Positions 1-64,000 of a stretch of 64,000 bases of DNA are shown piece after piece. The DNA lies in contig CAVWLP010000002.1 in the NCBI GenBank assembly GCA_963755915.1, forward strand, positions 2,496,001 through 2,560,000, written 5' to 3'. Both the position numbers and the translations under genes were made by a program. The notes below the pieces were generated by a model. It searched no databases. It was given only the letters and a program-made list of their open reading frames with translations, and was not told the origin of the DNA. This stretch comes from an uncultured Phycisphaerales bacterium. Its GTDB lineage: Bacteria > Planctomycetota > Phycisphaerae > Tepidisphaerales > Tepidisphaeraceae. Numbering within the stretch: the first letter of the stretch is position 1; every line of letters begins with the position of its first letter.

Positions 1-20
1 AGAGGGGATTTTGATCATGC

Positions 21-56
21 CTCTTTCTGCGTCTCAGCACCTTTGCGCGAAACCGG
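21..56. repeat. REP-like palindrome family A, right arm (CTCTGCG..CTCAGCG..TGCGCGAAAC)
   Basis: Matches the right arms at 3433-3454+5428-5438 and 22986-23016. Confidence 0.7.
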
Positions 57-500
57 CTTTTTAGCGTTTAAGCTCGGGCAGGGTTGTCGCAAATGCGGAA
101 GTATTTGTCGGTAAATGCGATATTGCTTGATTCTCCGGGCATTGGGTTCACAGCTCGGTTTGGACTGATTTCTTTCTCGTGATTATGAACGATGGGACCT
201 TATTTTGATGCGAATTCAGTTGTGTCCGCCTGGTGGATTGTTAGACTATTTTGTGTCGTTAAGGGAAAAGGGCCGATCCAGGCGTGATCCAATCGGATTT
301 TTCAACGGCCTGACGATCTCGATGTACCCATTGTCAGTCCGCGTTTCGCAGCCCGCTTGGGTCGAAGTGGAAGGAATGATTCAACGAATTTATTAGCGAT
401 TGATTTGGAATTCGTGAGCGCGGCGCTGGGATGAGGCTTTCAAATCGGTGTCCTCAGCGGCGCGATGCGCGTCTGAAGGCGCTAAAAAAAGGAGAAGAGA

Positions 501-1407
501 ATGAAGCGCGGTTCGATCGGCAGTTTTGCGTTTCTGGTGGCGGCGGGTTTTGCGATTTTGGGCTTTACGGGAGAGGTAAGGGCAACGACCAGCTTTGTTT
601 TGCAATCCGACGTTCAGGCGTATTTCGGGTCGCAAACCAACGTGTATGAGGCGTCGAATCCGGTTGTCTTGCCCTGGCCGGCTCCTCCTGCCGGGTCGTA
701 TGCGCCGCACTGCGCCTTTGGTGGGCGTTCCGACGCCACCGGTTTCGCCGGTGTGGCCGGGTTCTGTATCCGGCAATCCGTTTTCGCCGGTTTATTCATC
801 GAGCTTCACCGACGGATTGACACCGCCTACCTCGGCGACATTTGCGATCCTCGCACACAACAACCCGTCCCCGACGCTTGTTTCCGATGACCATATCAAT
901 TTGCCGGTGATGACCCTGGTGCAGAACCTGGGGGCGCCCGGTAATGCGTATGAGCAACTAGACTTTGATGCTGATTACGGCGTTGTTGGCGGCATTTTAG
1001 GGGCATCGACACCCAACTATCCGCTGCATGTTTTCGGGACGGTGGGCGCGGCGAGCACCGACTACGCGCAATTCGACGCGGAAATCAATTACTACTGGCT
1101 GCCGACCACCAGCACCTCTTTCAGCCCGGTGGGAACGCCGGTCTATCTGGGGACGCTGGAATATTCGGCGCTGCAAGTGGGGGGCGGCTCGTTCAATGGG
1201 TTCATCCACCCGACCGGTTCACTGATCGCATCGCCAACCAATTGGGGCGTTTTGGAGATCACCGGCTACATGTACGTCGCGGGCGATCCTTCGAGCATCA
1301 CGGTCTCCGGAGTGCCAGTTCCCGAGCCGACATCGCTTGGCCTGCTGGGCTTCGGTTTGGCAGCGCTGTGCCGGCGGTCGCGGAATCGGCGTGTTTCCGC
1401 TAGCTAA
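501..1407 (+). CDS. PEP-CTERM sorting domain surface protein (paralog 1), frameshifted near 720
   Basis: Signal peptide in ORF 501; ORF 595-1407 ends VPEPTSLGLLGFGLAALCRR; shares motifs with the next two genes. Confidence 0.85.
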
Positions 1408-1470
1408 AAAGTGGTCGACGTGTGCCTTAGGGCAGTGCGGTATGCATGCCGCGAGGCGAAGGAGCAACAG

Positions 1471-2358
1471 ATGAAATGCAATTGGCGGGCGAGCGCCTTG
1501 GCGCTGTCGGCGGCGGTTGGATTTACGATTTTTACTTTTAGCGGTCGGGCATCGGCGCAATCGATGACACTGCTGGACTCGGGCGTGCAGGCGTATTTTG
1601 GATCGCAGGGTTCGGTGTACGAAGCGTCTGATCCGGCGGCCTTGCCGTGGACGGCGCCGGGAACCGGCCCTTACACACCGGGATTGCCGTTGCCGAATGT
1701 TCCGGGGGCGCCGACGCCGCTGGTGTATCCGACGCCGTCGGGCAATGCGTTTGGCGGGGCAGGGTATACCTCGAATTTCAATGACGGGTTCAGTCAGCCG
1801 ACCACCGCGAGCTCGACCATCCAGGCCAACTACAACCCAAGCCCGGCGGTGACTTCGGATGCGAACATTCAGATTCCCTCGTGGACTTTGGCGCAGTCGC
1901 CGGGGGCGCCGAGTTATGCCTACGAGCAACTGGATTTCGCCGCGGATTACATGGTGAACGGCGGGGTGCTGGGGGGATCGACGCCGAATTTTCCGTTATA
2001 CATTTCGGGAAACACTTCGATTGCCACGGGCGTTCCCAGTTACGCTCAGCTTGACGGAGTCGTCACGTATACGTGGGCGACGTACAACCTGATCACAGGG
2101 GTGTTGGGCACGCCGCAGCCATTGGGGCAATTGGATTATTCGTTCCTTCAGCCAAGCAATGTTGGACCGTTTTCGGGGACGGCGATCAGCAGCGGCAGCT
2201 TGCTGGCAACTCCCGCGAGCCAGGGCTTGCTGGAAATCACCGGGGAAATGTGGGTCGCGGGCGATCCGTACAGCATCAGCGTGACATCGGTTCCCGAACC
2301 TTCATCAATCGGATTGTTGGCGATCGGGATTGGAATGATGGGCCGGCGGAAGAGGTAA
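1471..2358 (+). CDS. PEP-CTERM sorting domain surface protein (paralog 2)
   Basis: Signal peptide MKCNWRASALALSAAVG; C-terminus VPEPSSIGLLAIGIGMMGRRKR; AAGGAG RBS. Confidence 0.9.
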   Translation: MKCNWRASALALSAAVGFTIFTFSGRASAQSMTLLDSGVQAYFGSQGSVYEASDPAALPWTAPGTGPYTPGLPLPNVPGAPTPLVYPTPSGNAFGGAGYTSNFNDGFSQPTTASSTIQANYNPSPAVTSDANIQIPSWTLAQSPGAPSYAYEQLDFAADYMVNGGVLGGSTPNFPLYISGNTSIATGVPSYAQLDGVVTYTWATYNLITGVLGTPQPLGQLDYSFLQPSNVGPFSGTAISSGSLLATPASQGLLEITGEMWVAGDPYSISVTSVPEPSSIGLLAIGIGMMGRRKR

Positions 2359-2418
2359 TTCTGAGGCAATTTCGCAATCAGGAAATTCACTGGAAACTCA
2401 ACATTGGGAGGAACGCAT

Positions 2419-3349
2419 ATGAACAGCGGAACTCGATGCGGCTTAGTCGCAGTTGGCGCGGGTCTTTTACTGGCCTTATGCGCCCGGCGTTACAGGGGCA
2501 GATCACCGGGATCGTCAGTTCGGATGTGCAGGGGTTCTTCGGGTCGGCGAATGATTCTTACCAGCAGTCCGAATTTCCCGGCCCTGGGAGCTGGGCTCCC
2601 ATTGGCTTCCCGCTTCCGAACGGTCCGACGCCGCTTCCCGGCGTTCCGAAATTGTACGTCGGTTATCCGAACGCGGTTGCTCCTGTCGTCTCGAACATCG
2701 GCTTCCAGCGCCGGCCGGGCATGCGCCGGGCGCTCCGTTCAGTGATAGCATCACCACTGCCGACTATCACATCTACGGCGGCGACTTCGGTCCATTGACG
2801 AAGACGGGCAATGCCTACGTCCGGCTGGGAAATAACAGCGCAACACTCATGTATTTGGACCAGCCTACGGGGGCCGTGGGTTACGCCTACGAGGAAGAGC
2901 AGTTCGTGATCGATTACAGCGTAGGGCCCAGTGGGCTGCTTCCCAGCCCCACGCCGGGGCCGCGGCCGTATCTGATCTTCGGAAATTTCAACCCCGGCGG
3001 GTCGGCGGAGTTTGGGGCGCAGGTTAACTACTGGTTCCAGCCGACACTTCCGGGAACAACGCTGGCCAATGGGCCGGCTACATTTCTTGGAAATCTGAAT
3101 TACGACGACTACATGAACACCGTAACCGGTCCGTTCTTTACATCCGTATCAGATACGACGGCAGGTCTTTTGGGTGTGCCGGCGGGTTCGATCGGGGTTC
3201 TGGAGTTGACCGGGGATATGTATGTGATGGGTGATCCGGTGGATATCTCGGTGGAGGCGGTGGTTCCTGAGCCGGCGAGCCTGGGGTTAATTGCCACGGC
3301 GGGCTTGCTGCTGTGCCGGCGGCCGAAACTTCACCGCCCGCTGCGCTAG
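2419..3349 (+). CDS. PEP-CTERM sorting domain surface protein (paralog 3), frameshifted
   Basis: Pieces MNSGTRCGLVAVG.., SDVQGFFGS.., YAYEEEQF.., ELTGDMYVMGDP..VPEPASLGL across three ORFs. Confidence 0.85.
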
Positions 3350-3454
3350 AGCAGGCAGAGATTGCGGAGAGAATTCAAGAGGGTCGCGCAGAGCGCTGAG
3401 CGCGGAGAGGGGCAGGATTCGAGTTTCTTCTCTCTCTGCGCCTCAGCGCCTCTG

Positions 3455-5427
3455 GTGCGTCAGTGAAACCGGTTTTGTCTTGTGAACTGAAAGGAGTTCA
3501 CCATGGAATGACCCGTTAGCCGTGTAGCCGCCCGGGCGTGACGACGGAGCAATCGGTCGCGCGAAGCCCCGGAAGGCGAAGGCGCGAGCCGTAGCGTTAA
3601 GCGAACCCAAACCAGCCTCGTTACGCCAATGGGAGTGGCCAACCCGTCAGAGAGGGCCAAGCCGGCGCGGACGATGAAGCAGCGGGTGCGAGCAATCGTC
3701 CGGCTCCTCGGGGTCGATGGGGACGGCGCGTGCCGACAGACAAGATCGGGAACTGAGAGACCCCACGCATCGTTGTGCGGCTCGTTGAAAAGACATAACC
3801 AAGGGACGGGAAGCGTGGGGAGTCGGATGGGCTCATAGTAGCTGAGAAGCGGGGTAATGCCCGTGAGCGGAGGCGAAGCCTGCCGCGAGCCAAGGAGCCC
3901 TGACGGTATCGAGCGGAAGTAAGAAGAAGAGAGGCCCGCTTGCAGGGACAACCTGACAGTACGGATGATCCGACAGACTTGCCGGAGCACCTGAGGGTGA
4001 ACTCCAGGGGTCTGCCGGGGAAAGTCTTTCTTCTGAGACAGAAGCTATACCTCAAAGCCAAGCGGGAACCGGGGTTTCGGTTTTACACCTTGTACGACCG
4101 GATCTGCCGGCGCGATGTTCTGGAAGCGGCGTGGGACCGGGTGTCCGCCAACGGCGGGGCGCCCGGCTTGGACGGGGTGAGCATCGAGAAGGTGCAAAAC
4201 TCCGAGCACGGCGTCAGTGGATTCCTGAGCGAGATCGAAGAATCGCTCAAGACCCGCACCTACCGCCCGCAGCCGGTGAAGCGCGTGTACATTCCCAAAG
4301 CCAACGGCAAGCGGCGTCCATTGGGCATCCCCACGATCCGAGATCGCGTGGTGCAGATGGCGGTGCTGCTGCTCATCGAGCCGATCTTCGAGGCGGATTT
4401 CCTGGACTGTTCGTATGGATTCCGTCCCGGTCGCTCGGCTCACGATGCGCTGGAGGCGATCAAGCAAAACCTCCAGCAGGGCCGAAGGGAAGTGTATGAC
4501 GCGGATTTGCAGTCGTACTTCGACACGATTCCCCATGAGAAACTGATGGCGTGTGTCCAGAAGCGGATCACGGACGGAAGCGTGCTGAAGCTGATCCGGA
4601 TGTGGCTGAAGGCGGTGATCGTCGAAGAAGGCGAGAAGCCCGGCGATCCACCGAAAGTCACCCGGAGCAAACAGGGAACGCCGCAGGGCGGAGTGATCTC
4701 GCCGCTGCTGGCCAACCTATATCTGCACTGGTTTGATAAATTGTTCCACCGATCCGATGGCCCGCATCGCTGGGCGAACGCCCGGCTGATCCGGTACGCC
4801 GACGACTTTGTCATCATGGCAAGGTATATAGGCCCTCAGATCAAGCAGTTCGTGGAACGCACGCTGCAAGGCCGGTTTGATCTGACGATCAACACCGACA
4901 AGACCCGCACGGTGAAGTTGAAAGAGCCGGGCGAAAGTCTGAACTTTCTCGGGTACAGGTTCCGGTACGACCGGAGCCTGCAAGGCGGGCCGGGGCGTTA
5001 TCTGAACCTCTGTCCTTCGAGCAAGTCGATGCAGCGTGAGCGGGACAAATTGCGGGAGATGACCGGACCCGAAGCAGGCTTTGTGCCCATCCCGGCGTTG
5101 ATCGTACAGATCAACGAGCACCTGAGAGGATGGGCCAACTACTTCGGCAAAGGCTATCCGCGCAAGGCGTTCCGTCAGATCAACCGATTTGTGCAGGAGC
5201 GACTGGAACGACACCTTAAACGTCGCAGCCAGCGTCCGTTCCGTGTGCGCGGAGCGAGGAGCTGGTACGAACAGTTGCAGCGTCTGGGCCTCATCAGCCT
5301 GCGACCTGTTCCGACCGTGAATGCTTGAGAAGAACAATACCGTGAGAGCCGGATGCGGGAAACCCGCTCGTCCGGTTCGAAGAGGGAGAGCTGAGCGGCA
5401 ATCGGGTCGTTCAGTTCTCTACTCTAC
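3455..5427 (+). mobile_element. Group II intron (IIB-like: AGC triad, full-length domain V; En-minus IEP)
   Basis: 5' GTGCG at 3455; domain V GAGCCGGATGCGGGAAACCCGCTCGTCCGGTTC at ~5346-5378; domain VI ends CTACTCTAC at 5427; the flanks rejoin into an intact repeat. Confidence 0.93.
3940..5328 (+). CDS. ltrA: Group II intron reverse transcriptase/maturase
   Basis: [32 protein letters not shown] and maturase LRGWANYF motifs; no HNH domain. Confidence 0.96.
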
Positions 5428-5508
5428 CGCGAAACCCGCATTTTATTTTTATAGCTTGGGCGGGGAAGTAGATTGCCAAAAAACCGATCCGGTGCGGGCT
5501 CTCTTTGC

Positions 5509-5580
5509 TCTTCCTGGCGCCCTTGGCGTCTTGGCGGTTATAAAGATTTTTAACCGCCAAGACGCCAAGAGCGCCAAGAA
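5509..5580. repeat. REP-like palindrome family C (AACCGCCAAGACGCCAAG inverted pair)
   Basis: CTTGGCGTCTTGGCGGTTA...TAACCGCCAAGACGCCAAG; related copies at 27671/29167 and 52840-52868. Confidence 0.85.
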
Positions 5581-5809
5581 ATGCAAGAACGGAAATAACA
5601 GGAATTGCGCCCTGTGCGGGAGGCGCAGGACATCGCGGAGACAAGTTTATCCCCGTGCTACTGGCGGTTAGAAAAACTGATTAATTGCGTAATAAGAATT
5701 GATAACCACGGATTACACGGATTGCCCGGATGGGAAAGAGGCCCGATTCCCTGTCGGTGACATCCGCGTAATCCCCGGCGGAAAATTCATTTCCCAGAAG
5801 CGAAAATTA

Positions 5810-6413
5810 TCATCCCGGCTTGGTGATTTTCTCTTCGCTCGCGGGTGAAAGCGTCTCCACGATCCGCGCCACAATCTCTGCCGGCTCGGTCATCCGGCCA
5901 AGTCCAACATTGCGGCAGGCGAGCCAGCCCGGCTCGGGGCCGATGAAGCGGTAGCCGAGGCCGCTGAGCTTTGTGACGTTCTGCTGGTTGATTGGGTTCT
6001 CCCACATGCGGTTGTTCATCGCGGGGGCGAAGATGACCGGGCAGGCGGCGGCGCTGGTCATCAGGCTGATCAGATCATCCGTCAGGCCGGTGGCGATTTT
6101 GGCGAGGATGTTGGCCGTCGCGGGGGCGACGAGCATCAGATCTGCTCGCTCGGTCAGGGCGATGTGCTGGGGGTCGGAACTGTCGGGGAGATCGAAGATG
6201 CCGGTGTGGACGGGGCGTGCCGGAGAGGGCCTGGAAGGTGAGCGGGGCGACGAATTTCTGGGCGTCGGGGGTCATGGCGACTGTTACGCCGGCACCCAAC
6301 TGCACCAGCTTGCTGACTACGTCCGCGACTTTGTACGCGGCGATGCCGCCGCAGACGCCGACGATGATCTCGCGACCCTTTAGCGTGTCGGGATTGGGAG
6401 GGGGTGGGGGCAT
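5810..6413 (-). CDS. coaC: Phosphopantothenoylcysteine decarboxylase (stand-alone CoaC flavoprotein), frameshifted
   Basis: GVCGGIAAYK, LVAPATANILAK, APAMN and GLGRMTEP motifs. Confidence 0.88.
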
Positions 6414-6467
6414 CTGGTTTTCTTGCGGCGAGCCGTTCGGCAGGCTCACGGCGAGCAAGCTCGCCGG

Positions 6468-6708
6468 CTACACGAATGGCGCGATTCGACTTCTTCGGGG
6501 GCGATCAGGCCGCTGGCTTCGTAATCAATCGCGATTTTGTCCTGCAGGACTTCCTGGATGGCGACTTCCAGGTCGGTCATGTTGTGGCGCTCGACCAGGG
6601 GGCGGCGCCGTCCATGAGTTCGAGGACGCGTTTCTGGATGAGGGCGGTGAGCTTAAAACGGCCGCCGACTTTGGCCACGATTTGATCGCTCTTCAGTGCT
6701 TCAATCAT
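6468..6708 (-). CDS. rpoZ: RNA polymerase omega subunit, frameshifted
   Basis: Manual translation MIEALKSDQIVAKVGGRFKLTALIQKRVLELMDG...DLEVAIQEVLQDKI; lies between gmk and coaC. Confidence 0.85.
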
Positions 6709-6711
6709 AGA

Positions 6712-7306
6712 TTAGAGGCCTCCACTGCGTTTGTGTTTGATGATCTTGACGATTTCCTCGACCGCGCGGTTGAGATCGTCGTTAATAACCATGTAATCGA
6801 AGGCGCGGCTTCCTTTGGCCATGTGAATTTCGCGTTTTGCGGCCCGGAAGCGTTTGGCGATTTCTTCTGAGCTGTCCCGGCCACGGGCCTGGAGACGATG
6901 CAGAAGTGTAGGCTCGTCGGGCGGTAGAATGAAGATAGTCAAAGCCTGGGGATATTGAAAGCGCACCTGAAGTGCCCCCTGGACGTCAATTTCGAGCAAA
7001 ATGTCCTTTCCGGGGGCCAAAAGATCGAGGGCGGGGTGCTTGGGGGTGCCGTAATAATCGTCGTAAACCTGGGCATATTCGAGGAATTCGTCGCCGTCGA
7101 GGCGGTGGAAGAACTCTTCGCGGGAGACGTGGTCGTATTTTTTGCCCTGGTCTTCCTCGCCGGGGCGATGGGGGCGGGTGGTGGCGCTGACGATGTAGGT
7201 GACGTTGAAGTTGTGCTCGATCTGGCGGGAGATGGTGCTCTTACCGACGCCGGAGGGGCCGCAGAGGACGATCAGCAGGCCGGGATGTTTCGTGGGGTGC
7301 GGGCAT
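6712..7306 (-). CDS. gmk: Guanylate kinase, frameshifted
   Basis: GPSGVGKST P-loop; ILLEIDVQGALQV, IFILPP and DYMVINDDL motifs. Confidence 0.92.
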
Positions 7307-7312
7307 TGAAAT

Positions 7313-8193
7313 TTATTCCACGTTCTGGACCTGTTCCTTGAGCCGGTCGATGTCGCCCTTGATTTCGACGATGTGGGCGGCGATCTGGGCGTCGTTGGCT
7401 TTCGAGGCGATGGTGTTGGCCTCGCGAAGCATTTCCTGGGCGATGAAGTCGAGCTTGCGGCCGGCGTGCTCGCCGGTCTTGCAGGCGTGCTCGAAGGCTT
7501 CGAGATGGCTGGTGAGGCGCTGGATTTCCTCGCTGATGTCGGCGCGTTCGGCGAAGACGGCGACTTCCTTGAGAAGATCGGGCTGGCTGACTTGAAGCTC
7601 GGCCTTGCTGAGGAGCAGGTTCACGCGCTGGGTCAGGCGCTTGTGATAGTCTTCGATGACGGTGGGGCGCGTTTCTGGATTTCGGCCAGATCGGAGGAGA
7701 TCGGCTGGAGTGCTTGAGCAGATCGGTCATGAGCGACTGTCCCTCGCGGGTGCGCATGGCGATGAGCTTGCCGATGGCGGTGTTGGTGAGGTCGCGGATG
7801 ACGTTGCCGTGGTGGGCGATTTCATCGGTTTCGTCGCGTGGTTCCTGGCAGACGCCGGGGAGCTGGACGAGGCTGGCGAGGTCGATCTGGACGATCTTGT
7901 CGAGGCCGCTGCACCTGCTGGAGCTGTTCGAGATAGGCGGTGAGGGCGTGGGTGTTGAGGTGGTAGGCGGCCTCGGCGCTGTCGGTGCGCATCTTGAGGA
8001 TATAGGTGATGGAGCCGCGGCCGAGGCGTTCGCGGAGAATGGTTTCGAGCTCGGGTTCCAGTCCGCTGACGTTGTCGGGGAGTTTGATGACGGATTTGAA
8101 GAATCGGTTGTTGAGGGAGCGGATTTCGACGGAGTAGTGGGTTCCGTCGCGTTCGTCGGAGGCGTCGCCAAATCCGGTCATGCTGACGATCAT
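7313..8193 (-). CDS. yicC: YicC/YloC family endoribonuclease, frameshifted
   Basis: MIVSMTGFG..EIRSLNNRF; DISEEIQRL..GRKLDFIAQEMLREANTIASK..EQVQNVE. Confidence 0.92.
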
Positions 8194-8221
8194 GCGGGGT
8201 GTTTCCGTGAAGTTTGGGGGG

Positions 8222-8535
8222 CTAGTGGCCGGTTGGGGGCGTCTGGGTTGGGACTTGCTGGGTTTGCCCGCCGAAGTGGGCGTGCGCTGGGACGCGTCGA
8301 ATTTTTCGGCGACGAGGTTCAGGACCATTGCCAGGATGATGAAGACAGCGAAGACGATGCTGGTAGCCCAGGTGAGGACGTCGCCGGTTTTGGCGCCGAA
8401 GGCGGTGTTTCCGCCCGCGCCACCGAAGGCGCTGGAGAGGCCTCCGCCGCGGCCTTTCTGGATCAGGACGAGGAGGATCAGGATGCCGGACATGAAGAGG
8501 AAGAGGAGGAGGAAGGTCCAGTAGAGATAGAACAT
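8222..8535 (-). CDS. secG: Preprotein translocase subunit SecG
   Basis: LVLIQKGRGGGLSSAFGGAGGNTAFG and two TM helices; 3' end is frameshifted and approximate. Confidence 0.9.
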
Positions 8536-8658
8536 TGTTGGCTCCGTTAGATCATGGGCAGATACGTCGCGGCCCTTTTGGGAGATCGAAGAGCGCCCTG
8601 CAAACAGGGCGGCTACACGGGGAGAAGAGGGAAAATCGGTCGCGATCTCTTGGTTTCA

Positions 8659-9406
8659 TTATAGCGCCGCATTTGCGATGGCTAAAAAGGTTTCGGGTTT
8701 GAGGGCTGCGCCACCGATCAGGCCGCCGTCGACATCCGGCTGGGAGAGAAGGCCCTTGGCGTTTTCGGGCTTCATGCTGCCGCCGTATTGAATGCGGACA
8801 TGGTCGGCGAAATCGTTATTCCAGATTTTGGCAATGTGCTGGCGGATAAAGGCGTGGACTTCCTGGGCCTGGGCGTCGGTGGCGTTCGGCCGGTGCCGAT
8901 GGCCCAGACGGGCTCGTAGGCGATGACGAGGCGGGTGGGGTCCTGGATAGAGTGTGGAGAGTTCGTCGAGCTGGCGGCTGCAGATTTCGTTAAGGTCTCG
9001 CCGGCATCGCGCTGCTCGAGTTTTTCGCCGACGCAGTGGATGAGCGTCAGTCCGCCATCGTAGATGGCTTGGGCTTTGCGGGAGACGATTTCGTGAGGTT
9101 TCGCCGAGGACATGGCGGCGTTCGCTGTGGCCGGCGAGGACGAATTTCACGCCGAAGTCTTTGAGCATTTCGACGGAAATTTCGCCGGTGAAGGCGCCGT
9201 TTTTTTCGAAATAGACATCCTGGCGCCCAGCAGGACGGAGGAGCCGGCGATGGCCTGGGAGACGGCATCGAGATAGACAAAGGGCGGGGCGATGCCGACC
9301 TGGACGCCGGCGGGCGCACCTTTGGCGACGGCTTTGGCCAGGTCGATGGCGGCGGCCTTGACGTGTTCATTTTCCAGTTACCGGCGACGAATTTGGTTCG
9401 GGACAT
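8659..9406 (-). CDS. tpiA: Triosephosphate isomerase, multiple frameshifts
   Basis: VAGNWKMN, GHSERRH, IAYEPVWAIGTG, YGGS and DVDGGLIGGA motifs. Confidence 0.95.
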
Positions 9407-9453
9407 TATTACTCCATTGAACAAACATGGACGCGTTTCCCTTCGGGGCGCGG

Positions 9454-10517
9454 CTAAACGGAGGCGCGTGCGGGTTCGGAGCTTTCAGCGAATTCCTTGT
9501 TGAAGATCGCGGCGATTTTTCGGAGTTGGATCATCAGTTCGCGGAACGTTTCGGGCAGCAGCGCCTGGGGACCGTCGCATTGGGCTTCGCTGGGGCAGTA
9601 GTGGACCTCGACGATGATGCCATGGGCGCCGGCGGCCATTCCGGCGGCGGCGATGCTGGGGACGTAATCGCGTTTGCCGGCGGCGTGGCTGGGATCGACG
9701 ATGATCGGCAGGTGCGTCCAGCCCTGGGCGACGGGGATGCTGGTGACGTCCAGGGTGTAGCGAATGGAGTCTTCAAAGGTCTTGATGCCGCGCTCGCAGA
9801 GGATGACGCCGCGATTTCCCTGGCTGAGGACGTATTCGGCGGAGAGGAGCCAGTCCTTGACGGTGGCGGCGAGGCCGCGCTTGAGGAGGACAGGCTTTCG
9901 GGTTTTGCCGACCTCGCGGAGGAGGTCGAAATTCTGCATGTTGCGGGCGCCGATCTGGAAGCAGTCGACGAATTTTTCCATCTGCTCGACCTGGCGGGTG
10001 TCCATGACTTCGACGCAGATGGGCAGGCCGAGCTCGTCGCCGACATTCGCGCATCCACTGGAGGGCGGAGGTTCCGAGGCCCTGGAAGGAGTAGGGGCTG
10101 GTGCGGGGCTTGTAGACCCCGCCGCGGAGAATGGTGGCGCCGCCTTCGCGGACTTCGCGGGCGATGCGTTCGAGCATGGGGCGGTTTTCGACGGCGCAGG
10201 GCCCGGCGATGCAGGCGGCGTGGGGACCGCCGATTTTCACCTTGGGGACGTTTCCCCCGCCGATTTCGACGATGCTGTCATCCTCCTGGAACTCGCGGCT
10301 GGCGAGCTTGTAGGGCTTCATGATGGGGACGACTTTTTCTACGCCGTCGAGGGAGGCGAGGTGGTTCTGGTCGATGAGGCCTTCTTCGCCGACGGCGCCG
10401 ATGACGGTGCGGAAGCGTCCCGGTGCTGAGGTGGGGCTGGCAGCCCATGCGCTGGATTTCGGAGACGACGCGGTCGATAGCCGCCTGGGGGGCGTGTGAA
10501 GCCATTACGACGATCAA
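9454..10517 (-). CDS. aroF: 3-deoxy-7-phosphoheptulonate (DAHP) synthase, type I-beta, frameshifted
   Basis: MIVVM N-terminal domain; IAGPCAVE, KPRTSPYSFQG, QIGARNMQNF and DPSH motifs. Confidence 0.93.
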
Positions 10518-10684
10518 GCGAATTCTCCAGTGAAAAGACGGTTTCTGTGCCCTACGAGGGGGTAAGGGGTTATTTTACGGGGTGGGAAGGGGAGAAACAA
10601 TATGGGTCAATTGCCGATTGCCGATTGCTCCCGGCGCGCCGGGACCGAATGGAAATGCGGGAAATGCGTGCTCTGCGGTGAGAT

Positions 10685-11959
10685 TTATGCGTGTTCGGGG
10701 ACGGGGTGGGGAAGGATTTCGATTTTGACGCGTTTGATGCGTTGGGGTTCGGCTTCGAGGACGGTGTAGCGGGTTTTGTCGTGTTCGTAGACGGCGCCTT
10801 TTTCGGGGATGCGGGCGAGGCTGGTGGTGAGGAAACCGGCGAGGGTTTCGTAGCCGGCGTCTTCGGGGAGGTTCAGGCCGGCTTGGCGGTTTAGGTCCTC
10901 GATTCTTATGCGGGCGTCGGCGTCTACGGTTTTGTCGTCGATTTTTTTGAGCATTGCGGGTTCGTCGGCGTCGTGCTCGTCGGCCATCTCGCCGACGAGT
11001 TCTTCCAAAACATCTTCCAGCGTGACGATGCCCGCCGTCGAGCCGTATTCGTCGAGGACGACGGCGAAGTGGACCTTCTGGTGTCGGAAGTCGCTGAGTA
11101 GGTCGCCGAGGGCTTTGGTTTCGGGGACGTAGATGGCGGGGCGCACGATCTGGCGGATCTGGAATTGGGGATTAGGGTTGCCGAGGAGCTTGATGAGGTC
11201 GCGGGCGTGGAGGATGCCGACGACGTGGTCGAGATTTTTTTCGAAGACGGGGATGCGCGAATGGCGGGATTCCTCGATGGTGCGCTTGACCTGGTCGAGC
11301 GAGGCATCGGTGGGAAGGGCGATGACGTCGGGGCGGGTGGTCATGATGTGGCCGGCGGTGGTGTTGCGGAATTCGATGACCGATTCGATCATCTCGCGTT
11401 CCTGCTCGTCGACGACGCCTTCTTTTTCGCCCTCCTCGACGGCGGATAGGATTTCATCCTCGATGTTCTCCTCGCTCTGATGTTCCTGGGCGCCCAGCGC
11501 GCGGCGGACGACGTCGTCGGTGCGGTGCATGAGCTTGGGGATGGGGAAAAAGATCAGGCGGAGATAGTGAAGGACGGGGGCGAAGAAGCCGACGATTTCC
11601 GAGCCGGCGTATTTTGCGGCAGCGTGGGGAATGGTGACGGCGAAGAAGATGGCGATCGCGCCGGCGACGATGACGGTGAGCGCATAACGAACCCATCGTC
11701 CGTATTCGGTCTGCTCGAAGCAGGCGAAGACCAGCACGAAGATGAGCATGTTGGAGACCTGGCGGAGGATGGCGGTGAGGAAGGTGAGGTCGGAGGTGTT
11801 TTCGATGATGGTTTCATACCAGCGGTCGGCGTCGCGCTTGCCGAGGAATTCAGCGAAGCGGGTGCGGGAGAATTCGCGCAGGCAGTAGGTGAGGGTGGAG
11901 AAGAAGAAGGAGAGGAGGGATGCGAGAACCACGCCGGCGATGGTGAGGGAAAGGGACAT
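10685..11959 (-). CDS. HlyC/CorC family protein (CNNM + CBS + CorC domains)
   Basis: TM N-terminus, HSRIPV, VLDEYGSTAGIVTLEDVLEELVGE, YETLAG. Confidence 0.92.
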   Translation of the reverse strand: MSLSLTIAGVVLASLLSFFFSTLTYCLREFSRTRFAEFLGKRDADRWYETIIENTSDLTFLTAILRQVSNMLIFVLVFACFEQTEYGRWVRYALTVIVAGAIAIFFAVTIPHAAAKYAGSEIVGFFAPVLHYLRLIFFPIPKLMHRTDDVVRRALGAQEHQSEENIEDEILSAVEEGEKEGVVDEQEREMIESVIEFRNTTAGHIMTTRPDVIALPTDASLDQVKRTIEESRHSRIPVFEKNLDHVVGILHARDLIKLLGNPNPQFQIRQIVRPAIYVPETKALGDLLSDFRHQKVHFAVVLDEYGSTAGIVTLEDVLEELVGEMADEHDADEPAMLKKIDDKTVDADARIRIEDLNRQAGLNLPEDAGYETLAGFLTTSLARIPEKGAVYEHDKTRYTVLEAEPQRIKRVKIEILPHPVPEHA

Positions 11960-12432
11960 TAGCGTGCGCCGCGGCTGCGTGAAAAGACGGGTCCGATTCC
12001 CAGACTGGTGAGAATCTGATCTTCCTTAGCGTGCATTGCCGCAAAACCCCTCGCGGTTCTATCGTCGAAGTCGGAGAGATGCAACAAGCCGTGGATGGCG
12101 TAGAGGAGGAGCTCGTGGCAAATGGGGTGGCCGAGGGATTTTGCGCGGGAGCGGGCGATGGTGGAGCAGAGGACGATTTCGCCGGAGAGGGGTTTGCCGG
12201 CGGGGGACTGGTCGAGTTCGAAGGTGAGGACGTCGGTGGGGGTGGGGTCATTTAGATACTGTTTGTGGAGGCGGGAGATTTGGGAGGCGGGGATGACGGC
12301 GATGGAGAGCTCGCGGAGGGGGGAGCGGAGGAGCTTGTGGGCGGCGAGGATTCCGCAGCGGAGTGTGGGGATGCAGTTTTGCGCGGCTTTGGCGCTGATG
12401 TTCAGGTGAAGCGATGATTTCTTTGTGGTCAT
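11959..12432 (-). CDS. ybeY: rRNA maturation RNase YbeY
   Basis: PTDVLTF and HGLLHLSDFDD motifs. Confidence 0.9.
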   Translation of the reverse strand: MTTKKSSLHLNISAKAAQNCIPTLRCGILAAHKLLRSPLRELSIAVIPASQISRLHKQYLNDPTPTDVLTFELDQSPAGKPLSGEIVLCSTIARSRAKSLGHPICHELLLYAIHGLLHLSDFDDRTARGFAAMHAKEDQILTSLGIGPVFSRSRGAR

Positions 12433-12514
12433 GGTGGAAAGGTTACGATCATATCAAAGCAAACGAGGAGGCAGCGATTTGTGTATTCGAGGAAGCGCCC
12501 TGCAAGCAGGGCGG

Positions 12515-12799
12515 CTACACGGGGTGGAATTTATCCAATCGCGGAACCGGAGGAGGGGGGGTTGGCGATGGGCGCCGGCGCGGGCGCCCGTTGGCGTGGG
12601 GTTTAATGCTCGTTACCAGCAGGAGATCGACGATTTCGATTGTGCCGTCGGGCATGCCAACGCCGACGGTTTGGCCGGGGGCTGCGATTGCGAGGCATTC
12701 GGGATTGGGCACTTCGAGCGTGCGGCCGTCGGCGAGGTGCATTTCGAAGGGGTGAAATGGCTGGGCTCTGTGGGCTCTTCTGATCTGCTCAATGGTCAT
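12515..12799 (-). CDS. Small conserved hypothetical protein
   Basis: 94 aa, QPFHPFEMHLADGRTLEVPNPE; GATATAAT box just upstream. Confidence 0.7.
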   Translation of the reverse strand: MTIEQIRRAHRAQPFHPFEMHLADGRTLEVPNPECLAIAAPGQTVGVGMPDGTIEIVDLLLVTSIKPHANGRPRRRPSPTPPPPVPRLDKFHPV

Positions 12800-12912
12800 G
12801 CGTGGGATTATATCAGACTAAATATGGATGACACGATTCTGGGGCGACCCGAAACGCGCACCCCTTCGGGGTTGCGGCTAAACGGGGATGTGTTGTGATT
12901 GCGGTAGGGATT

Positions 12913-15301
12913 TCAGGCCGTTGCCGTGGTTCCTGTCGGCGGGGCACCGGCCGGTTGCGCCGGGATAATCGTGGTGGGCTCTTCCGCGCTGGGGTAGACG
13001 ATTCTTCCGTGATAGATGCTCAGCAGCGTTTTGTTGATCGCCTGCTCGATGAGGTGCAACTCGCGAAGGGTGAGATCGCATTCCTCGAATTGTCCGTCTT
13101 CCAGGCGCATCTTGGCAAGCTCGCGGACCTTGTTCTCAATCCGGCTGGCGTTGGGTTCGGCCAGCGAACGGCAGGCGCTTTCGACGATGTCGCACATCAT
13201 GACGATGGCGGCTTCCTTGCTGCGCGGCTTGGGGCCGGGGTAGCGGAATTCGACGTCGCTGATCGGGGCGGGAGCGTCGGGCTGCTGGTCGCCCTGGCGG
13301 ACGGCTTTGCTGTAAAAATATTCGACCAAGGTGGTGCCGTGATGTTGTTCGATGATGGGGAGGATGCTGGTGGGGAGGTTGTATTCCTTGGCAAGCTCGA
13401 CGCCGTCTTTTACGTGGGACTGGATGATGCGAAGGGAGAGGGTTGGGCTGAGGTTGAGGTGACGGTTTTCGCCGCCCATCTGGTTCTCGACGAAATAGTC
13501 GGGTTTGTGGATTTTGCCGACGTCGTGGTAGTAGCTGGCGACGCGGCAGAGGAGCGAGTTGGCCTTGATCGATTCGGCGGCGGCTTCGGCCAGGGTGGCG
13601 ACGCTGAGGCTGTGGGCGTAGGTGCCGGGGGCTTCGAGGGCGAGCCGGCGCAGAAGCGGCTGGCTGACATCGGCCAGCTCGAGCAGGGTCATGCCGGTGG
13701 TGATGCGGAACGCTTTTTCGATGAAGGGGAGAATTCCCAGGACGACGAAGCCCGCGGAGAAACCGGCAAGGGCGACGTAGAGACAGTTGACGGCGATAAA
13801 CTGCGGTGGCTCCATCTGCACCGCGCCGACGGCGGCGGCAGCAACAACCATGGCCAGCGCGGAGAAGCCACCGACTTCGATCAGCTTGATGCGGGTGCGG
13901 ATGTCATCGAGCAGATAGCAGGCCGTCAGCACGCCGACCCAGAGAATCAGGAATGAGCCGAGGCCCTGGTTCAGCGCGGAGGTGACGATAATCGTGTGAA
14001 TGGTGGCGATCCCCATCGCGAAGCGCTGGTCGTAGGCGATGGTGAGGATCATGGCGGCGATGATGGTGGGTGCGATGGCGAAGATCAGCAGCGATTTTTC
14101 ACCGATGCCGGCAAGCTGGGTGAGCAGAAGCATGGCGAGGAGAAGCCCGGCCATGGCCAGTGCCCTGGCGTGATTGCGCACGCAGCGGCGCTGATATCTG
14201 GCGACGTAGGCCGCAAGGATGAAGGTGATGATGCCGGCGACGAGGAAAAGGCCGAGGCGGTTTTGCCAAGTGTGGATGAAATCGCTGGAGAGCCACTGCT
14301 CGTAGGCGGTGTTCTCGCGCGGAGGAGCATGAAATCGCGTTCGCTGAGGGTGGTTCCGCCGGTCACCACGACGGCGTCGCGCACATAGGATTCAACGGCA
14401 TCGAGGGGGGAGATAGTGCTTTCAGCCTGGTTCTGTTCTTCGTGGGTGGACTGATCGTCGTAGAGATAGTTGGGCGTGGAGGCGAGTTCGGCGAGAGTGA
14501 TGCGGGAGATTTTCGGACCCAGCTCCAGGCCGAAGACGCGAGCGGCTTCGTCGAGGCGCGGGCCGAAGGAATCGGGGAGATCGGCGCCGAAGACGTCGCC
14601 GATGTCGATGAACCGCGCGGGCTCGCCCGCGGTGGTCTGCGGGTTTTGCGGATCGGGAAGGGGGGAAGCAATTTGATCTGACGGGGCTCGCCGGGATATC
14701 GGGCGGCGAGGCGGGTTTCCTCGTCGCGGGCGTCCTGGGGAACGATTACCAGCGGCTCATCGTCATCGAGAAGGTGCTTTCGGGAATAGGCGATGAACTG
14801 GCGGACATTGGATTCATATTGCTCGCGATCGAGGCCGACACGTTCTTGTTCCAGCTCCGTGATCGCGCCGCTGTCGAGGAGATCGCGCAGGGGCGGATCG
14901 AGCTCCTGCTGCGATCGCCCGTGAATGGTCTCGGGAAGGGCGAGGAGGAAATCCTGGATCTTGTCCCAGGGGTCGCCCTCGACGCGGCGATAGTCGCGGA
15001 AGACGCTGTCGCGCTTGTATTGGATGAGCTGGTCGTTTCGAGCCTGGTCGAAGAATCTGAAATCGACGCGGGCGACGATGTCGTGGGGGACGTATTCGCC
15101 GGGACGATAGGGGACGACCTGCTTGCGAAGCAGGAACATTGCGGTGATGGCGACGCAGAAGATGCCGGCGATGGCAAGGGAGGGAACGATGTCGTGGCGG
15201 GGGATTTCGGCGCCGGCGCTGCGGGCGGCATATCCCTGGCGCCCTTCGCGGGCCGCCCAGCGGCGGGGACTGCTTCGAGATCGATTGCCAAATCCGAACA
15301 T
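12913..15301 (-). CDS. 7TM-HD (HDIG) phosphohydrolase, PgpH-like, frameshifted
   Basis: TM helices followed by APGTYAHS, YHDVGK, QHHGT, FRYPGPKP and MMCDIVES. Confidence 0.9.
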
Positions 15302-15302
15302 C

Positions 15303-16277
15303 TTACTGCGGATCCTTACTGGCTCTCGGCTTCGATTCCGGCTCTTCCCCGTTGTGCTCGTAGGCTTCGACGATGTTCTGCACCAGTCGATGACGCACGA
15401 TGTCGGCGCGGTGGAGTTCGATCATGGCGATTCCAGGAATCCCAGCAAGTTTTCCCATCGCATCAATCAGGCCGCTGGGAACATTGTCGGGTAGGTCGAT
15501 CTGAGTGACGTCGCCGGTGACGATCATCTTGGATTCATTTCCGAGCCTGGTGAGGAACATCAACATCTGGGCGGCGGTGGTGTTCTGGGCTTCATCGAGA
15601 ATGATAACGCAATCATTGAGGGTTCTGCCACGCATGAAAGCAAGGGGAATCACTTCAATCACGTCATTGACCATAAACCGCTTGACTTGCTCGACATCCA
15701 TCATGTCATGCAGTGCGTCGAAAAGCGGGCGGAGATAAGGGTTTACCTTCGCCTGGAGGTCGCCGGGCAAAAATCCGAGCCTTTCGCCGGCCTCGACGGC
15801 GGGGCGTGCAAGAATTATGCGCTTGGCATGGGCATGTTTGAGCATGCTGGCCGCCGCGGCGACCGCGAGGTAAGTCTTGCCGGTGCCGGCCGGGCCGGTG
15901 CAGAACGTCAGGTCGTGATGGAGGATCGCTTCGACGTAGTTGCGCTGGCCGGGTGTGCGCGGCTTAATGGCTCGCCCGCGGGCGTAGACGTCGATCTCAT
16001 CGGCACTGCGCTGATGAAAGTCATCCGCGGCCCGGCCGATGGCCTGGCTGACGTCTTCGATGCTGAGCCAGTCCTGCCGGCGCAGGGCCCGCTGGAGCTG
16101 CTCGAGCACGGCAGCGGCCTTGCTGACCTGCTCGCGCTCGCCGGAGAGGCGGATTTCATCGCCGCGGCCGGTGATCTGGACCTCAAACGTGTCGCGGATC
16201 ATGCGCAGATAGCGATCTGCCGACCCAAAGAGGGCCAGCTTCTTGTCCGGGTTTTCAAGGGCGATGTTTAACTGCAC
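15303..16277 (-). CDS. phoH: PhoH family ATPase
   Basis: GPAGTGKTYLA, RPAVEAGERLGFLPGD, LAFMRGRTL and DEAQN motifs. Confidence 0.95.
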   Translation of the reverse strand: MQLNIALENPDKKLALFGSADRYLRMIRDTFEVQITGRGDEIRLSGEREQVSKAAAVLEQLQRALRRQDWLSIEDVSQAIGRAADDFHQRSADEIDVYARGRAIKPRTPGQRNYVEAILHHDLTFCTGPAGTGKTYLAVAAAASMLKHAHAKRIILARPAVEAGERLGFLPGDLQAKVNPYLRPLFDALHDMMDVEQVKRFMVNDVIEVIPLAFMRGRTLNDCVIILDEAQNTTAAQMLMFLTRLGNESKMIVTGDVTQIDLPDNVPSGLIDAMGKLAGIPGIAMIELHRADIVRHRLVQNIVEAYEHNGEEPESKPRASKDPQ

Positions 16278-16390
16278 GGGGTTTCGATGCGGAAAAGAAC
16301 TATACGCCCGCCAATCCAAAAAGATCGACGGGCCGGGAACGAGCGGGATTCTCTCAGGATCGAAATAAAAAGCGAGGGAGGGGAGATTCA

Positions 16391-16493
16391 CCGCGGAGCA
16401 CGCAGAGAGCGCTGAGGAAAAGCAGGAGGGAAGGCGATTTTTGATATAACTCTTTGTATTTCCTGACTCTGCGCTCTCTGCGATCTCGGCGGT
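16391..16493. repeat. REP-like palindrome family A
   Basis: CGCAGAGAGCGCTGAG ... CTCTGCGCTCTCTGCG inverted arms. Confidence 0.8.
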
Positions 16494-16544
16494 GAGAAAT
16501 TTCCCCGGCTTTTCTTAAGTCCTTTATTTTTCAACAGCTAGCGA

Positions 16545-17465
16545 TCAGAAGAGGCTGAAGAGGAGGTAAGCTGCGGGGGCGGCGAGGAGGGGGCTGTCGA
16601 TAACGTCGAGGAGGCCGCCGAAGCCGGGGATGATGTTGCCGCTGTCTTTGACCTGGGCGTCGCGCTTCATCAGGCTTTCCAGCAGATCGCCCGCCTGGCC
16701 GACGCCGCCGATGACGATGCCGAAGAGGAGGGCCTTGGGCCAGGTAATGGTCGAGAGGGCGATGGGCCAGATGAGGCAGCAGCCAAGGCCCACAAGGGCG
16801 GCCGTCGCCAGGCCGCAGAAAAGGCCCTCCCACGTTTTGCCGGGGCTGAGCCAGGGAATGAGCTTGTGGCGGCCGAGGTATCTCCCGCCGAAATAAGCGC
16901 CGATGTCGGTCGATTTTACGACCAGAAGGATCATCACGACGGCTTGGGTGGAGCCCTGGAACCCGTGGATGGGATCGGAGGAATGCTTGACGCGGATGGC
17001 AATGATGAACCAGGAGAGCCCGCCGAGGTAAAGCATGGCCAAGACGGTGCCGGCCATGTGGGTGATGGCTTCTTCGGTGTGTCGTCCGCTGGCGCGGCGG
17101 ATGGCGGAGAGGATCATCGTAAACACGATGATGAACGCCAGCGTGGAAGTCGCGATGTGCTGAAACCAGGGGAACTGGGTGAGGAAGGCGTGGATGGCGA
17201 GAAGGCCGGAGCCGAGGCCGGCGAGGAAGCGGTAGGGCTTGATGTTCTCGGCGACGAAGAGGCGGCCGACTTCCGCCGTCGCGAGGGGGACGAGGAAGAT
17301 GAGCAGAAGGAGAAGGCCGACGCCGGCGAGGCCGTATTGGTGGTTGGGGGTTTTGATCCATCCTTGGGTGTTCTGCTCGATCCAGTAGTCGAGATAGAGC
17401 AGGCCGAGGAGGGCGGCCATCATCAGGGTGCCGTAAGTGAGTCTCTGGCGGAGGGATTGCTGCAT
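16545..17465 (-). CDS. cdsA: Phosphatidate cytidylyltransferase
   Basis: DIGAYFGG, SPGKTWEG, GDLLESLMKRDAQVKDSG..PGFGGLLD; true start probably at MQQSLRQR. Confidence 0.93.
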   Translation of the reverse strand: MQQSLRQRLTYGTLMMAALLGLLYLDYWIEQNTQGWIKTPNHQYGLAGVGLLLLLIFLVPLATAEVGRLFVAENIKPYRFLAGLGSGLLAIHAFLTQFPWFQHIATSTLAFIIVFTMILSAIRRASGRHTEEAITHMAGTVLAMLYLGGLSWFIIAIRVKHSSDPIHGFQGSTQAVVMILLVVKSTDIGAYFGGRYLGRHKLIPWLSPGKTWEGLFCGLATAALVGLGCCLIWPIALSTITWPKALLFGIVIGGVGQAGDLLESLMKRDAQVKDSGNIIPGFGGLLDVIDSPLLAAPAAYLLFSLF

Positions 17466-17595
17466 GGGCAGAGGTATCGGGGGGAATGATGCGGATTTTG
17501 GGGGGTTTGGCAACGTCGCGGGAATGGGGATTCTTAAGGATGGATCGCAGGGCAGGCGCATGTTCGCGTTTCTGTCAATCTCTCGGTACGCCGGG

Positions 17596-17840
17596 CTGAC
17601 GGCCGGACACTTTTCTTGGGTTCGGAGACTAAGCGGCCGGCTTTTTGAAGACAAAGGCAAATGCAAATGCAATGCGGTGGAGGCGGGAGACAACCCATAA
17701 GGCCCCAAGGTTTTTCTCCCGCCTCCCCCGCACCCCCTCCACCCTCTTTCCCTTCCCCTAAACGTCCAGCCCTGAAGGCAAAATGCGGAGGCGTTTCGCC
17801 AGTGATCTGCGCACCTGATCCACGTGTGCACCGAGCGACA
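17596..17840. mobile_element. Partial copy (one end) of the foldback MITE
   Basis: Starts CTGACGGCCGGACACTTTT and aligns to the reverse complement of 26517-26425 + 23494-~23360; distal end approximate. Confidence 0.8.
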
Positions 17841-17955
17841 GCGTTGTCCGACGTTTCCCAACGGATGAAATAACCGCAAGAAGCGAGTAAAATTGAGAGC
17901 TCTCCTCATTCATCGATCGGCTTCGAAATCTCGGCGATTTTCCAGGGAGGCAAGC

Positions 17956-19062
17956 ATGTCCATTCACTCGGCGCTGCGATCTGCGAGTTGCGTTTGCGTT
18001 TTGGCCGGGATGGGGCTGATTAATTCCGCCTCACTGCGGGCAGATGCGCGGGAGGATACGCCGCCACCTCCTTCCGGGCTGGTGGCGCTGCGGAATGTGC
18101 AAAGTTCGCCGGTGATGGATCAGGAATTTCTGCCGCAGGCGCTTACCAATCCAAATATCAGCGGGGTGGCGTATCAGATTGGGTGGGACCAAATCGAGCC
18201 GGCCGAGGGGCAGTTTGACTGGTCGAAGCTGGATGCGCTCTTCGCGGCCGCTGAACAGTCGAAGAAATGGGTGCATCTGCTGATCTTTCCGGGGTTTCAT
18301 TCGCCGGCATGGGCGCTGGAGGGGATCAAAACGGAATCGTTTGCGGTTCAATATGGTCCGGGGCACGGGGATGTTGAGTCGCTGCCGATGCCGTGGGATA
18401 AGGTTTATCTCGGGCGGTGGTTTGAATTTCTCCAGAAGGTGGGGGATCGGTTTGGGAAGTCGCCGGCGTTTACGATGATTGCCGCGGATGGGCCGACATC
18501 GGTTTCGGCTGAGATGACGCTGCCGGAGTCGCCGGCGGATTTGACGATATGGCGAAATGACGGATATACGGCGAAAAAGTATATCGCGGCTTACCGGGCG
18601 GTTTTTGAAAAATACGCTGAAATTTTTCCCAATCAGTTCGTTTCGCTGTCCCTTGGCGATGCGCTGAGGATCAATGATTTGGGAAGGATCGAATTTGGTG
18701 CGGCGAGACGCACCCGGCAGATGATCATCGATGAGGGCGTGGCCGTTTTTGGACGCCGATTCGTGCTTCAAAACAGCGACCTGCATGCCGGGCCGGATCA
18801 GCATCCGGCGACGGGGTTTGTGATCGGATATAGCGGGAAAATCATCACCGGCCTGGAAGAGCGCTGCTCGGCTGAAAAAGGGAGCGCGGCGATGGGAGCG
18901 GATGGGGATCCTCCACTGGCTTTGCGGAAATCGATCGATCTGGGCATGACGCCCAACGATTCGGGGCAGCATGTGAATTATCTTGAGATTTATGAGCCGG
19001 ATGTGATCGCGGAGGAGATGCAGCCGGTGCTAAGGTATGGGGCAGGGCTGTTTGGAAGGTAG
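17956..19062 (+). CDS. Secreted protein, probable glycoside hydrolase-like TIM barrel
   Basis: Signal peptide; WDQIEPAEGQFDWSKLD..SPAW..PMPWD resembles GH42/GH35-type N-termini. Confidence 0.6.
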   Translation: MSIHSALRSASCVCVLAGMGLINSASLRADAREDTPPPPSGLVALRNVQSSPVMDQEFLPQALTNPNISGVAYQIGWDQIEPAEGQFDWSKLDALFAAAEQSKKWVHLLIFPGFHSPAWALEGIKTESFAVQYGPGHGDVESLPMPWDKVYLGRWFEFLQKVGDRFGKSPAFTMIAADGPTSVSAEMTLPESPADLTIWRNDGYTAKKYIAAYRAVFEKYAEIFPNQFVSLSLGDALRINDLGRIEFGAARRTRQMIIDEGVAVFGRRFVLQNSDLHAGPDQHPATGFVIGYSGKIITGLEERCSAEKGSAAMGADGDPPLALRKSIDLGMTPNDSGQHVNYLEIYEPDVIAEEMQPVLRYGAGLFGR

Positions 19063-19122
19063 GGCGATAGTTCCGCCCGACACTTATTAAATACCGCCGA
19101 AAATCCGCTCTTCCCGCCATTT

Positions 19123-19165
19123 TCCCCCTCCCTTGGTACTCCGGGGGAGGGTTGGGGTGGGGGTC
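19123..19165. repeat. REP-like palindrome family B (CCCTCCCCCGGAGTACC..GGGAGGGG)
   Basis: Related copies at 23114-23141/26518-26540, 50076-50151 and 55943-56000. Confidence 0.8.
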
Positions 19166-19441
19166 TTCGGAATTTTTCCCCGTCCGAAAAGGGATTGCCC
19201 TGGCGAGACGGAGAATCCAGCGATCGTGGACATGCTGGCGCGATTCGAAACTCAAAGGCGTTTCGGTTTTGCCGACTCCGACGAAGTCCGCGACAGACCG
19301 TGTCAAGATGCGTTCTTTGGTGGACTGACGAAACCCGGGCTCCTGAAAAGTTATTTAGCGTATTGTAATCTGAAATCCAGCGCTGATATTCAGGCTCGTA
19401 GCTGTAAGGGACGTTATTATCGCTTTTGATCCGTGTCGAGA

Positions 19442-20121
19442 CTACGGCAAAGGGTGGTTGCTGAGGAAATTACTTAGGTCACGAAGTAGCCGTTTTACGT
19501 CCTCCTTCTTCAGGCTCGCCTCGTTGTGGGCGGCCGCATTTCCGACCCCGGCCAAACTAGTGACGAGGTGCATCTCGAGCTTATTTATATTGCCCGCCCT
19601 ATATAGTTCTCCGGTGAAATCGGCTAGCGTAGAACGACGACCACTTGGACAGGCTGCGCGCAGCCAGAGCGCTCACACCATTTTCTGAGATGCTCTTCCA
19701 ATACCGCTCGGCCTAAGACCCCGGCCGCGACGAAATAGTTGTTCTCAAGAAGATAGTTGGACTGCGCCAGCAGGTCAGCGAACGCGTCAGCAATAATAAG
19801 GTTCTCGACGTCGACGAGGAGATCCTTTTCTACCGCGGCCCGGATGCCCTCTAGCGTCCCGAGACGGCATTGGGCCTCCACCAAGCTATTTTCATTGCTG
19901 TCGAAATTGCCGGCCCAAATTTGCCCCTTTTTTCCTAGCATCCTTAAAAGATTTCGGCTGCAGGCAAGCCATCGCGAATGGCGCTGGAGATCGACGTACG
20001 TGGTCGGATTCATAATCTGCAGGTGAGGTCCGCCATGGTTCGTGAATTGAGTCGCAAGCAGCGCTTCGCCCTCAGCAATCAAAGAATCGAGCTCCGCAAT
20101 TAACCGCGACTTGGTTGGCAT
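19442..20121 (-). CDS. Hypothetical protein with HEPN/DUF4145-like C-terminus, frameshifted near 19655
   Basis: YFVAAGVLGRAVLEEHLR, then after the shift LAGVGNAAAHNE..LSNHPLP*. Confidence 0.6.
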
Positions 20122-20220
20122 GCTGGGATTTTCCACCCACGGTGGCCACAGAGCAAGTTCACGCTCGGCCGGCTTGATTTGGCGCTGGATATTGATTATT
20201 CGTCGACGGCCGTGTCAAAA

Positions 20221-20784
20221 ATGGAGTTTACAATCGAGTTAGTCAGGGCTACCGCATGGCCAGTGACCATTCTCATAGCGATAGCGGCATTTAGGACGCA
20301 ATTGTCGCGGCTTCTCGATCGTGTCAGTTCGCTTGAATACAAGGGTACAAAGGTCAAGTTCGCGAGGCGACTGTTGAAAAAGGCTGTTCGCATCGCGGAC
20401 TCCATATCGGCGCACCCGGCCGGGGAATTAAGGGCCGGCCTAAAGGAAAAGCGACCCCCGTTGGCTAAGGCCTTGAGTCCACTAATCGAGGAGTTTCCGG
20501 CTGCGGCAATAACTCAAGCGTGGGTCTCGATCGAAACTGCGTCGCTCCAGGCGCTGGGCAGGAAGGACATCGTTGTCGGCTTTCCGAAATCCGCCGGACG
20601 TATTGCCCAGGCGCTGCTGTCGGCCGAAATACTGTCGGCCAAGGAGTTCCAGCTATACAACTATCTTCGAGAAGTTAGGAATCTCGCTGCGCACTCAGGA
20701 AACGTCTTGGTGTCGCCAAAAATGGCTCGCGAGTATTTGGAATCCGCCGATAAACTAATAGATGTCATTGGGCAAAAGGTGTGA
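20221..20784 (+). CDS. Membrane-anchored protein with HEPN-like RxxxxH motif
   Basis: N-terminal hydrophobic AWPVTILIAIAAF; C-terminal LREVRNLAAHS. Confidence 0.65.
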   Translation: MEFTIELVRATAWPVTILIAIAAFRTQLSRLLDRVSSLEYKGTKVKFARRLLKKAVRIADSISAHPAGELRAGLKEKRPPLAKALSPLIEEFPAAAITQAWVSIETASLQALGRKDIVVGFPKSAGRIAQALLSAEILSAKEFQLYNYLREVRNLAAHSGNVLVSPKMAREYLESADKLIDVIGQKV

Positions 20785-20821
20785 GATTCGAGATGGGGGG
20801 TACATTCACGCTCTAATTTAT

Positions 20822-21735
20822 TTAGGCGCTAATCCCTGCACTCTGCATCGCCCCTTGGAGTCGCAATAGAACAAATTGAGTGAACGTCAGCGCGAGATGC
20901 CGCATCAGCCTTGCCTGCTCTTTGGCGGCAATGTATGGATGCCCTCCGGTATTGCTTAATAGTCCATAGACCTCGGCTAAGGCGTTTTTTTCTTTTTTTC
21001 CAGTAGCTTTTCTTGTTCCAAATAATCCCGCACTTCCACGGGGCGCTGCAGCACTTTCTGCTGCAAAGGGTTGGACTGTACCTTTGTGCTAAAAACCTGC
21101 GCAGATTGCGAAAGGACGGACTCAAGTACCTTCCGCGCATTAGCAATGCAGTCGTCCCACCTGCCTTCGGTATAGTGCATAGAAGACTGTTCGAGGTGGT
21201 GCATTATGACTGCCTTATCGGGTAGCTTAAGTTCGCCTATCAGCTGTTGTAAAACCCCTTCTTCCTCCTGTTCGTCCACAACTGACGCCTCAGAGTAGAG
21301 CAAGCGGCCATTTTTGTACGCGTACCCGTCTAGCTCCAAATCGCTTATTAGCTTCAATCGCGGGGCCCGATCATGGGACTCGCCTCCACCGTAACCCTTT
21401 ATTGGCTCAAGCGTAAGTATGTCAGCGGCGAGATCCTGAAGGAGGCGGTTACCCAGGCTTCGTCTTCGATCCCAACTCCAATCTTTGGTGGCTGAGACAA
21501 TTGTCTCCCCCGTATGAAGCTTCATTATGAATTCCTTGATTGGGCGGTCGTCATTTCCCCGCACGGTCTGTTTTACGATATTCATTAGGTATGCTTCATA
21601 CTCGTGTTCATAAAGGAAGTCGTAGAGTTTTTCCGTGTCGCAGGAATACCACATACCTTGACCCAAGTAATGACGCCCCAGAAAATGGCAGGCAAATAAT
21701 TTGCCAAGCGAATAAGCGGTCCGTCGCGAAATCAT
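20822..21735 (-). CDS. Hypothetical protein, possible Abi-C/HEPN-like C-terminus, frameshifted in an A-tract near 20990
   Basis: WDDCIANARKVLESVL..., continuing VYGLLSNTGGHPY..ISA*; lower GC. Confidence 0.55.
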
Positions 21736-22018
21736 TTTGGCACTCCGATTCGGTACACCCGAATTTACCCGACTATTGGGCGATTTTATACGTGTGCGCT
21801 AGCCGGGACAACCTGGGTTTAATCGTCGCGAGCTGGGCAATACAAACCGAAATCGCTTCGAATTCCATCGAATCAGTCGCGGGAACAGCTTTAGAAGTTG
21901 TCTCGGAGCAACACCGCAGTCACCCGCTCCAAGTCCCGCTGCGGTGGGCATAGACCGATGGGCTCGTTGGTGCGTGACGGAAAAAGGCGAAGAGCCAAAC
22001 CTGCCTAGAAACCCACGC

Positions 22019-22744
22019 TCACCGCCCCCAACCCCGCCGCCATTTCATCGCGTAAATTCCCGCCAATCCTATCAGCATCATCAAGCTCGACACGGCGGCG
22101 GAGGGCAGCGGCACGACGGAGCCGGCACCCGCGACCGGATTCTGATTGAATTCAATCACATACCCCAGCGGCAGCGAAAAGCCGGCGGTTCCATTCTGTG
22201 GCGTATCGCCCCAGGTCGAGCCGATGCTGGCGAAATCGTAATAGGTGATTGCCTGGGCGGGGATCTCGCCGGGATATCCGTCCGGCTGATTCGGGCCCCA
22301 GGGTGCGAAGGAAAAGGGTGCGCCATTCACCCAGACCCAGGTGGCGTCTGAGCCGTCCAGGTCATTTGAAGACGAGGCTCCTAGCCACGGGCCCAGGAAA
22401 TCTGAATTGACGCTCAGCGGCGTCCAATAGGCGGAATTGTTGATGAGCGAAAAGACAAAGGCGTTCTGAGAAGCATCGGTTGGACAGGCCAGATATCCGC
22501 CCGCGGCGACGGCCGCCGACTCGGCGTTGCCCCAGGTGATGCCGTCCGGCGTGAGCACCGGCTCGTACCACTGGCCATCGGCGGAGTCGAAACTGATCTG
22601 GCCGGCGTGGGCGGTGCTGAACTGGCCCAGGGCCAGGGTGCAGGCGATGAACCCAAACGCGGCTATGCCGCGATAGAGCAGCGTTTTCCTGGTTAGCGAA
22701 GAAGCACTCACTCCAAGACCGAGCGCGCGCGTTGCAGATTTCAT
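22019..22744 (-). CDS. C-type lectin domain protein with VPLP-type (PEP-CTERM variant) sorting signal
   Basis: TWGNAESAAVAAGGYLA, WLGA, WVWVNG..WGPNQPD; C-terminus VPLPSAAVSSLMMLIGLAG..KWRR. Confidence 0.8.
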   Translation of the reverse strand: MKSATRALGLGVSASSLTRKTLLYRGIAAFGFIACTLALGQFSTAHAGQISFDSADGQWYEPVLTPDGITWGNAESAAVAAGGYLACPTDASQNAFVFSLINNSAYWTPLSVNSDFLGPWLGASSSNDLDGSDATWVWVNGAPFSFAPWGPNQPDGYPGEIPAQAITYYDFASIGSTWGDTPQNGTAGFSLPLGYVIEFNQNPVAGAGSVVPLPSAAVSSLMMLIGLAGIYAMKWRRGWGR

Positions 22745-22943
22745 ACGGCCTCCCTTTGACATGCACAAATCAGCTAACCCGTTAACATATCATTGCTCGC
22801 GCGGAAAATGCAAAAAAAAACCCCTGGCGCGTCCGCCGCGAACGGGACCGACAATAAAACCGAACAAAACCAGAACGGAGGCGGGTTTCTCGCACAGGCC
22901 ATGCGCTGGAACAGACTGGGATCGCACAGAAAATTCAAAAGAG

Positions 22944-23016
22944 GTTCGCGCAGAGGCGCGGAGAGAGGCAGGATTGAAACTGGTTCTCTCAACGCCTCAG
23001 CGCTTCTGCGCGAAAC
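22944..23016. repeat. REP-like palindrome family A (uninterrupted)
   Basis: GTTCGCGCAGAGGCGC..CAGCGCTTCTGCGCGAAAC. Confidence 0.8.
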
Positions 23017-23611
23017 GAGCATTTTGGAGCCGGGCATTTTAGAAGCGGGACGGGAGCGGGTTTGTCGGATTGGCTGTTGAACCAGGGCACGTGGCTTGAA
23101 AGAATGTCGAAGACCCCCACCCCGGCCCTCCCCCGGAGTACCTGACGGCCCGACACTTTTCTAACGCGCTGGCCAAGGGGCGCTCGTCTAAAGACGAAAT
23201 GCAAATGCAATGCGGGAGGGGCGAGGGGGAACCGATATAGGGCCCCAAAAGTTTCCCCCTCGCCCCTCCCGCACCCTCCCCACTCCCCTTCCTTTTCCCC
23301 TCAACGCTCCCCCTAAAATGCGTGCACGACAGCATCCATGCAATCGCGTGCCCCAACGCCATCGCGGACCAGGTGCGCGAACCATTAGCGAAACGCCTCC
23401 GCATTTTGTCTTTCGGCTTGGACGGTTAGGGGAAGCCGGAAAGTGGTGGTGGGGGTGCGGGGGAGGCGGCGAAAACCGCTTGGGGCCTTATGGGTGTCAT
23501 GGGGCGCGCAAAACCGGCCAATTGAGGGCGCACCAAAACCGGCCATTTTGAGGCACAGGAGATTGGGTTATCGACCTTGGCTTTCGGCGGTTGCCGCAAG
23601 CCAATGGTGGG

Positions 23612-25411
23612 ATGGCCAATCAACTCAAGATGGCGGAAGTACAAGCAATTTTGGCACTTGCGCAGCGGCTGGTCCAATCGGAACATCGCCCGCCAACTCG
23701 GCGTTCACCGGGAGACCGTTGGACGCCACATCCGGTTGTCGGGCGGCGATCCTGCGGCGCCCGGATCGGATTCAAAACCGGCCAGCGCCCCTCGGCTCGA
23801 CGGTGCTCGCCGCAGGCGGCTCGACGGTGCTCGCCGCAGGCGGCTCGACGGTGCTCGCCGCAGGCGGCTCGACGGTGCTCGCCGCAGGCGGCTCGACGGT
23901 GCTCGCCGCAGGCGGCTCGACGGTGCTCGCCGCAGGCGGCTCGACGGTGCTCGCCGCAGGCGGCTCGACGGTGCTCGCCGCAGGCGGCTCGGAGAGCGCG
24001 CCCACCGGGTTATCCGGCGCGCCCATCGGGTCGGTCAGTACGGCATCGCCCTGGCGTGAGGTCATTGTTCAGAAGTTGGAAGCCGGGCTGACGGCCCAGC
24101 GGATTTATCAAGACATCTCCAGCGATCACGGCTATGCCGGCAGCTATTACAGCGTGCGCCGGTTCATCAAGAAGCTCTCGGCTGCCGCGCCGGCGCCCTT
24201 TCGCCGGATGGAATGCGAGCCGGGAGCCGAGGCGCAGGTGGACTTCGGCCGGGGTGCGCCCTGGTCGGTCCTGACGGCAAACGCAAAGCAACCTGGGTCT
24301 TCCGCATTGTGCTGAGCCACAGCCGCAAGGGGTACGCCGAGGCGGTGGAGCGGCAGACGACCGATGATTTTCTGCGTTGTCTGGAAAATGCCTTTACGCA
24401 CTTCGGCGGGATGCCGTCAGCGCTGGTGATCGACAATCTTCGCGCGGCGGTGACGCGGGCGGACTGGTTCGAGGCGGAGTTGTGTCCCAAGGTCCGGTCG
24501 TTCGCCGAACATTATGGAATCGCCATTCTGCCCACCAAGCCGTACACGCCGCGGCACAAGGGGAAGATCGAGCGGGGCATCGGCTATGTGAAGAGCAATG
24601 CTCTCAAAGGCCGGCAATTCGCCTCGCTCTCGGATCAGAACGCGCATCTGCTGACGTGGGAGAAGAGCGTGGCCGACACGCGCATCCACGGCACGACGCG
24701 GCGGCAGGTGAAGGAAGTCTTCGAGCAGGTAGAGAAGCCGGCACTGTTGGCTCTGCCGCCGGTGCGATTCGATCTTTTCACCGAGGCGTTGCGCAGTGTT
24801 CACCGCGACGGGCACGTGGAGATCAAGGGGGCGTACTATTCGGTCCCGCCGGAGTTTTTGGGCCAGCGGGTCTGGGCGCGGTGGGACGGCGCACGGTCCG
24901 GCTGTTCGATCAGAAGATGCGTGCGATCGCTCTGCACGCGCAGCGTCCGCCGGGCAGGTTCTCGACGCAAGACGCCCATATCCTGCCGGAGAAGATCAGC
25001 GGCATCGAGCGTGGAACGACCTGGCTTCTCCAGCGGATCGAATGCATCGGGCCGCACGCCACGCAGTGGGCGCAGTCAATGCTTCAGCATCGCGGCATCG
25101 AAGGCGTGCGCGTGTTGATGGGGCTGCTGTCGCTGGCCAATCAGCAGCCGCGACCGGCCGTGGAACGAGCCTGCGAGATTGCTCTGGGGCATGGCGCGTA
25201 TCACCTGCGCTCCCTGCGGCAGCTCATCGAACACCAAAACGGCGCGCCGGTTCAACAACACTTCGAGTTTGTTCAGGAACATCCAATCATCCGCGGACTG
25301 GCCGATTACGGACAGTTCGTACGCGACGCAATCACCCAAGCGGAGGCTTTGCCTGCCGCACAACCTTTACAGGCCTGCCCTGAGCAGAGCCGAAGGGAGT
25401 CCACCCCATGA
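23612..25411 (+). CDS. istA: IS21 transposase IstA, frameshifted
   Basis: HTH WSNRNIARQLGVHRETV; EAQVDFG, VIDNLRAAV, KGKIERGIGYVK and RIHGTT motifs. Confidence 0.92.
23793..23991 (+). repeat. Tandem repeat, 8 x 24 bp (CGGCTCGACGGTGCTCGCCGCAGG)
   Basis: Eight identical units with no spacers; encodes (GSTVLAAG)8. Confidence 0.97.
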
Positions 25412-26298
25412 GACCTTCGTTGATGCAGACGCTCAAGCAACTTCGGCTTTCAGGTCTGGCGAGCAGCCTTGAAGTTCGCCTGAGCGAGGCGGCCGGCAAT
25501 CGGCTCGACCACAGTGAGTTTTTGGAACTGATCCTTCAGGATGAACTGAACGTCCGATCCAGCCGGCAGATCGGCCGGCGCGTCAAGGCGGCGATGTTCC
25601 GCGACACCAAAAACCTCGACGAGTTCGACTTCTCCTTCAACACCTCCATCAAACGCAAACAGATTCACGATCTGGCCGCCGGCCAGTTCATTCGTGACAA
25701 ACGTGACGTGCTCTTGCTGGGTCCGCCCGGCGTGGGCAAATCGTTTTTGGCCCAGGCCATCGGACACCAGGCGATCAAGAGCGGCTTGGTGGTCCTGTAC
25801 CGATCCATCTTCGACCTGGCCCGCGACTTTTTAGGCGACGAGGATCTGGGAGCCCAGGACAAGACGCTGGCCCGGTATCTCAAGCCTGATCTGCTTATCA
25901 TCGACGACATGGGAATGAAGCAGCTTCCGCGGCGCAGCGGCGAATGCCTGCTGGAGATCGTCATGCGCCGGCACGAGAACCGCTCGACGATGATGACCAG
26001 CAACCGTCCACTGGAGGACTGGGCCAAGCTGATCGGCGACGTGCCGGCGGCCACGGCCATTCTGGATCGGTTCCTGCAGCACGCCACGATCATCAACATC
26101 ACCGGCAAGAGCTACCGCCTTCGGCATGGGGGCCATTCGACTTCGCTCACGGCAGGCCAATCCGGGACACCGGAAAAGACAAATCCAAAAGGACGGCGGA
26201 GTACCGCCGGCGATGAAGGGTGCTCCCCCCCGGAAGACACCGTGACAGAGCCGCCGTTGTCTTCTGATGTGGGGGTATCCGCCGGCCAGACGGCGTGA
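25408..26298 (+). CDS. istB: IS21 helper AAA+ ATPase IstB
   Basis: GPPGVGKS, LLIIDDMG, TSNRP, AILDRF and GKSYRL motifs. Confidence 0.95.
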   Translation: MRPSLMQTLKQLRLSGLASSLEVRLSEAAGNRLDHSEFLELILQDELNVRSSRQIGRRVKAAMFRDTKNLDEFDFSFNTSIKRKQIHDLAAGQFIRDKRDVLLLGPPGVGKSFLAQAIGHQAIKSGLVVLYRSIFDLARDFLGDEDLGAQDKTLARYLKPDLLIIDDMGMKQLPRRSGECLLEIVMRRHENRSTMMTSNRPLEDWAKLIGDVPAATAILDRFLQHATIINITGKSYRLRHGGHSTSLTAGQSGTPEKTNPKGRRSTAGDEGCSPPEDTVTEPPLSSDVGVSAGQTA

Positions 26299-26619
26299 AC
26301 GGGGACCAATAACTCAAGGAACAGTTGCGTCGGATAGAACGGATGCGGTATAGAATACGTCAGCACATTGGCCGGTTTTGAAGCGCCCCGCCCTGGCTGG
26401 TTTTGGGCGCCCCGTGACAATGGGGTTGTCGCCGCCTCCCCTGCATTGCATTTGCATTTGTCTTTAATAGAGCTGGCCACTTGGTCTCCGAACTCGAACA
26501 AAGTGTCGGGCGGTCAGCCCGGAGTACCAGGGGAGGGGGAAAAGGGGGACATGCGATTGGCCTGGCCGTTGAACTCCTCTGAAACTTGAAAGCTGGCGGG
26601 AAACAGTTCTATTTAAGCC

Positions 26620-27672
26620 ATGCCAATTCTGCCGGCCCTTCGGAAACGGCGCCCGCCGAGGTGGAGGGATTATTATACGCTCCTGTTTCTTTTCCTGTGC
26701 GCCGTGCTCCTTGGGCCGTGGTTTACGTTTTATGGGCTTTATGCCGATCACCGGGACCGCCCCAGCCTGCAGTGGCCCAAAGTTTCCGGCATGCTCGTTC
26801 AGGAACGGAAACGGTATAGCGTGGGTCGTACCTCCGACGAGATGGTCAATGTCAGCTACACGTATGCCGTCAATGGTCATCATTATGTGGGCCACCACAT
26901 TCCGGCCTGGAGCACACAATGGGACGCCTACGAAGACGACCGATCCATGGCGTTTGCAAACGCGCATCCGGTCGGCTCGGTGGTGGCAGTCTATTACGAC
27001 CCGGAACAACCGGACAATGCCGCGCTGCTGCCCGGACCGGACGTGGCGGGCAACCGCTTCTTCATGATTGGCGGCTGCGCCATTTTGGTTTGCGGGCTGT
27101 TTCTGGTAACGATGAACTTCAACAAGCTCGCTGCGATGAAGTCAGCGATTCAGGCAAGGGAGGCGAGGCATCGGACGGTCGGCCCGCACAAACACGGCGC
27201 TTTGCGGCACGGTTTTGCCAGCTATGAGCCCGCGTGCAAACGAAAGCTGAATATTTTCCCGGACCAGCAATGCCTGGATGAAGTCCTCGGTCATCGGGGC
27301 AAGCCGCTGCAGGACTGGAAGGCGGAAGACCGGATGATTGATGTCGCGGGGTGTGAATACCGGATTGTCAAAGAGCCCGGCAAAAAAGCCTATGACCTCA
27401 GTCCGACAGGCGAGAAGTGGACGTATGAACAATTGCTCGGCGTTGCCGAGGAGGATGAACGGGCGGCGAAGAAAAAACCCGAGGCGCTGCGTCAATTGCT
27501 GGATGAAGTTGGGGAGAAGGACCGGATGGGGGTGCTGATGAAGGCATTGGACGCGAAATCGGAGATGCCGCAGTGGTTCGAGGCGGCGTTTGTGGCTTTT
27601 CTGGTATTGTTTGCCCTTGGTTGTGCCGCCGTCGGCGTTGCCATTTTTGAATTGGTGACGAAATATTTTTAA
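26620..27672 (+). CDS. DUF3592-like membrane protein
   Basis: TM-WPKVSG..VSYTYAVNG..VAVYYDPEQPDNAAL-TM pattern. Confidence 0.7.
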   Translation: MPILPALRKRRPPRWRDYYTLLFLFLCAVLLGPWFTFYGLYADHRDRPSLQWPKVSGMLVQERKRYSVGRTSDEMVNVSYTYAVNGHHYVGHHIPAWSTQWDAYEDDRSMAFANAHPVGSVVAVYYDPEQPDNAALLPGPDVAGNRFFMIGGCAILVCGLFLVTMNFNKLAAMKSAIQAREARHRTVGPHKHGALRHGFASYEPACKRKLNIFPDQQCLDEVLGHRGKPLQDWKAEDRMIDVAGCEYRIVKEPGKKAYDLSPTGEKWTYEQLLGVAEEDERAAKKKPEALRQLLDEVGEKDRMGVLMKALDAKSEMPQWFEAAFVAFLVLFALGCAAVGVAIFELVTKYF

Positions 27673-27792
27673 CCGCCAAGAAACTATGAAGCCGAGCCTT
27701 TCTCGGGACGTGAACGGGGTCAAAATGCCCCAAGTATGAACGAGCGTACCGCGTAGGTCGCTCAAACGTCTTTTTTGAGAAAGGACTCGGCA

Positions 27793-28836
27793 ATGCGAAT
27801 TCTCGCTTTGGACCTGGGAAAGAACAAGAGCGTTTTTGTGGATTATGTCACCGGCGGTGGAGAAAGAACGTTCGGCAAGATCGGCACCAATGCCCACGAG
27901 GTGCAAAAACTACTCGAGCGGGTGCGTCCGGATCGACTGGTCATCGAGGCCGGTCCGGCGGCAGGATGGGTTTGTGATCTGGCGGAGCGGAACAATGTTC
28001 CCGTCCAGGTGGCCAATGGCAACGATGAACGCTGGCGCTGGAAGACGGTGAAGGAGAAGAGTGATCGTAAAGACGCGCTGAAGATGGCGGCGATGTCGGA
28101 GATGGATTCGCTGCCGACGGTGCACGTGCCCAAGGCATCGGTTCGGCAGTGGCGTTCATTGATTGAATACAGACACGGCCTGGTGGATCGCCGCACGGCG
28201 CTCAAGAACTCGATCCGATCAATCTACGAGCGGCAGGGTTTGTATTTGCCCTCGGCGACCAAGGCGTGGACGAAAGCGCGACTGGAGGAAATGAGGAAGG
28301 AAGCAGCGGCCGCATCGGCGGAAGATCTGTGGCTGTTTCAGATCGGTTGTGAGGTGGCGCAACTGGAGCACCTGGAGAAGCAGATCGAAACTGTCGAAAG
28401 CAAGCTTCAGGAGTTGGGCCAGGCCAACAAAGCGGTGAAACGATTGCAGGAGGTGCCCGGCGTTGGTCCGCGGCTGAGCGAGGCGGTGGCGGTGATCATT
28501 GATGATCCCAGGCGATTCAAGAATGCACGTCAGGTGGGATGTTACGTGGGTCTGACGCCGCGGCGCTGGCAGAGCGGCGACAGCGATCGCCAGGGGCGGA
28601 TCAGCAAGGCAGGCAACGCGCTGCTGCGGGAGTTGCTGGTGGAGGTGGCGTGGCTGGGGGTTCATCGCAATACGTGGATGAAGGACGTGTACGAGAGGGT
28701 TCTACGTGACAGCGAGAAGCGCAAGAAGATCGCGATTGTTGCGGTAGCCAGGAGATTACTGGTGAAGCTGTGGGCGATGCTGCGGGACGGAACCCGATGG
28801 AGAGAACCCCAGCGATCGCTGACGGCGGCCACTTGA
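27793..28836 (+). CDS. IS110 family DEDD recombinase/transposase
   Basis: ALDLGK, IEAG, SDRKDA, VPGVG and GLTPRRWQSG..GRISKAGN motifs. Confidence 0.95.
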   Translation: MRILALDLGKNKSVFVDYVTGGGERTFGKIGTNAHEVQKLLERVRPDRLVIEAGPAAGWVCDLAERNNVPVQVANGNDERWRWKTVKEKSDRKDALKMAAMSEMDSLPTVHVPKASVRQWRSLIEYRHGLVDRRTALKNSIRSIYERQGLYLPSATKAWTKARLEEMRKEAAAASAEDLWLFQIGCEVAQLEHLEKQIETVESKLQELGQANKAVKRLQEVPGVGPRLSEAVAVIIDDPRRFKNARQVGCYVGLTPRRWQSGDSDRQGRISKAGNALLRELLVEVAWLGVHRNTWMKDVYERVLRDSEKRKKIAIVAVARRLLVKLWAMLRDGTRWREPQRSLTAAT

Positions 28837-28869
28837 AAATCGAAAAGGCGATGACTGTCCCGACAAGTC

Positions 28870-29145
28870 GGTACAGGCGATGGAGTATCTCCCCTCCGGA
28901 AGACACCGTGTCAGAAAGCCGTTGTCTTCTGTGCAGGGGATTGAGTAGAGTTGAAGTGAAGTGGAATTGACGCGTTCGTGCAGGTTGAATGAGCAAGGCC
29001 AGACCCCGGTTGGCGTCTTAAGCTTCAAAGCTTGCCGCTAAGAATAGGGCTGGCCATTTGTACAGTTGAATAGGCCCGCCGCCAGGCGAGAGCACTGAAT
29101 AGAAGGCTCACCCAATCGACCGCATGAGCGATCAACGCCCCTTGA
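28870..29145 (+). ncRNA. Putative bridge/seek RNA in the IS1111 3' non-coding end
   Basis: Internal loop 28997-29055 carries guides matching both sides of the insertion target; RNA ends approximate. Confidence 0.75.
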
Positions 29146-29315
29146 CAAGGCTCGGCTCATAGAAGACGCCAAGAGACTTCGATGAGCTCTCTTCGAGCCT
29201 GAGCCTCAGAGCCGAAGGCAGTCGAGCCGCGCCAAGAAATACAAATTGCTTATGGGTGAGGTTCCCCATTCGAATTTTTTCCCCCTGTGGCAGGCAATTT
29301 CAGGCGTCGGACAGA

Positions 29316-30095
29316 TCACCGCGATTCGGCGGGGAGAGTGTTGGTATGATCCAGGGCACCGAAGCGCCGATTGCGGGACGCAAACTCGGCGAGGGTCTTG
29401 TGGAATTCCTCGATATTGAAATCCGGCCAGAGGACGGGGCTCACGACAAGCTCGGCATAGCTGATCTGCCAGAGGAGGTAGTTGCTGACGCGCATTTCGC
29501 CCGCGGTGCGGATGAGCAAATCCGGATCGGGCATGCCGGCGGTGTAGAGATGGTCGCTGATGGTTTGCTCGCGGATGTCGCGCGGATCGATTTTCCGACC
29601 GCGGCTTTGGCGGCGATGGCACGGACGGCATCCGTGATCTCCGCGCGAGCCATAGTTGAGGGCGAGATTGAGTTGAAGGCCGTCATTATTGGCGGTTTCC
29701 GCCAAGGTCTGGTTCACCTGGTCGTTGACGAGATCGGGCAGATTCTCCAGACGGCCGATCTGCTTGAAGCGGATGTTGTTCTCCATCATCGTCGGCTGCT
29801 CCTGGCGGAGATAATCGACGTACATCTGCATGAGATAAGTGACTTCCGAGGCGGGGCGTTTCCAGTTTTCCAGGCTGAAGGAATAAAGCGTGAGGAAATC
29901 GGGAGCCCCATATTCCCGGCGGAGGCGGGAGCATTCGGTGACGAGGCCGCGGACGACCTTTGCCCCCTGTTGATGACCCTCGACGCGAGGCAGCCCGCGG
30001 GCGACGGCCCAGCGGCCGTTGCCGTCCATGATAATGGCAATGTGGCGCGGAATGCGCTGGAAGGGAAGATCGTCGAGCAGGGTCATTTGGGCCAT
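29316..30095 (-). CDS. uppS: Isoprenyl transferase (undecaprenyl diphosphate synthase), frameshifted
   Basis: HIAIIMDGNGRWA, FSLENWKRP, LNYGSR and DLLIRTAGEMRVSNYLLWQ motifs. Confidence 0.95.
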   Translation of the reverse strand: MAQMTLLDDLPFQRIPRHIAIIMDGNGRWAVARGLPRVEGHQQGAKVVRGLVTECSRLRREYGAPDFLTLYSFSLENWKRPASEVTYLMQMYVDYLRQEQPTMMENNIRFKQIGRLENLPDLVNDQVNQTLAETANNDGLQLNLALNYGSRGDHGCRPCHRRQSRGRKIDPRDIREQTISDHLYTAGMPDPDLLIRTAGEMRVSNYLLWQISYAELVVSPVLWPDFNIEEFHKTLAEFASRNRRFGALDHTNTLPAESR

Positions 30096-30137
30096 TAGTT
30101 TAAGAGGGTTTACGTTTGGATTCTATGGGCGGATGGA

Positions 30138-30377
30138 TTAAAGAATGTGGGGAGGGCGATCGCCTGGCACTGCATTGGGACTGGATTGGCGAGACCGGAG
30201 ATTACGCAGCTCGGCAAGGACCGATTCGCCGTCGAGCGGGGGGCCGGATTGTTCGCCTTCGGACAACAATTTGTCCCATTCACCAGGCTCGAAATCGCCG
30301 GCGTGTCCTTGGGTTTCCGGCGCATCACAGGCGATTATTTCGCGCTTCTCCGCAGAATTGTGTTTGCCGGAATCCAT
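30138..30377 (-). CDS. Small hypothetical protein, ParD-antitoxin-like C-terminus
   Basis: WDKLLSEGEQSGPPLDGESVLAELR. Confidence 0.35.
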   Translation of the reverse strand: MDSGKHNSAEKREIIACDAPETQGHAGDFEPGEWDKLLSEGEQSGPPLDGESVLAELRNLRSRQSSPNAVPGDRPPHIL

Positions 30378-30545
30378 TGGAAGCTCGTAAGCCGCAATTG
30401 TAGCAAGGTGAACGGGGACCGATAAACATAATTTGGTCAATAATTGGGTGCGCAATCTTGATCTATCCAAATATCTTTTCAATCCGGGATGTTTTTCATT
30501 GTGATTCCGTCCAGAGCGTGGGATATTGTTGTGTTGTCAGCACCG

Positions 30546-31481
30546 ATGTCGCAGGAGATGGACATCTCGTGGCAGGTGCTCGGCCGAATTGTGCGGGAGT
30601 GGGGCGGCAGTTCGGCCGAGATAGCGGAGATTACTCCGCTGGACGGGGGATGTATCAGCACGACGGTAGCGATAGTTCTGGGGGATGGTCGGAAAGTCGT
30701 CTGCAAAATCTCGCCGCATCGGGTGGATCGAAGTTATATCAACGAAGCTCATCAATTGAAGTGCATGCGTGGGCTGGGAGTGCCGACGCCGGAGGTTTAT
30801 TCGGCGAAGGTGGGGTCGCTGGAGGATCCGTTTAGTTACATCCTTATGGAATTTGTGGAGGGGGTGAATCTGCACCGGGCGCGGCAGCAGTGCTCGCCGG
30901 AGCAGTTTGATGGGCTTCAGGCGCGGCTGGCGGAGATGATTTTGATGCTGCACGAGCGGACGGCGCCGGCGTATGGGCGGCTGGAGATCGAGCCGCCGGC
31001 GTCGCAGTTTGAATCGTGGCCGGCGTTTTATCGCACGGTGTTCGATCCGATTTATCGGGATGTGATGAAGACGGAGTCGTTGCCGGTCAAGACGCGGCGG
31101 CATATTGGGAAGATTCACGAGAGGCTGGACAAGCTGCTTCAGCATGATGAGGTGCCGCGGCTGGTGCACTGGGATGTGTGGGCGACGAATATTCTGGTGA
31201 AGCCGGACGAGGCGGGGGAGTGGAAAGTCGCGGCGATCCTGGATCCGAACTGCAAATTCGCGCACTTCGAGGCGGAGATCGCGTATATGACGCTCTTTCA
31301 TACGTCGACGCCGGCGTTTTTGAAGGCGTATCAGCATGTGCGAAAACTCAGCGATGAATATCACCGGGTGCGGAAGCTGGTTTATCAGCTTTATTTTCTC
31401 CTGAACCATGTGGTGCTGTTTGGGGGGGAGTATGTGAAACAGGCGGTGATGGCGGTGGATCGGCTGGGGGCGGTGGCGTAA
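30546..31481 (+). CDS. Fructosamine kinase / APH phosphotransferase family protein
   Basis: LDGGCIS, LVHWDVWATNI and ILDP motifs. Confidence 0.85.
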   Translation: MSQEMDISWQVLGRIVREWGGSSAEIAEITPLDGGCISTTVAIVLGDGRKVVCKISPHRVDRSYINEAHQLKCMRGLGVPTPEVYSAKVGSLEDPFSYILMEFVEGVNLHRARQQCSPEQFDGLQARLAEMILMLHERTAPAYGRLEIEPPASQFESWPAFYRTVFDPIYRDVMKTESLPVKTRRHIGKIHERLDKLLQHDEVPRLVHWDVWATNILVKPDEAGEWKVAAILDPNCKFAHFEAEIAYMTLFHTSTPAFLKAYQHVRKLSDEYHRVRKLVYQLYFLLNHVVLFGGEYVKQAVMAVDRLGAVA

Positions 31482-31518
31482 TGTTTTGGGGTCTGGCATC
31501 AGCGACTTGAGGCTTGGT

Positions 31519-31779
31519 TCAGCTTTTGATCAATCGCTCATATTCTTCGTGGCGGCCGATCCAATGCCAATAAATCGCGCTGGCCCTCAGGACTCCGATC
31601 GCGCGATAATTCAATGTTATTCGTACGCTCCAGATATCCGCGCGGATCGGTTTAAAATGCAACGAGGGGTGACGGGGATCTGAGAGCCAAAGACGATAGG
31701 CCTTTCGAGCGGCCTCCTGAGTTTCGGGAGAAAGCGCTTCGAACAACAGCTTAAATTTGGCGGTCCTAAATGATTTCAC
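31519..31779 (-). CDS. RelE/ParE-superfamily toxin
   Basis: DPRHPSLHFK..WSVRITLNYRAIG..WHWIGRHEEYE. Confidence 0.85.
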   Translation of the reverse strand: MKSFRTAKFKLLFEALSPETQEAARKAYRLWLSDPRHPSLHFKPIRADIWSVRITLNYRAIGVLRASAIYWHWIGRHEEYERLIKS

Positions 31780-32003
31780 AATTCGTCTGGATCGAGTTCC
31801 GTAACTTGCTCGGTGCGAATCGCTTCATCGACTTCGGCGGCGAAGTTGTCCAGCGTTGATTGAGAGCTGGAAAAAATCTGCTCCCACCGAGCCTCGTCCA
31901 GTACGTCGTCAAAATGAGCGGAAAGATATTTAGCCAACACTTCCTGCTCATGGGTTGGAAGGGAATCGATCTTTTGGATAATGTCTGCGGCTTGCCTCAC
32001 CAT
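31776..32003 (-). CDS. Cognate antitoxin (putative)
   Basis: Acidic 75-aa ORF overlapping the toxin start by 4 bp. Confidence 0.75.
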   Translation of the reverse strand: MVRQAADIIQKIDSLPTHEQEVLAKYLSAHFDDVLDEARWEQIFSSSQSTLDNFAAEVDEAIRTEQVTELDPDEL

Positions 32004-32214
32004 CTTCTGATTCCTCTTGTTCGCTTAAACATTATATCGTCGATTTAAAACGATGTGGCCGGAATTTGGACGAATTATGCTAGGGATTCCCATGCAGAAA
32101 AACGCCCCCGTGTTCGGGCTCGCCGGGTTCTCGGATGGTTTTTTCGCAGCCGAGGAAGCCGGCGAGAAGGCCGATTGTTGCGAGCAGTTGGAGCCAGCGG
32201 CGCATGGGGGGAAT

Positions 32215-33468
32215 TTAGCGAATTGACATGGCGTTTACCACAGCGTCGCAGAATTGGCCGCAGAGAAGGGACTGGCTGAGGGTTTCGTTGAGGACTTTGG
32301 CGGCGGTTTGGCCCATGGTGGAAAGCTCGTCTTGGGGAAGTTGGCGGAGGCGATGGATGGCGGCGATGGCGGCGGGGACGTCGTCGTGGGAAATCTGGAT
32401 GCCGATGTTGTGCTTGTCGAGGAGGTCGGCGATGTGGGAGGGGCGCGGGCCGAGGAAGAGGACGGGGCGGGCGACGGCCATGGCGCCGTAGATTTTGCAG
32501 GGGTGGACGATGCCGACCATCTCCGGGCCGAGGGAGACGATGTGAACGTCCGCCGCCGATAGGGAGTATTTGAGCTGGTCGAGGGGCTGGTAGGGGAGGG
32601 AGATGGCGTTGGTGAGCGTGTGATCGGCAATGTATTGCTCGACCTGTTTTTTTCCGCTGCCGCCGCCGACGAAGAGGAAACGTAGCTCGGGGTCGTCTTT
32701 TAATTGGACGACGGCGTCGAGGAGCGTCGTGAGGGGGTTGCTGGGGCTGTGGTTGCCGCTGTACATGATGACGAATTTGCCGTTGAGATTGTGGCGGGTG
32801 CGGAAGGGGTTTTCGGCGGGGGCGTCGGGTTCGGATTGGATGTGAGTTTCGTGTGGCCAGGGGGGGAGGACGAGGATTTTCGATTCGGGGATGCCGCGGG
32901 CGGTTAGGCGCTGGAGCATGAAACGGTCGAGGGCGATGATCAGGACGCTGCGATTTAAGATGAAGCGGTTGACGGCTTCGAGGAATTTGGCGGTGAATTG
33001 GGTGGGTTGGAGTTTGCCGAGGGCGATGAGCTGATCGGGGTTGAGGTCCATGGCCCAGTAGACGGCGGGCACTCGGCGGAGGAAGGCGGCGATGGTCATC
33101 GGCAGGCCGATGAGGGGGGGACTTGTGCTGAAGAAGATGCCGGCGATGCGCGGGGTGAAGAGGACGGCGAAGAAGGCCTGGATCATGAAGGCGGCGGTGC
33201 CGAGGATGCGGAGGAGCATCGATTTTTTGCCGAAGGAGGCGAAGGGTATTCGGCGGATGTCGACGCCGTGGAGGGTTTCGCGTTTGGGGTAGACGATTTT
33301 GGGGTTTTCGAAGCCGCGGGCGGAGCAATAGACGCGGACGTTGAAATTGCCGGAGGCGTGGCCGCGACGGGCGAGCTCGATGGCGACGTCAGCGACGTGC
33401 TGACCGACGCTGGCGGGGTCGGGGACGAAGGTCTGGGAGACGATGAGGACGGTTTTGGGTCGGGGCAT
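32215..33468 (-). CDS. Glycosyltransferase family 4 (WcaI/WbuB-like)
   Basis: SQTFVPD, MDLNPD, MYSGN, LPYQP and PCKIYGAMA motifs. Confidence 0.88.
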   Translation of the reverse strand: MPRPKTVLIVSQTFVPDPASVGQHVADVAIELARRGHASGNFNVRVYCSARGFENPKIVYPKRETLHGVDIRRIPFASFGKKSMLLRILGTAAFMIQAFFAVLFTPRIAGIFFSTSPPLIGLPMTIAAFLRRVPAVYWAMDLNPDQLIALGKLQPTQFTAKFLEAVNRFILNRSVLIIALDRFMLQRLTARGIPESKILVLPPWPHETHIQSEPDAPAENPFRTRHNLNGKFVIMYSGNHSPSNPLTTLLDAVVQLKDDPELRFLFVGGGSGKKQVEQYIADHTLTNAISLPYQPLDQLKYSLSAADVHIVSLGPEMVGIVHPCKIYGAMAVARPVLFLGPRPSHIADLLDKHNIGIQISHDDVPAAIAAIHRLRQLPQDELSTMGQTAAKVLNETLSQSLLCGQFCDAVVNAMSIR

Positions 33469-33487
33469 GGGAGGACAGATTCAGCGG

Positions 33488-33604
33488 GAAATCCGAATTC
33501 CGAAACCAGAATTCCGAATCAAATCCGAATGACGAAATCCGAATGGGCTGTCGTTGATTCGGATTTCAGATTTGAGATTTCAAATTTCAGATTTCTGATT
33601 TCAA
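33488..33604. repeat. Heptamer-periodic repeat (AATCCGA / ATTTCAG)
   Basis: Similar tract at 38268-38390. Confidence 0.7.
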
Positions 33605-33607
33605 AGC

Positions 33608-34591
33608 TTACCGCTTACTCGCGATCTGATCGTAAATCCAGCGGTAGGTCTTTTCCATCCCGACGCGCAAGCTTGGTATTCGGTTCCCAGCCCATGAGCT
33701 TTTTGATCAGGGTGTTGTCGCTGTTTCGGCCGTTGACGCCCTTGGGGGCTTTTAGATTGTAGGTTCGTTTGAGCTTGATGCCGGCGATGTCTTCGACGAT
33801 GTCGACTAGCTGGTTGATGGAGACCAGTTCGTTGCTGCCGAGGTTGATGGGCTCGATGATTTCGCTCCAGAGGAGGTCCTGGGTGCCTTTGAGGCAGTCG
33901 GCGATATACATGAAGGAGCGGGTCTGGTGGCCGTCGCCCCAGATTTCGATTTCGTGCTTGCCGGAGAGCTTGGCTTCGATGACTTTGCGGCAGATGGCGG
34001 CGGGGGCTTTTTCGCGGCCGCCGTCGTAGGTGCCGTGGGGGCCGTAGACGTTGTGATAGCGGGCGACGCGGGTGTTGAGGCCGAAGTCTTCGCGGAAATG
34101 GCGGCACATGCGTTCGCTGAAGAGTTTTTCCCAGCCGTAGCCGTCTTCGGGCTGGCCGGGGTAGGCGTCTTCTTCCTTGAGGGCGGTGACGTTGGGGTCG
34201 CGCTGCTTGTCGGCGTTGTAGACGCAGGCGCTGGAGGCGTAGAAGAAGCGCTCGATGCCGTACTCCTTGGCGGCCATGCAGAGGTGGGTGTTGATCAGGA
34301 CGCTGAGCATGCACAGGCGCGGTTGTTTTCGATGAAGCCCATGCCGCCCATGTCGGCGGCGAGGTTGTAGACGATGCGGGCGTCTTTGAGGGCTTTTTCG
34401 CAGGCTTCTTTGCCCTGGAGATCGAGCTGGAGGTTTTCGACGTTGGGGAAGCGCTGGTACCACTCACCTGTGGGCTTGATATCGACGGCGCGGAGGTTGG
34501 TGTGGCCTTTGGAGAGGAGGTCGCCGATGAGGTGACCACCGATAAAACCGCCTGCGCCGCAAACAACGACTTTGTCTTTTAGGTTGGGCAT
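33608..34591 (-). CDS. NAD-dependent epimerase, GDP-mannose 3',5'-epimerase-like, frameshifted
   Basis: GAGGFIG, NLAADMGGMGFI, YASSACVY, YGWEKL and GGREKAPAAICRK motifs. Confidence 0.85.
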
Positions 34592-34971
34592 AATCTCTCT
34601 CTGCATCGGAAAAAACGGGTACGGCCTATATTTGCCGAAAGGGATTTACGTTTAGTTTTACGGGTGGGTTTGAGGATATGCAATGATTATGAGACGGGCG
34701 TGTGGGGAGAATTTTTGGGGCGGGGGCATTGGGTACAAAAGGTAACAGTCCTCAACAATCTGGGTTATTTAGGTTGATTGGGTAAGTAAATTCCACGGAT
34801 TTTTCGTGTCGCAAATCAGGTAGGCCAATGCGCATACGGGACTACGGCTTCCCGCAATTTCTGAAGCAAAAAATGGGCTTAGTGTCGGACTGTGCCAGTA
34901 TTGCCGGTTTATTTTGAACATTGATGTCGGGTAATTACAATGGCGTTCACGAGCGAAAAAAGGAGGGAATT

Positions 34972-36114
34972 GTGATACGTGCAAATGGATTGTCGAATGG
35001 GCATTTTTCCCGCTTGTTGCTGGCAATTGGCTCGTCGGTAGCGGTCTTGCTCGCCGCGCTTCCCGTCAGTGGCGGCTCCGTGCAATACACGGTTACAGAC
35101 TTGGGGGATCCGACAGGGACTGGAATGGATCCGGTCGCGATCAATATTGCCGGGCAGGTGGTCGGGAATTATGAACAATCTCAAAGCAGTAATACCGTTG
35201 CTTTTACGTGGGACTTGGTGCATGGCTTGCAAGTGATTGATTCTTCGCTCAGTTCGAAGGCGAATGGGGTCAACAGTTCGGGGACAGTTGTGGGGTGGGA
35301 CAGCAACAATGGTTCTTTCGAGTGGACCGCGCAAGGCGGGCTGACCTATTTCCAAAATTTCTTCGGGGAGGAGAACGCCGCCTGGGGTATCAATAACTCT
35401 GGAACCATTTGCGGAACGTCCTATCCCAACACCAACGAAGGGTACACGTACAGCAAAACGGGAGGTTTTACGGCGCTGGGATTTCTGGGCACGGGGACGG
35501 CTGACACGGGCATGGCGATCAACAATGTTGGGCAGGTTGCGGGGGTGGCTCTGGCAGGGAACGTGGAAGCCGGGCTTTGGACTCCGGGATCGGGGTGGAG
35601 GGATCTTGGGCAGATTTCTTCGGGGGGGACGGTGAGCGGGATCAATGACAGCGCGGAGGTTGTGGGGTCGATGTTCGTCAATAATTTTAACGGTGAAGCG
35701 CCGTATGAGTGGACTGCGAGCACCGGTCTGACGCCACTGGCGACGTTTAAGGGGGAGGGGGACAATGCGGCGATCGGAATCAACAACAGCGGGGTGATTG
35801 TGGGGTATTCGTATTTCGGGGGGGTTGGTTCAGATAACTACGATCATGCGGCAATGTGGACGGGGGGGCAGTTGGTGGATCTCAATTCGCTGATCGACCC
35901 GAGTTCGGGGTGGCTGCTGACTACCGCGACGGCAATTAACGAGGGAGGGGAGATCGTTGGATCGGGGAATGGGGAACCGAGCGGGTTTTTGCTCACGCCC
36001 GTGGTCCCTGAGCCGGGGACAGCGGCGATTGTGGGGATCGGTGTGATGATGCTTTTGCGGCGGCGGGCGCGTGGGAGAGTTGAGCAGCGGAGGGTAGAAA
36101 GCAGAACAGAATAA
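34972..36114 (+). CDS. PEP-CTERM protein with HAF-type extracellular repeats
   Basis: YTVTDLG, repeated AxxINxxGxVVG, DLNSLIDPSSGW and VPEPGT. Confidence 0.9.
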   Translation: MIRANGLSNGHFSRLLLAIGSSVAVLLAALPVSGGSVQYTVTDLGDPTGTGMDPVAINIAGQVVGNYEQSQSSNTVAFTWDLVHGLQVIDSSLSSKANGVNSSGTVVGWDSNNGSFEWTAQGGLTYFQNFFGEENAAWGINNSGTICGTSYPNTNEGYTYSKTGGFTALGFLGTGTADTGMAINNVGQVAGVALAGNVEAGLWTPGSGWRDLGQISSGGTVSGINDSAEVVGSMFVNNFNGEAPYEWTASTGLTPLATFKGEGDNAAIGINNSGVIVGYSYFGGVGSDNYDHAAMWTGGQLVDLNSLIDPSSGWLLTTATAINEGGEIVGSGNGEPSGFLLTPVVPEPGTAAIVGIGVMMLLRRRARGRVEQRRVESRTE

Positions 36115-36184
36115 ATGGTCACGCGGAGAGGGGGGAGTTACGGGGGTTGGGGCGAAAAACGAACACGGCGAACAAGCTCGCCGG

Positions 36185-37159
36185 CTACACGGGGGTGGGG
36201 GAATAGTCGCGTTCCGTTAGCTTGTCGCGGTGGGATTCGAACCAGTCGATGGTCTTTTTTAGACCGGCTTCCAACGTGGTTTTGGCGGTGAAGCCTATGG
36301 TGTCTTTGGCGCGGGTGACGTCCAGGCATCTTCTTGGCTGGCCATCGGGTTTGGTAGGGTCCCAGATGATTTGGCCTTCGAAGCGGCTTAGTTTGGCGAC
36401 GAGTTCTGTGAGGTCCTTGATCGTTATTTCGCGGCCGCTGCCCAGGTTCATGGGTTCTGGGGAATCGTATTTTTCGAGGGCTAAGACGATTCCTTCGGCG
36501 CAGTCTTCTACGTAGAGGAATTCGCGGCTCACTTTTCCCGTGCCCCAGGCGGTGATGCTCTTGGCGCCGGCGAGACGGGCTTCCACGCATTTTCTTATCA
36601 GAGCGGGAATGACGTGGCTGGAGTGGGGGTGGAAATTGTCGGCGGGGCCAAAGAGGTTGACCGGTAAGAGATAAATCGCGTTGAGGTTGTATTGCTGGCG
36701 GTAGGATTGTGCCATCACGAGGAGGGCTTTTTTGGCTACGCCGTAGGGGGCGTTGGTTTCTTCGGGGTAGCCGTTCCAGAGGTCGGCTTCTTTGAAGGGG
36801 ACGGGGGTGAATTTTGGGTAGGCGCAGATGCTGCCGATCTGGACGAATTTTTTGATCTTGTTGATTCTCGCCTGCTCGATGAGATGCATGCCCATGGCGA
36901 GGTTGGCGAAGAAGAAGCGGCCGGGGTTGTCGCGGTTGGCGCCGATGCCGCCGACTTCGGCGGCGAGATGGAGAACCACGTCGGGCTTTTGCTCGCGGTA
37001 GAGGCGCTGGACTTCGGATTCGTGCGTCAGTTCGAAATCTTTTCGGCGGGGGATGAAGATGTTTTTGAAGCCTTTGGTCTTGAGGATGTCGACGACGAAA
37101 GCGCCGACGAAACCGGCGCCGCCGGTGATGACGATTTTGTTGTTCGGGGAGAGGCTCAT
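36185..37159 (-). CDS. fcl: GDP-L-fucose synthase
   Basis: [32 protein letters not shown] and PDGQPRR motifs. Confidence 0.93.
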
Positions 37160-38181
37160 TTCTGTCCCTGGTCTTTGAGGAGCCGCTCGCGCTGGGCGAG
37201 TTTCATGTCGGCGTCGACCATCATTTTAGCAAGCTGTTTGAAGGTAATCTTTGGGGTCCAGCCGAGGACTTTTTTGGCTTTGGAGGCGTCGCCGAGGAGG
37301 AGGTCGACCTCGGCGGGGCGGAAATAGCGGGGGTCGACTTCTACATATTTTTGCCAGTCGAGATTGAGGCAGGCGAAGACTTCGTCGAGGAATTCGCGGA
37401 CGGAGTGGGTTTCGCCGGTGGCGATGACGAAGTCATCCGCGGCGGGGAGCTGGAGCATTAGCCACATGGCTTCGACGTAGTCGCCGGCAAAGCCCCAGTC
37501 GCGCTTGGCGTCGAGATTTCCCAGGTAGAGTTTTTTCTGGAGGCCTTCCTTGATGCGGGTTGCGGCGCGGGTGATTTTGCGGGTGACGAAGGTTTCGCCG
37601 CGGCGGGGGCTTTCGTGGTTGAAGAGGATGCCGTTGCAGGCATACATGCCGTAGCTTTCGCGGTAGTTGACGGTTTGCCAGTAGCTATAGACTTTTGCGC
37701 AGGCGTAGGGGCTGCGGGGATAGAAGGGGGTTTTTTCGGTTTGGGGGGTTTCGACGACTTTGCCGTACATTTCGGTGCTGGAGGCCTGGTAGAAGCGGAT
37801 GGGGAGTCCGGTGTCGCGGATGGCTTCGAGGAAATTCATGGTTCCGAGGGCGTCGACGGCCACGGTATAAACGGGCTGGTCGAAACTGACGCGGACGTGG
37901 GACTGGGCGCCGAGATTAAAGATTTCGTCCGGCTTGACTCTCGTGAGGATTTCGCGGAGGCCGGTGCCGTCGACGAGATCGCCGTAGTGGAGGAAGAGAC
38001 GGGCGTTGGGGTCGTGGCGATCGCGATAGAGGTGCTCGATGCGATCGGTGTTGAAGGAGGAGCTGCGGCGGACGATGCCGTGGACGTCGTAGCCTTTGGC
38101 GAGGAGGAATTCGGCGAGGTAGGAGCCGTCCTGGCCGGTGATTCCGGTGATGAGGGCTGTCTTGCCGGTGGGGGATTGCAT
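37156..38181 (-). CDS. gmd: GDP-mannose 4,6-dehydratase
   Basis: [24 protein letters not shown] and [16 protein letters not shown] motifs. Confidence 0.97.
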
Positions 38182-38289
38182 GAGTATGCTCCGAAACGAG
38201 GGGTGGAAGTTAATGGGATTTGATTAGGGATGCAAATGGACTGGTTTGGATCGAGATTTGGGTCGGGAAATCCGAAATCCGAAACCAGA

Positions 38290-38766
38290 ATGACGAATCA
38301 AATCCGAAACCAGAATGACGAACGGTCGAGGCATTCGGGTTTCGGTCATTCGGGTTTGATTCTGGTTTCTGGTTTCGGGCTTCTGGTTTTGTTCGCGGAT
38401 GCCCGCGCTCAGTCCGTTTCCCCGACCCCATTCTATTACGCCAGCGGTACGCCGTATGATGCGCAGGATAAGACGCTGATCGTGGGGGCGAATCAGAGTT
38501 TGGGGCAGGCGGTGGTTTCTGGGGATCGGAAGCGTGTGACGCTGGATTTGGATACGGGGCTGCTGGGGTCGGCGGGGGTGGCGGGGTTTACTTATCAGCG
38601 AGGGGGGAGGGGGTTTGTGGGGAGCGCGGCCGCGGCGCCGGCGGCTTCACCGGGCGCGGGGAACGGGTTGATGCCTACGATAAAGACGTCGCCTTCGGAT
38701 ATTGAGCCGGATCTTTCGGTCCTCGATAAGCCAGGGATGGTTTTGATTGCTCCTTTGGGAAGATAA
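38290..38766 (+). CDS. Secreted hypothetical protein (start uncertain)
   Basis: Hydrophobic stretch and ADARAQ cleavage-like site; stop 2 bp before the AsmA-like gene. Confidence 0.55.
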   Translation: MTNQIRNQNDERSRHSGFGHSGLILVSGFGLLVLFADARAQSVSPTPFYYASGTPYDAQDKTLIVGANQSLGQAVVSGDRKRVTLDLDTGLLGSAGVAGFTYQRGGRGFVGSAAAAPAASPGAGNGLMPTIKTSPSDIEPDLSVLDKPGMVLIAPLGR

Positions 38767-38768
38767 AG

Positions 38769-41700
38769 ATGACAACGAATAATTCTGATGCGGCTGGACC
38801 CGATTCCAGGGGGGCGGGGGAGAATCCTCCGGGAAAGTCGCCCGCGCCTCCGAAGAAGAAGCGGCGGTGGATTCTCAAGTCGGTGGTGGGGATGGTGGTT
38901 TTGATTTTGCTGCTGGTCTTGTTGGCGCCGACGATTGTCAGCACGGGAGTCGTGCGCGATATTGTCGTGGGGAAGATCAATGGCAGCGCGATCAATGGGA
39001 AGCTGGGGATCAAAGACTGGTCGTTTGGATGGACGAGCGGGATTCGGATCGAGGGGGTGACGCTGGATGATGCGAATAATGAGCACCTGCTCTCGGTGGC
39101 GGAAATCAGTACGCCTCTTTCGCTGATCAAGGCGGCGAGCGGAAATCTGGACGTGGGGGATTTGACGGTGAAGGGTGTCGATTTTAATGCGAAGATCGAT
39201 TCATCGGGGCAGTTGAATATTGCGGGGGCGATTAAATCCAGCGGAAGCAGCAGTGCGCCTTCGAGTGGTGGGCCGTCGAAGCTGCCGAATGTGAAGGGGA
39301 CGATTCATCTGGAGAATGTGACGGGGACGTTTGAGGATGATCCGCAGCATGTGACGGTGAGTTTTCCGGGGAGTCAGCCGTTGAATGTGACGGTGGCGAT
39401 TAAGGATATCAATCAGCCCATTGAGGAGACGATTGATGCGGGGGTGCAGGTGAATCAGAGGCCGTTCGTGGTGCTCAAGGCGAGCGGGTCGGTGGCGGCG
39501 GTGCAGAATAATCTCGTGGATGTGAGCAAACTTTCGGGGACGCAGACGATTGAGCTTTCGCAGGGGGATTTGAGCGCGGTTTCGGACACGCTGAAGGCGA
39601 TGGGATTGGGTCTGGATGTGACGGGGAGTTTGAACGGGAAGATTACCGCGACGATCAATGGGCCGAGCAATATTTCGGCGGATGGGGATATTGCGCTGGC
39701 AGGAGCTTCGATGGGGGGGAAGCAGTGGTCGGGGGATACGATTGTGTATCAGAGCGTTCATGTTGGGCTGAAGGCGGCGGTGGGGCAGAGGATTGTGGCG
39801 GATGTGCCGATTACGCTTCAGCCGAGTGGGGCGGGAGCGCCGGATCAGGTGGCGGTGCATGCGGATATTGGGCAGGATTCGGTTTCGGGGCTGGGGGCGG
39901 TGGCGGCGTCGATCGCGCAGCAATTGGGGGGCTCGAACAAGGCGCCGGCGGCGACGATTCCGGGGTCGGGGCAAATCAATATCACGGCATACTGGAACGT
40001 GGCGGGGCTGGTAAGCCAGGCGCCGCACCTTTTCCAATTGCAGCAGGGGACAACGCTGACGAGCGGCGACCTGAGGCATGAGACGACGGTGACGGTGGCG
40101 GATGGGAAGGCGGTGATCGCGACGGCGACGTCGCTGAAGAATTTCGCGGGGACGAGCGGGGGGACGCCGCTGAAGCTGGATAATGTCGATGCGGATGCGG
40201 GGGTGACGGCGGTGGGGGGAGATCATCCGCAGCTTGCGGATATCAATGTGAAGCTGGACAGCGATTTTGCGAAGATTACCGGGGGCGGGGCGGACTTGAC
40301 CAAGACAACGATCCAGGGGAGCAGCGATCTGGCGACGATTCAGCAGAAATATGGGCAGTTGTTAAATTTCGATTCGATGTTCGGTGCGCCGGCGGGGAAG
40401 CATGTTTCGCTGGCAGGGGCGATTGGGTTTAACGCCTTCAGCAATGGGGATGTGACAGGAGGGGGGAATTTTGCGCTGGGAGGAAATTTTAGTCTGACGA
40501 ATTTGAATATTGCGGTGCCGGGCGGGCCCGCGCCGGCAGCGGCGTCGATTTTGCCGCTGACGAGTTCGCAGATTGGGGCGAAGTTTGAGCTGGATCGCGG
40601 GCAGGATGGGAGCAAGGTTTCGGCGAATGCATCCGTCGCTTCGCTGACGGTGGGAGAGGCCCTGAAGAATGAGGCAATCAACGCGACGGCGTCGGCGAAT
40701 CTGGCGCCGGATTTGTCGGCGGCGAGTGATTTGAACGTGAATGTGGATACGAGCTTTGCGAGGAAGATCAGCATTACGAGCAATCAGATCGTGCTGAAGA
40801 CGGCGCAGGGGTCGCAGTCGATTGATCTGGACCTCGAGGATTTGAATCTCGCGAAGATCGACGCGATTGCGAACCTGCTGTTCAACCAGGCGGCCGCCCC
40901 GGTGGCGGGGGAGACGACGGTTGTTGTCGTGCCGCCGCCGACGGTGACGAATGGGACGGCGACGGTGAAGGCCAGTGTATTGCAGAGTGGCGGGACGACG
41001 ACGGCCAATGTAACCAGCGTCATCGTGCATGGGCTGGTGATCAAAAATGGGGCGAATGTCTGCACCTGGCCGAATGACATCAAGGCGCAATTGGCGGCGC
41101 AAATTGGGGCGTCGGCGGCGTCGGTGACGGCGCTGAACGTGGACACGGGGATTGGGACGACGATTGGGCTTTCCGGGCAGACGCCGATCACGGCGACGGG
41201 GCTGAATGATCCGGCGAATATGGCGGTGAAGGGCGGGGTGACGATTGATGGGGAACTTGCGCCGGCGATGCGCGTGGCGGAAGTTTTTGGGGGAGCGGCG
41301 GTGAATGCGTATCCATACCAGGGGCATCTGCATGTGGATGAGAATTTGGCGAAGGATTCATCCGGGCCGCGGCTGCATGTGACGGGGGGTGGGACGATTA
41401 ACAATTTTGTGGTGCTGGGCAGCAGCGGGCAGGCGGGGTCGGCGATGCAGCCGGTGTTTTCCGAGAAGACGGTTGTGATTCAGAATCCGCTGGATTTCGA
41501 TTTCAACACGTTTTCGCTGATTATCGATAAGGGCAGTCCGGTGGCGATTGCGCTGCAATCCACCGGCGCGGTGAGGGTGAAACTGAGCGGGACGATAAAT
41601 GATCTGGCGCTGAAGCGGCAGATCGCGGATGACAATCCGGTGATGCTGACGCTGGATTATGATCTGGCGAAGCTGTGGCCGATCGTTAAGCCGATGCTTT

Positions 41701-42674
41701 CGCCGAGTTCGCAGCAGACGTTTTCGGATTTGACGATCAGCGGGAAGCAGGAGCGGACGATTACGGTGAGCGGAAGCTGCCCGGGCGATATGCCGTTTGG
41801 GCAGGCGGTGACGCTGCTGAATGCGGGCGGGTATCTGACGGTGGATTCGCTTTCGACGCAGGGGATCTCGCTGAGCAATTGGGATGTGCCGTTTTTCCTT
41901 TCGAAGGGGATCTTGCGGACGGTTTATCCGGATAAGCCGGATGGAAGCAATGTGGCAGCGCCGGCGAGCTGCAATGGGGGGACGCTGGATCTGGGGGTGA
42001 TTACGGTCGATCTGCGGACGGATCCGATGCTGGCGTATATCTCCGGCGCGACGGCGGCGGGGCCGCATTACCTGCTGAAAAATGTGTCGATCAATCCGGC
42101 TGTTTCCAAGAGCATCCTTGGGAAAATTCTGAACAACCCCGCGTTTGTGGGGGCGAACAATGCGCAGGGGCTGCTCAGTATCTGGGTGCAATACGCGGAT
42201 CGGTTGCCGCTGAGCGATCTGATTTTGCAGAGTTCGCCGCAGAACAAGTCGGCGGCGGAGTTGCAGTATTCGGTGACGGGGTTGCAACTGGGCAGCACGC
42301 TGCTTTCGGCGTTTGGCAATCAGTCGGTTTCCGCGGACATCAACAATGCGGATGTGAAAATTGCCGCAGGAAGGGTGACGGAGGACACGACGCTGATGAT
42401 CGACGGCAACAAGCCGCTGCGGTTTGCGGGGGTGGTGGTGCTGGCGACGAAGCAGTTCGCGCCGATGACGGTTTATATTCCGCCGGAGCTCTTCTCCAGG
42501 GCGCTGCCGGCGAACGTGCGGCAGTTTGTGAGCGGGCCGGTCGTGGTGCCGCTGAAGGGGGATATGAATAATCCGAAGCTGGATCTTGGGTCGGCGATTG
42601 CGCAGACGATTAAGCAGGGGGGGCAGCAGCAGCTTATTAATGGGCTGCTGAATGGGTTGCAGAGGATACATTAG
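38769..42674 (+). CDS. Large AsmA/DUF748-like envelope protein
   Basis: 1301 aa; basic patch plus one TM, then LAPTIVST; beta-rich body; C-terminal VPLKGDMNNPKLD. Confidence 0.75.
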   Translation: MTTNNSDAAGPDSRGAGENPPGKSPAPPKKKRRWILKSVVGMVVLILLLVLLAPTIVSTGVVRDIVVGKINGSAINGKLGIKDWSFGWTSGIRIEGVTLDDANNEHLLSVAEISTPLSLIKAASGNLDVGDLTVKGVDFNAKIDSSGQLNIAGAIKSSGSSSAPSSGGPSKLPNVKGTIHLENVTGTFEDDPQHVTVSFPGSQPLNVTVAIKDINQPIEETIDAGVQVNQRPFVVLKASGSVAAVQNNLVDVSKLSGTQTIELSQGDLSAVSDTLKAMGLGLDVTGSLNGKITATINGPSNISADGDIALAGASMGGKQWSGDTIVYQSVHVGLKAAVGQRIVADVPITLQPSGAGAPDQVAVHADIGQDSVSGLGAVAASIAQQLGGSNKAPAATIPGSGQINITAYWNVAGLVSQAPHLFQLQQGTTLTSGDLRHETTVTVADGKAVIATATSLKNFAGTSGGTPLKLDNVDADAGVTAVGGDHPQLADINVKLDSDFAKITGGGADLTKTTIQGSSDLATIQQKYGQLLNFDSMFGAPAGKHVSLAGAIGFNAFSNGDVTGGGNFALGGNFSLTNLNIAVPGGPAPAAASILPLTSSQIGAKFELDRGQDGSKVSANASVASLTVGEALKNEAINATASANLAPDLSAASDLNVNVDTSFARKISITSNQIVLKTAQGSQSIDLDLEDLNLAKIDAIANLLFNQAAAPVAGETTVVVVPPPTVTNGTATVKASVLQSGGTTTANVTSVIVHGLVIKNGANVCTWPNDIKAQLAAQIGASAASVTALNVDTGIGTTIGLSGQTPITATGLNDPANMAVKGGVTIDGELAPAMRVAEVFGGAAVNAYPYQGHLHVDENLAKDSSGPRLHVTGGGTINNFVVLGSSGQAGSAMQPVFSEKTVVIQNPLDFDFNTFSLIIDKGSPVAIALQSTGAVRVKLSGTINDLALKRQIADDNPVMLTLDYDLAKLWPIVKPMLSPSSQQTFSDLTISGKQERTITVSGSCPGDMPFGQAVTLLNAGGYLTVDSLSTQGISLSNWDVPFFLSKGILRTVYPDKPDGSNVAAPASCNGGTLDLGVITVDLRTDPMLAYISGATAAGPHYLLKNVSINPAVSKSILGKILNNPAFVGANNAQGLLSIWVQYADRLPLSDLILQSSPQNKSAAELQYSVTGLQLGSTLLSAFGNQSVSADINNADVKIAAGRVTEDTTLMIDGNKPLRFAGVVVLATKQFAPMTVYIPPELFSRALPANVRQFVSGPVVVPLKGDMNNPKLDLGSAIAQTIKQGGQQQLINGLLNGLQRIH

Positions 42675-42790
42675 AGACGTGGTTTGCTGCAAAAAATCTT
42701 GGGAATTTTAGGGACAATTAAAGATGAGGTGAACCTTAACTCTAAGGATTATGTCCCTTTTAGTTCGTCCGGACAAAGGGTGTACCATCA

Positions 42791-43681
42791 TCATTTGCAA
42801 ACCACGTATAAGGTTCCAGCCGGCTTTTCCACGGGAAAGAGGCGCCGATTATTCCTAATCTCAGACCAGCCGGGGTATTTTGCAAGCTTTGGACCCGCGC
42901 GAAAAACCACTAGGTCGCCCTGAACGTTGGACGTAATTGTTAACCCCACGAAAGGTACAACGATCCTGCTAGAATCCGATTGGAGCGCGCCACGGGCGTT
43001 AATGTCGTGTACTTCATCATCGACCAAGGCAGCCGCCAAATATTCTGCTTCGCTTGGCAAGCGGACCATGGCCCAAGAGCAGTAGGCGACAGCATCGCGG
43101 TAGCTCAAGAATTTCGCTTCAAATCGCTCTCGCTCCTCTGCGGGCAATATCGCCACAAAAGGATTGTCTTGGAAGTTTGCTTGCAATCCGCCGACTCTTT
43201 CTGCTGATGTCCGGTATCCGGTTTCGCGACGAAATTGCAGCATTTGACCGATATTTATTGGCTTCGAAAAAATGTTAAATGACGAAACCGTTTCGACGTG
43301 CGAATCTTCGAAAGTTACAAGGCGACCGGCGATCGTCATGCATAGTTCAGTTCCTCCATGCCAATCGCCCGGCGCTGGAAACCCAATTACAATACGCTCA
43401 ATTGCCGGAAAGTTATCTCCAAGCTCCCTAAAGAGTATGTCAATGCAGTCTGCGCAGACCCACTGGATCGAAACAACGATTTCATGCGTCGACGGATCAT
43501 CCCGTACATTTAGATATTTGTGCGAGCATCGTACGTCGCATAGTGCCTGAACGCTGCGGCGAACCAACCATGCTTTTAAAAACTCCTCGACTTGGCGAGA
43601 CGGTAATCCTCCAACGTCTTTCAAACACAATCGGAACGTGTAGGGCTCAAAGTCGACTATTGGTAGCTTTTGGATTGTCAT
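42791..43681 (-). CDS. Hypothetical protein with FGE-sulfatase (SUMF1)-like C-terminal region
   Basis: ETGYRTSAE..LSYRDAVAYCSWAMVRLPSEAEY; lower GC. Confidence 0.6.
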   Translation of the reverse strand: MTIQKLPIVDFEPYTFRLCLKDVGGLPSRQVEEFLKAWLVRRSVQALCDVRCSHKYLNVRDDPSTHEIVVSIQWVCADCIDILFRELGDNFPAIERIVIGFPAPGDWHGGTELCMTIAGRLVTFEDSHVETVSSFNIFSKPINIGQMLQFRRETGYRTSAERVGGLQANFQDNPFVAILPAEERERFEAKFLSYRDAVAYCSWAMVRLPSEAEYLAAALVDDEVHDINARGALQSDSSRIVVPFVGLTITSNVQGDLVVFRAGPKLAKYPGWSEIRNNRRLFPVEKPAGTLYVVCK

Positions 43682-43874
43682 CGATCCACTTTGCTGTTTG
43701 TTAGGCCAATGCTGGGCCGCCAAGGGCAATTAAAAGTGACGGGCAATCAAAAGTAATGCAAGCCATTATATCGATTTCTGCTTTTTTTCCGGCCGTTTTC
43801 TGCATCCTCCGGGGCGGCGGCGCGGACCCATCGTATTCTCGAGGCGCAACGCCTTACCTTTATTTCATGCAATG

Positions 43875-44424
<550 letters not shown>

Positions 44425-44581
44425 TACGGAAGAGTAACGGCGATGGGGTAGATTGGCGACGTTAGGCCGGTTCGGGGCTGGGATATCTAAAAGTGTTCGC
44501 GTTACTTTTAGTTCGTTCACCTTTATTTCACACTACGTTAAAAGACGGAATGCTCCAATGATTGAGAATCTGGCCTTTACC

Positions 44582-44947
44582 TTAAAAAATATGCCCAAAG
44601 AGAACCATGTAAATGCTAAGAAGGAGTCCGGGCACATTGACAACCAGGTTAAGGCAAATTGCGTAGGCCCCCAAGCGGCTAGTGGGCCATCGCAGGTAAA
44701 TCAATGATAAAATTGCGGTATACATGGCAAGCATCCAAATTGCCCAAAACAGTTGATAGAACGTGCGCGGCAATTCGAGCTGTGAATTCATGCAATAGTA
44801 AATTACCCAGCAGGCTAGTCCTGGCACAGACAAAAGAATCGTCAAAGCAGGATGGCTCATTATGGATTTTTTTTGCCGTAAGACGGGTTGCCCATAGTGG
44901 AGTATTCGAGGGGCATCTTCATCCTTCAGGCGATCATCGTTTTGCAT
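44582..44947 (-). CDS. Small membrane hypothetical protein (about 3 TM)
   Basis: Hydrophobic segments; lower GC. Confidence 0.5.
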   Translation of the reverse strand: MQNDDRLKDEDAPRILHYGQPVLRQKKSIMSHPALTILLSVPGLACWVIYYCMNSQLELPRTFYQLFWAIWMLAMYTAILSLIYLRWPTSRLGAYAICLNLVVNVPGLLLSIYMVLFGHIF

Positions 44948-45308
44948 GATTTTTGCGCAGCGCGTGGGACAATTAAATGTGACGCAAACCATTATATCGA
45001 TTTCTCCCGTTTTTCCGGCCGTTTTCTCCATCCTTCGCGGCGGCCGCAATCCGGCGACTGCTTCACCATTTTCTCCTCGGCCTCGGCCGTCGGCAAGTTG
45101 ATGATCTGGAGCCAGCGCGGCGGCGTCACCTTCTATTCTCTCGACAAGGGGTCAGTTTCGTCCCTATGGCCCAACACACGTTACATCCCGCGGTTATTGA
45201 GAATTAAACAAACCCCGCGCAATCGCCGCCGCCACACCAGTTTAAATCAAAATAAGTTATCGTTTGCTAACTAATTCGCGAAAAACGTAACAAAACGTAA
45301 CATTCTGT

Positions 45309-46798
45309 CATTGCCGTTCGGTACACGATTCGCTTGTTGCCGATTCTTGCGCTTGCGCGATGCGCTATGGTATGTCAGCATAGGGGTTGGTGCTGGAACT
45401 TCAGATCAAGGATGTTCCGTTTGGGCTGCTCACTCGCGTGTTGCCGCTGCTGGATCGGCTCCATGAGGTTGGAACCGAGCGCGACACGGCCGGCAATCGA
45501 CAACTCTTCTTCGACGACTACGTCAAGCTCGTTCTAGTCTACCTCATCACGCCGATGATCGAATCGATCAGCGGCCTGCAGTGCGCCATGGAACTGCCGC
45601 GACTGGCCAAACAACTGGGCATCAAGGATTTTTCCAAAGCCAGTTTCTCAAGGCGCCCGTGGTCTTCCAGCCGCGGGAGTTGATCCGGGTGATTGAAGAG
45701 CTGACCGGCGATTTACACCGGTTGCCTCGCGATCCGCGACTGGCCGATATCCACCACGCCATCACGCTCGTGGACGGGACGCTGATCAAGGCATTGCCCA
45801 GGCTCATCGAGACGCTCTACAACGCCAAACGGCGTTGTCTCACCCCAGCCCGCTGTACCGGGCAAGAAGCGCCCGACGCCGGGGCTTATCACGCCTGGCG
45901 CATTCACACCCTGCTGGACCTGGACACGATGGTTCCGCAACGGGTGCGTCTGACCGGTGGAAGCCCGCGCGGCTCGAACAACGAACGACGCGTGCTGGAG
46001 GCGATGCTGGAGCCGGGCCGGCTCTACGTCGCCGACCGTGGCTACTTCGACAAGCCGCTGATAAACCGCATCGTCCAGGCCCACAGCCTTTATGTCTTTC
46101 GCGCCATCGACGACCTGAAGTACCAAGTGGTCGAGGAACGCAAGCTCAGTGCCCAGGCGATTGAGGAGGGCGTGATCCGCGACGCGGTGGTGCGGTTGGA
46201 AGGCCTGGATCACCCGACGCGGCTGGTGGTCGTGAAGGCCGAGGTTCATGCCAAACGCACCCGCAAAGGTTACGTCCCCAGCAGCGGACAGATGAGGTTC
46301 CTGTGTCCGGACCTGGTACTGGCGCCGGAGCTGATCTCGATCTTGTATCGCTACCGCTGGACCATCGAGACCTTTTTCAAATTCATGAAACAACTGCTGG
46401 GGTGCCGCCATTTACTGAGCCAGCGCAAGACCGGCGTGGAGATCCAGATCTACTGCGCGGTGATCGTGTGCATGCTGCTGAATCTGACCACCGGGTTGAA
46501 GCCGGCCAGGGCCGTCATGGAACGGATCATGTGGTATCTGCTGGGCTTTGCCGATGTTCAGGACGTCCAGCGGCAGATTGAAAGAACGCGGCGGGAGCAG
46601 GAGGCCCGCGCCAAAAAACGAGGCCATTAATTCCGGCTGCGTTCTCGAGTTCGCTGGCCGGCGGTTGATGCTGTGCGCTACTCAACCCCCCATTCGCCCC
46701 CGCATCGGTTCTCAAGCAGAATGATCTGCCGCATCGCTCCCCCAGCCGAATGGTTGCCGATTTTCCCCTAGCCGCAAACAAAGTACCGAACGACAATG
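45309..46798 (+). mobile_element. IS4 family insertion sequence
   Basis: TIRs CATTGCCGTTCGGTAC / GTACCGAACGACAATG; 9-bp TSD ACATTCTGT (45300-45308, 46799-46807). Confidence 0.92.
45387..46630 (+). CDS. IS4 family DDE transposase, frameshifted near 45650
   Basis: LVDGT, YVADRGY and YRYRWTIETFFK (YREK) motifs. Confidence 0.92.
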
Positions 46799-46834
46799 AC
46801 ATTCTGTAACATTGCTCTTTTTCCTTCTATAAGC

Positions 46835-47332
46835 TCACACCATTCCGTGGGCCGCTTTGTAGAGGTTCCAGGTCAGGTGGATCTGGCCCTGATGGTGGGC
46901 TTCGTGCCAGGCGAGGAGGGTGATGGCTTCGGCGACGGTGCGGGTTTTTCCGCCGGGGGCGGGGAATTGGCGCTTTAGAGACTCGGGGGTTTGCTCGGCG
47001 GCGTATTTTTTGAGGGGCTCGTAAGTGGCGGCGAGCTTTTGGCGGATTAGGGCCAGAGAGGGGACGTTGGCGTCGGACGGCGTCGATCCGCCGGCGAAGG
47101 CGGCGACGAGGTCCTGGTCTTTGGGAGTGGCCTGGAGGATGCCGGAGTTGAGGTAGCGGTCGTGGGTGGCGGCGCAGTGCATGAATTGCCAGCCGATGTG
47201 TGCCCGGCCGGGGCCGGGGCGCCAGGCGAGAACTTGGCGCGAGTCCTGGCCGCTTTTTTCGATGGTGTCGAGAATGCCCAGGAGACGGGCACGGGAGAAT
47301 TCGAGTGCGGCGATGAGAGATTCGCTGTCCAT
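46835..47332 (-). CDS. DinB family protein
   Basis: HIGWQFMHCA ... WHEAHHQGQI. Confidence 0.85.
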   Translation of the reverse strand: MDSESLIAALEFSRARLLGILDTIEKSGQDSRQVLAWRPGPGRAHIGWQFMHCAATHDRYLNSGILQATPKDQDLVAAFAGGSTPSDANVPSLALIRQKLAATYEPLKKYAAEQTPESLKRQFPAPGGKTRTVAEAITLLAWHEAHHQGQIHLTWNLYKAAHGMV

Positions 47333-47637
47333 ATTGGATTCCTTATTTACAAAAAGAGGGATGGCTGGCGCACAAATGCCCGCCCCGTTTGGGCAGCGCC
47401 TCGCTGGGACTTTCCTGCTCCGCCGTGCTTGGTGCCAGGACTACTGCTTCTGGCTCTTCTTGACGACGAAATAGACGATGATCAGCACTACACCAAGACC
47501 GATCAGAAGATATTCATACGTTGGCATATGGCGGGAATTCTAAACTTTCGGGCTGGGATTGCCAAGGTTTTAAGTGATTGCCCGACAGGGGCGATTGACG
47601 TTGGTTCTGACGCGGTTAAAACACGGCTGGCAGGGAT

Positions 47638-48863
47638 ATGGCGGCGTCGATAAAGGACATCCTCGACTGGATTTCGGGGCAGCAGCCGCGGATGGTGCGG
47701 CGCGTCGTTGAGTGGGCGGAGATAAACAGCTATTCGTTCAATGTGGCGGGGTTGAAAAACCTTAGTGGGGTGATCGAGCGGGATTTTCGGTGCTGGGAGG
47801 GGAGGTTCGGAGGCACGATCTGCCGGCGGCGACATTTCTGGATTCGCGGGCGCAGATGGTGAGCAAGCCGCTGGGGGAGGCGATCAGTTTTATGAAGCGA
47901 CCTGGCGCGGGGGTGAAGATTCTGCTGAACATTCATATGGACACGGTGTATGCGCCGGAGGCGGGGTTCGCGAAAGTGAAGGAGGCGGAGGGGAAGTTAG
48001 TGGGGCCGGGGGTGGCGGATGCGAAAGGGGGACTTGCGGTGATGCTGACGGCGCTGGAGGCGCTGGAGCGGAGCGAGCATGCCCAGCGCGTCGGGTGGAC
48101 AGTGGTGATCAATCCGGATGAGGAGATCGGGTCGCCGGGGTCGGCGGGGCTGCTGGCGGAATTGGCGAAGGGGCATCAGTTTGGGTTGCTGTTTGAGCCG
48201 GCACTTCCGGATGGGGCGTTGGTGGAAAGGCGAAGGGGGTCGGGGAATTTTTCGATTGTGGTGCGCGGGCGGGCAGCGCATGCGGGGCGCGATTTCGCGG
48301 CGGGAAGAAGCGCGCTGCTGGCGGCGGCGAAACTAGCGCTGGAGCTGCATGGGCTCAATGCGTCGTTGCCGGGAGTGACGGTGAATGTGGGGTCGATTGA
48401 TGGCGGGGCGCCGGCGAATGTGGTGCCGGACCTGGCGGTGTGCCGGATTAATATTCGGACGACGGAGCCGGCGGACGAGGTGCGGGTGAAGGGGGAGGTC
48501 GAAAAATTGGTTGCGGATTTGAATCGGATGGATGGGATTCGGGCGGAGCTGCATGGGCATTTTGCGTCGCCGCCGAAGATTTTGGATGAGCGGACGGGGC
48601 GGCTGCTGGGGGCGATTGTTTCGTGTGGGAAGGAGCTGGGGATGAACCTCGGCACGCGGGCTTCGGGGGGGGCATCGGATGGGAATCGGCTGATGGCGGC
48701 GGGGCTGGCGAATATCGACAGCCTGGGGGTGCGGGGGGACCGGATTCATAGTTCGGAGGAATATCTGATTCCGCAAAGCCTGCCGGAAAGAGCGCAACTC
48801 ACGGCGCTGCTGATGCTTAAAATCGCGGCGGGGGATATTGATGCGGGGGTGTTTTGCCGATGA
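47638..48863 (+). CDS. M20 family metallo-hydrolase, frameshifted near 47790
   Basis: INSYS, HMDTV, GVADAKGG, PDEEIGS, AHAGR, GGASDGN and IHSSEE motifs. Confidence 0.88.
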
Positions 48864-48943
48864 AGGGTTCATTGGTGCGCGTAGAGCGCTCCCCTTCGGG
48901 TCGCGGCTAAACGGGAAGAGGGGGATAAGCGTAGAATATTTTT

Positions 48944-50038
48944 GTGGTTTTGATTCGTCCAGTTTCGATAGGCGATCTCGACCAGTTGGTTGCGCTGGCC
49001 GAGCAGGCGGGCGTTGGGCTGACGACGCTGCCGAGCGATCGGAATCTGCTGAAGCGGCGAATCCTCAAGTCGCAGCGGAGCATGGAGAATATTCCGGATC
49101 GGCCGGGGGGCGAAAGTTTTCTACTGGTGATGCAGGATGTGGAGTCGAAGAAGATCATCGGGGCGAGCGGGGTGGTGACGAAGGTGGGGGGGTTTGAGCC
49201 GTTCTATGCATATCGGCTGGAGAACCAGGGGCTGGACTCGGATTTTTTGAAGATTCACAAGCAGATCACCGTGCTTCAGCTTGTGCGGGAGCATGATGGG
49301 CCGGCGGAGCTGGGGTCGCTGTTTCTGTCGCCGGACTATCGGAAGAAGGATTACGGACGGTTTCTTCAGCTGGTGCGATTTTTGTTTGTGGCGCAGTATC
49401 CGCAGGCGTTTGAGCCGGTGGTGGTGTCGGAGCTGCGCGGGGTGATCGACGGGGAGGGGCGCTCGGCATTCTGGGATGCGGTGGGGCGGCATTTTTTTGA
49501 GATCGATTTCCGGCGGGCGGATTATCTGAGCGTGGTGAACAAGAAGTTCATCGCGGATTTGATGCCGAAGTATCCGATTTACGTTCCGCTGTTGCCGGCG
49601 GAGGCGCAGGCGGTGATTGGGAAGATTCACGAATCGAGCCGGCCGGCGCAGAAGAATCTGGAGGGCGAGGGGTTTGCGTTCAGCGGGATGGTGGACATTT
49701 TTGATGCGGGGCCATGCGTGAGCTGCCGGCGGGATGACATTCGCACGGTGCGCGAGAGCCGGACGGCGGTGGTGGAGGAGGTTGATTCCAAGGCGATTGA
49801 ATCGGCGACGTATATGATCGGATGTTATGATCCGGCGTTTCGGGCGAGCATGGGGAAGCTGCGGGTTATCGGGGACTATCGGGTGGGAATTGAGTCGGGG
49901 CTGGCGGACGTGCTGGGGGTCGGGGAGGGATCGACGGTGAGATACGCAAGTCTTCGGTCTGAGGTGGGGACGGCCAAACTGGTCTCGAAGCCCGCCGTTT
50001 CTGTCGGCAAGGATGTGGCGAATGACTCGGACAAATGA
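48944..50038 (+). CDS. astA: Arginine N-succinyltransferase
   Basis: GLTTLP, ELGSLFL, ELRGVID..SAFW and VDIFDAGP motifs. Confidence 0.92.
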   Translation: MVLIRPVSIGDLDQLVALAEQAGVGLTTLPSDRNLLKRRILKSQRSMENIPDRPGGESFLLVMQDVESKKIIGASGVVTKVGGFEPFYAYRLENQGLDSDFLKIHKQITVLQLVREHDGPAELGSLFLSPDYRKKDYGRFLQLVRFLFVAQYPQAFEPVVVSELRGVIDGEGRSAFWDAVGRHFFEIDFRRADYLSVVNKKFIADLMPKYPIYVPLLPAEAQAVIGKIHESSRPAQKNLEGEGFAFSGMVDIFDAGPCVSCRRDDIRTVRESRTAVVEEVDSKAIESATYMIGCYDPAFRASMGKLRVIGDYRVGIESGLADVLGVGEGSTVRYASLRSEVGTAKLVSKPAVSVGKDVANDSDK

Positions 50039-51491
50039 CCAGGGCGATCCAGATTGTGGCGGAACCGATCGGAGGCCCTCACCCCTGCTCCCGACAGGTC
50101 GGGACTTCGCTTCGCTCAGCCTCCAATCCCCCGGAGTACCGGGAGAGGGGGTAAGAAAGGCGCGGGGGGCGTTTGCGGGGTGGTCGTCGAAATCAGTTGA
50201 GGAGCGCGGCGAGTTTTTGAGAAGGCTGGAGAGTCAGTACTGGGCGAATAAGGAGGAGATTGCCCGGGGGATTTCGCAGGAGACGGGCAAGCCGTATTGG
50301 GAATCGCGCCAGGAAGTGGATGCGATGGCGAATAAGATTCCGATTTCAATCGAGGCGTATCAGGATCGGTGCCGGGAGGTGAAGAAGGCGCTGCCGGATG
50401 CGACGGGGTTTACGCGATTTCGTCCGCATGGGGTTTTGGCGGTGCTGGGGCCGTTTAATATGCCGGGGCATTTGCCGAATGGGCATATCGTTCCGGCGGT
50501 GCTGGCGGGGAATACGGTGGTGCTGAAGCCGAGCGAATTGACGCCGAAATCGGGGGAGATTTTTGTGCGGTGTTTTGCGGCGGCGGGGTTTCCGGAAGGC
50601 GTGTTCAATCTGGTGCAGGGGGGGAAGGATGTGGGGGCGGAATTGGCGGGGCATGCGGATGTGAATGGGGTTTTGTTTACGGGGAGCACGGGAGGGGGGA
50701 TTGCGCTGCGGCGGGCGTGCGCGGATCAGCCGGGGAAAATATTGGCGCTGGAGATGGGGGGAAATAATCCGCTGATTGTGCATCAAGCGGGAGACCTGGC
50801 GGCGGCGGTTTATCTGATTATTCAGTCGGCGTATGTGACGGCGGGGCAGAGGTGTAGCTGTGCGCGGCGATTGATTCTGGTTCGGGGAGAGGAATCGGAT
50901 GCGTTAGTGCAGCGGCTGGTTTCGGCGATTGAAAAGATTCGCGTGGGGATGCCGGGGGATGAGCCGGAAGCGTTTATGGGGCCAGTGATTTCGACGGAGG
51001 CGGCGCGGACGATTCTGCTGCATCAGGTGCATCTGGTCAGCCTCGGGGGCAAGGCGCTGGTGGCGACGAAGCGCTTGCCGCGGCATCCGGGTTTGCTGAC
51101 GCCGGGATTGATCGATGTGACGGAGGTGGAGAATTGGCCGGATATTGAAGTCTTCGGCCCGCTTTTGCAGTTGATTTTCGTTGAGAATTTCGAGGCGGCT
51201 ATCGAGGAGGCGAATCGCACGAGCTACGGGCTTTCCTGCGCGTTGATTTCGGAGAATGCGGGGTTGTACGAGCAGTTTCTGCGGGGGATTCGCGGGGGGG
51301 TGATTGCTTGGAATCGGCCGATGACGGGGGCGAGCAGCCATTTGCCGTTTGGGGGGATTGGGAATTCGGGGAATCATCGGCCGGGCGGATATTTTGCGGC
51401 GGATTATGCGGCGTATCCGGTGGCGGCGCTGGAATCGGCGACGGCGCGGATTCCGGAGAAGCTTCCACCGGGGCTGGAAATTTCGCGGTGA
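50022..51491 (+). CDS. astD: Succinylglutamate-semialdehyde dehydrogenase
   Basis: PGHLPNGHIVPA, LALEMGGNNP, AGQRCSCARR, GNHRP and ADYAAYPVA motifs. Confidence 0.92.
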   Translation: MTRTNDQGDPDCGGTDRRPSPLLPTGRDFASLSLQSPGVPGEGVRKARGAFAGWSSKSVEERGEFLRRLESQYWANKEEIARGISQETGKPYWESRQEVDAMANKIPISIEAYQDRCREVKKALPDATGFTRFRPHGVLAVLGPFNMPGHLPNGHIVPAVLAGNTVVLKPSELTPKSGEIFVRCFAAAGFPEGVFNLVQGGKDVGAELAGHADVNGVLFTGSTGGGIALRRACADQPGKILALEMGGNNPLIVHQAGDLAAAVYLIIQSAYVTAGQRCSCARRLILVRGEESDALVQRLVSAIEKIRVGMPGDEPEAFMGPVISTEAARTILLHQVHLVSLGGKALVATKRLPRHPGLLTPGLIDVTEVENWPDIEVFGPLLQLIFVENFEAAIEEANRTSYGLSCALISENAGLYEQFLRGIRGGVIAWNRPMTGASSHLPFGGIGNSGNHRPGGYFAADYAAYPVAALESATARIPEKLPPGLEISR

Positions 51492-51497
51492 AGAGCG

Positions 51498-52826
51498 ATG
51501 GCGACCGAGGAGACAAATTTCGACGCGATCCCGGGGCCGACGCATAACTATGGGGGCCTTGCGGCGGGGAACTTGGCGTCGATGGCGCATACGCACCAGG
51601 TGTCAAATCCACGGCAGGCGGCGCTGCAGGGTTTGGAGAAGATGAAATTTCTATGCGATATGGGGATTTCGCAGGCGGTGCTGCCGCCGCACGAACGGCC
51701 GGATGTTGGGACGCTGCGGCGGCTGGGGTTTGGGGGGTCGGATGGACAGGTGCTGGAATCGGCGGCGAAATTTCCGGCGATCCTGGCGGCGTGCGGATCG
51801 GCGTCGGCGATGTGGGCGGCGAATGCGGCGACGGTTTCGCCCAGCGCGGATACGGCGGATGGACGGCTGCACTTTACGCCGGCGAACCTCATTTCGCAGT
51901 TTCATCGGTCGCTGGAATCGGGGACGACGGCGGCGATCTTGAAGGCGATTTTTGCGGATGAGTCGGCGTTTGCGCACCATGCGCGGCTGCCGGCGTCCGG
52001 GCAGTTTGCGGATGAGGGGGCGGCGAACCATATGCGGCTGGCGACAACGCATGAGGGGAAGGGGCTGGAGATATTCGTGTATGGGCGGAGAGCGCTGGAG
52101 GACAACGTGCGGGCGCCGAAGCGGTTTCCGGCACGGCAGACAATGGAGGCGTCACAGGCGGTGGCTCGGCTGCATCAGCTTGAAGCGAAGAACGTCCTGC
52201 TGCTGCAGCAGAATCCGGCGGCGATCGACGCGGGGGCGTTCCATAATGACGTGGTGGCAGTGGGGAACGTGAACGTGCTGCTGTATCACGAAAAGGCGTT
52301 TGCGGAACCGGATGAGGCGGCGCTGCGGGAGCGGTTTGAAAAAGGTGGATGTCACCTGTTGCGGGTGCCGGAAGTGCAGGTGCCGCTGGGGGATGCGATC
52401 CGGTCGTATTTGTTTAACAGTCAAATCGTTTCGCTGCCGGACGGGTCGATGGCGGTGATCGCGCCGATTGAGGCGAAGGAGAATGCGAGTGCGAGGGAAT
52501 TTCTGGAGGGGCTGGTAGGGCGGGGGACGCCGATCAAGACGGTGCATTTTGTGGATGTGCGGCAGAGCATGCACAACGGGGGCGGGCCCGCGTGCCTGAG
52601 GCTGCAGGTGGTGATGACCAACCTGGAGCGGGCGCTGGCGAATCCGGATGTGTTTTTGAATGACAAGGTTTATTCGACGCTGAAAGTCTGGATCAACCGG
52701 CATTATCGGGACCGGCTCCTGCCGGCGGATTTGGCAGATCCGAAATTGCTGGAGGAGTCGCGCAGGGCGCTGTCGGAGCTTACTTCGATTTTGGGGTTGG
52801 GGTCGATTTATCCGTTTCAGTCATGA
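51498..52826 (+). CDS. astB: N-succinylarginine dihydrolase
   Basis: GPTHNYGGL, SAMWAANAATVSPS, DEGAANH, FHNDV and NGGGPACLRL motifs. Confidence 0.95.
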   Translation: MATEETNFDAIPGPTHNYGGLAAGNLASMAHTHQVSNPRQAALQGLEKMKFLCDMGISQAVLPPHERPDVGTLRRLGFGGSDGQVLESAAKFPAILAACGSASAMWAANAATVSPSADTADGRLHFTPANLISQFHRSLESGTTAAILKAIFADESAFAHHARLPASGQFADEGAANHMRLATTHEGKGLEIFVYGRRALEDNVRAPKRFPARQTMEASQAVARLHQLEAKNVLLLQQNPAAIDAGAFHNDVVAVGNVNVLLYHEKAFAEPDEAALRERFEKGGCHLLRVPEVQVPLGDAIRSYLFNSQIVSLPDGSMAVIAPIEAKENASAREFLEGLVGRGTPIKTVHFVDVRQSMHNGGGPACLRLQVVMTNLERALANPDVFLNDKVYSTLKVWINRHYRDRLLPADLADPKLLEESRRALSELTSILGLGSIYPFQS

Positions 52827-52907
52827 TCGGAAAGAGATTAACCGCGAAGACGCCAAGAGCGCGAAGAAAATGCGGAATTGGCCACAGATTTAAATCAGAT
52901 GCACCAG

Positions 52908-54169
52908 TGACCTTCCCCACGTTTGGTGGGCGCGGCCTGAAGCCGGATAATCCGGCTGAAGGAGCGAATTGCCATGGGACGCAAACATTATTCCAGGGAG
53001 TTTCAGGACGAAGCCTGCAAACTCGTCACCGATCAAGGCTACACACAAAGGAAAGCGGCCCAGGAACTGGGCCTTCCGGTGCACATCGTGCATCACTGGA
53101 TGAAAAAACGTGGACTGATCAAGCCCGCGGCTGAGGAGCCCGCGTTTCCAGACACCAACGATCCGACGCTGCTCAAGGCCCGCATCCGCGAGTTGCAAAA
53201 GCAATTGCGGCGGGTCGAAACCGAGAAGGAGATTTTAAAAAAAGCGACGGCCTACTTCGCCAGCCAGAACCCATGAGATTCGCCTGGATCAAAGAACATT
53301 GGGACCCGTTCGATCTGGCCGCATTGTGCGATGCGCTGGAAGTCAGCCGCAGCGGGTATTACGCCTGGCTGAAACGTCCAGCCAGCCCGCGGCACAAGCG
53401 CCGGGAAGAGCTGACTGAGAAGATCCGCGAGGTTCATGAGGAGAGTCGCTATACCTACGGCAGCCCGCGGGTGCACGCGGAGCTGGCGGATCGGCAGGTG
53501 AGCGTCTGCGTGAACACGGTGGCGCGTCTGATGAAACAGGCCGGATTGCAATCGCGGATTCGCCGGCGATTCGTCGTCCATACCACCGATTCGAATCACG
53601 ATGAGCCGGTCGCGGCCAATGTGCTGGACCGCCAGTTCGCAACTGAGGCGCCCAACCGCAAGTGGTGCTGCGACATCACCTACGTTCCGACGGATGAAGG
53701 ATTCCTATACCTGGCGGCCGTGATCGACCTGTGCAGTCGGAAAATAGTCGGCTGGTCGATGGCCGATCATCTGCGAAGTGAGCTGTGTCTGGAAGCGATA
53801 TCGATGGCGCTGACACATCGCCGACCGGAGCGAGGTTTGCTGCACCACTCCGATCGCGGTGTCCAATACGCCTGCGAGACTTATCGACAGATGCTGGCGG
53901 AGCATGGGATGGAGCGGAGCATGAGCCGCACCGGCAATTGCTACGACAACGCGGTGATGGAGAGCTTTTTCAGCACGCTGAAGACGGAGCTCATTTATCA
54001 CGAGCACTACGCAACGCAAGCGGAGGCTCGGCGTTCGATCTTTGAGTACATTGAAGTGTTTTACAATCGCCAGAGACGTCACTCGGCGATAGGCTACCAA
54101 AGCCCCGAAGCGTTCGAGGCCAGCCTGAACTGACGATTTGGCCGCGCCCACCGAACGTGGGGAAGGTCA
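52908..54169 (+). mobile_element. IS3 family insertion sequence
   Basis: TG..CA TIRs TGACCTTCCCCACGTTTGGTGGGCGCGGCC / GGCCGCGCCCACCGAACGTGGGGAAGGTCA; 3-bp TSD CAG. Confidence 0.95.
52974..54133 (+). CDS. IS3 transposase OrfA (52974-53276) / OrfB (53273-54133) with -1 frameshift site
   Basis: HTH OrfA; AAAAAAAG slippery site at 53237-53244; DITY, HSDRG and DNAVMESFF motifs. Confidence 0.93.
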
Positions 54170-54248
54170 CAGATGAATTGAATTGAAATCTGATTTTTTA
54201 TCTGATTTTGATCTGTGGCGATTTTCTCTTTGCTTGGGGCTTTTTCGG

Positions 54249-55724
54249 TTAAACGCCGGCCATTAGGCGGAGGACGCGGTCCTGGTTCAGGTCGTGGCGG
54301 TTTAGTTGGCCTACGAGGCGGCCTTGGCGCATGACGAGGACTCTGGTGGAGAGATTCAAGAGTTCGGGGAGCTCGGAGGAGATGAGCATGATGGCGATGC
54401 CCTGGGCGGCGAGGTCGTCGATGAGGCCGTGGATGGCGGCTTTGGCGCCGATGTCTACGCCGCGGGTGGGTTCGTCGATGATGAGGATTCGGGCGTCTCT
54501 GCCGAGCCATTTGGCGAGGGCGACCTTTTGCTGGTTTCCGCCGCTGAGGCCGGCGACGGGGGCTTCGAGGGATGGGGTGCGGACGCGGAGCTTTTCGAAA
54601 TAGACGCGCGCACTTTGGCGCTCGGCCTTTTGGTTGAGGATGCCGAAGCGTCTAAAGCGGCGGAGCATGGCGAGGGAGAAGTTTTGCCGGCCGCCCATTT
54701 TCAGGACGAGACCCTGGCGTTTTCGGTCTTCGGGGACGAGGGCGATTCCGCGGCGCATGGCCTGGCGGATGTCGCCGGTAGGGAGGGGTTTGGAATCGAC
54801 GAGGATTTCTCCGGTGGCCTGGCGGTCGAGGCCGAAAACTGCCTTGGCGATCTCGCTGCGGCCGGCGCCGACGAGTCCGGCGAAGCCGACGATTTCACCG
54901 GCTTTGATGTCGAAGGTGACGTCTCTGAATCGGCCGGGGGAGGAGAGATTTTGCACGGAGAGGATCACGTCGCCGGGGGTTTTTTCGAGATGGTGGGGGA
55001 AATAGGCGGCGATGCTTCGGCCAATCATGTGCTTGACGATGGAATCGGGTGTGGCTTCGGTGCGGTCGAAGGTGCCGACGTGTTTGCCGTCGCGGAGGAC
55101 GGTGATGCGGTCGCAGAGACGGAAGACTTCGGGCATGCGGTGGGAGACGTAGATCATGGTGACGCCGCGGGATTTGAGGCTCGATGAGTGCGAAGAGGTT
55201 TTCGGCATCCGGCTCGGCGAGGGAACTGGTGGGCTCGTCGAAGACGAGGATTCGCGCGCCGGTGCCGACGGCGGAGGCGATCTGCACGAGCTGCTCCTGG
55301 GCAGTGGAGAGGGTGCGCATGGTCTGGCGGACGTTGAGATTCACACCGATGTCGGCGAGCAGTTTCGCGGCGCGTTTTTCCATTTCCGGGCGGTTGATGA
55401 GGAAGCCGAATCGGCGGGGGTAGCTACCCATGCAGAGGTTTTCGGCGACGGAGAGGTCGGGGCAGAAGGCGAGCTCCTGGTGAACCATTCCGATGCCGGC
55501 GGCGCGGGCGTCGGCGGGGGAGCCGAAGGATTTGGGCTGGCCGTCGATGAGGATTTGGCCGGAGTCTCGCGGTAGATGCCGGCGAGGATTTTTCCGCAGG
55601 TGGATTTTCCGGCGCCGTTTTCGCCCATGAGTCCGTGGCAATGGCGGGGGGAGATGGAGAAGGAGACGTTGTCGAGTGCGGTGACGCCGGCGAAGGTTTT
55701 GGTGATGTTGCGGTATTCGATCAT
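54249..55724 (-). CDS. Sugar ABC transporter ATP-binding protein (RbsA/MglA-like), frameshifted
   Basis: [24 protein letters not shown] and [12 protein letters not shown] motifs. Confidence 0.92.
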
Positions 55725-56040
55725 GGGGGGATGGGTGATGGAGGATTTTTGTTTTGATCGATGAGTATAGTTCAGCGCGGCGGGAGCTGCGTGTCAAGGA
55801 GGGGGAGGGTGAGAAAGGTGTGAAAGGGGAGTGACGGGGAAACGAAAGGAATCGACGGGGAAGGGGAAGACCGGGGGGTGGAAAATTGGGATGGTTTGGG
55901 GGAATTGGAGTTGGTTTTTTGGCTTGGGTAAACTGCGCGCGAACCCCCTCCCCCAACCCTCCCCCGGAGGACTGCGTCCCGCTTACCGGGGGCGGGGGGA
56001 ATGGGCGAGGGGAGGACGCGTTGAACGTAGTGAGGCGACA

Positions 56041-58465
56041 ATGGTTGAGCTGAGCGGATTGAGGAGCTGGGTTTTGGCGGTCTTGATTGTTGGAGGGTCG
56101 TGCGCGGTAAGTTTTGGTATGGATCCGGGGACAACGCTTTGGTATCCGCGGGAGGCGGCGGTTTGGGTGGAGGCGCTGCCGGTGGGGAATGGGCGGCTGG
56201 GGGGGATGGATTATGGGGGCGTGGGTAGAGAACGGCTGCAATTGAATGAGGATAATGTCTGGTCCGGGGGGCCGTACGATCCGGCGAATCCGGCGGCGTT
56301 TGCGGCGTATGCGAAGGCGCGGCCGCTGATTATGGCGGGGAAGGGGCAGGAGGCGGCGGATTTGCTCAAGGTCGATGGGCTGGGGAATCCGCATTCGCAG
56401 GCGGCGTATCAGACGATTGGGGAATTGGATCTGGATTTTGGGAATGTGACGGCCACTGCGTACAGGCGCGAGCTGGATCTAACGCGCGCGGTGGAAACGG
56501 TTTCGTATCGGGTGGGGGATGTGGCGTTTACGCGGGAGCTTTTTTCCTCGGCGGCGGACCAGGTTTTGGTGATGAGGGTTTCGGGGGATCGGGCGGGAAG
56601 CGTGGCGTTCACGGCGACGTTTGATACGCCTTATCGGGATCGGGAAGTTTTGGCGCAGGAGAATGAATTGATTCTCGACGGGCAGTCGGGGCATTTTGGG
56701 GATATTCCGGGGCAGGTGAAACATGAGACGATCGTCAGTTTTTCGAACGATGGGGGGACGGTTTCGGGGAATGGGGAGTCGATGACCGTCAGTGGGGCGA
56801 ATTCGGTGACCCTGGTGATCGCGATCCGCACGAATTATGTGAATTATCATGATCTGTCGGCCGATCCCGACGCCCTGGCGCAAGGACCTGGGCGCGGTCG
56901 AGGGGAAGGGGTTTGAGGAGTTACTGAAGGATCATCTGGATTCTTATCAGCCGTTTTTTGATCGGGTGCACATCGATCTGGGGAGCTCACCGGCGGGGCA
57001 GTTGCCGACGGATGAGCGGGTGAAGCATTTTGCCGAGGGACATGATCCGGCGCTGGCGGCGCTGGAGTTTCAGTATGGGAGATATCTGCTGATCAGCTCT
57101 TCGCGGGCGGGGAGTCAGCCGGCGGGGTTGCAGGGGCTTTGGAATGATTCGATGAATCCGCCTTGGGGCGGCAAATATACGGTCAATATCAATACGGAGA
57201 TGAATTACTGGCCGGCGGAGAAGACGAATTTATCGGAGTGCGTGGAGCCGCTGTTTGGGATGATCAGGGATGTTTCGGTTACCGGGCAGAAGACGGCGGC
57301 GGTGATGTATCACGCGCCGGGGTGGGTGCTGCATCACAATACGGACGGGTGGAGGGCGACGGCGCCGATTGATTTTGCAAACGTCGGCATCTGGCCGACG
57401 GGCGGCGCGTGGCTGCTGACGAACGTCTGGCAACATTATTTGTATACGGGGGATTTGGCGACGCTGAAGGAGTTTTATCCGATTTATCGCGGGGCGTGTG
57501 AATTTTTCCTGGCGACGCTGGTGAAAGAGCCGGTGCATGGGTGGCTGGTGACTTGCCCCAGCGTTTCGCCGGAACATGGCGGGCTGGTCGCGGGGCCTAC
57601 GATGGATGAGAGCATTCTGCGGGACCTGTTTCAGCAGACGGCGGATATTTCGCAGGTGCTGGGGGTGGATGCGGATTTTCGGGAGAAGGTTCTGGCGGCG
57701 AGGGAGGAGTTGGCGCCGTTTCAGATCGGGAAGTATGGGCAGCTTCAGGAGTGGCTGCAGGATATCGATCGCGAGTTCGATTCGCATCGGCACGAGTCGC
57801 ATCTGTACGGCATGTTTCCCAGCAACCAGATAACGGTGGAGGATCCGCGTCTGTTTGCGGCGGCGAAGAAATCGCTCGTCGGCAGGGGGGATGGGGCGAC
57901 GGGGTGGTCGCTCGCTTGGAAATTGAATCTGTGGGCGCGGGCGCTGGATGGGAATCATGCGTATCTGCTGCTGACGCATTTGCTGAGTGAGCCCGAGGGA
58001 GATTTGCCGAAGGGGTATGTTGCGCCCGTCGATCCGAAGACGGGGAAGCCTGGGAAGTTGCCGGAGAGGAGAGGGGGGACGTATCCGAATTTGTTTGATG
58101 CGCATCCGCCGTTCCAGATCGACGGGAATTTCGGGGCGACGAGCGGGATCACGGAGATGCTGATGCAGAGTCATGAGGGGTTCATTCGGGTATTGCCGGC
58201 GTTGCCGGATGCGTGGCCGCGGGGGCATGTGGATGGGCTGGTGGCGCGCGGAGGGTTTGTGATGGGGATTGATTGGGAGGGGGGGAAGTTGGTGAGCGCG
58301 ACGGTGGAGTCGAGGCTGGGGAAGGAGTGTCGGATTTATTCGGCCGCGGGAGTGAAGGTTGTGGATTCAAATGGCAGCGTGGTGGGGACGGAGAAGAGCG
58401 GGGAGGGCGTGTATTCGTTTGGGACGGCTGTTGGGGGGCGGTATGTGATCAGTGAAGGGGAATGA
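56041..58465 (+). CDS. Glycoside hydrolase family 95 (alpha-L-fucosidase-like), frameshifted near 56880
   Basis: EALPVGNGRLG, QYGRYLLISSSR, NINTEMNYW, HRHESHL and PFQIDGNFG motifs. Confidence 0.93.
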
Positions 58466-60503
58466 TGGTGATCGGTGGCTGAGATTTTCGCGTGGACGGT
58501 TGGGACTGAACGACGATGGGGCGCGGCGATGTTTCCACGGGCGTGAGGGTCAGGACGGTGATGGTGTCGGGGGGCATTTGCCAGGTGAAATTTGGGGTGA
58601 GGCGGGTGAATGAGTTGACGGGGATGATGTGCCTGGGGTTGGTGATGGAATTGGTGTCGGTGGGGGCGGCGGTCATGGATTCGACCGGGGTAACGGGGGT
58701 CAGGTAGTAGACGCCGGCGAGGTGGATTTCGAGGAGCTGGGATGTTGGGGTGGGGTTGATGAGTTTCAAATAGATTTGTCCGGTGGAGTCGTCCTGGGTG
58801 GCGGAGGATTGGATGGGGGTGTCTGTTGATCTGACAGCGAGGCGCTGGTTGCCGAGGTTGGTGCTGAAGAGTTTGAAGGCGTAGTAGCTGGGCGAGCCGA
58901 AGGCGTGCAGGGCGTTAAAGCCGATGAAGTCGGGACGCCATTGCCAGGCGCCGGGGTTGACGTTGACGAAGAGGGGCGCGTAGCAGTTCATGACGACGAG
59001 GTTGGCGTTGCGTTCCATGGCGGCCATCCAGGCGGCGTCGCCGAGGGCGCATTGGAAGTCAGCGGTGGGGGCCATGTTGTGGGCGGCGGGATTCCAGGGG
59101 GGAATTTTGGCGTCTTCGAAGGAGGCCCATTCGCCGACGAAAATTTCGGGACGCCTGATGCGCGGATAATTTTCGTAATACGTGGGGGAGAGGTTTATGA
59201 ATTCATCCGCGGGGCGATAGTAATGCTCATCGACGGCGTCGGGCGTCCGGCTGGTGACCTCGAAACCGGGCCAGACTTCCTTGGGAGCGGTGGAGATGAT
59301 TTTCAGGTTTGGATAGCGGGATTTGATCGCGTCGTAGAACTGGGTGAAGCGGGCGTCGTAGCTGTGAGAGTTGTCGAAGAAGTCTTCATTGCCGATCTCG
59401 ACGTAGTGCAGGGGGAAGGGATTACGGTGGCCGTCGGCGGCGCGGCGCGCGCCCCAGGGAGTGGTGGTGTCGCCGGTGACGTACTGGATTTCGTCCAGGG
59501 CGTCCTGGACGTAGGGCTGGAGGGAAGCGCCGGCGGGAATGTGGTCGCCATGCGGAGAAGAGACGAAGCCCGCGAAGACGGCGAGGACGGGCTGGGCGTT
59601 CATGTCCTGGCACCACTGGAGGAATTCGAGGAGGCCCAGGCCGTCGGACGTGCGGTAGCCCCAGAGGCTCATGTGGCCAGGGCGATTGGCGAGGGGGCCG
59701 ATGGTTTTTTCCCACTGGTAGCGGCCGTCGAGGGTGGCGCCTTCGAGGTAGGCGCCGCCGGGGAAGCGGAGGAATTTGGGGTGGAGGTCGACGAGCATCT
59801 GCATGAGGTCTTTGCGGAAGCCGTTGGGCTGGTTGTGCCAGGTGGGGGGGAAGAGGGAGACGAGATCTAGCCAGAGTTTTGCGGGGCGATCGGTGGTGAT
59901 CGCGAAGCGGGCGAGGGAGGTTGGGGTGAGGTTGGCGGGGGTTTGGAGGTAGACGCGATATTGCGTCCAGGTGGGGGAGATTCCGGTGATGACGGCCGAG
60001 GCGTAGGTGGTTTGGCCGTCGGAGCTTTGGAGGCTGACAGTAATCGGGGCGGAAGAGCCGGGAGCGGATTTGGCGTAGAAAGAGGCGGTGTAGCGTGCCG
60101 CGGGGTAGAGGGGGATTCCCCAGAAGCCGGGGTTGGAGAGGCCGGCGGGGGTTGTGGGGGAAGCTTGGTTGACGGTGAGGCAGAGGGTGGTGGGGAGCTG
60201 GGGATTCAGGGGCTGGGAAGGGTCGAGGGCGATGGTTGCGGAGGAGCCTGGGAGTTTGATGACGGACCAGTCGAGTGGGGTTTGCGGGTCGTCGAGGAAG
60301 GCGCGGTTTCGGATCAGCTCGGCGTAGAGGCCGCCGTCGTAGGAGTGGTTGATTTCTTCGGTCATGAGGCCGTACATCAGCGGACTGACGGGGCCGGCGG
60401 GGTGTGAGGCGTCGATGGTTAGGGTGGGGGAGGAGAATAAAAGCGGGGTGAGGAGGGTTAGGGTGGAGATGAAAGTAGCCAGGAATGTGCGCGGGGTGGG
60501 CAT
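58449..60503 (-). CDS. Glycoside hydrolase family 51 alpha-L-arabinofuranosidase
   Basis: EEINHSYDGGLYAELIRNRAF, LRFPGG, EIGNED, DEHYY and VGEW motifs. Confidence 0.92.
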   Translation of the reverse strand: MPTPRTFLATFISTLTLLTPLLFSSPTLTIDASHPAGPVSPLMYGLMTEEINHSYDGGLYAELIRNRAFLDDPQTPLDWSVIKLPGSSATIALDPSQPLNPQLPTTLCLTVNQASPTTPAGLSNPGFWGIPLYPAARYTASFYAKSAPGSSAPITVSLQSSDGQTTYASAVITGISPTWTQYRVYLQTPANLTPTSLARFAITTDRPAKLWLDLVSLFPPTWHNQPNGFRKDLMQMLVDLHPKFLRFPGGAYLEGATLDGRYQWEKTIGPLANRPGHMSLWGYRTSDGLGLLEFLQWCQDMNAQPVLAVFAGFVSSPHGDHIPAGASLQPYVQDALDEIQYVTGDTTTPWGARRAADGHRNPFPLHYVEIGNEDFFDNSHSYDARFTQFYDAIKSRYPNLKIISTAPKEVWPGFEVTSRTPDAVDEHYYRPADEFINLSPTYYENYPRIRRPEIFVGEWASFEDAKIPPWNPAAHNMAPTADFQCALGDAAWMAAMERNANLVVMNCYAPLFVNVNPGAWQWRPDFIGFNALHAFGSPSYYAFKLFSTNLGNQRLAVRSTDTPIQSSATQDDSTGQIYLKLINPTPTSQLLEIHLAGVYYLTPVTPVESMTAAPTDTNSITNPRHIIPVNSFTRLTPNFTWQMPPDTITVLTLTPVETSPRPIVVQSQPSTRKSQPPITIIPLH

Positions 60504-60631
60504 GGGGGAATTGGTACGCGATGGGGCGCGGGGGTGCAAGGAAGATTGCCGATTGCCGATTTCCAATTGCCGATTAAAACGCGTTATTTTTGGTCGTAAC
60601 CCGCAACGCGAACCGCTCATGGGTTCCGGCC

Positions 60632-61797
60632 TCAGTTATGCGTGGGCTGCATTTGTGTCCAGGTGGTTCCAGAGGGTAAGCTGGAATCGCTGTTGGGGTT
60701 GTAACCGGCATCGTTGTTCATGAGGATTTCGCCATCCGATCCCTGCCACGCCTGGCTGTAGTCGTTGGGGAGCTTATAAGTCGAGCCATCGCTGGACTGC
60801 CAGGGGCTCACTTCGCGTTGGATGTCGGCCTCGTTCTCGGATTGACGATCGAGATCCGCGGAGTGCGCCAGTAGGACGCGTGCTGCGCGTCATTGGCGGC
60901 CGATTGATTGGCGATCCGCTGCTCGGTGTTGTTGAACCATTGCTGCTGGTTGATTGCCTGCTGGCGCTGGCGGGCCAGGGCCTGCTGGTAGCGCTCCTGG
61001 TTGAGCGCGTTGACACGCTGTAGCCACTGGGGATTGATTTGCAGCGATTGCGCCATCTCCTGGGCGAGCGGGGTGAGGTCATCGAGCTTGCCCTGGGGGG
61101 CGCGGCGGGATGAGGCATAGATCACCTGCCAGTTCACCACGCCATTTGGATTGCTCACGCGTGATTCCGACGCCTGCATGACGCCCATGAGCGATTCATC
61201 CACAACCTGGCCGTTCAGCGTGTACTCGAATACTTCGCGGCCGGCGGCCACTTCGAAGGCGGTGTTCGGATCGACATTGATTTCGTCATAGATTTTTTTC
61301 GAAATGTCGGGAAGTTTTTCCTGCTTGATGACAGTCGCCTGCTGAAGATCGGTGCGAAAATACTGCAGGATGGCCGTGTCGAAGGCCTTGAACGCATCGC
61401 TGGGCGTCGGCTCGACGATGAAGCCGGCGAAGACCTGCCCTGGGCTGACATTGAATCGCCCCATCGCGACGGCCTGGCTCCAACTGAAGCTGAGAGACGG
61501 ATATAAGTCGAAGGCCCGGACATCCTGTGCATCGCCCCAGTGAATGCGAAACAGTTGCGGAGTGGCGAGGTTCGGCCGCCAGAGCACGCCTCCTTTGACG
61601 ACCCAGTCCGCCGGCATGACGCCGTGAAAGACTTCCATATCAGCAAAGCCCTGAACGTCGTTGATGGAGAATCGCTTCAGCCGCATCACGGATGGCTGCG
61701 AGGTTGGAGCGGATTGCGCATCGGCGCGGGACTGATTCTGAGCGATCGAGATCGTGAGGATGATGGCGACGCAGATGCCGTTTAGAGTGCGGATCAT
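60632..61797 (-). CDS. Secreted hypothetical protein, frameshifted near 60860
   Basis: Signal peptide; Q-rich linker; C-terminus continues in another frame ..AWQGSDGEILMNNDAGYNPN.. Confidence 0.7.
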
Positions 61798-61908
61798 GGG
61801 AGGCTCCAGTTTCAACGGTTTTGCGAGGACGTGGCGGCTAACGGGGATGCACTTTAGCGATCGGGTTTGGGAAGAGCAAAGATTCGAACAGATTCAAGCT
61901 CAGGATTT

Positions 61909-62670
61909 CTAAGTCGCTGCCGGCGCATCGTGGCGGTACATCAGGATCTTGACGTATTCCATCGTAATCATCCCCTCCTGCACCATCGTCTCCAGGTGGG
62001 GCAGAAGGGTTTTGATTTTTTCTTCGCTGTCGACGATTTCGATGACGATGGGGAGGTCGGTGGACATTTCCAAAAGTCCGGCGCGATGGATCACCGAGCG
62101 GGCGCCGAAGCCCTGGGAGCCGCGGAGGACGGTGGCGCCGGCTAGGCCAAGCTCGCGGACTTTCTGGACGATTGTTTCGTGGAGCGGCTTGCCCTGGAAT
62201 TTGTCGGAGTCGCCGATGAAAACGCGGAGGAGTACGCCATTGTCCTGGATTGTCATGTGAGGTCCTGGTTGGAGCGGGGGCAGCGTCGATAGGGGCTTGA
62301 GCATGGCGCTGAGGCGCAGGGTATTGGGCTGATCGTGGGCACGCTGGCGGTACATCATGACGGCGGCGCGCTCGAGGGTGAGCATTCCGCCGACCATGAG
62401 ATGGTCGAGCGTGTTGCGGATGAAGGCGGCGATTTTTTCGGGGGTGTCGACGATTTCTATGATGATCGGTTCGTGCTGGACCACGGACCACGTACTGGAG
62501 TGAATCAAGCCGTGGAATCCGAAGCCGAGGATGCCGCGGAGGATGGTGGTGCCGGCGAGCTTTTCCGAGCGGGCGGCTTTGAGGATTCGCTGAAAGGTGG
62601 GCAGATGCGGGGCGCGGTCGGCGCTCTGGAGGTAGATGCGGAGGAGGATTTGTTCGCCCAGCAGGCTCAT
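61909..62670 (-). CDS. DUF190 (PII-like) protein with two tandem domains
   Basis: Duplicated LLRI/VF..GxTxLRGxxGFG..PIxIEIVD motifs; directly after crcB. Confidence 0.88.
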   Translation of the reverse strand: MSLLGEQILLRIYLQSADRAPHLPTFQRILKAARSEKLAGTTILRGILGFGFHGLIHSSTWSVVQHEPIIIEIVDTPEKIAAFIRNTLDHLMVGGMLTLERAAVMMYRQRAHDQPNTLRLSAMLKPLSTLPPLQPGPHMTIQDNGVLLRVFIGDSDKFQGKPLHETIVQKVRELGLAGATVLRGSQGFGARSVIHRAGLLEMSTDLPIVIEIVDSEEKIKTLLPHLETMVQEGMITMEYVKILMYRHDAPAAT

Positions 62671-62672
62671 TT

Positions 62673-63053
62673 TCAGTTTCCGCGGGCCATCATGATACCG
62701 AGTCTGACGGCCAGTAGTCCTACGACCAGGCTGCCGATGAGGTTTAGCATGGCGAGGTATCCGGCGCCTTCTTCGAGAAGGCGGTTGGATTCGAACATGT
62801 AGGTGGAGAAGGTGGTGTAAGCGCCGACGAAGCCCACGCCGATGGCGAGGCGGGTGGTGTCGGAGATGTTGTGGCGGGTGACGAAGGTGAGGAACCAGCC
62901 GAGGAACATGGAGCCGGTGATGTTGATGATGAAGGTGCCGAGGGGGAAGCGAAAGTTGAAGCGGCTGATTTGAGTCGCCAGGACGTAGCGGAGGACGGCG
63001 CCGGCGGAGCCTGCGAGTGCAATCGCGAGATAGCGGATGAGGGTTTCGTACAT
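62673..63053 (-). CDS. crcB: Fluoride efflux channel Fluc/CrcB
   Basis: GAVLRY, GTFIINITGS and GFVGAYTTFSTY motifs. Confidence 0.95.
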   Translation of the reverse strand: MYETLIRYLAIALAGSAGAVLRYVLATQISRFNFRFPLGTFIINITGSMFLGWFLTFVTRHNISDTTRLAIGVGFVGAYTTFSTYMFESNRLLEEGAGYLAMLNLIGSLVVGLLAVRLGIMMARGN

Positions 63054-63142
63054 AGGTGTCCTTATTTTACGAAAACGCCCCGACAAGCTGGGGTGCTCGG
63101 CAGGGCAGGTTGGTCAAAAGCTCCTGGCGGACGGCACGCCCG

Positions 63143-63200
63143 ACAGGAGTCATTGTTCCCGGGGGGAAGCGGGACGGTTATGGCGGACTCCACCGCCTGG
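63143..63200 (-). promoter_or_regulatory. Fluoride riboswitch (crcB motif)
   Basis: Minus strand GGCGGTGGAGTCCGCCATAACCG...AATGACTCCTG (P1 hairpin plus GGAGT/ACTCC pseudoknot) upstream of crcB. Confidence 0.88.
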
Positions 63201-63293
63201 AATTTTTGTTGGATTATGGGGGATAAGGGGGAAATGTCCATAGCAATGCCGAATGCCGAATGAAGAGGTGAGAAGGTGTGAAAGAGGGGCGAA

Positions 63294-64000
63294 TCAATAT
63301 CGGGAGTAGGAGAAGACGGCGGTGACTTTGTCGTGGCGGGATTGGATTATCAGGACGCCAGCGCCCTGGAAGAGAAGGGGAGGGGCGTGGATGGGGGCCA
63401 GTTCGGGATTGTAGTAGCGCCATTCGACATTGGGTGGGGCGGCGCCGGCGGGTTTGGAAATCAACTCCGTGGGTGGGCCTAACTCATGATCGAGATCCTG
63501 GACGGTCTGTCCCAGGTGGATTCGCTCGGGGTCGTAGCGGGCAACGATGGAACTGTAGGAGGGCTCCTGGGTGAGATCGGCGACGGCGAAGGGAAAGAGA
63601 AGGGCACCCGCGTAGGGGACGAAGAAAGTCATTTCGCCGGCCCAGGCGACGTAGAGAAGGGGGTTGTGATTGGGCGGGAAAGAGCGGCAGTCTGGTTGCT
63701 GTAGCGTCGCGTGGAGATCTTCGAGGCAAGTCATGGACCAGTCGGCGGGATCGGGCTGGGGCGTCGAAGGGCGGGTGGATTGGCAGTTGCAGGTTGGCCG
63801 TGCGGTGATTTTCCAGAGCGTGGCGTTGCGGTAGATGAAGTAGTAGGGGTGCTCGGCGGAGCCGACGCTGTACAGCCGTGCTTCATAGACGGCGTCGGGA
63901 AGTTGGGCGCGGAAAAGAATTGGCCGGGTTGGCCGATGGCTTGTATAACGGTTTTGGCGGGGGTTCCGCGCTGGAGCCGGGCGGCGGTTGCGCTGTCAAC
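63294..64000 (-). CDS. Hypothetical protein, 5' part beyond the window edge or frameshifted
   Basis: ORF 63294-63734 with coding-like sequence continuing to the window end. Confidence 0.4.

What the first reader, a model, noticed from the sequence alone, without database searches (positions are those of the whole stretch)
26209..28939. A ~65-nt hairpin shared by the 3' ends of two unrelated IS families (IS21 and IS1111)
Seen: the IS21 copy (26209-26275) reads GGCGATGAAGGGTGCTCCCCCCCGGAAGACACCGTGACAGAGCCGCCGTTGTCTTCTGATGTGGGGG. The IS1111 copy (28876-28939) reads GGCGATGGAGTATCTCCCCTCCGGAAGACACCGTGTCAGAAAGCCGTTGTCTTCTGTGCAGGGG. Both can fold as CCCC/GGGG plus GGAAGACA/TGTCTTCT stems, with a variable apical loop. 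In IS21 the motif lies in the low-complexity tail after the conserved IstB end (GKSYRL). In IS1111 it lies just 5' of the target-guide loop. A DDE/AAA+ transposon and a DEDD recombinase element should not share non-coding sequence. Inference: a mobile structured-RNA module, a host-factor or RNA-processing site common to ISs in this lineage, or capture of part of a bridge RNA by IS21.
Basis: partly seen in the sequence, partly recalled or inferred. Interest (0 to 1): 0.8.

Follow-up and report, generated by a model that had tools for sequence, protein, structure and literature searches.

The report
Host small-RNA module carried by transposons
The hairpin shared by two unrelated jumping genes is real and appears to be a reworked copy of part of a conserved small RNA gene of the host lineage, carried behind the transposase genes of three unrelated transposon families, so these elements may share one host-derived RNA part whose role is still untested.

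Summary
**Observation: confirmed.** The two copies sit at the stated coordinates. They are the only stretch the IS21 and the IS110-family element share (84% over 58 nt, E 4e-10).

**Genome census.** A covariance model finds 52 sense copies:
- 41 lie in three IS21 lineages.
- 9 lie in the IS110 element.
- 1 lies in an IS3 right-end relic.
- 1 is different. It is a single-copy gene with a promoter-like site and an intrinsic terminator, conserved in 31 of 36 genomes of the family (Tepidisphaeraceae). A second model finds it in 73 of 151 genomes sampled from the class.

**What the IS copies are.**
- They keep that small RNA's CU-rich tract and lower terminator stem, including the family-specific stem sequence.
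- They replace the U-run with a G-run that pairs back onto the CU tract.
- They lie in sense orientation just behind the last transposase gene.
- In metagenome contigs, 50 of 50 copies with a recognisable transposase directly upstream are sense-oriented (17 IS3, 17 IS110, 16 IS21).
- Other mobile elements in the same genome lack the motif.

**Best reading.** This is a host-sRNA-derived module in the transposase 3' UTR. It probably protects or defines the mRNA 3' end, or binds a host factor. The function is inferred, not shown.

Capture from a bridge RNA is not supported.

**Novelty.** Rfam has no matching family and I found no paper describing it.

The parts
23495..26419 (+). IS21-family element 'A' (31 copies in the genome)
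   Evidence: Terminal inverted repeats 23495-23550 / 26364-26419 (I3). The copies diverge right after ...GTGACA. IstB_IS21 and rve/Mu-transpos_C_2 Pfam hits.
25408..26298 (+). istB. The Pfam match ends at residue 240; the open frame then runs on through the motif.
   Evidence: In other IS21 lineages the frame stops 17 nt before the CGGAAGAC core, or crosses the motif in a different frame. The conservation is therefore at nucleotide level, not protein level.
26195..26208 (+). Hairpin 1 of the IS21 module (GGCGG-AGUA-CCGCC)
   Evidence: Sequence and minimum-energy fold. A hairpin of different sequence occupies this position in most variants.
26209..26222 (+). Purine-rich linker GGCGAUGAAGGGUG
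26223..26231 (+). CU-rich tract CUCCCCCCC, the counterpart of the host sRNA's single-stranded tract
26232..26265 (+). Hairpin 2: GGAAGACA (26232-26239) pairs with UGUCUUCU (26258-26265)
26271..26275 (+). G-run that pairs back onto the CU tract. It stands where the host gene has its U-run.
27682..29166 (+). IS110-family element 'B' with an IS1111-like layout (9 copies), inserted in a REP-like palindrome
   Evidence: Boundaries from the 9 copies. Pfam. An intact target palindrome lies at 5505-5586 (I6).
27793..28836 (+). IS110-family transposase gene
28855..28876 (+). Hairpin 1 of the IS110 module
   Evidence: Fold
28876..28939 (+). Linker, CU tract (28889-28897), hairpin 2 (28898-28905 with 28923-28930) and G-run (28936-28939)
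29010..29019 (+). TTGGCGTCTT, the reverse complement of the target junction AAGA|CGCCAA: the likely target guide of the element's 3' bridge RNA
   Evidence: Read against the insertion sites listed. Inference.

Best explanation
The shared ~65 nt is the core of a two-hairpin RNA module. Its order is hairpin 1, purine-rich linker, CUCCCCYCC, hairpin 2 (GGAAGACA/UGUCUUCU), G-run. It lies in sense orientation right behind, or overlapping the last codons of, the last transposase gene, and about 140-230 nt inside the right end. It occurs in lineages of three unrelated IS families of Tepidisphaeraceae (Planctomycetota, Phycisphaerae): IS21, IS110 and IS3.

The module derives from the 3' half of a conserved, single-copy host small-RNA gene. 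That gene has a promoter-like site, a hairpin, the stretch AUUUU-CUCCCCUCC, and an intrinsic terminator GGAAGACACCG...CGGUGUCUUC-UUUUUU. The IS version keeps the CU tract and the family-specific lower stem. It has lost the U-run and gained a G-run that masks the CU tract.

Inferred mechanism: the module is transcribed as the 3' UTR of the transposase mRNA. There it acts as a 3'-end structure that mimics the host sRNA. It protects or defines the mRNA 3' end, and/or binds the host factor that recognises the sRNA's CU tract plus stem.

Shown: anatomy, distribution, homology and orientation. Inferred: transcription, direction of capture and function.
For: **Census.**
- 52 sense copies in the genome: 31 in IS21-A, 9 in IS21-C, 1 in IS21-E, 9 in IS110-B, 1 solo 'F' and 1 host gene 'D'.
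- F is followed by an IS3-like right end.

**Host gene.**
- It has -35/-10-like hexamers, a U-run and conserved synteny behind a TPP-enzyme gene.
- 31 of 36 family genomes have at least one model hit; in the loci read, the hit is this gene in most genomes.
- Among 68 distinct sequences, the upper stem covaries: GC 48 / CG 17 / GU 2 / AU 1 at one pair.
- Across the class, the stem covaries while the CU tract stays fixed: covariation score 0.202 against 0.080 in shuffles, reached by 0 of 500 shuffles.
- 73 of 151 class genomes have a match.

**Direction of capture.** The IS copies carry the Tepidisphaeraceae stem GGAAGACACCG, not the GGAAAACAUC or GGAAAGCACC seen in other families.

**IS families and orientation.**
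- IS3 and further IS110 lineages carry the module, although their transposases are only 30-50% identical.
- In metagenome loci, 50 of 81 instances have a transposase homologue directly upstream. All 50 are in the same orientation: 17 IS3, 17 IS110, 16 IS21. One more is IS110 by Pfam.

**Non-coding constraint.** The istB frame differs, or stops early, between IS21 lineages.

**Not an intrinsic terminator.** Only 4 of 70 distinct metagenome variants have TTTT after the hairpin. In 53 of 70, at least 4 of the 9 CU-tract bases pair with a downstream partner in the minimum-energy fold.

**Weak hint of transcription.** RNA-library contigs cover 28796-29000 with 0 differences and 25516-26406 with 61 differences.
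Against: - There is no direct evidence of transcription, RNA ends or function. The RNA runs are contigs, and such libraries can hold DNA.
- Within the IS-type alignment, covariation is no better than in shuffles: 0.075 against 0.076, reached by 286 of 500 shuffles. That alignment includes 4 weak reverse-strand rows.
- Fold stability is ordinary.
- The module is dispensable. An IS3 family (8 copies) and two IS110 families (6 and 4 copies) of the same genome lack it, as do the IS4/5-like (42 copies), IS481, IS630 and group II intron families.
- The collection scans used the exact 20/21-mer, so its invariance in those hits is by construction.
- 28 of 81 metagenome instances matched none of my transposase queries. 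Some of them lie behind ordinary genes, in a small dispersed repeat.
Confidence: 0.5

Rival explanations
1. Neutral hitch-hiker. A piece of the host sRNA gene was captured once. It then spread among co-resident ISs by recombination, or on a small MITE-like carrier, without serving the elements.
For: The IS-type variants share derived features across families: the G-run, the purine-rich linker, and a mismatch in the 3' strand (CGU/CAU instead of CGG). This fits one origin followed by spread. Small repeats carrying the motif exist without a transposase. The module is dispensable for IS3 and IS110 relatives in the same genome. The IS-type shows no covariation signal.
Against: The module is kept in transposon lineages whose transposases are only 30-50% identical and whose non-coding flanks do not align. 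It keeps a fixed position and sense orientation in 50 of 50 informative metagenome instances. Within three IS21 lineages that are 68-78% identical overall, the motif is the best-conserved non-coding part.
Confidence: 0.2
2. Trans-acting mimic or decoy. IS transcripts carrying the sRNA's CU tract (masked) together with G-rich, target-like segments compete with the host sRNA for its targets or its protein partner. This would link IS load to a host regulon.
For: The CU tract is identical to the tract that stays fixed across the class in the host sRNA. The linker and the tail are complementary to it. This genome holds 50 IS-borne copies.
Against: The CU tract is predicted to be paired in cis in 53 of 70 variants. 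No targets are known. The only extended pairing I found with a transposase 5' region (-20.7 kcal/mol in IS110-B) is reached by 2.25% of random windows.
Confidence: 0.15
3. DNA-level site. The conserved 20-mer is bound by a host DNA-binding or recombination protein.
For: In IS copies the 5' strand keeps its sequence while the 3' strand tolerates mismatches.
Against: A protein binding duplex DNA gives no reason for the strict sense orientation relative to the upstream gene. The homologous host locus is a terminator hairpin with covarying pairs. One variant, L126, keeps the linker and CU tract but has a different hairpin 2.
Confidence: 0.07
4. Part of the IS110 bridge RNA that IS21 captured, or a generic terminator or REP repeat.
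For: In IS110-B the motif sits between the transposase stop codon and the guide-bearing region.
Against: The motif holds no guide. It occurs in IS21 and IS3. Two IS110 elements of the same genome, which also have 250-520 nt of 3' non-coding sequence, lack it. The IS form has no U-run. 50 of the 52 genome copies lie in complete or relic IS21 and IS110 elements; one more (F) lies in an IS3-end relic and the last is the host gene, so this is not a genome-wide repeat.
Confidence: 0.04

Closest known systems
ISPpu9 with its Ssr9 small-RNA module (MITEPpu9) in Pseudomonas putida KT2440 (PMC12288879; abstract and passages read)
   Same: An IS110-family element that inserts in REP sequences carries a small-RNA module downstream of the transposase gene. 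Further copies of the module stand alone. The module is not required for transposition.
   Different: Ssr9 belongs to one IS, is flanked by IS-end-like boxes and is complementary to the element's own antisense RNA. Here the module is shared by three unrelated IS families and derives from a conserved chromosomal sRNA gene. In this genome no stand-alone copy was found apart from the host gene and one IS3-end relic.
IS110/IS1111 bridge RNA (seekRNA) (PMC11208160 and related papers: search listing only; the layout as summarised in PMC12288879)
   Same: Non-coding RNA region downstream of the recombinase gene in IS1111-type elements. In IS110-B the motif lies directly upstream of a 10-nt stretch complementary to the target.
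   Different: The motif has no guide loops, occurs with DDE transposases (IS21, IS3), and is missing from two other IS110-family elements of the same genome.
mRNA 3'-UTR-derived small RNAs that carry the seed of a core sRNA, such as DapZ with a GcvB-like seed in Salmonella (recalled; no call)
   Same: A seed-like tract next to a 3' hairpin at the end of an mRNA, matching the seed of a conserved stand-alone sRNA.
   Different: Those share the mRNA's intrinsic terminator and expose the seed. Here the U-run is missing, the tract is predicted to be paired, and the carriers are transposons.
REP/BIME-type intergenic hairpin repeats
   Same: Short hairpins at the 3' ends of transcription units. A related small dispersed repeat with the same 20-mer exists in metagenome contigs.
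   Different: In this genome the motif is not a dispersed intergenic repeat. 50 of the 52 copies lie in complete or relic IS21 and IS110 elements; one more (F) lies in an IS3-end relic and the last is the host gene.

Membership tests
IS21 family (element carrying copy 1) | IstA (DDE/rve) plus IstB (AAA+) genes between terminal inverted repeats | tested here: met
   IstB_IS21 at E 4.9e-66. rve plus Mu-transpos_C_2. 56-nt inverted repeats. In this copy istA is spread over several reading frames.
IS110 family, IS1111-like layout (element carrying copy 2) | DEDD_Tnp_IS110 plus Transposase_20 domains; site-specific insertion; non-coding region with guides 3' of the gene | tested here: met
   Pfam. 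Eight of 9 copies sit in the same REP-like palindrome and the window copy in a partial one. A 10-nt target complement lies at 29010-29019. The guide assignment is inferred.
Bridge RNA: is the motif part of it? | Loops complementary to target and donor; occurs only with IS110 recombinases | tested here: not met
   The motif holds no target or donor complement. It occurs in IS21 and IS3. It is missing from two IS110 elements of this genome.
Intrinsic (Rho-independent) terminator | GC-rich hairpin directly followed by a U-run | tested here: not met
   The IS-type copies have a G-run instead; only 4 of 70 variants have TTTT. The host gene copy does meet this feature.
Stand-alone trans-acting sRNA gene (the host copy D and its orthologues) | Own promoter and terminator, conserved single-stranded tract, conserved locus, expression | tested here: inconclusive
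   -35/-10-like hexamers at 17-nt spacing were read by eye in several genera. Terminator with covariation. Synteny. Expression and targets were not testable.
Generic genome-wide repeat (REP-like) | Many dispersed intergenic copies not tied to mobile elements | tested here: not met
   52 sense copies: 50 inside IS21 or IS110 elements, 1 in an IS3-end relic, 1 the host gene. Only 150 of 1156 first-look candidates were scored.
Any Rfam 15 family | Match at or near the gathering score | tested here: not met
   Window 23300-29400: only two sub-threshold hits elsewhere in the stretch (E 0.15 and 0.44). Seven loci, six of them carrying the host gene: no hit at E up to 1.
MITE-like passenger module (as MITEPpu9) | Module flanked by IS-end-like sequences, with solo copies that can be mobilised | tested here: inconclusive
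   One MAG holds at least 5 copies of a ~165-nt repeat with an IS110-like right end and no transposase beside most copies. No such copies were found in the window's genome. Mobilisation is not testable here.

The most novel reading that the evidence does not exclude
Transposons of three unrelated families have each taken up a masked copy of the functional core of a class-wide regulatory small RNA. If so, IS transcripts plug into the host's sRNA machinery, competing for its protein partner or its targets. That would couple transposon expression to a host regulon, or shield IS mRNAs as 'self'.
Probability: 0.2. Interest if true: 0.85.

Novelty: new variant of a known kind. Interest (0 to 1): 0.72.

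Why it matters
Two things come out of this finding.

1. **A candidate core small RNA of Phycisphaerae.** It has a fixed CU-rich tract and matches no Rfam family. Three literature searches found no description. Small RNAs of Planctomycetota are almost unexplored.

2. **One shared host-derived part.** The same module sits at the same place in IS21, IS110 and IS3 elements, which move by quite different chemistry. This points to a common interface between transposons and the host at the RNA level. It gives a concrete, small sequence to test for control of transposase expression. In the IS110 element the module lies right before the bridge-RNA region, so it may also bear on how that RNA is made.

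Tried and rejected
- **Rfam**: no family matched. Two weak hits elsewhere in the stretch (Actino-ugpB E 0.44, sR28 E 0.15) lie far below their gathering scores and I treat them as chance.
- **Conserved peptide through the motif:** rejected. The reading frames differ between IS21 lineages and between elements.
- **K-turn or C/D-box-like reading of the UGA/CUGA pieces:** looked at by eye only. The pieces are not placed as a k-turn requires. Dropped.
- **Pairing of the CU tract with transposase 5' regions**: the best value is -20.7 kcal/mol, in IS110-B. 2.25% of 400 random windows reach it, and two elements were tried, so it is not significant.
- **Covariation within the IS-type alignment**: not above the controls.
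- **Viral contigs**: 0 matches to the 20-mer.
- **Earlier notes of this scan**: nothing relevant.
- **RNA runs**: these hold only small shares of the stretch and are contigs. They cannot show RNA ends, strand or level. Uncovered parts of the stretch mean nothing.
- **Idea that L011, L114 and L115 end in an IS110-like right end:** rejected. L114 has an IS3 transposase upstream, and all three end in an IS3-like terminus.
- **Contexts left unresolved:** L033, L053, L073, L098 and L111.
Full report
**1. Observation**

- The 13-mer GGAAGACACCGTG occurs twice in the window against 0.04 expected; 0 of 100 shuffles gave two matches.
- When the two whole elements are compared, this stretch is their only similarity: 84.5% over 58 nt, E 3.7e-10.
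They are not unusually stable (z -0.34 and -1.95).

**2. The two carriers in the window**

*Copy 1* lies in an IS21-family element, 23495-26419.
- It has 56-nt terminal inverted repeats (I3).
- Pfam finds IstB_IS21 in 25408-26298 and rve plus Mu-transpos_C_2 in 24213-25118.
- The motif ends 144 nt before the right end.

*Copy 2* lies in an IS110-family element, 27682-29166.
- Its transposase gene is 27793-28836.
- The limits come from its nine copies. Eight of them interrupt a REP-like palindrome and the window copy a partial one; an intact palindrome is at 5505-5586 (I6).
- The motif starts 40 nt after the stop codon and ends 227 nt before the right end.
- Seventy-one nt downstream of the motif, TTGGCGTCTT (29010-29019) is the reverse complement of the target junction. 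The bridge-RNA guides therefore lie beyond the motif, not in it. This is my reading.

**3. Genome census**

The window is G000:C2:2496001-2560000, in a three-contig, 6.6-Mb assembly (81% complete, 8% contamination). blastn and a covariance model (R1) find 52 sense copies:

| Copies | Location |
|---|---|
| 31 (identical) | IS21-A |
| 9 | IS21-C, a second IS21 (about 71% identical to A) |
| 1 | IS21-E, a third, single IS21 |
| 9 | IS110-B |
| 1 | solo 'F' |
| 1 | solo 'D' |

- Only 150 of 1156 first-look candidates were scored.
- F is followed by a sequence like the right end of an IS3 element found in a relative, so it is an IS3-end relic.
- A self-comparison of the genome shows that other mobile elements lack the motif: an IS4/5-like family (0 of 42 regions), a group II intron (0 of 13), an IS3 family (0 of 8), two further IS110 families (0 of 6 and 0 of 4), IS481 (0 of 5) and IS630 (0 of 4 and 0 of 3).
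- The motif is therefore neither a genome-wide repeat nor a general IS feature.

**4. The odd one out is a host gene**

Copy D (C3:786225-786288) lies in an AT-rich spacer.
- It has TTGATT, 17 nt, then TATAAG-like hexamers upstream, and the hairpin is followed by TTTTT.
- Model R1 finds a match in 31 of 36 other genomes of the family. In the loci read, the hit is this D-type gene in most genomes.
- Record titles place the group in Tepidisphaeraceae / Tepidisphaerales (Planctomycetota, Phycisphaerae), including Fontivita pretiosa.
- The D-type gene reads: promoter-like hexamers, then ~AGAUAGGUAAA..., a short hairpin (GCGCC-UAC-GGCGC), AUUUU, CUCCCCUCC, then GGAAGACACCG-[variable top]-CGGUGUCUUC-UUUUUU.
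- It lies behind a gene with a TPP_enzyme_C domain in 42 loci.
- In 68 distinct sequences, the 11 lower pairs never vary while the upper pairs covary (GC 48 / CG 17 / GU 2 / AU 1, and CG 57 / GC 7).
- In three other families of the class, the CU tract is kept while the lower stem changes with compensation (GGAAAACAUC..., GGAAAGCACC...).
- On a 23-sequence alignment, 98% of cells pair and 6 pairs change on both sides. The covariation score is 0.202 against 0.080 in shuffles, reached by 0 of 500 shuffles; slid controls pair in 48-69% of cells.
- A model of this gene (R2) matches 73 of 151 genomes sampled from the class. It matches all genomes searched in some families (8/8, 14/14, 6/6) and none in others (0/19, 0/16).
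- Rfam 15 has no matching family.
- This is the anatomy of a stand-alone trans-acting small RNA with a fixed single-stranded tract. Expression was not testable.
- One row of the alignments (L012) comes from an unpublished genome, G014. No claim depends on it.

**5. How the IS copies differ from the host gene**

- The IS copies keep CUCCCCYCC and GGAAGACACCG.
- The 3' strand usually carries a mismatch (CGU or CAU where the host has CGG).
- The AUUUU linker is replaced by a 10-14-nt purine-rich linker (GAUGAAGGGUG, GAUGGAGUAU, GUGUGAGG and others).
- The U-run is replaced by a G-run that pairs back onto the CU tract.
- Most variants have a hairpin of differing sequence at a fixed distance upstream.
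- The IS copies carry the Tepidisphaeraceae version of the stem, while the sRNA gene is class-wide. The simplest reading is capture from a host of this family. This is an inference.
- The derived features are shared across IS families. That suggests one capture followed by spread between elements, rather than many separate captures. This too is an inference.

**6. Which elements carry it elsewhere**

Of 89 instances, 66 are the host type and 23 the IS type. The IS-type carriers include:
- an IS3 element with 5 copies in one MAG; its rve/HTH_21 frame stops 44 nt into the 20-mer, and its right end lies about 176 nt after the core;
- a second IS3 lineage with 45% amino-acid identity;
- three IS110 lineages only 30-45% identical to each other;
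- several IS21 lineages.

*Metagenome contigs.* I used a 21-mer chosen to exclude the host type.
- 50 have a transposase homologue directly upstream. All 50 are in the same orientation: 17 IS3, 17 IS110, 16 IS21. None is in the opposite orientation.
- 3 have a homologue only downstream.
- 28 have none. One of these is IS110 by Pfam.
- Others belong to a small dispersed repeat found behind ordinary genes (PDZ, NUDIX, response regulator).

*Other points.* One MAG has a ~165-nt repeat with an IS110-like right end. Five contexts stay unresolved. Viral contigs gave nothing. Because these scans used an exact word, the invariance of that word in the hits is by construction.

**7. Coding or not, and structure**

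- In IS21-A the istB frame runs through the motif.
- In two other IS21 lineages it stops 17 nt before the core. In another it crosses the motif in a different frame. The conservation is therefore not protein-coding.
- Among 70 distinct metagenome variants, the CU tract is paired to a downstream partner in 53, and only 4 have TTTT after the hairpin. The region upstream folds somewhat better than shuffles (mean z -1.14; 17 of 70 below -2).
- Against a structural reading: the model-fitted IS-type alignment shows no covariation above the controls (0.075 against 0.076).

**8. Reads**

- DNA contigs from runs of two studies cover both motifs without a difference, so the sequence is not an assembly artefact. 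One of these runs may be the source sample.
- Two RNA-library runs hold contigs across the motifs: 28796-29000 identical, and 25516-26406 from a relative. Contigs cannot show ends or strand, and such libraries can contain DNA. This is only a weak hint.

**9. Mechanism**

- Position and strict sense orientation point to a role in the transposase transcript.
- The missing U-run argues against simple intrinsic termination.
- The kept CU tract plus lower stem is the part the host keeps fixed. This suggests that the same partner, a protein or an RNA, recognises both.
- I therefore favour a 3'-UTR module that mimics the host sRNA and protects or defines the mRNA end, or recruits a host factor. My confidence is about one half for the whole statement and lower for the function alone.
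- A neutral passenger, a trans-acting decoy and a DNA site remain open.
- IS3, IS21 and IS110 elements all use circular or tandem intermediates with junction promoters (as summarised in PMC12288879). A 3' RNA structure just inside the right end could also insulate that junction. This is speculation.

**10. Known relatives**

- The nearest case is ISPpu9 with its Ssr9 module (abstract and passages read). That is a dispensable sRNA module behind an IS110 transposase, with solo copies. It belongs to one IS and has no chromosomal parent gene.
- I found no description of the present sRNA, or of a cross-family IS module, in three literature searches. Supplements were not available.

Noticed in passing
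G000:C3:786225-786292 (locus L003, about 1430-1556); not in the window: Candidate core small RNA of Phycisphaerae: own promoter-like site, short hairpin, fixed tract AUUUUCUCCCCUCC, intrinsic terminator. R1 matches 31 of 36 family genomes and R2 matches 73 of 151 class genomes. No Rfam family matches.
   Followed up: yes
window 23793-23991: A perfect 24-nt tandem repeat (8.3 copies) inside the istA region of the IS21 copy. Across the genome, 28 such arrays have 3 to 12 units, so this is a variable-number repeat inside a transposase gene.
   Followed up: partly
window 5505-5586, and the flanks of 27682-29166: A REP-like palindrome (...GGCGTCTTGGCGGTTA...TAACCGCCAAGACGCC...) is the insertion target of the IS110-family element in 8 of its 9 copies; the window copy sits in a partial one.
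   Followed up: partly
window 17653-17743, 19117-19177, 23100-23223, 23445-23495, 26432-26546, 50127-50154, 55945-55972: A family of C-run/G-run inverted repeats (such as CCCTCCCCCGGAGTACC...GGGGAGGGGG) flanks the IS21 copy, which seems to have inserted into one of them. They share CGGAGTACC with the loop region of the IS21 module's first hairpin.
   Followed up: no
window 23577-25411: In this copy istA is spread over three reading frames, and copies differ by single bases in G-runs. These may be real frameshifts or homopolymer errors of the assembly.
   Followed up: no
metagenome loci L150-L152, L160, L169, L182, L184, L185, L202, L203, L205, L207, L212, L217, L220: A small dispersed repeat in which a hairpin CCGCUGGCAUCCUGCCAGCGG abuts the same CU tract and stem. 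It lies behind ordinary genes, and once as an inverted pair.
   Followed up: partly
window 43741-43821 and 44967-45047; 33485-33546 and 38264-38389: An 81-nt direct repeat (84% identical) and CCGAAT-rich repeat blocks, both of unknown meaning.
   Followed up: no
G000, for example C3:343847-345434 and C2:1297429-1299473: The genome is rich in mobile elements: about 42 regions of an IS4/5-like element and 13 of a group II intron, besides those described above.
   Followed up: partly

Follow-up and report, generated by a model that had tools for sequence, protein, structure and literature searches.

An IS1111 insertion sequence in the window, by which we mean the whole 64,000-nucleotide stretch analyzed here, sits at one exact position of a repeat that is multicopy in its host genome. 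This raises the question of what directs it there, the transposase by itself or an RNA encoded in the element's own 3' end. An initial annotation had proposed an RNA-guided recombinase. Function here is predicted from sequence, and the proposal is supported by the two observations that carry the real weight of the case: all nine genomic copies occupy identical sites, and guides and targets change together among relatives. We put the probability at about 0.9 that this insertion sequence, from a soil planctomycete, belongs to the IS1111 group, is active or was so recently, and encodes a seekRNA/bridge RNA in its 3' end.

An IS1111 element at one position of a REP-like repeat

27681-29165, plus strand: IS1111 element, 1485 bp, containing an IS110-family DEDD transposase gene
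27671-27678, plus strand: left target half AACCGCCA, identical in 9/9 copies and continuous with the right half in empty sites
27679-27680, plus strand: core AG, left copy; the core is at both junctions and common to target and element
29164-29165, plus strand: core AG, right copy
29166-29175, plus strand: right target half ACGCCAAGAG, with ACGCCAAGA identical in 9/9 copies
5523-5568: inverted pair of empty REP-like units with an intact 15-nt target in each (minus strand 5523-5537, plus strand 5554-5568)
52842-52856, plus strand: near-copy of target CCGCGAAGACGCCAA, unoccupied, with a single mismatch at the guide B wobble position

The source genome holds nine near-identical copies of the element, seven at 100% and two at 99.93% identity, with intact 347-aa reading frames and nine distinct flanking contexts on two contigs. 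A check of their sites placed all nine in the predicted target and none elsewhere, in identical orientation, AACCGCCA-AG-ACGCCAAGAG, within the REP-like repeat. Another 22 exact target sites are left empty. The genome also contains 19 sites of the type used by the related element G001 and 17 of the type used by G011, and none of the nine copies lies inside one.

Across the left junction the sequence is AACCGCCAAGA/AACTATG, and across the right one CTCATAG/AAGACGCCAAGAG; taking the element out therefore gives back AACCGCCAAGACGCCAAGAG. The initial annotation had stated that excision restores the sequence of empty REP-C copies, and we confirmed this within the window, where the empty 15-mer CCGCCAAGACGCCAA occurs at 5554-5568 (plus strand) and 5523-5537 (minus strand). 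The near copy it had placed around 52840 was found at 52842-52856, with one mismatch. Judged against the empty sites, insertion is specific for site and orientation and occurs without target duplication, as only AG/AAGA is common to both junctions. Since the junctions of the window copy share AAGA, the exact crossover position is assigned by homology; in the G011 relative, AG alone is common to both junctions (empty site CAGGCC-AG-CCA).

The repeat comprises 39 units within 5 mismatches of a 30-mer plus the 9 occupied units, about 48 in total, often arranged as inverted pairs. An intact inverted partner lies within 70 nt of 13 of the 22 exact empty sites; at 3 others the element has split the partner. 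Neither of the two PF01797 genes in the genome has a repeat (≤2 mismatches) within 1.5 kb, giving no link to a RAYT, and the name REP is therefore used descriptively. The repeat agrees with a REP in being short, multicopy and paired, and differs in its RAYT association. Inverted partners at six of the nine occupied sites, together with a report that ISPpu10 specificity is raised by a target stem-loop (bioRxiv 10.64898/2026.03.19.712850, available in part), would suit a transposase that picks its target alone, for example through the palindromic REP structure, leaving the 3' complementarity as coincidence or relic. The other three insertions, in partnerless solo units, argue against such recognition.

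Transposase and element ends

27793-28836, plus strand: transposase gene, 347 aa, with a DEDD/RuvC-like N-terminal domain and a PF02371 C-terminal domain; GLTPRRWQSG at residues 253-262
27681-27700, plus strand: left end with subterminal inverted repeat, CTATGA at 27684-27689 and AGCCGAGCCTT at 27690-27700; conserved in G001, G011, L077 and L079
29147-29163, plus strand: right end with subterminal inverted repeat, AAGGCTCGGCT at 29147-29157 and TCATAG at 29157-29162

Four acidic residues, D7, E52, D91 and D94, which we take to be the catalytic DEDD residues, are invariant among six relatives. Residues G253, L254, P256, S261 and G262 are likewise invariant among the six. They fall in GLTPRRWQSG, which aligns with GLTPRRYESG of ISCro4; the motif has been defined as GL-P----S(t)G (PMC11187229, available in part). 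PDB sequence matches were to the transposases of ISCro4 and IS621 (the latter 8wt6). The assignment to IS1111 made in the initial annotation is borne out by Pfam matches to PF01548 (E 2.9e-10, residues 6-144) and PF02371 (E 2e-24), by a match to NCBIfam NF033542, "IS110 family RNA-guided transposase" (216.6 bits, cut-off 140), by the long 3' noncoding end, and by subterminal inverted repeats.

These repeats consist of 11 perfect base pairs between AGCCGAGCCTT and AAGGCTCGGCT, with CTATGA/TCATAG offset by one base, and begin 3 and 1 nt inside the ends. Their length is in the 7-17 bp range that we applied as the criterion for IS1111 subterminal inverted repeats. Because of the one-base offset, they were absent from a repeat search with a minimum length of 12 and were identified by direct reading. 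Noncoding sequence extends for 327 nt downstream of the transposase gene (28837-29163) versus 112 nt upstream (27681-27792).

Predicted target guides in the 3' noncoding end

28837-29163, plus strand: 3' noncoding end, 327 nt, predicted source of a seekRNA/bridge RNA; identical in 9/9 copies
28997-29055, plus strand: predicted target-binding stem-loop, with outer stem GGCCAG/CTGGCC and CCC/GGG around an internal loop and a small hairpin
29010-29019, plus strand: guide T, UUGGCGUCUU (DNA TTGGCGTCTT), exact 10-nt complement of top strand A+AG+ACGCCAA (core and right half)
29020-29033, plus strand: small hairpin between the guides, AAGCUU-CAA-AGCUU, in 6/6 aligned relatives with covarying pairs
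29035-29043, plus strand: guide B, CCGCUAAGA (DNA CCGCTAAGA), same sense as CCGCCA+AG+A; its pairing to the bottom strand includes one rU·dG wobble
28889-28940, plus strand: hairpin module, 52 nt, downstream of the transposase stop codon and ahead of the predicted seekRNA, outside the conserved seekRNA

Folding and covariance modeling, both suggested in the initial annotation, point to a conserved structure. The 3' end folds with z = -5.44, and none of 100 shuffles folds equally well. An RNAalifold consensus from six relatives, a small and related sample, contains 20 pairs, and compensatory double changes support 12 of these; covariance model R1 recovered all nine copies (E 5.8e-27). An Rfam scan of 27000-30000 (E up to 1) gave no match to a bridge or seekRNA family. 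A match to snoRNA sR28 inside the transposase gene was rejected as chance (18.7 bits versus a threshold of 39).

The coordinates given earlier for the stem (strands at 28997-29002 and 29050-29055), guides and hairpin all agree with the sequence. Guides T (5' strand) and B (3' strand) form opposite strands of one internal loop and overlap on A-AG-A. Their order, T upstream of B, is that published for IS1111 seekRNAs, in which the top-strand match lies 5' of the bottom-strand match (PMC11187229, available in part).

We estimated chance levels from 20,000 first-order Markov random versions of the 327-nt noncoding end. An exact 10-nt target complement including the core, as claimed for 29010-29019 and verified here, arose in 35/20000 random sequences. 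The left-half match claimed for 29035-29043, with its one wobble, is present; its criterion (a 9-mer for the other strand with ≤1 substitution) was reached in 5571/20000, so guide B by itself is within chance and not significant, a point in favor of a transposase that chooses its site alone. A G-U-tolerant count (7966/20000) is uninformative because the bottom strand is G/T-rich. Both guide criteria were found jointly in 14/20000.

The two segments resemble the repeat, and in the predicted fold of the free RNA the guides can base-pair to each other, as might be expected of captured REP pieces with a regulatory role, antisense or decoy, directed for example at host transcripts that contain REPs or at the mRNA of the transposase. 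Captured pieces of this kind are difficult to reconcile with the swapped order and opposite strands of the segments relative to the repeat, or with the conserved hairpin between them and the covarying stem around them.

Upstream of the predicted seekRNA, a 43-58-nt stretch of the hairpin module has 43 further matches in the genome at 84-93% identity. Two unrelated IS21-like families carry the module at their 3' ends, and it also stands alone at two sites of this genome; G011, L077 and L079 lack it in their noncoding ends. We regard it as unlikely that the module is an exchangeable functional unit passed between IS families, as opposed to a chance recombination scar. If it were such a unit, it might set the guide RNA apart from the transposase mRNA by acting as a signal for processing, for termination or for a host factor.

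A presumed donor-binding region

29064-29067, plus strand: AGUU, candidate left-end contact, complementary to left-end AACT; invariant in 6/6 relatives, as is the left end
29074-29093, plus strand: second hairpin (P2), flanked by the two strands of the presumed donor-binding region; sequence and length vary and pairing is kept in relatives
29099-29105, plus strand: predicted donor guide AUAGAAG, equal to right end ATAGA plus core AG; matches 29159-29165

The predicted donor guide covaries with the right end of each element: AUAGGAG with CATAGGAG in L077, AUAGUGG with CATAGTGG in L087, and AUAGUCG with CATAGTCG in L080. A segment that matches the element's own end and changes with it is a further argument against captured REP pieces. 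For the left end, we found no convincing guide in 29060-29072; A(C/U)AGUU within this interval pairs with AACT(A)T and stops short of the core.

Guides and targets covary among relatives

Four relatives, with transposases 91% (G001), 73% (G011), 51% (L077) and 49% (L079) identical to that of the window element (G000), occupy four other insertion sites. In all four, the guides at the same loop positions match the element's own flanks, so that guide-target covariation is seen in 5/5 elements with known sites, and the stems stay paired through compensatory changes. This shared layout in elements aimed outside the REP-like repeat completes the case against an antisense or decoy regulator, which we consider the least probable of the explanations weighed here.

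The closest case is G001, present in four copies, whose site lies one repeat unit further along within the REP-like repeat. Its guide T, UUGGCGCUCU, differs from that of the window element by three adjacent base changes, which make it exactly complementary to its own site, with right half AG+AGCGCCAA. The step from G000 to G001 is therefore a site shift of one 9-bp unit, with guide B unchanged. One of the four G001 copies is in a variant site, with just 7/10 guide positions matching. In G011, where we examined 12 copies, guide T matches over just 7 nt; the match is perfect in 5/12 copies, wobble-compatible in 5/12 and weaker in 2/12. The empty site predicted for G011 occurs 55 times in the G011 genome, versus 2 for a control. 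The guide B counterparts, AGGCCAG in G011, AAAAAG in L077 and CCGCCAAG in L079, each reproduce the left flank and core of the element that carries them.

We fixed the register on the core and scored the five RNAs against their own and foreign targets by Watson-Crick sums. Own-target sums were 14, 14, 14, 6 and 15, against foreign maxima of 8, 7, 7, 4 and 12, and each RNA scored best on its own target. Four further covariance-model hits lay outside the training set. Guide T corresponds to the right flank over 9/9 nt in two of these (G009 and G456), is mismatched to the flank in G474 (one of three testable 3' remnants), and has been lost in G006 through deletion of its region.

Target choice by the protein alone is hard to maintain on this evidence: five related elements use five sites, three of them outside the REP-like repeat, with matching loops in each; two independent remnants match too; and at 91% transposase identity, a difference in site goes exactly with the difference in guides. 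We judge this explanation highly improbable and retain an RNA-guided transposase as the preferred reading.

The remaining relatives contributed less. For L080 (42% amino acid identity), we found no target guides, could not place the ends or core, and used the donor-guide match alone. L034, on a short contig without ends, entered the structure analysis only. Extending the protein search to 400 genomes from the phylum yielded just 2 more relatives, both distant. The closest named relatives are from a Phycisphaerales MAG.

Activity and proposed mechanism

29142-29147, plus strand: TTGACA, outward-facing -35-like hexamer, candidate half of a junction promoter upon circularization

Four contigs from two metatranscriptome runs overlap the element, in libraries of a kind that may contain DNA. 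One is 100% identical and spans 28796-29000, and a relative at about 95% spans 28968-29166. No circle junction or excision joint was present in the contigs of four runs, and a consensus scan of the element found no internal promoter. These results could be taken to indicate that the architecture is RNA-guided and now inert, the copies being fossils spread by duplication or recombination between repeats. Rare circles, however, are invisible in contigs, and nine copies at 99.93-100% identity with intact frames, in nine flanking contexts on two contigs, are the outcome expected of recent transposition. An inert element is thus very unlikely.

The hexamer TTGACA, TTGACT or TTGCCA occurs 16 nt upstream of the core in G000, G001, G011, L077, L079, L084, L086 and L087; the partner -10 across the circle junction would be weak. 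By analogy to what has been published for ISEc11, ISPa11 and IS621, the 3'-end RNA would be bound by the DEDD transposase. Positions 29010-29019 would pair with the top strand across core AG and the right half of the REP-like site, and 29035-29043 with the bottom strand across the left half and core. In the excised circle, AUAGAAG at 29099-29105 would hold the element's right end and core. Recombination at the shared AG would then give insertion in a single orientation without target duplication. The RNA may be cotranscribed with the transposase mRNA from a circle-junction promoter that uses TTGACA.

Relation to known systems

The closest published counterpart is ISPa11, an IS1111 element of Pseudomonas aeruginosa. 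It shares with the window element subterminal inverted repeats, a long noncoding 3' end and a DEDD transposase (about 340 aa), and its insertions likewise fall at a single position within a REP of its host; the seekRNA of ISPa11 copurifies with the transposase and carries the top-strand match 5' of the bottom-strand match (PMC11187229, available in part). The two differ in host phylum, repeat and guides, in a comparison made by published description, the window RNA being predicted from sequence. ISEc11 and ISXne4, also of the IS1111 group, have 72% identical transposases and a conserved seekRNA stem, with guides replaced for a different target (same partial source). The series G000, G001 and G011 resembles this pair as a case of natural redirection, and the G000-to-G001 step is minimal by comparison, with three adjacent changes in one guide and none in the other.

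ISPpu9 and ISPpu10, IS110-group elements of Pseudomonas putida, likewise insert at AG inside REP sequences, often in inverted pairs (PMC12288879, available in part), and their guidance by bridge RNA has been inferred or shown (PMC12288879; PMC11208160; bioRxiv 10.64898/2026.03.19.712850; available in part). These elements carry the RNA upstream of the gene and lack long subterminal repeats, whereas the window element is IS1111-type with its RNA downstream. In IS621, an IS110-group element of E. coli, a single RNA combines an internal target loop, whose two strands each pair with a different DNA strand about a 2-nt core, with a separate donor-binding region, as predicted for the window element (PMC11208160); the transposases of both have the catalytic Ser within a GLxPxxxxSG-type motif (PMC11208160; PDB 8wt6). 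Unlike IS621, the window element has the reversed guide order, an RNA 3' of the gene and a donor-binding part that is half identified. Many IS1111 elements have multiloop donor sites (Durrant et al., PMC11208160), and bridge RNAs are predicted in 93% of ISfinder IS1111 elements (PMC11208160).

The window element appears to use the published seekRNA/bridge-RNA mechanism. Neither the mechanism nor REP targeting is new, the latter having been shown by ISPa11 and ISPpu10 (PMC11187229 and PMC11208160, available in part). Among the matches listed in the Planctomycete literature, none describes an IS1111 element of this kind. The value of the finding lies in a natural series that is compact, drawn from a single planctomycete genus together with more distant relatives, in which five sites are matched by five guide pairs on one scaffold, one step takes three adjacent base changes, and a donor guide covaries with right end and core. 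Within IS1111, a less-studied branch, the series is ready for use as a low-risk means of testing guide rules, among them where the core lies, how much wobble is tolerated and how short a guide can be.

The element and its target

We place the probability that this element is an RNA-guided IS1111 member directed at a REP-like repeat at about 0.9. It is 1,485 bp long, one core copy included, and all features named in the initial annotation were found in the sequence where it had put them.

Features of the element and its target
27681-29165 (+): element; left junction AACCGCCAAGA/AACTATGAAGCC, right junction GGCTCATAG/AAGACGCCAAGAG, both read directly
27793-28836 (+): transposase gene, 347 amino acids, Pfam domains PF01548 and PF02371
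28997-29002/29050-29055: outer stem GGCCAG/CTGGCC, enclosing both guides and the hairpin between them
29010-29019: guide T (core and right half), TTGGCGTCTT
29020-29033: hairpin AAGCTT-CAA-AGCTT
29035-29043: guide B (left half and core), CCGCTAAGA
5554-5568 (+) and 5523-5537 (-): empty 15-mer target CCGCCAAGACGCCAA
52842-52856: target copy with one mismatch

The transposase scores 216.6 bits (cut-off, 140) against the NCBIfam equivalog "IS110 family RNA-guided transposase" and has sequence matches to the ISCro4 and IS621 transposases, whose structures are solved; its GLTPRRWQSG motif and acidic residues D7, E52, D91, and D94 are invariant in six relatives. The gene is followed by 327 nt of non-coding sequence, versus 112 nt on its 5' side, and the element has subterminal inverted repeats (AGCCGAGCCTT/AAGGCTCGGCT and CTATGA/TCATAG). 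A long 3' non-coding end and subterminal inverted repeats are described as features that set IS1111 elements apart from the IS110 group (PMC11187229; PMC11208160). Every family test run gave the IS1111 result.

The genome of the window (6.63 Mb in three contigs; marker-gene completeness, 81%) contains nine full copies, seven of them 100% identical and two 99.93%. All nine lie in AACCGCCA-AG-ACGCCAAGA, in one orientation and in nine different wider contexts, as expected by the initial annotation, whose intact target in empty repeat copies was likewise confirmed. Exact empty 15-mers number 22, and 39 repeat units fall within five mismatches of a 30-nt consensus. Because inverted partners accompany many empty sites (intact and at most 70 nt away at 13 of the 22, split by the element at three more), we consider the repeat REPIN-like; no RAYT gene flanked by it was found in this genome. 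Three of the nine occupied units are solo and six have an inverted partner; thus, the palindrome is not needed for insertion.

A repeat variant with an 11-nt insert (gagcgaagcgg, partner strand) is common to this genome (C3:893630, left flank; C2:2836105; C3:889012) and the related genome G001 (loci L032, L038, and L042). An IS3-family element with 30-bp terminal inverted repeats and orfA/orfB (52909-54170) lies downstream of the unoccupied near-target at 52842-52856, at a distance of about 50 bp.

In the window copy, AAGA is common to target and element, leaving the crossover position ambiguous. In the relative from genome G011, AG alone is shared, and the predicted empty site CAGGCC-AG-CCA occurs 55 times in that genome versus 2 for a control; its wider repeat context is identical to that of the occupied sites. 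We therefore placed the core at AG, which is also the recombination point reported for ISPpu9 (PMC12288879).

Predicted guides in the 3' non-coding end

The initial annotation had matched two guides to the target, and we compared both with 20,000 randomized non-coding ends. Of these, 35 contained an exact 10-nt complement that took in the core, so guide T is improbable by chance. This does not hold for guide B alone, since a 9-mer of the other strand with at most one substitution arose in 5,571; both matches together arose in 14. Guide B is meaningful through its position only.

Six seekRNA regions (the predicted guide RNA) were aligned, a small sample of related sequences that backs the fold without constituting statistical proof. 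The consensus comprises the outer stem, an internal loop, the small inter-guide hairpin, and a second hairpin, with two-sided, pairing-preserving changes at 12 of 20 pairs; the outer stem, GGCCAG/CUGGCC in the window, is GCGGCA/UGCCGC in G011, and the more distant L077 has GACGAC/GUCGUC. The full non-coding end folds better than 100 of 100 shuffles (z = -5.44). In the predicted fold of the free RNA, guides T and B pair together because the target is a tandem repeat.

Another hairpin, GGAAGACA..TGTCTTC within CCCC..GGGG, lies in the 3' end at 28889-28940, at 26209-26266, and at 42 other places in the genome. Over 43-58 nt, its identity is 84-93% both to istB 3' ends of two IS21-like families (31, 9, and 1 copies) and to two solo sites that each follow an ordinary gene; a U tract comes after one of the solo sites. 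Rfam yielded no match, and the hairpin is absent from G011, L077, and L079. An IS21-like element (istA/istB, 23440-26600) lies directly upstream of the IS1111 element; its istA frame, apparently broken into pieces, encodes eight tandem repeats of GGSTVLAA.

Natural retargeting in relatives

Protein searches found relatives in 6 of 41 related genomes and in 3 of 401 genomes of the phylum, the window's own counted in each, and one scan of named genome records gave six loci.

Relatives with their insertion sites and guides
G001: 91% transposase identity; four of four copies in one site (one in a variant unit); GACGCCA-AG-AGCGCCAAG, the next unit of the window element's target repeat; guide T UUGGCGCUCU, exact complement of AG+AGCGCCAA; guide B as in the window
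G011: 73%; 12 of 16 matches examined (four truncated or at contig ends left out); CAGGCC-AG-CCA(A/G)C; guide T GUUGGCU; guide B AGGCCAG
L077: 51%; one copy; ..GATAAAA-AG-TTCAATTGG; guide T AAUUGAAC; guide B AAAAAG
L079: 49%; one copy; CCCCGCCA-AG-GGGCTGCCG; guide T AGCCCCU; guide B CCGCCAAG

Guide T differs between G001 and the window at three adjacent bases; the left halves of the two sites have CGCCA+AG in common, which fits the unchanged guide B. For the G001 copy in the variant unit, the match drops to 7 of 10 guide positions. When the core was used to set the register and Watson-Crick pairs were summed, each of five RNAs paired best with its own site (sums of 14, 14, 14, 6, and 15; the highest sums on foreign sites were 8, 7, 7, 4, and 12); the L079 cross-score is high because its left half happens to equal the window's. 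None of the nine copies in the window's genome occupies its G001-type (19) or G011-type (17) sites. As read from sequence, guide changes that match each relative's own site are the decisive evidence for the proposed RNA guidance, and with the family tests they uphold the initial reading of an RNA-guided IS1111 element.

A covariance model with homologs, as suggested in the initial annotation, was built from the six-sequence alignment and matched 8 of 101 genomes. It recovered the nine copies in the window's genome and nothing else there, plus four new matches elsewhere; a search upstream of these four revealed no intact transposase gene. These are 3' remnants (seekRNA region and right end): L084 (G009), L085 (G474), L086 (G006), and L087 (G456). 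L087 retains only a 29-aa transposase remnant and L084 just 276 nt of upstream sequence. Guide T matches the right flank at 9 of 9 nt in G009 (UCCGCGCCU versus AG+GCGCGGA) and in G456 (AUAACCCGC versus G+CGGGTTAT); it does not fit in G474, and its region is deleted in G006. The G009 remnant adjoins the C-terminal portion of a different transposase-like frame.

Donor side and expression

AUAGAAG (29099-29105) reproduces the final five bases of the right end, followed by the core, and its counterpart covaries with the right end in L077 (AUAGGAG with CATAGG-AG), L087 (AUAGUGG with CATAGT-GG), and L080 (AUAGUCG with CATAGTCG); in G474, AUAGAGG versus ATAGAAG is wobble-compatible. A left-end guide was sought in the predicted RNA, with no identifiable candidate beyond AGUU (29064-29067), which is invariant and complementary to left-end AACT, a pairing that covariation cannot test here. 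In many IS1111 elements, donor-binding nucleotides are reported in a multi-loop (Durrant et al., PMC11208160).

A consensus scan found no internal promoter in the element. An outward-facing, -35-like TTGACA (29142-29147), retained in relatives, lies 16 nt ahead of the core. A junction promoter has been described in this family, and the TTGACA would fit one, with a -10 half across the junction that would be weak. Two metatranscriptome libraries yielded contigs that overlap the 3' region, which is no proof of transcription: one is 100% identical over 28796-29000, and another, from a G001-type relative, spans 28968-29166 together with a flank of its own. None of these contigs showed a circle or excision joint. 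In the host flank of this copy only, a sigma-70-like match, TTGCCA-18-AATATT (27638-27667), points into the element, following a terminator-like hairpin (27623-27638).

Comparison with known systems

Published systems that between them show these features include ISPa11, ISEc11/ISXne4, and ISKpn4 (PMC11187229), IS621 (PMC11208160, where 93% of IS1111 elements, ISPa11 among them, are also predicted to have bridge RNAs), and ISPpu9/10 (PMC12288879; 2026 preprint, bioRxiv 10.64898/2026.03.19.712850). The mechanism, RNA location, guide order, REP target, and natural re-direction are thus already published. Among the literature matches listed for IS1111 in planctomycetes, no such element was described. 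The element is a new member of a known family and apparently the first planctomycete case to be described; it represents a textbook-quality example, not a discovery.
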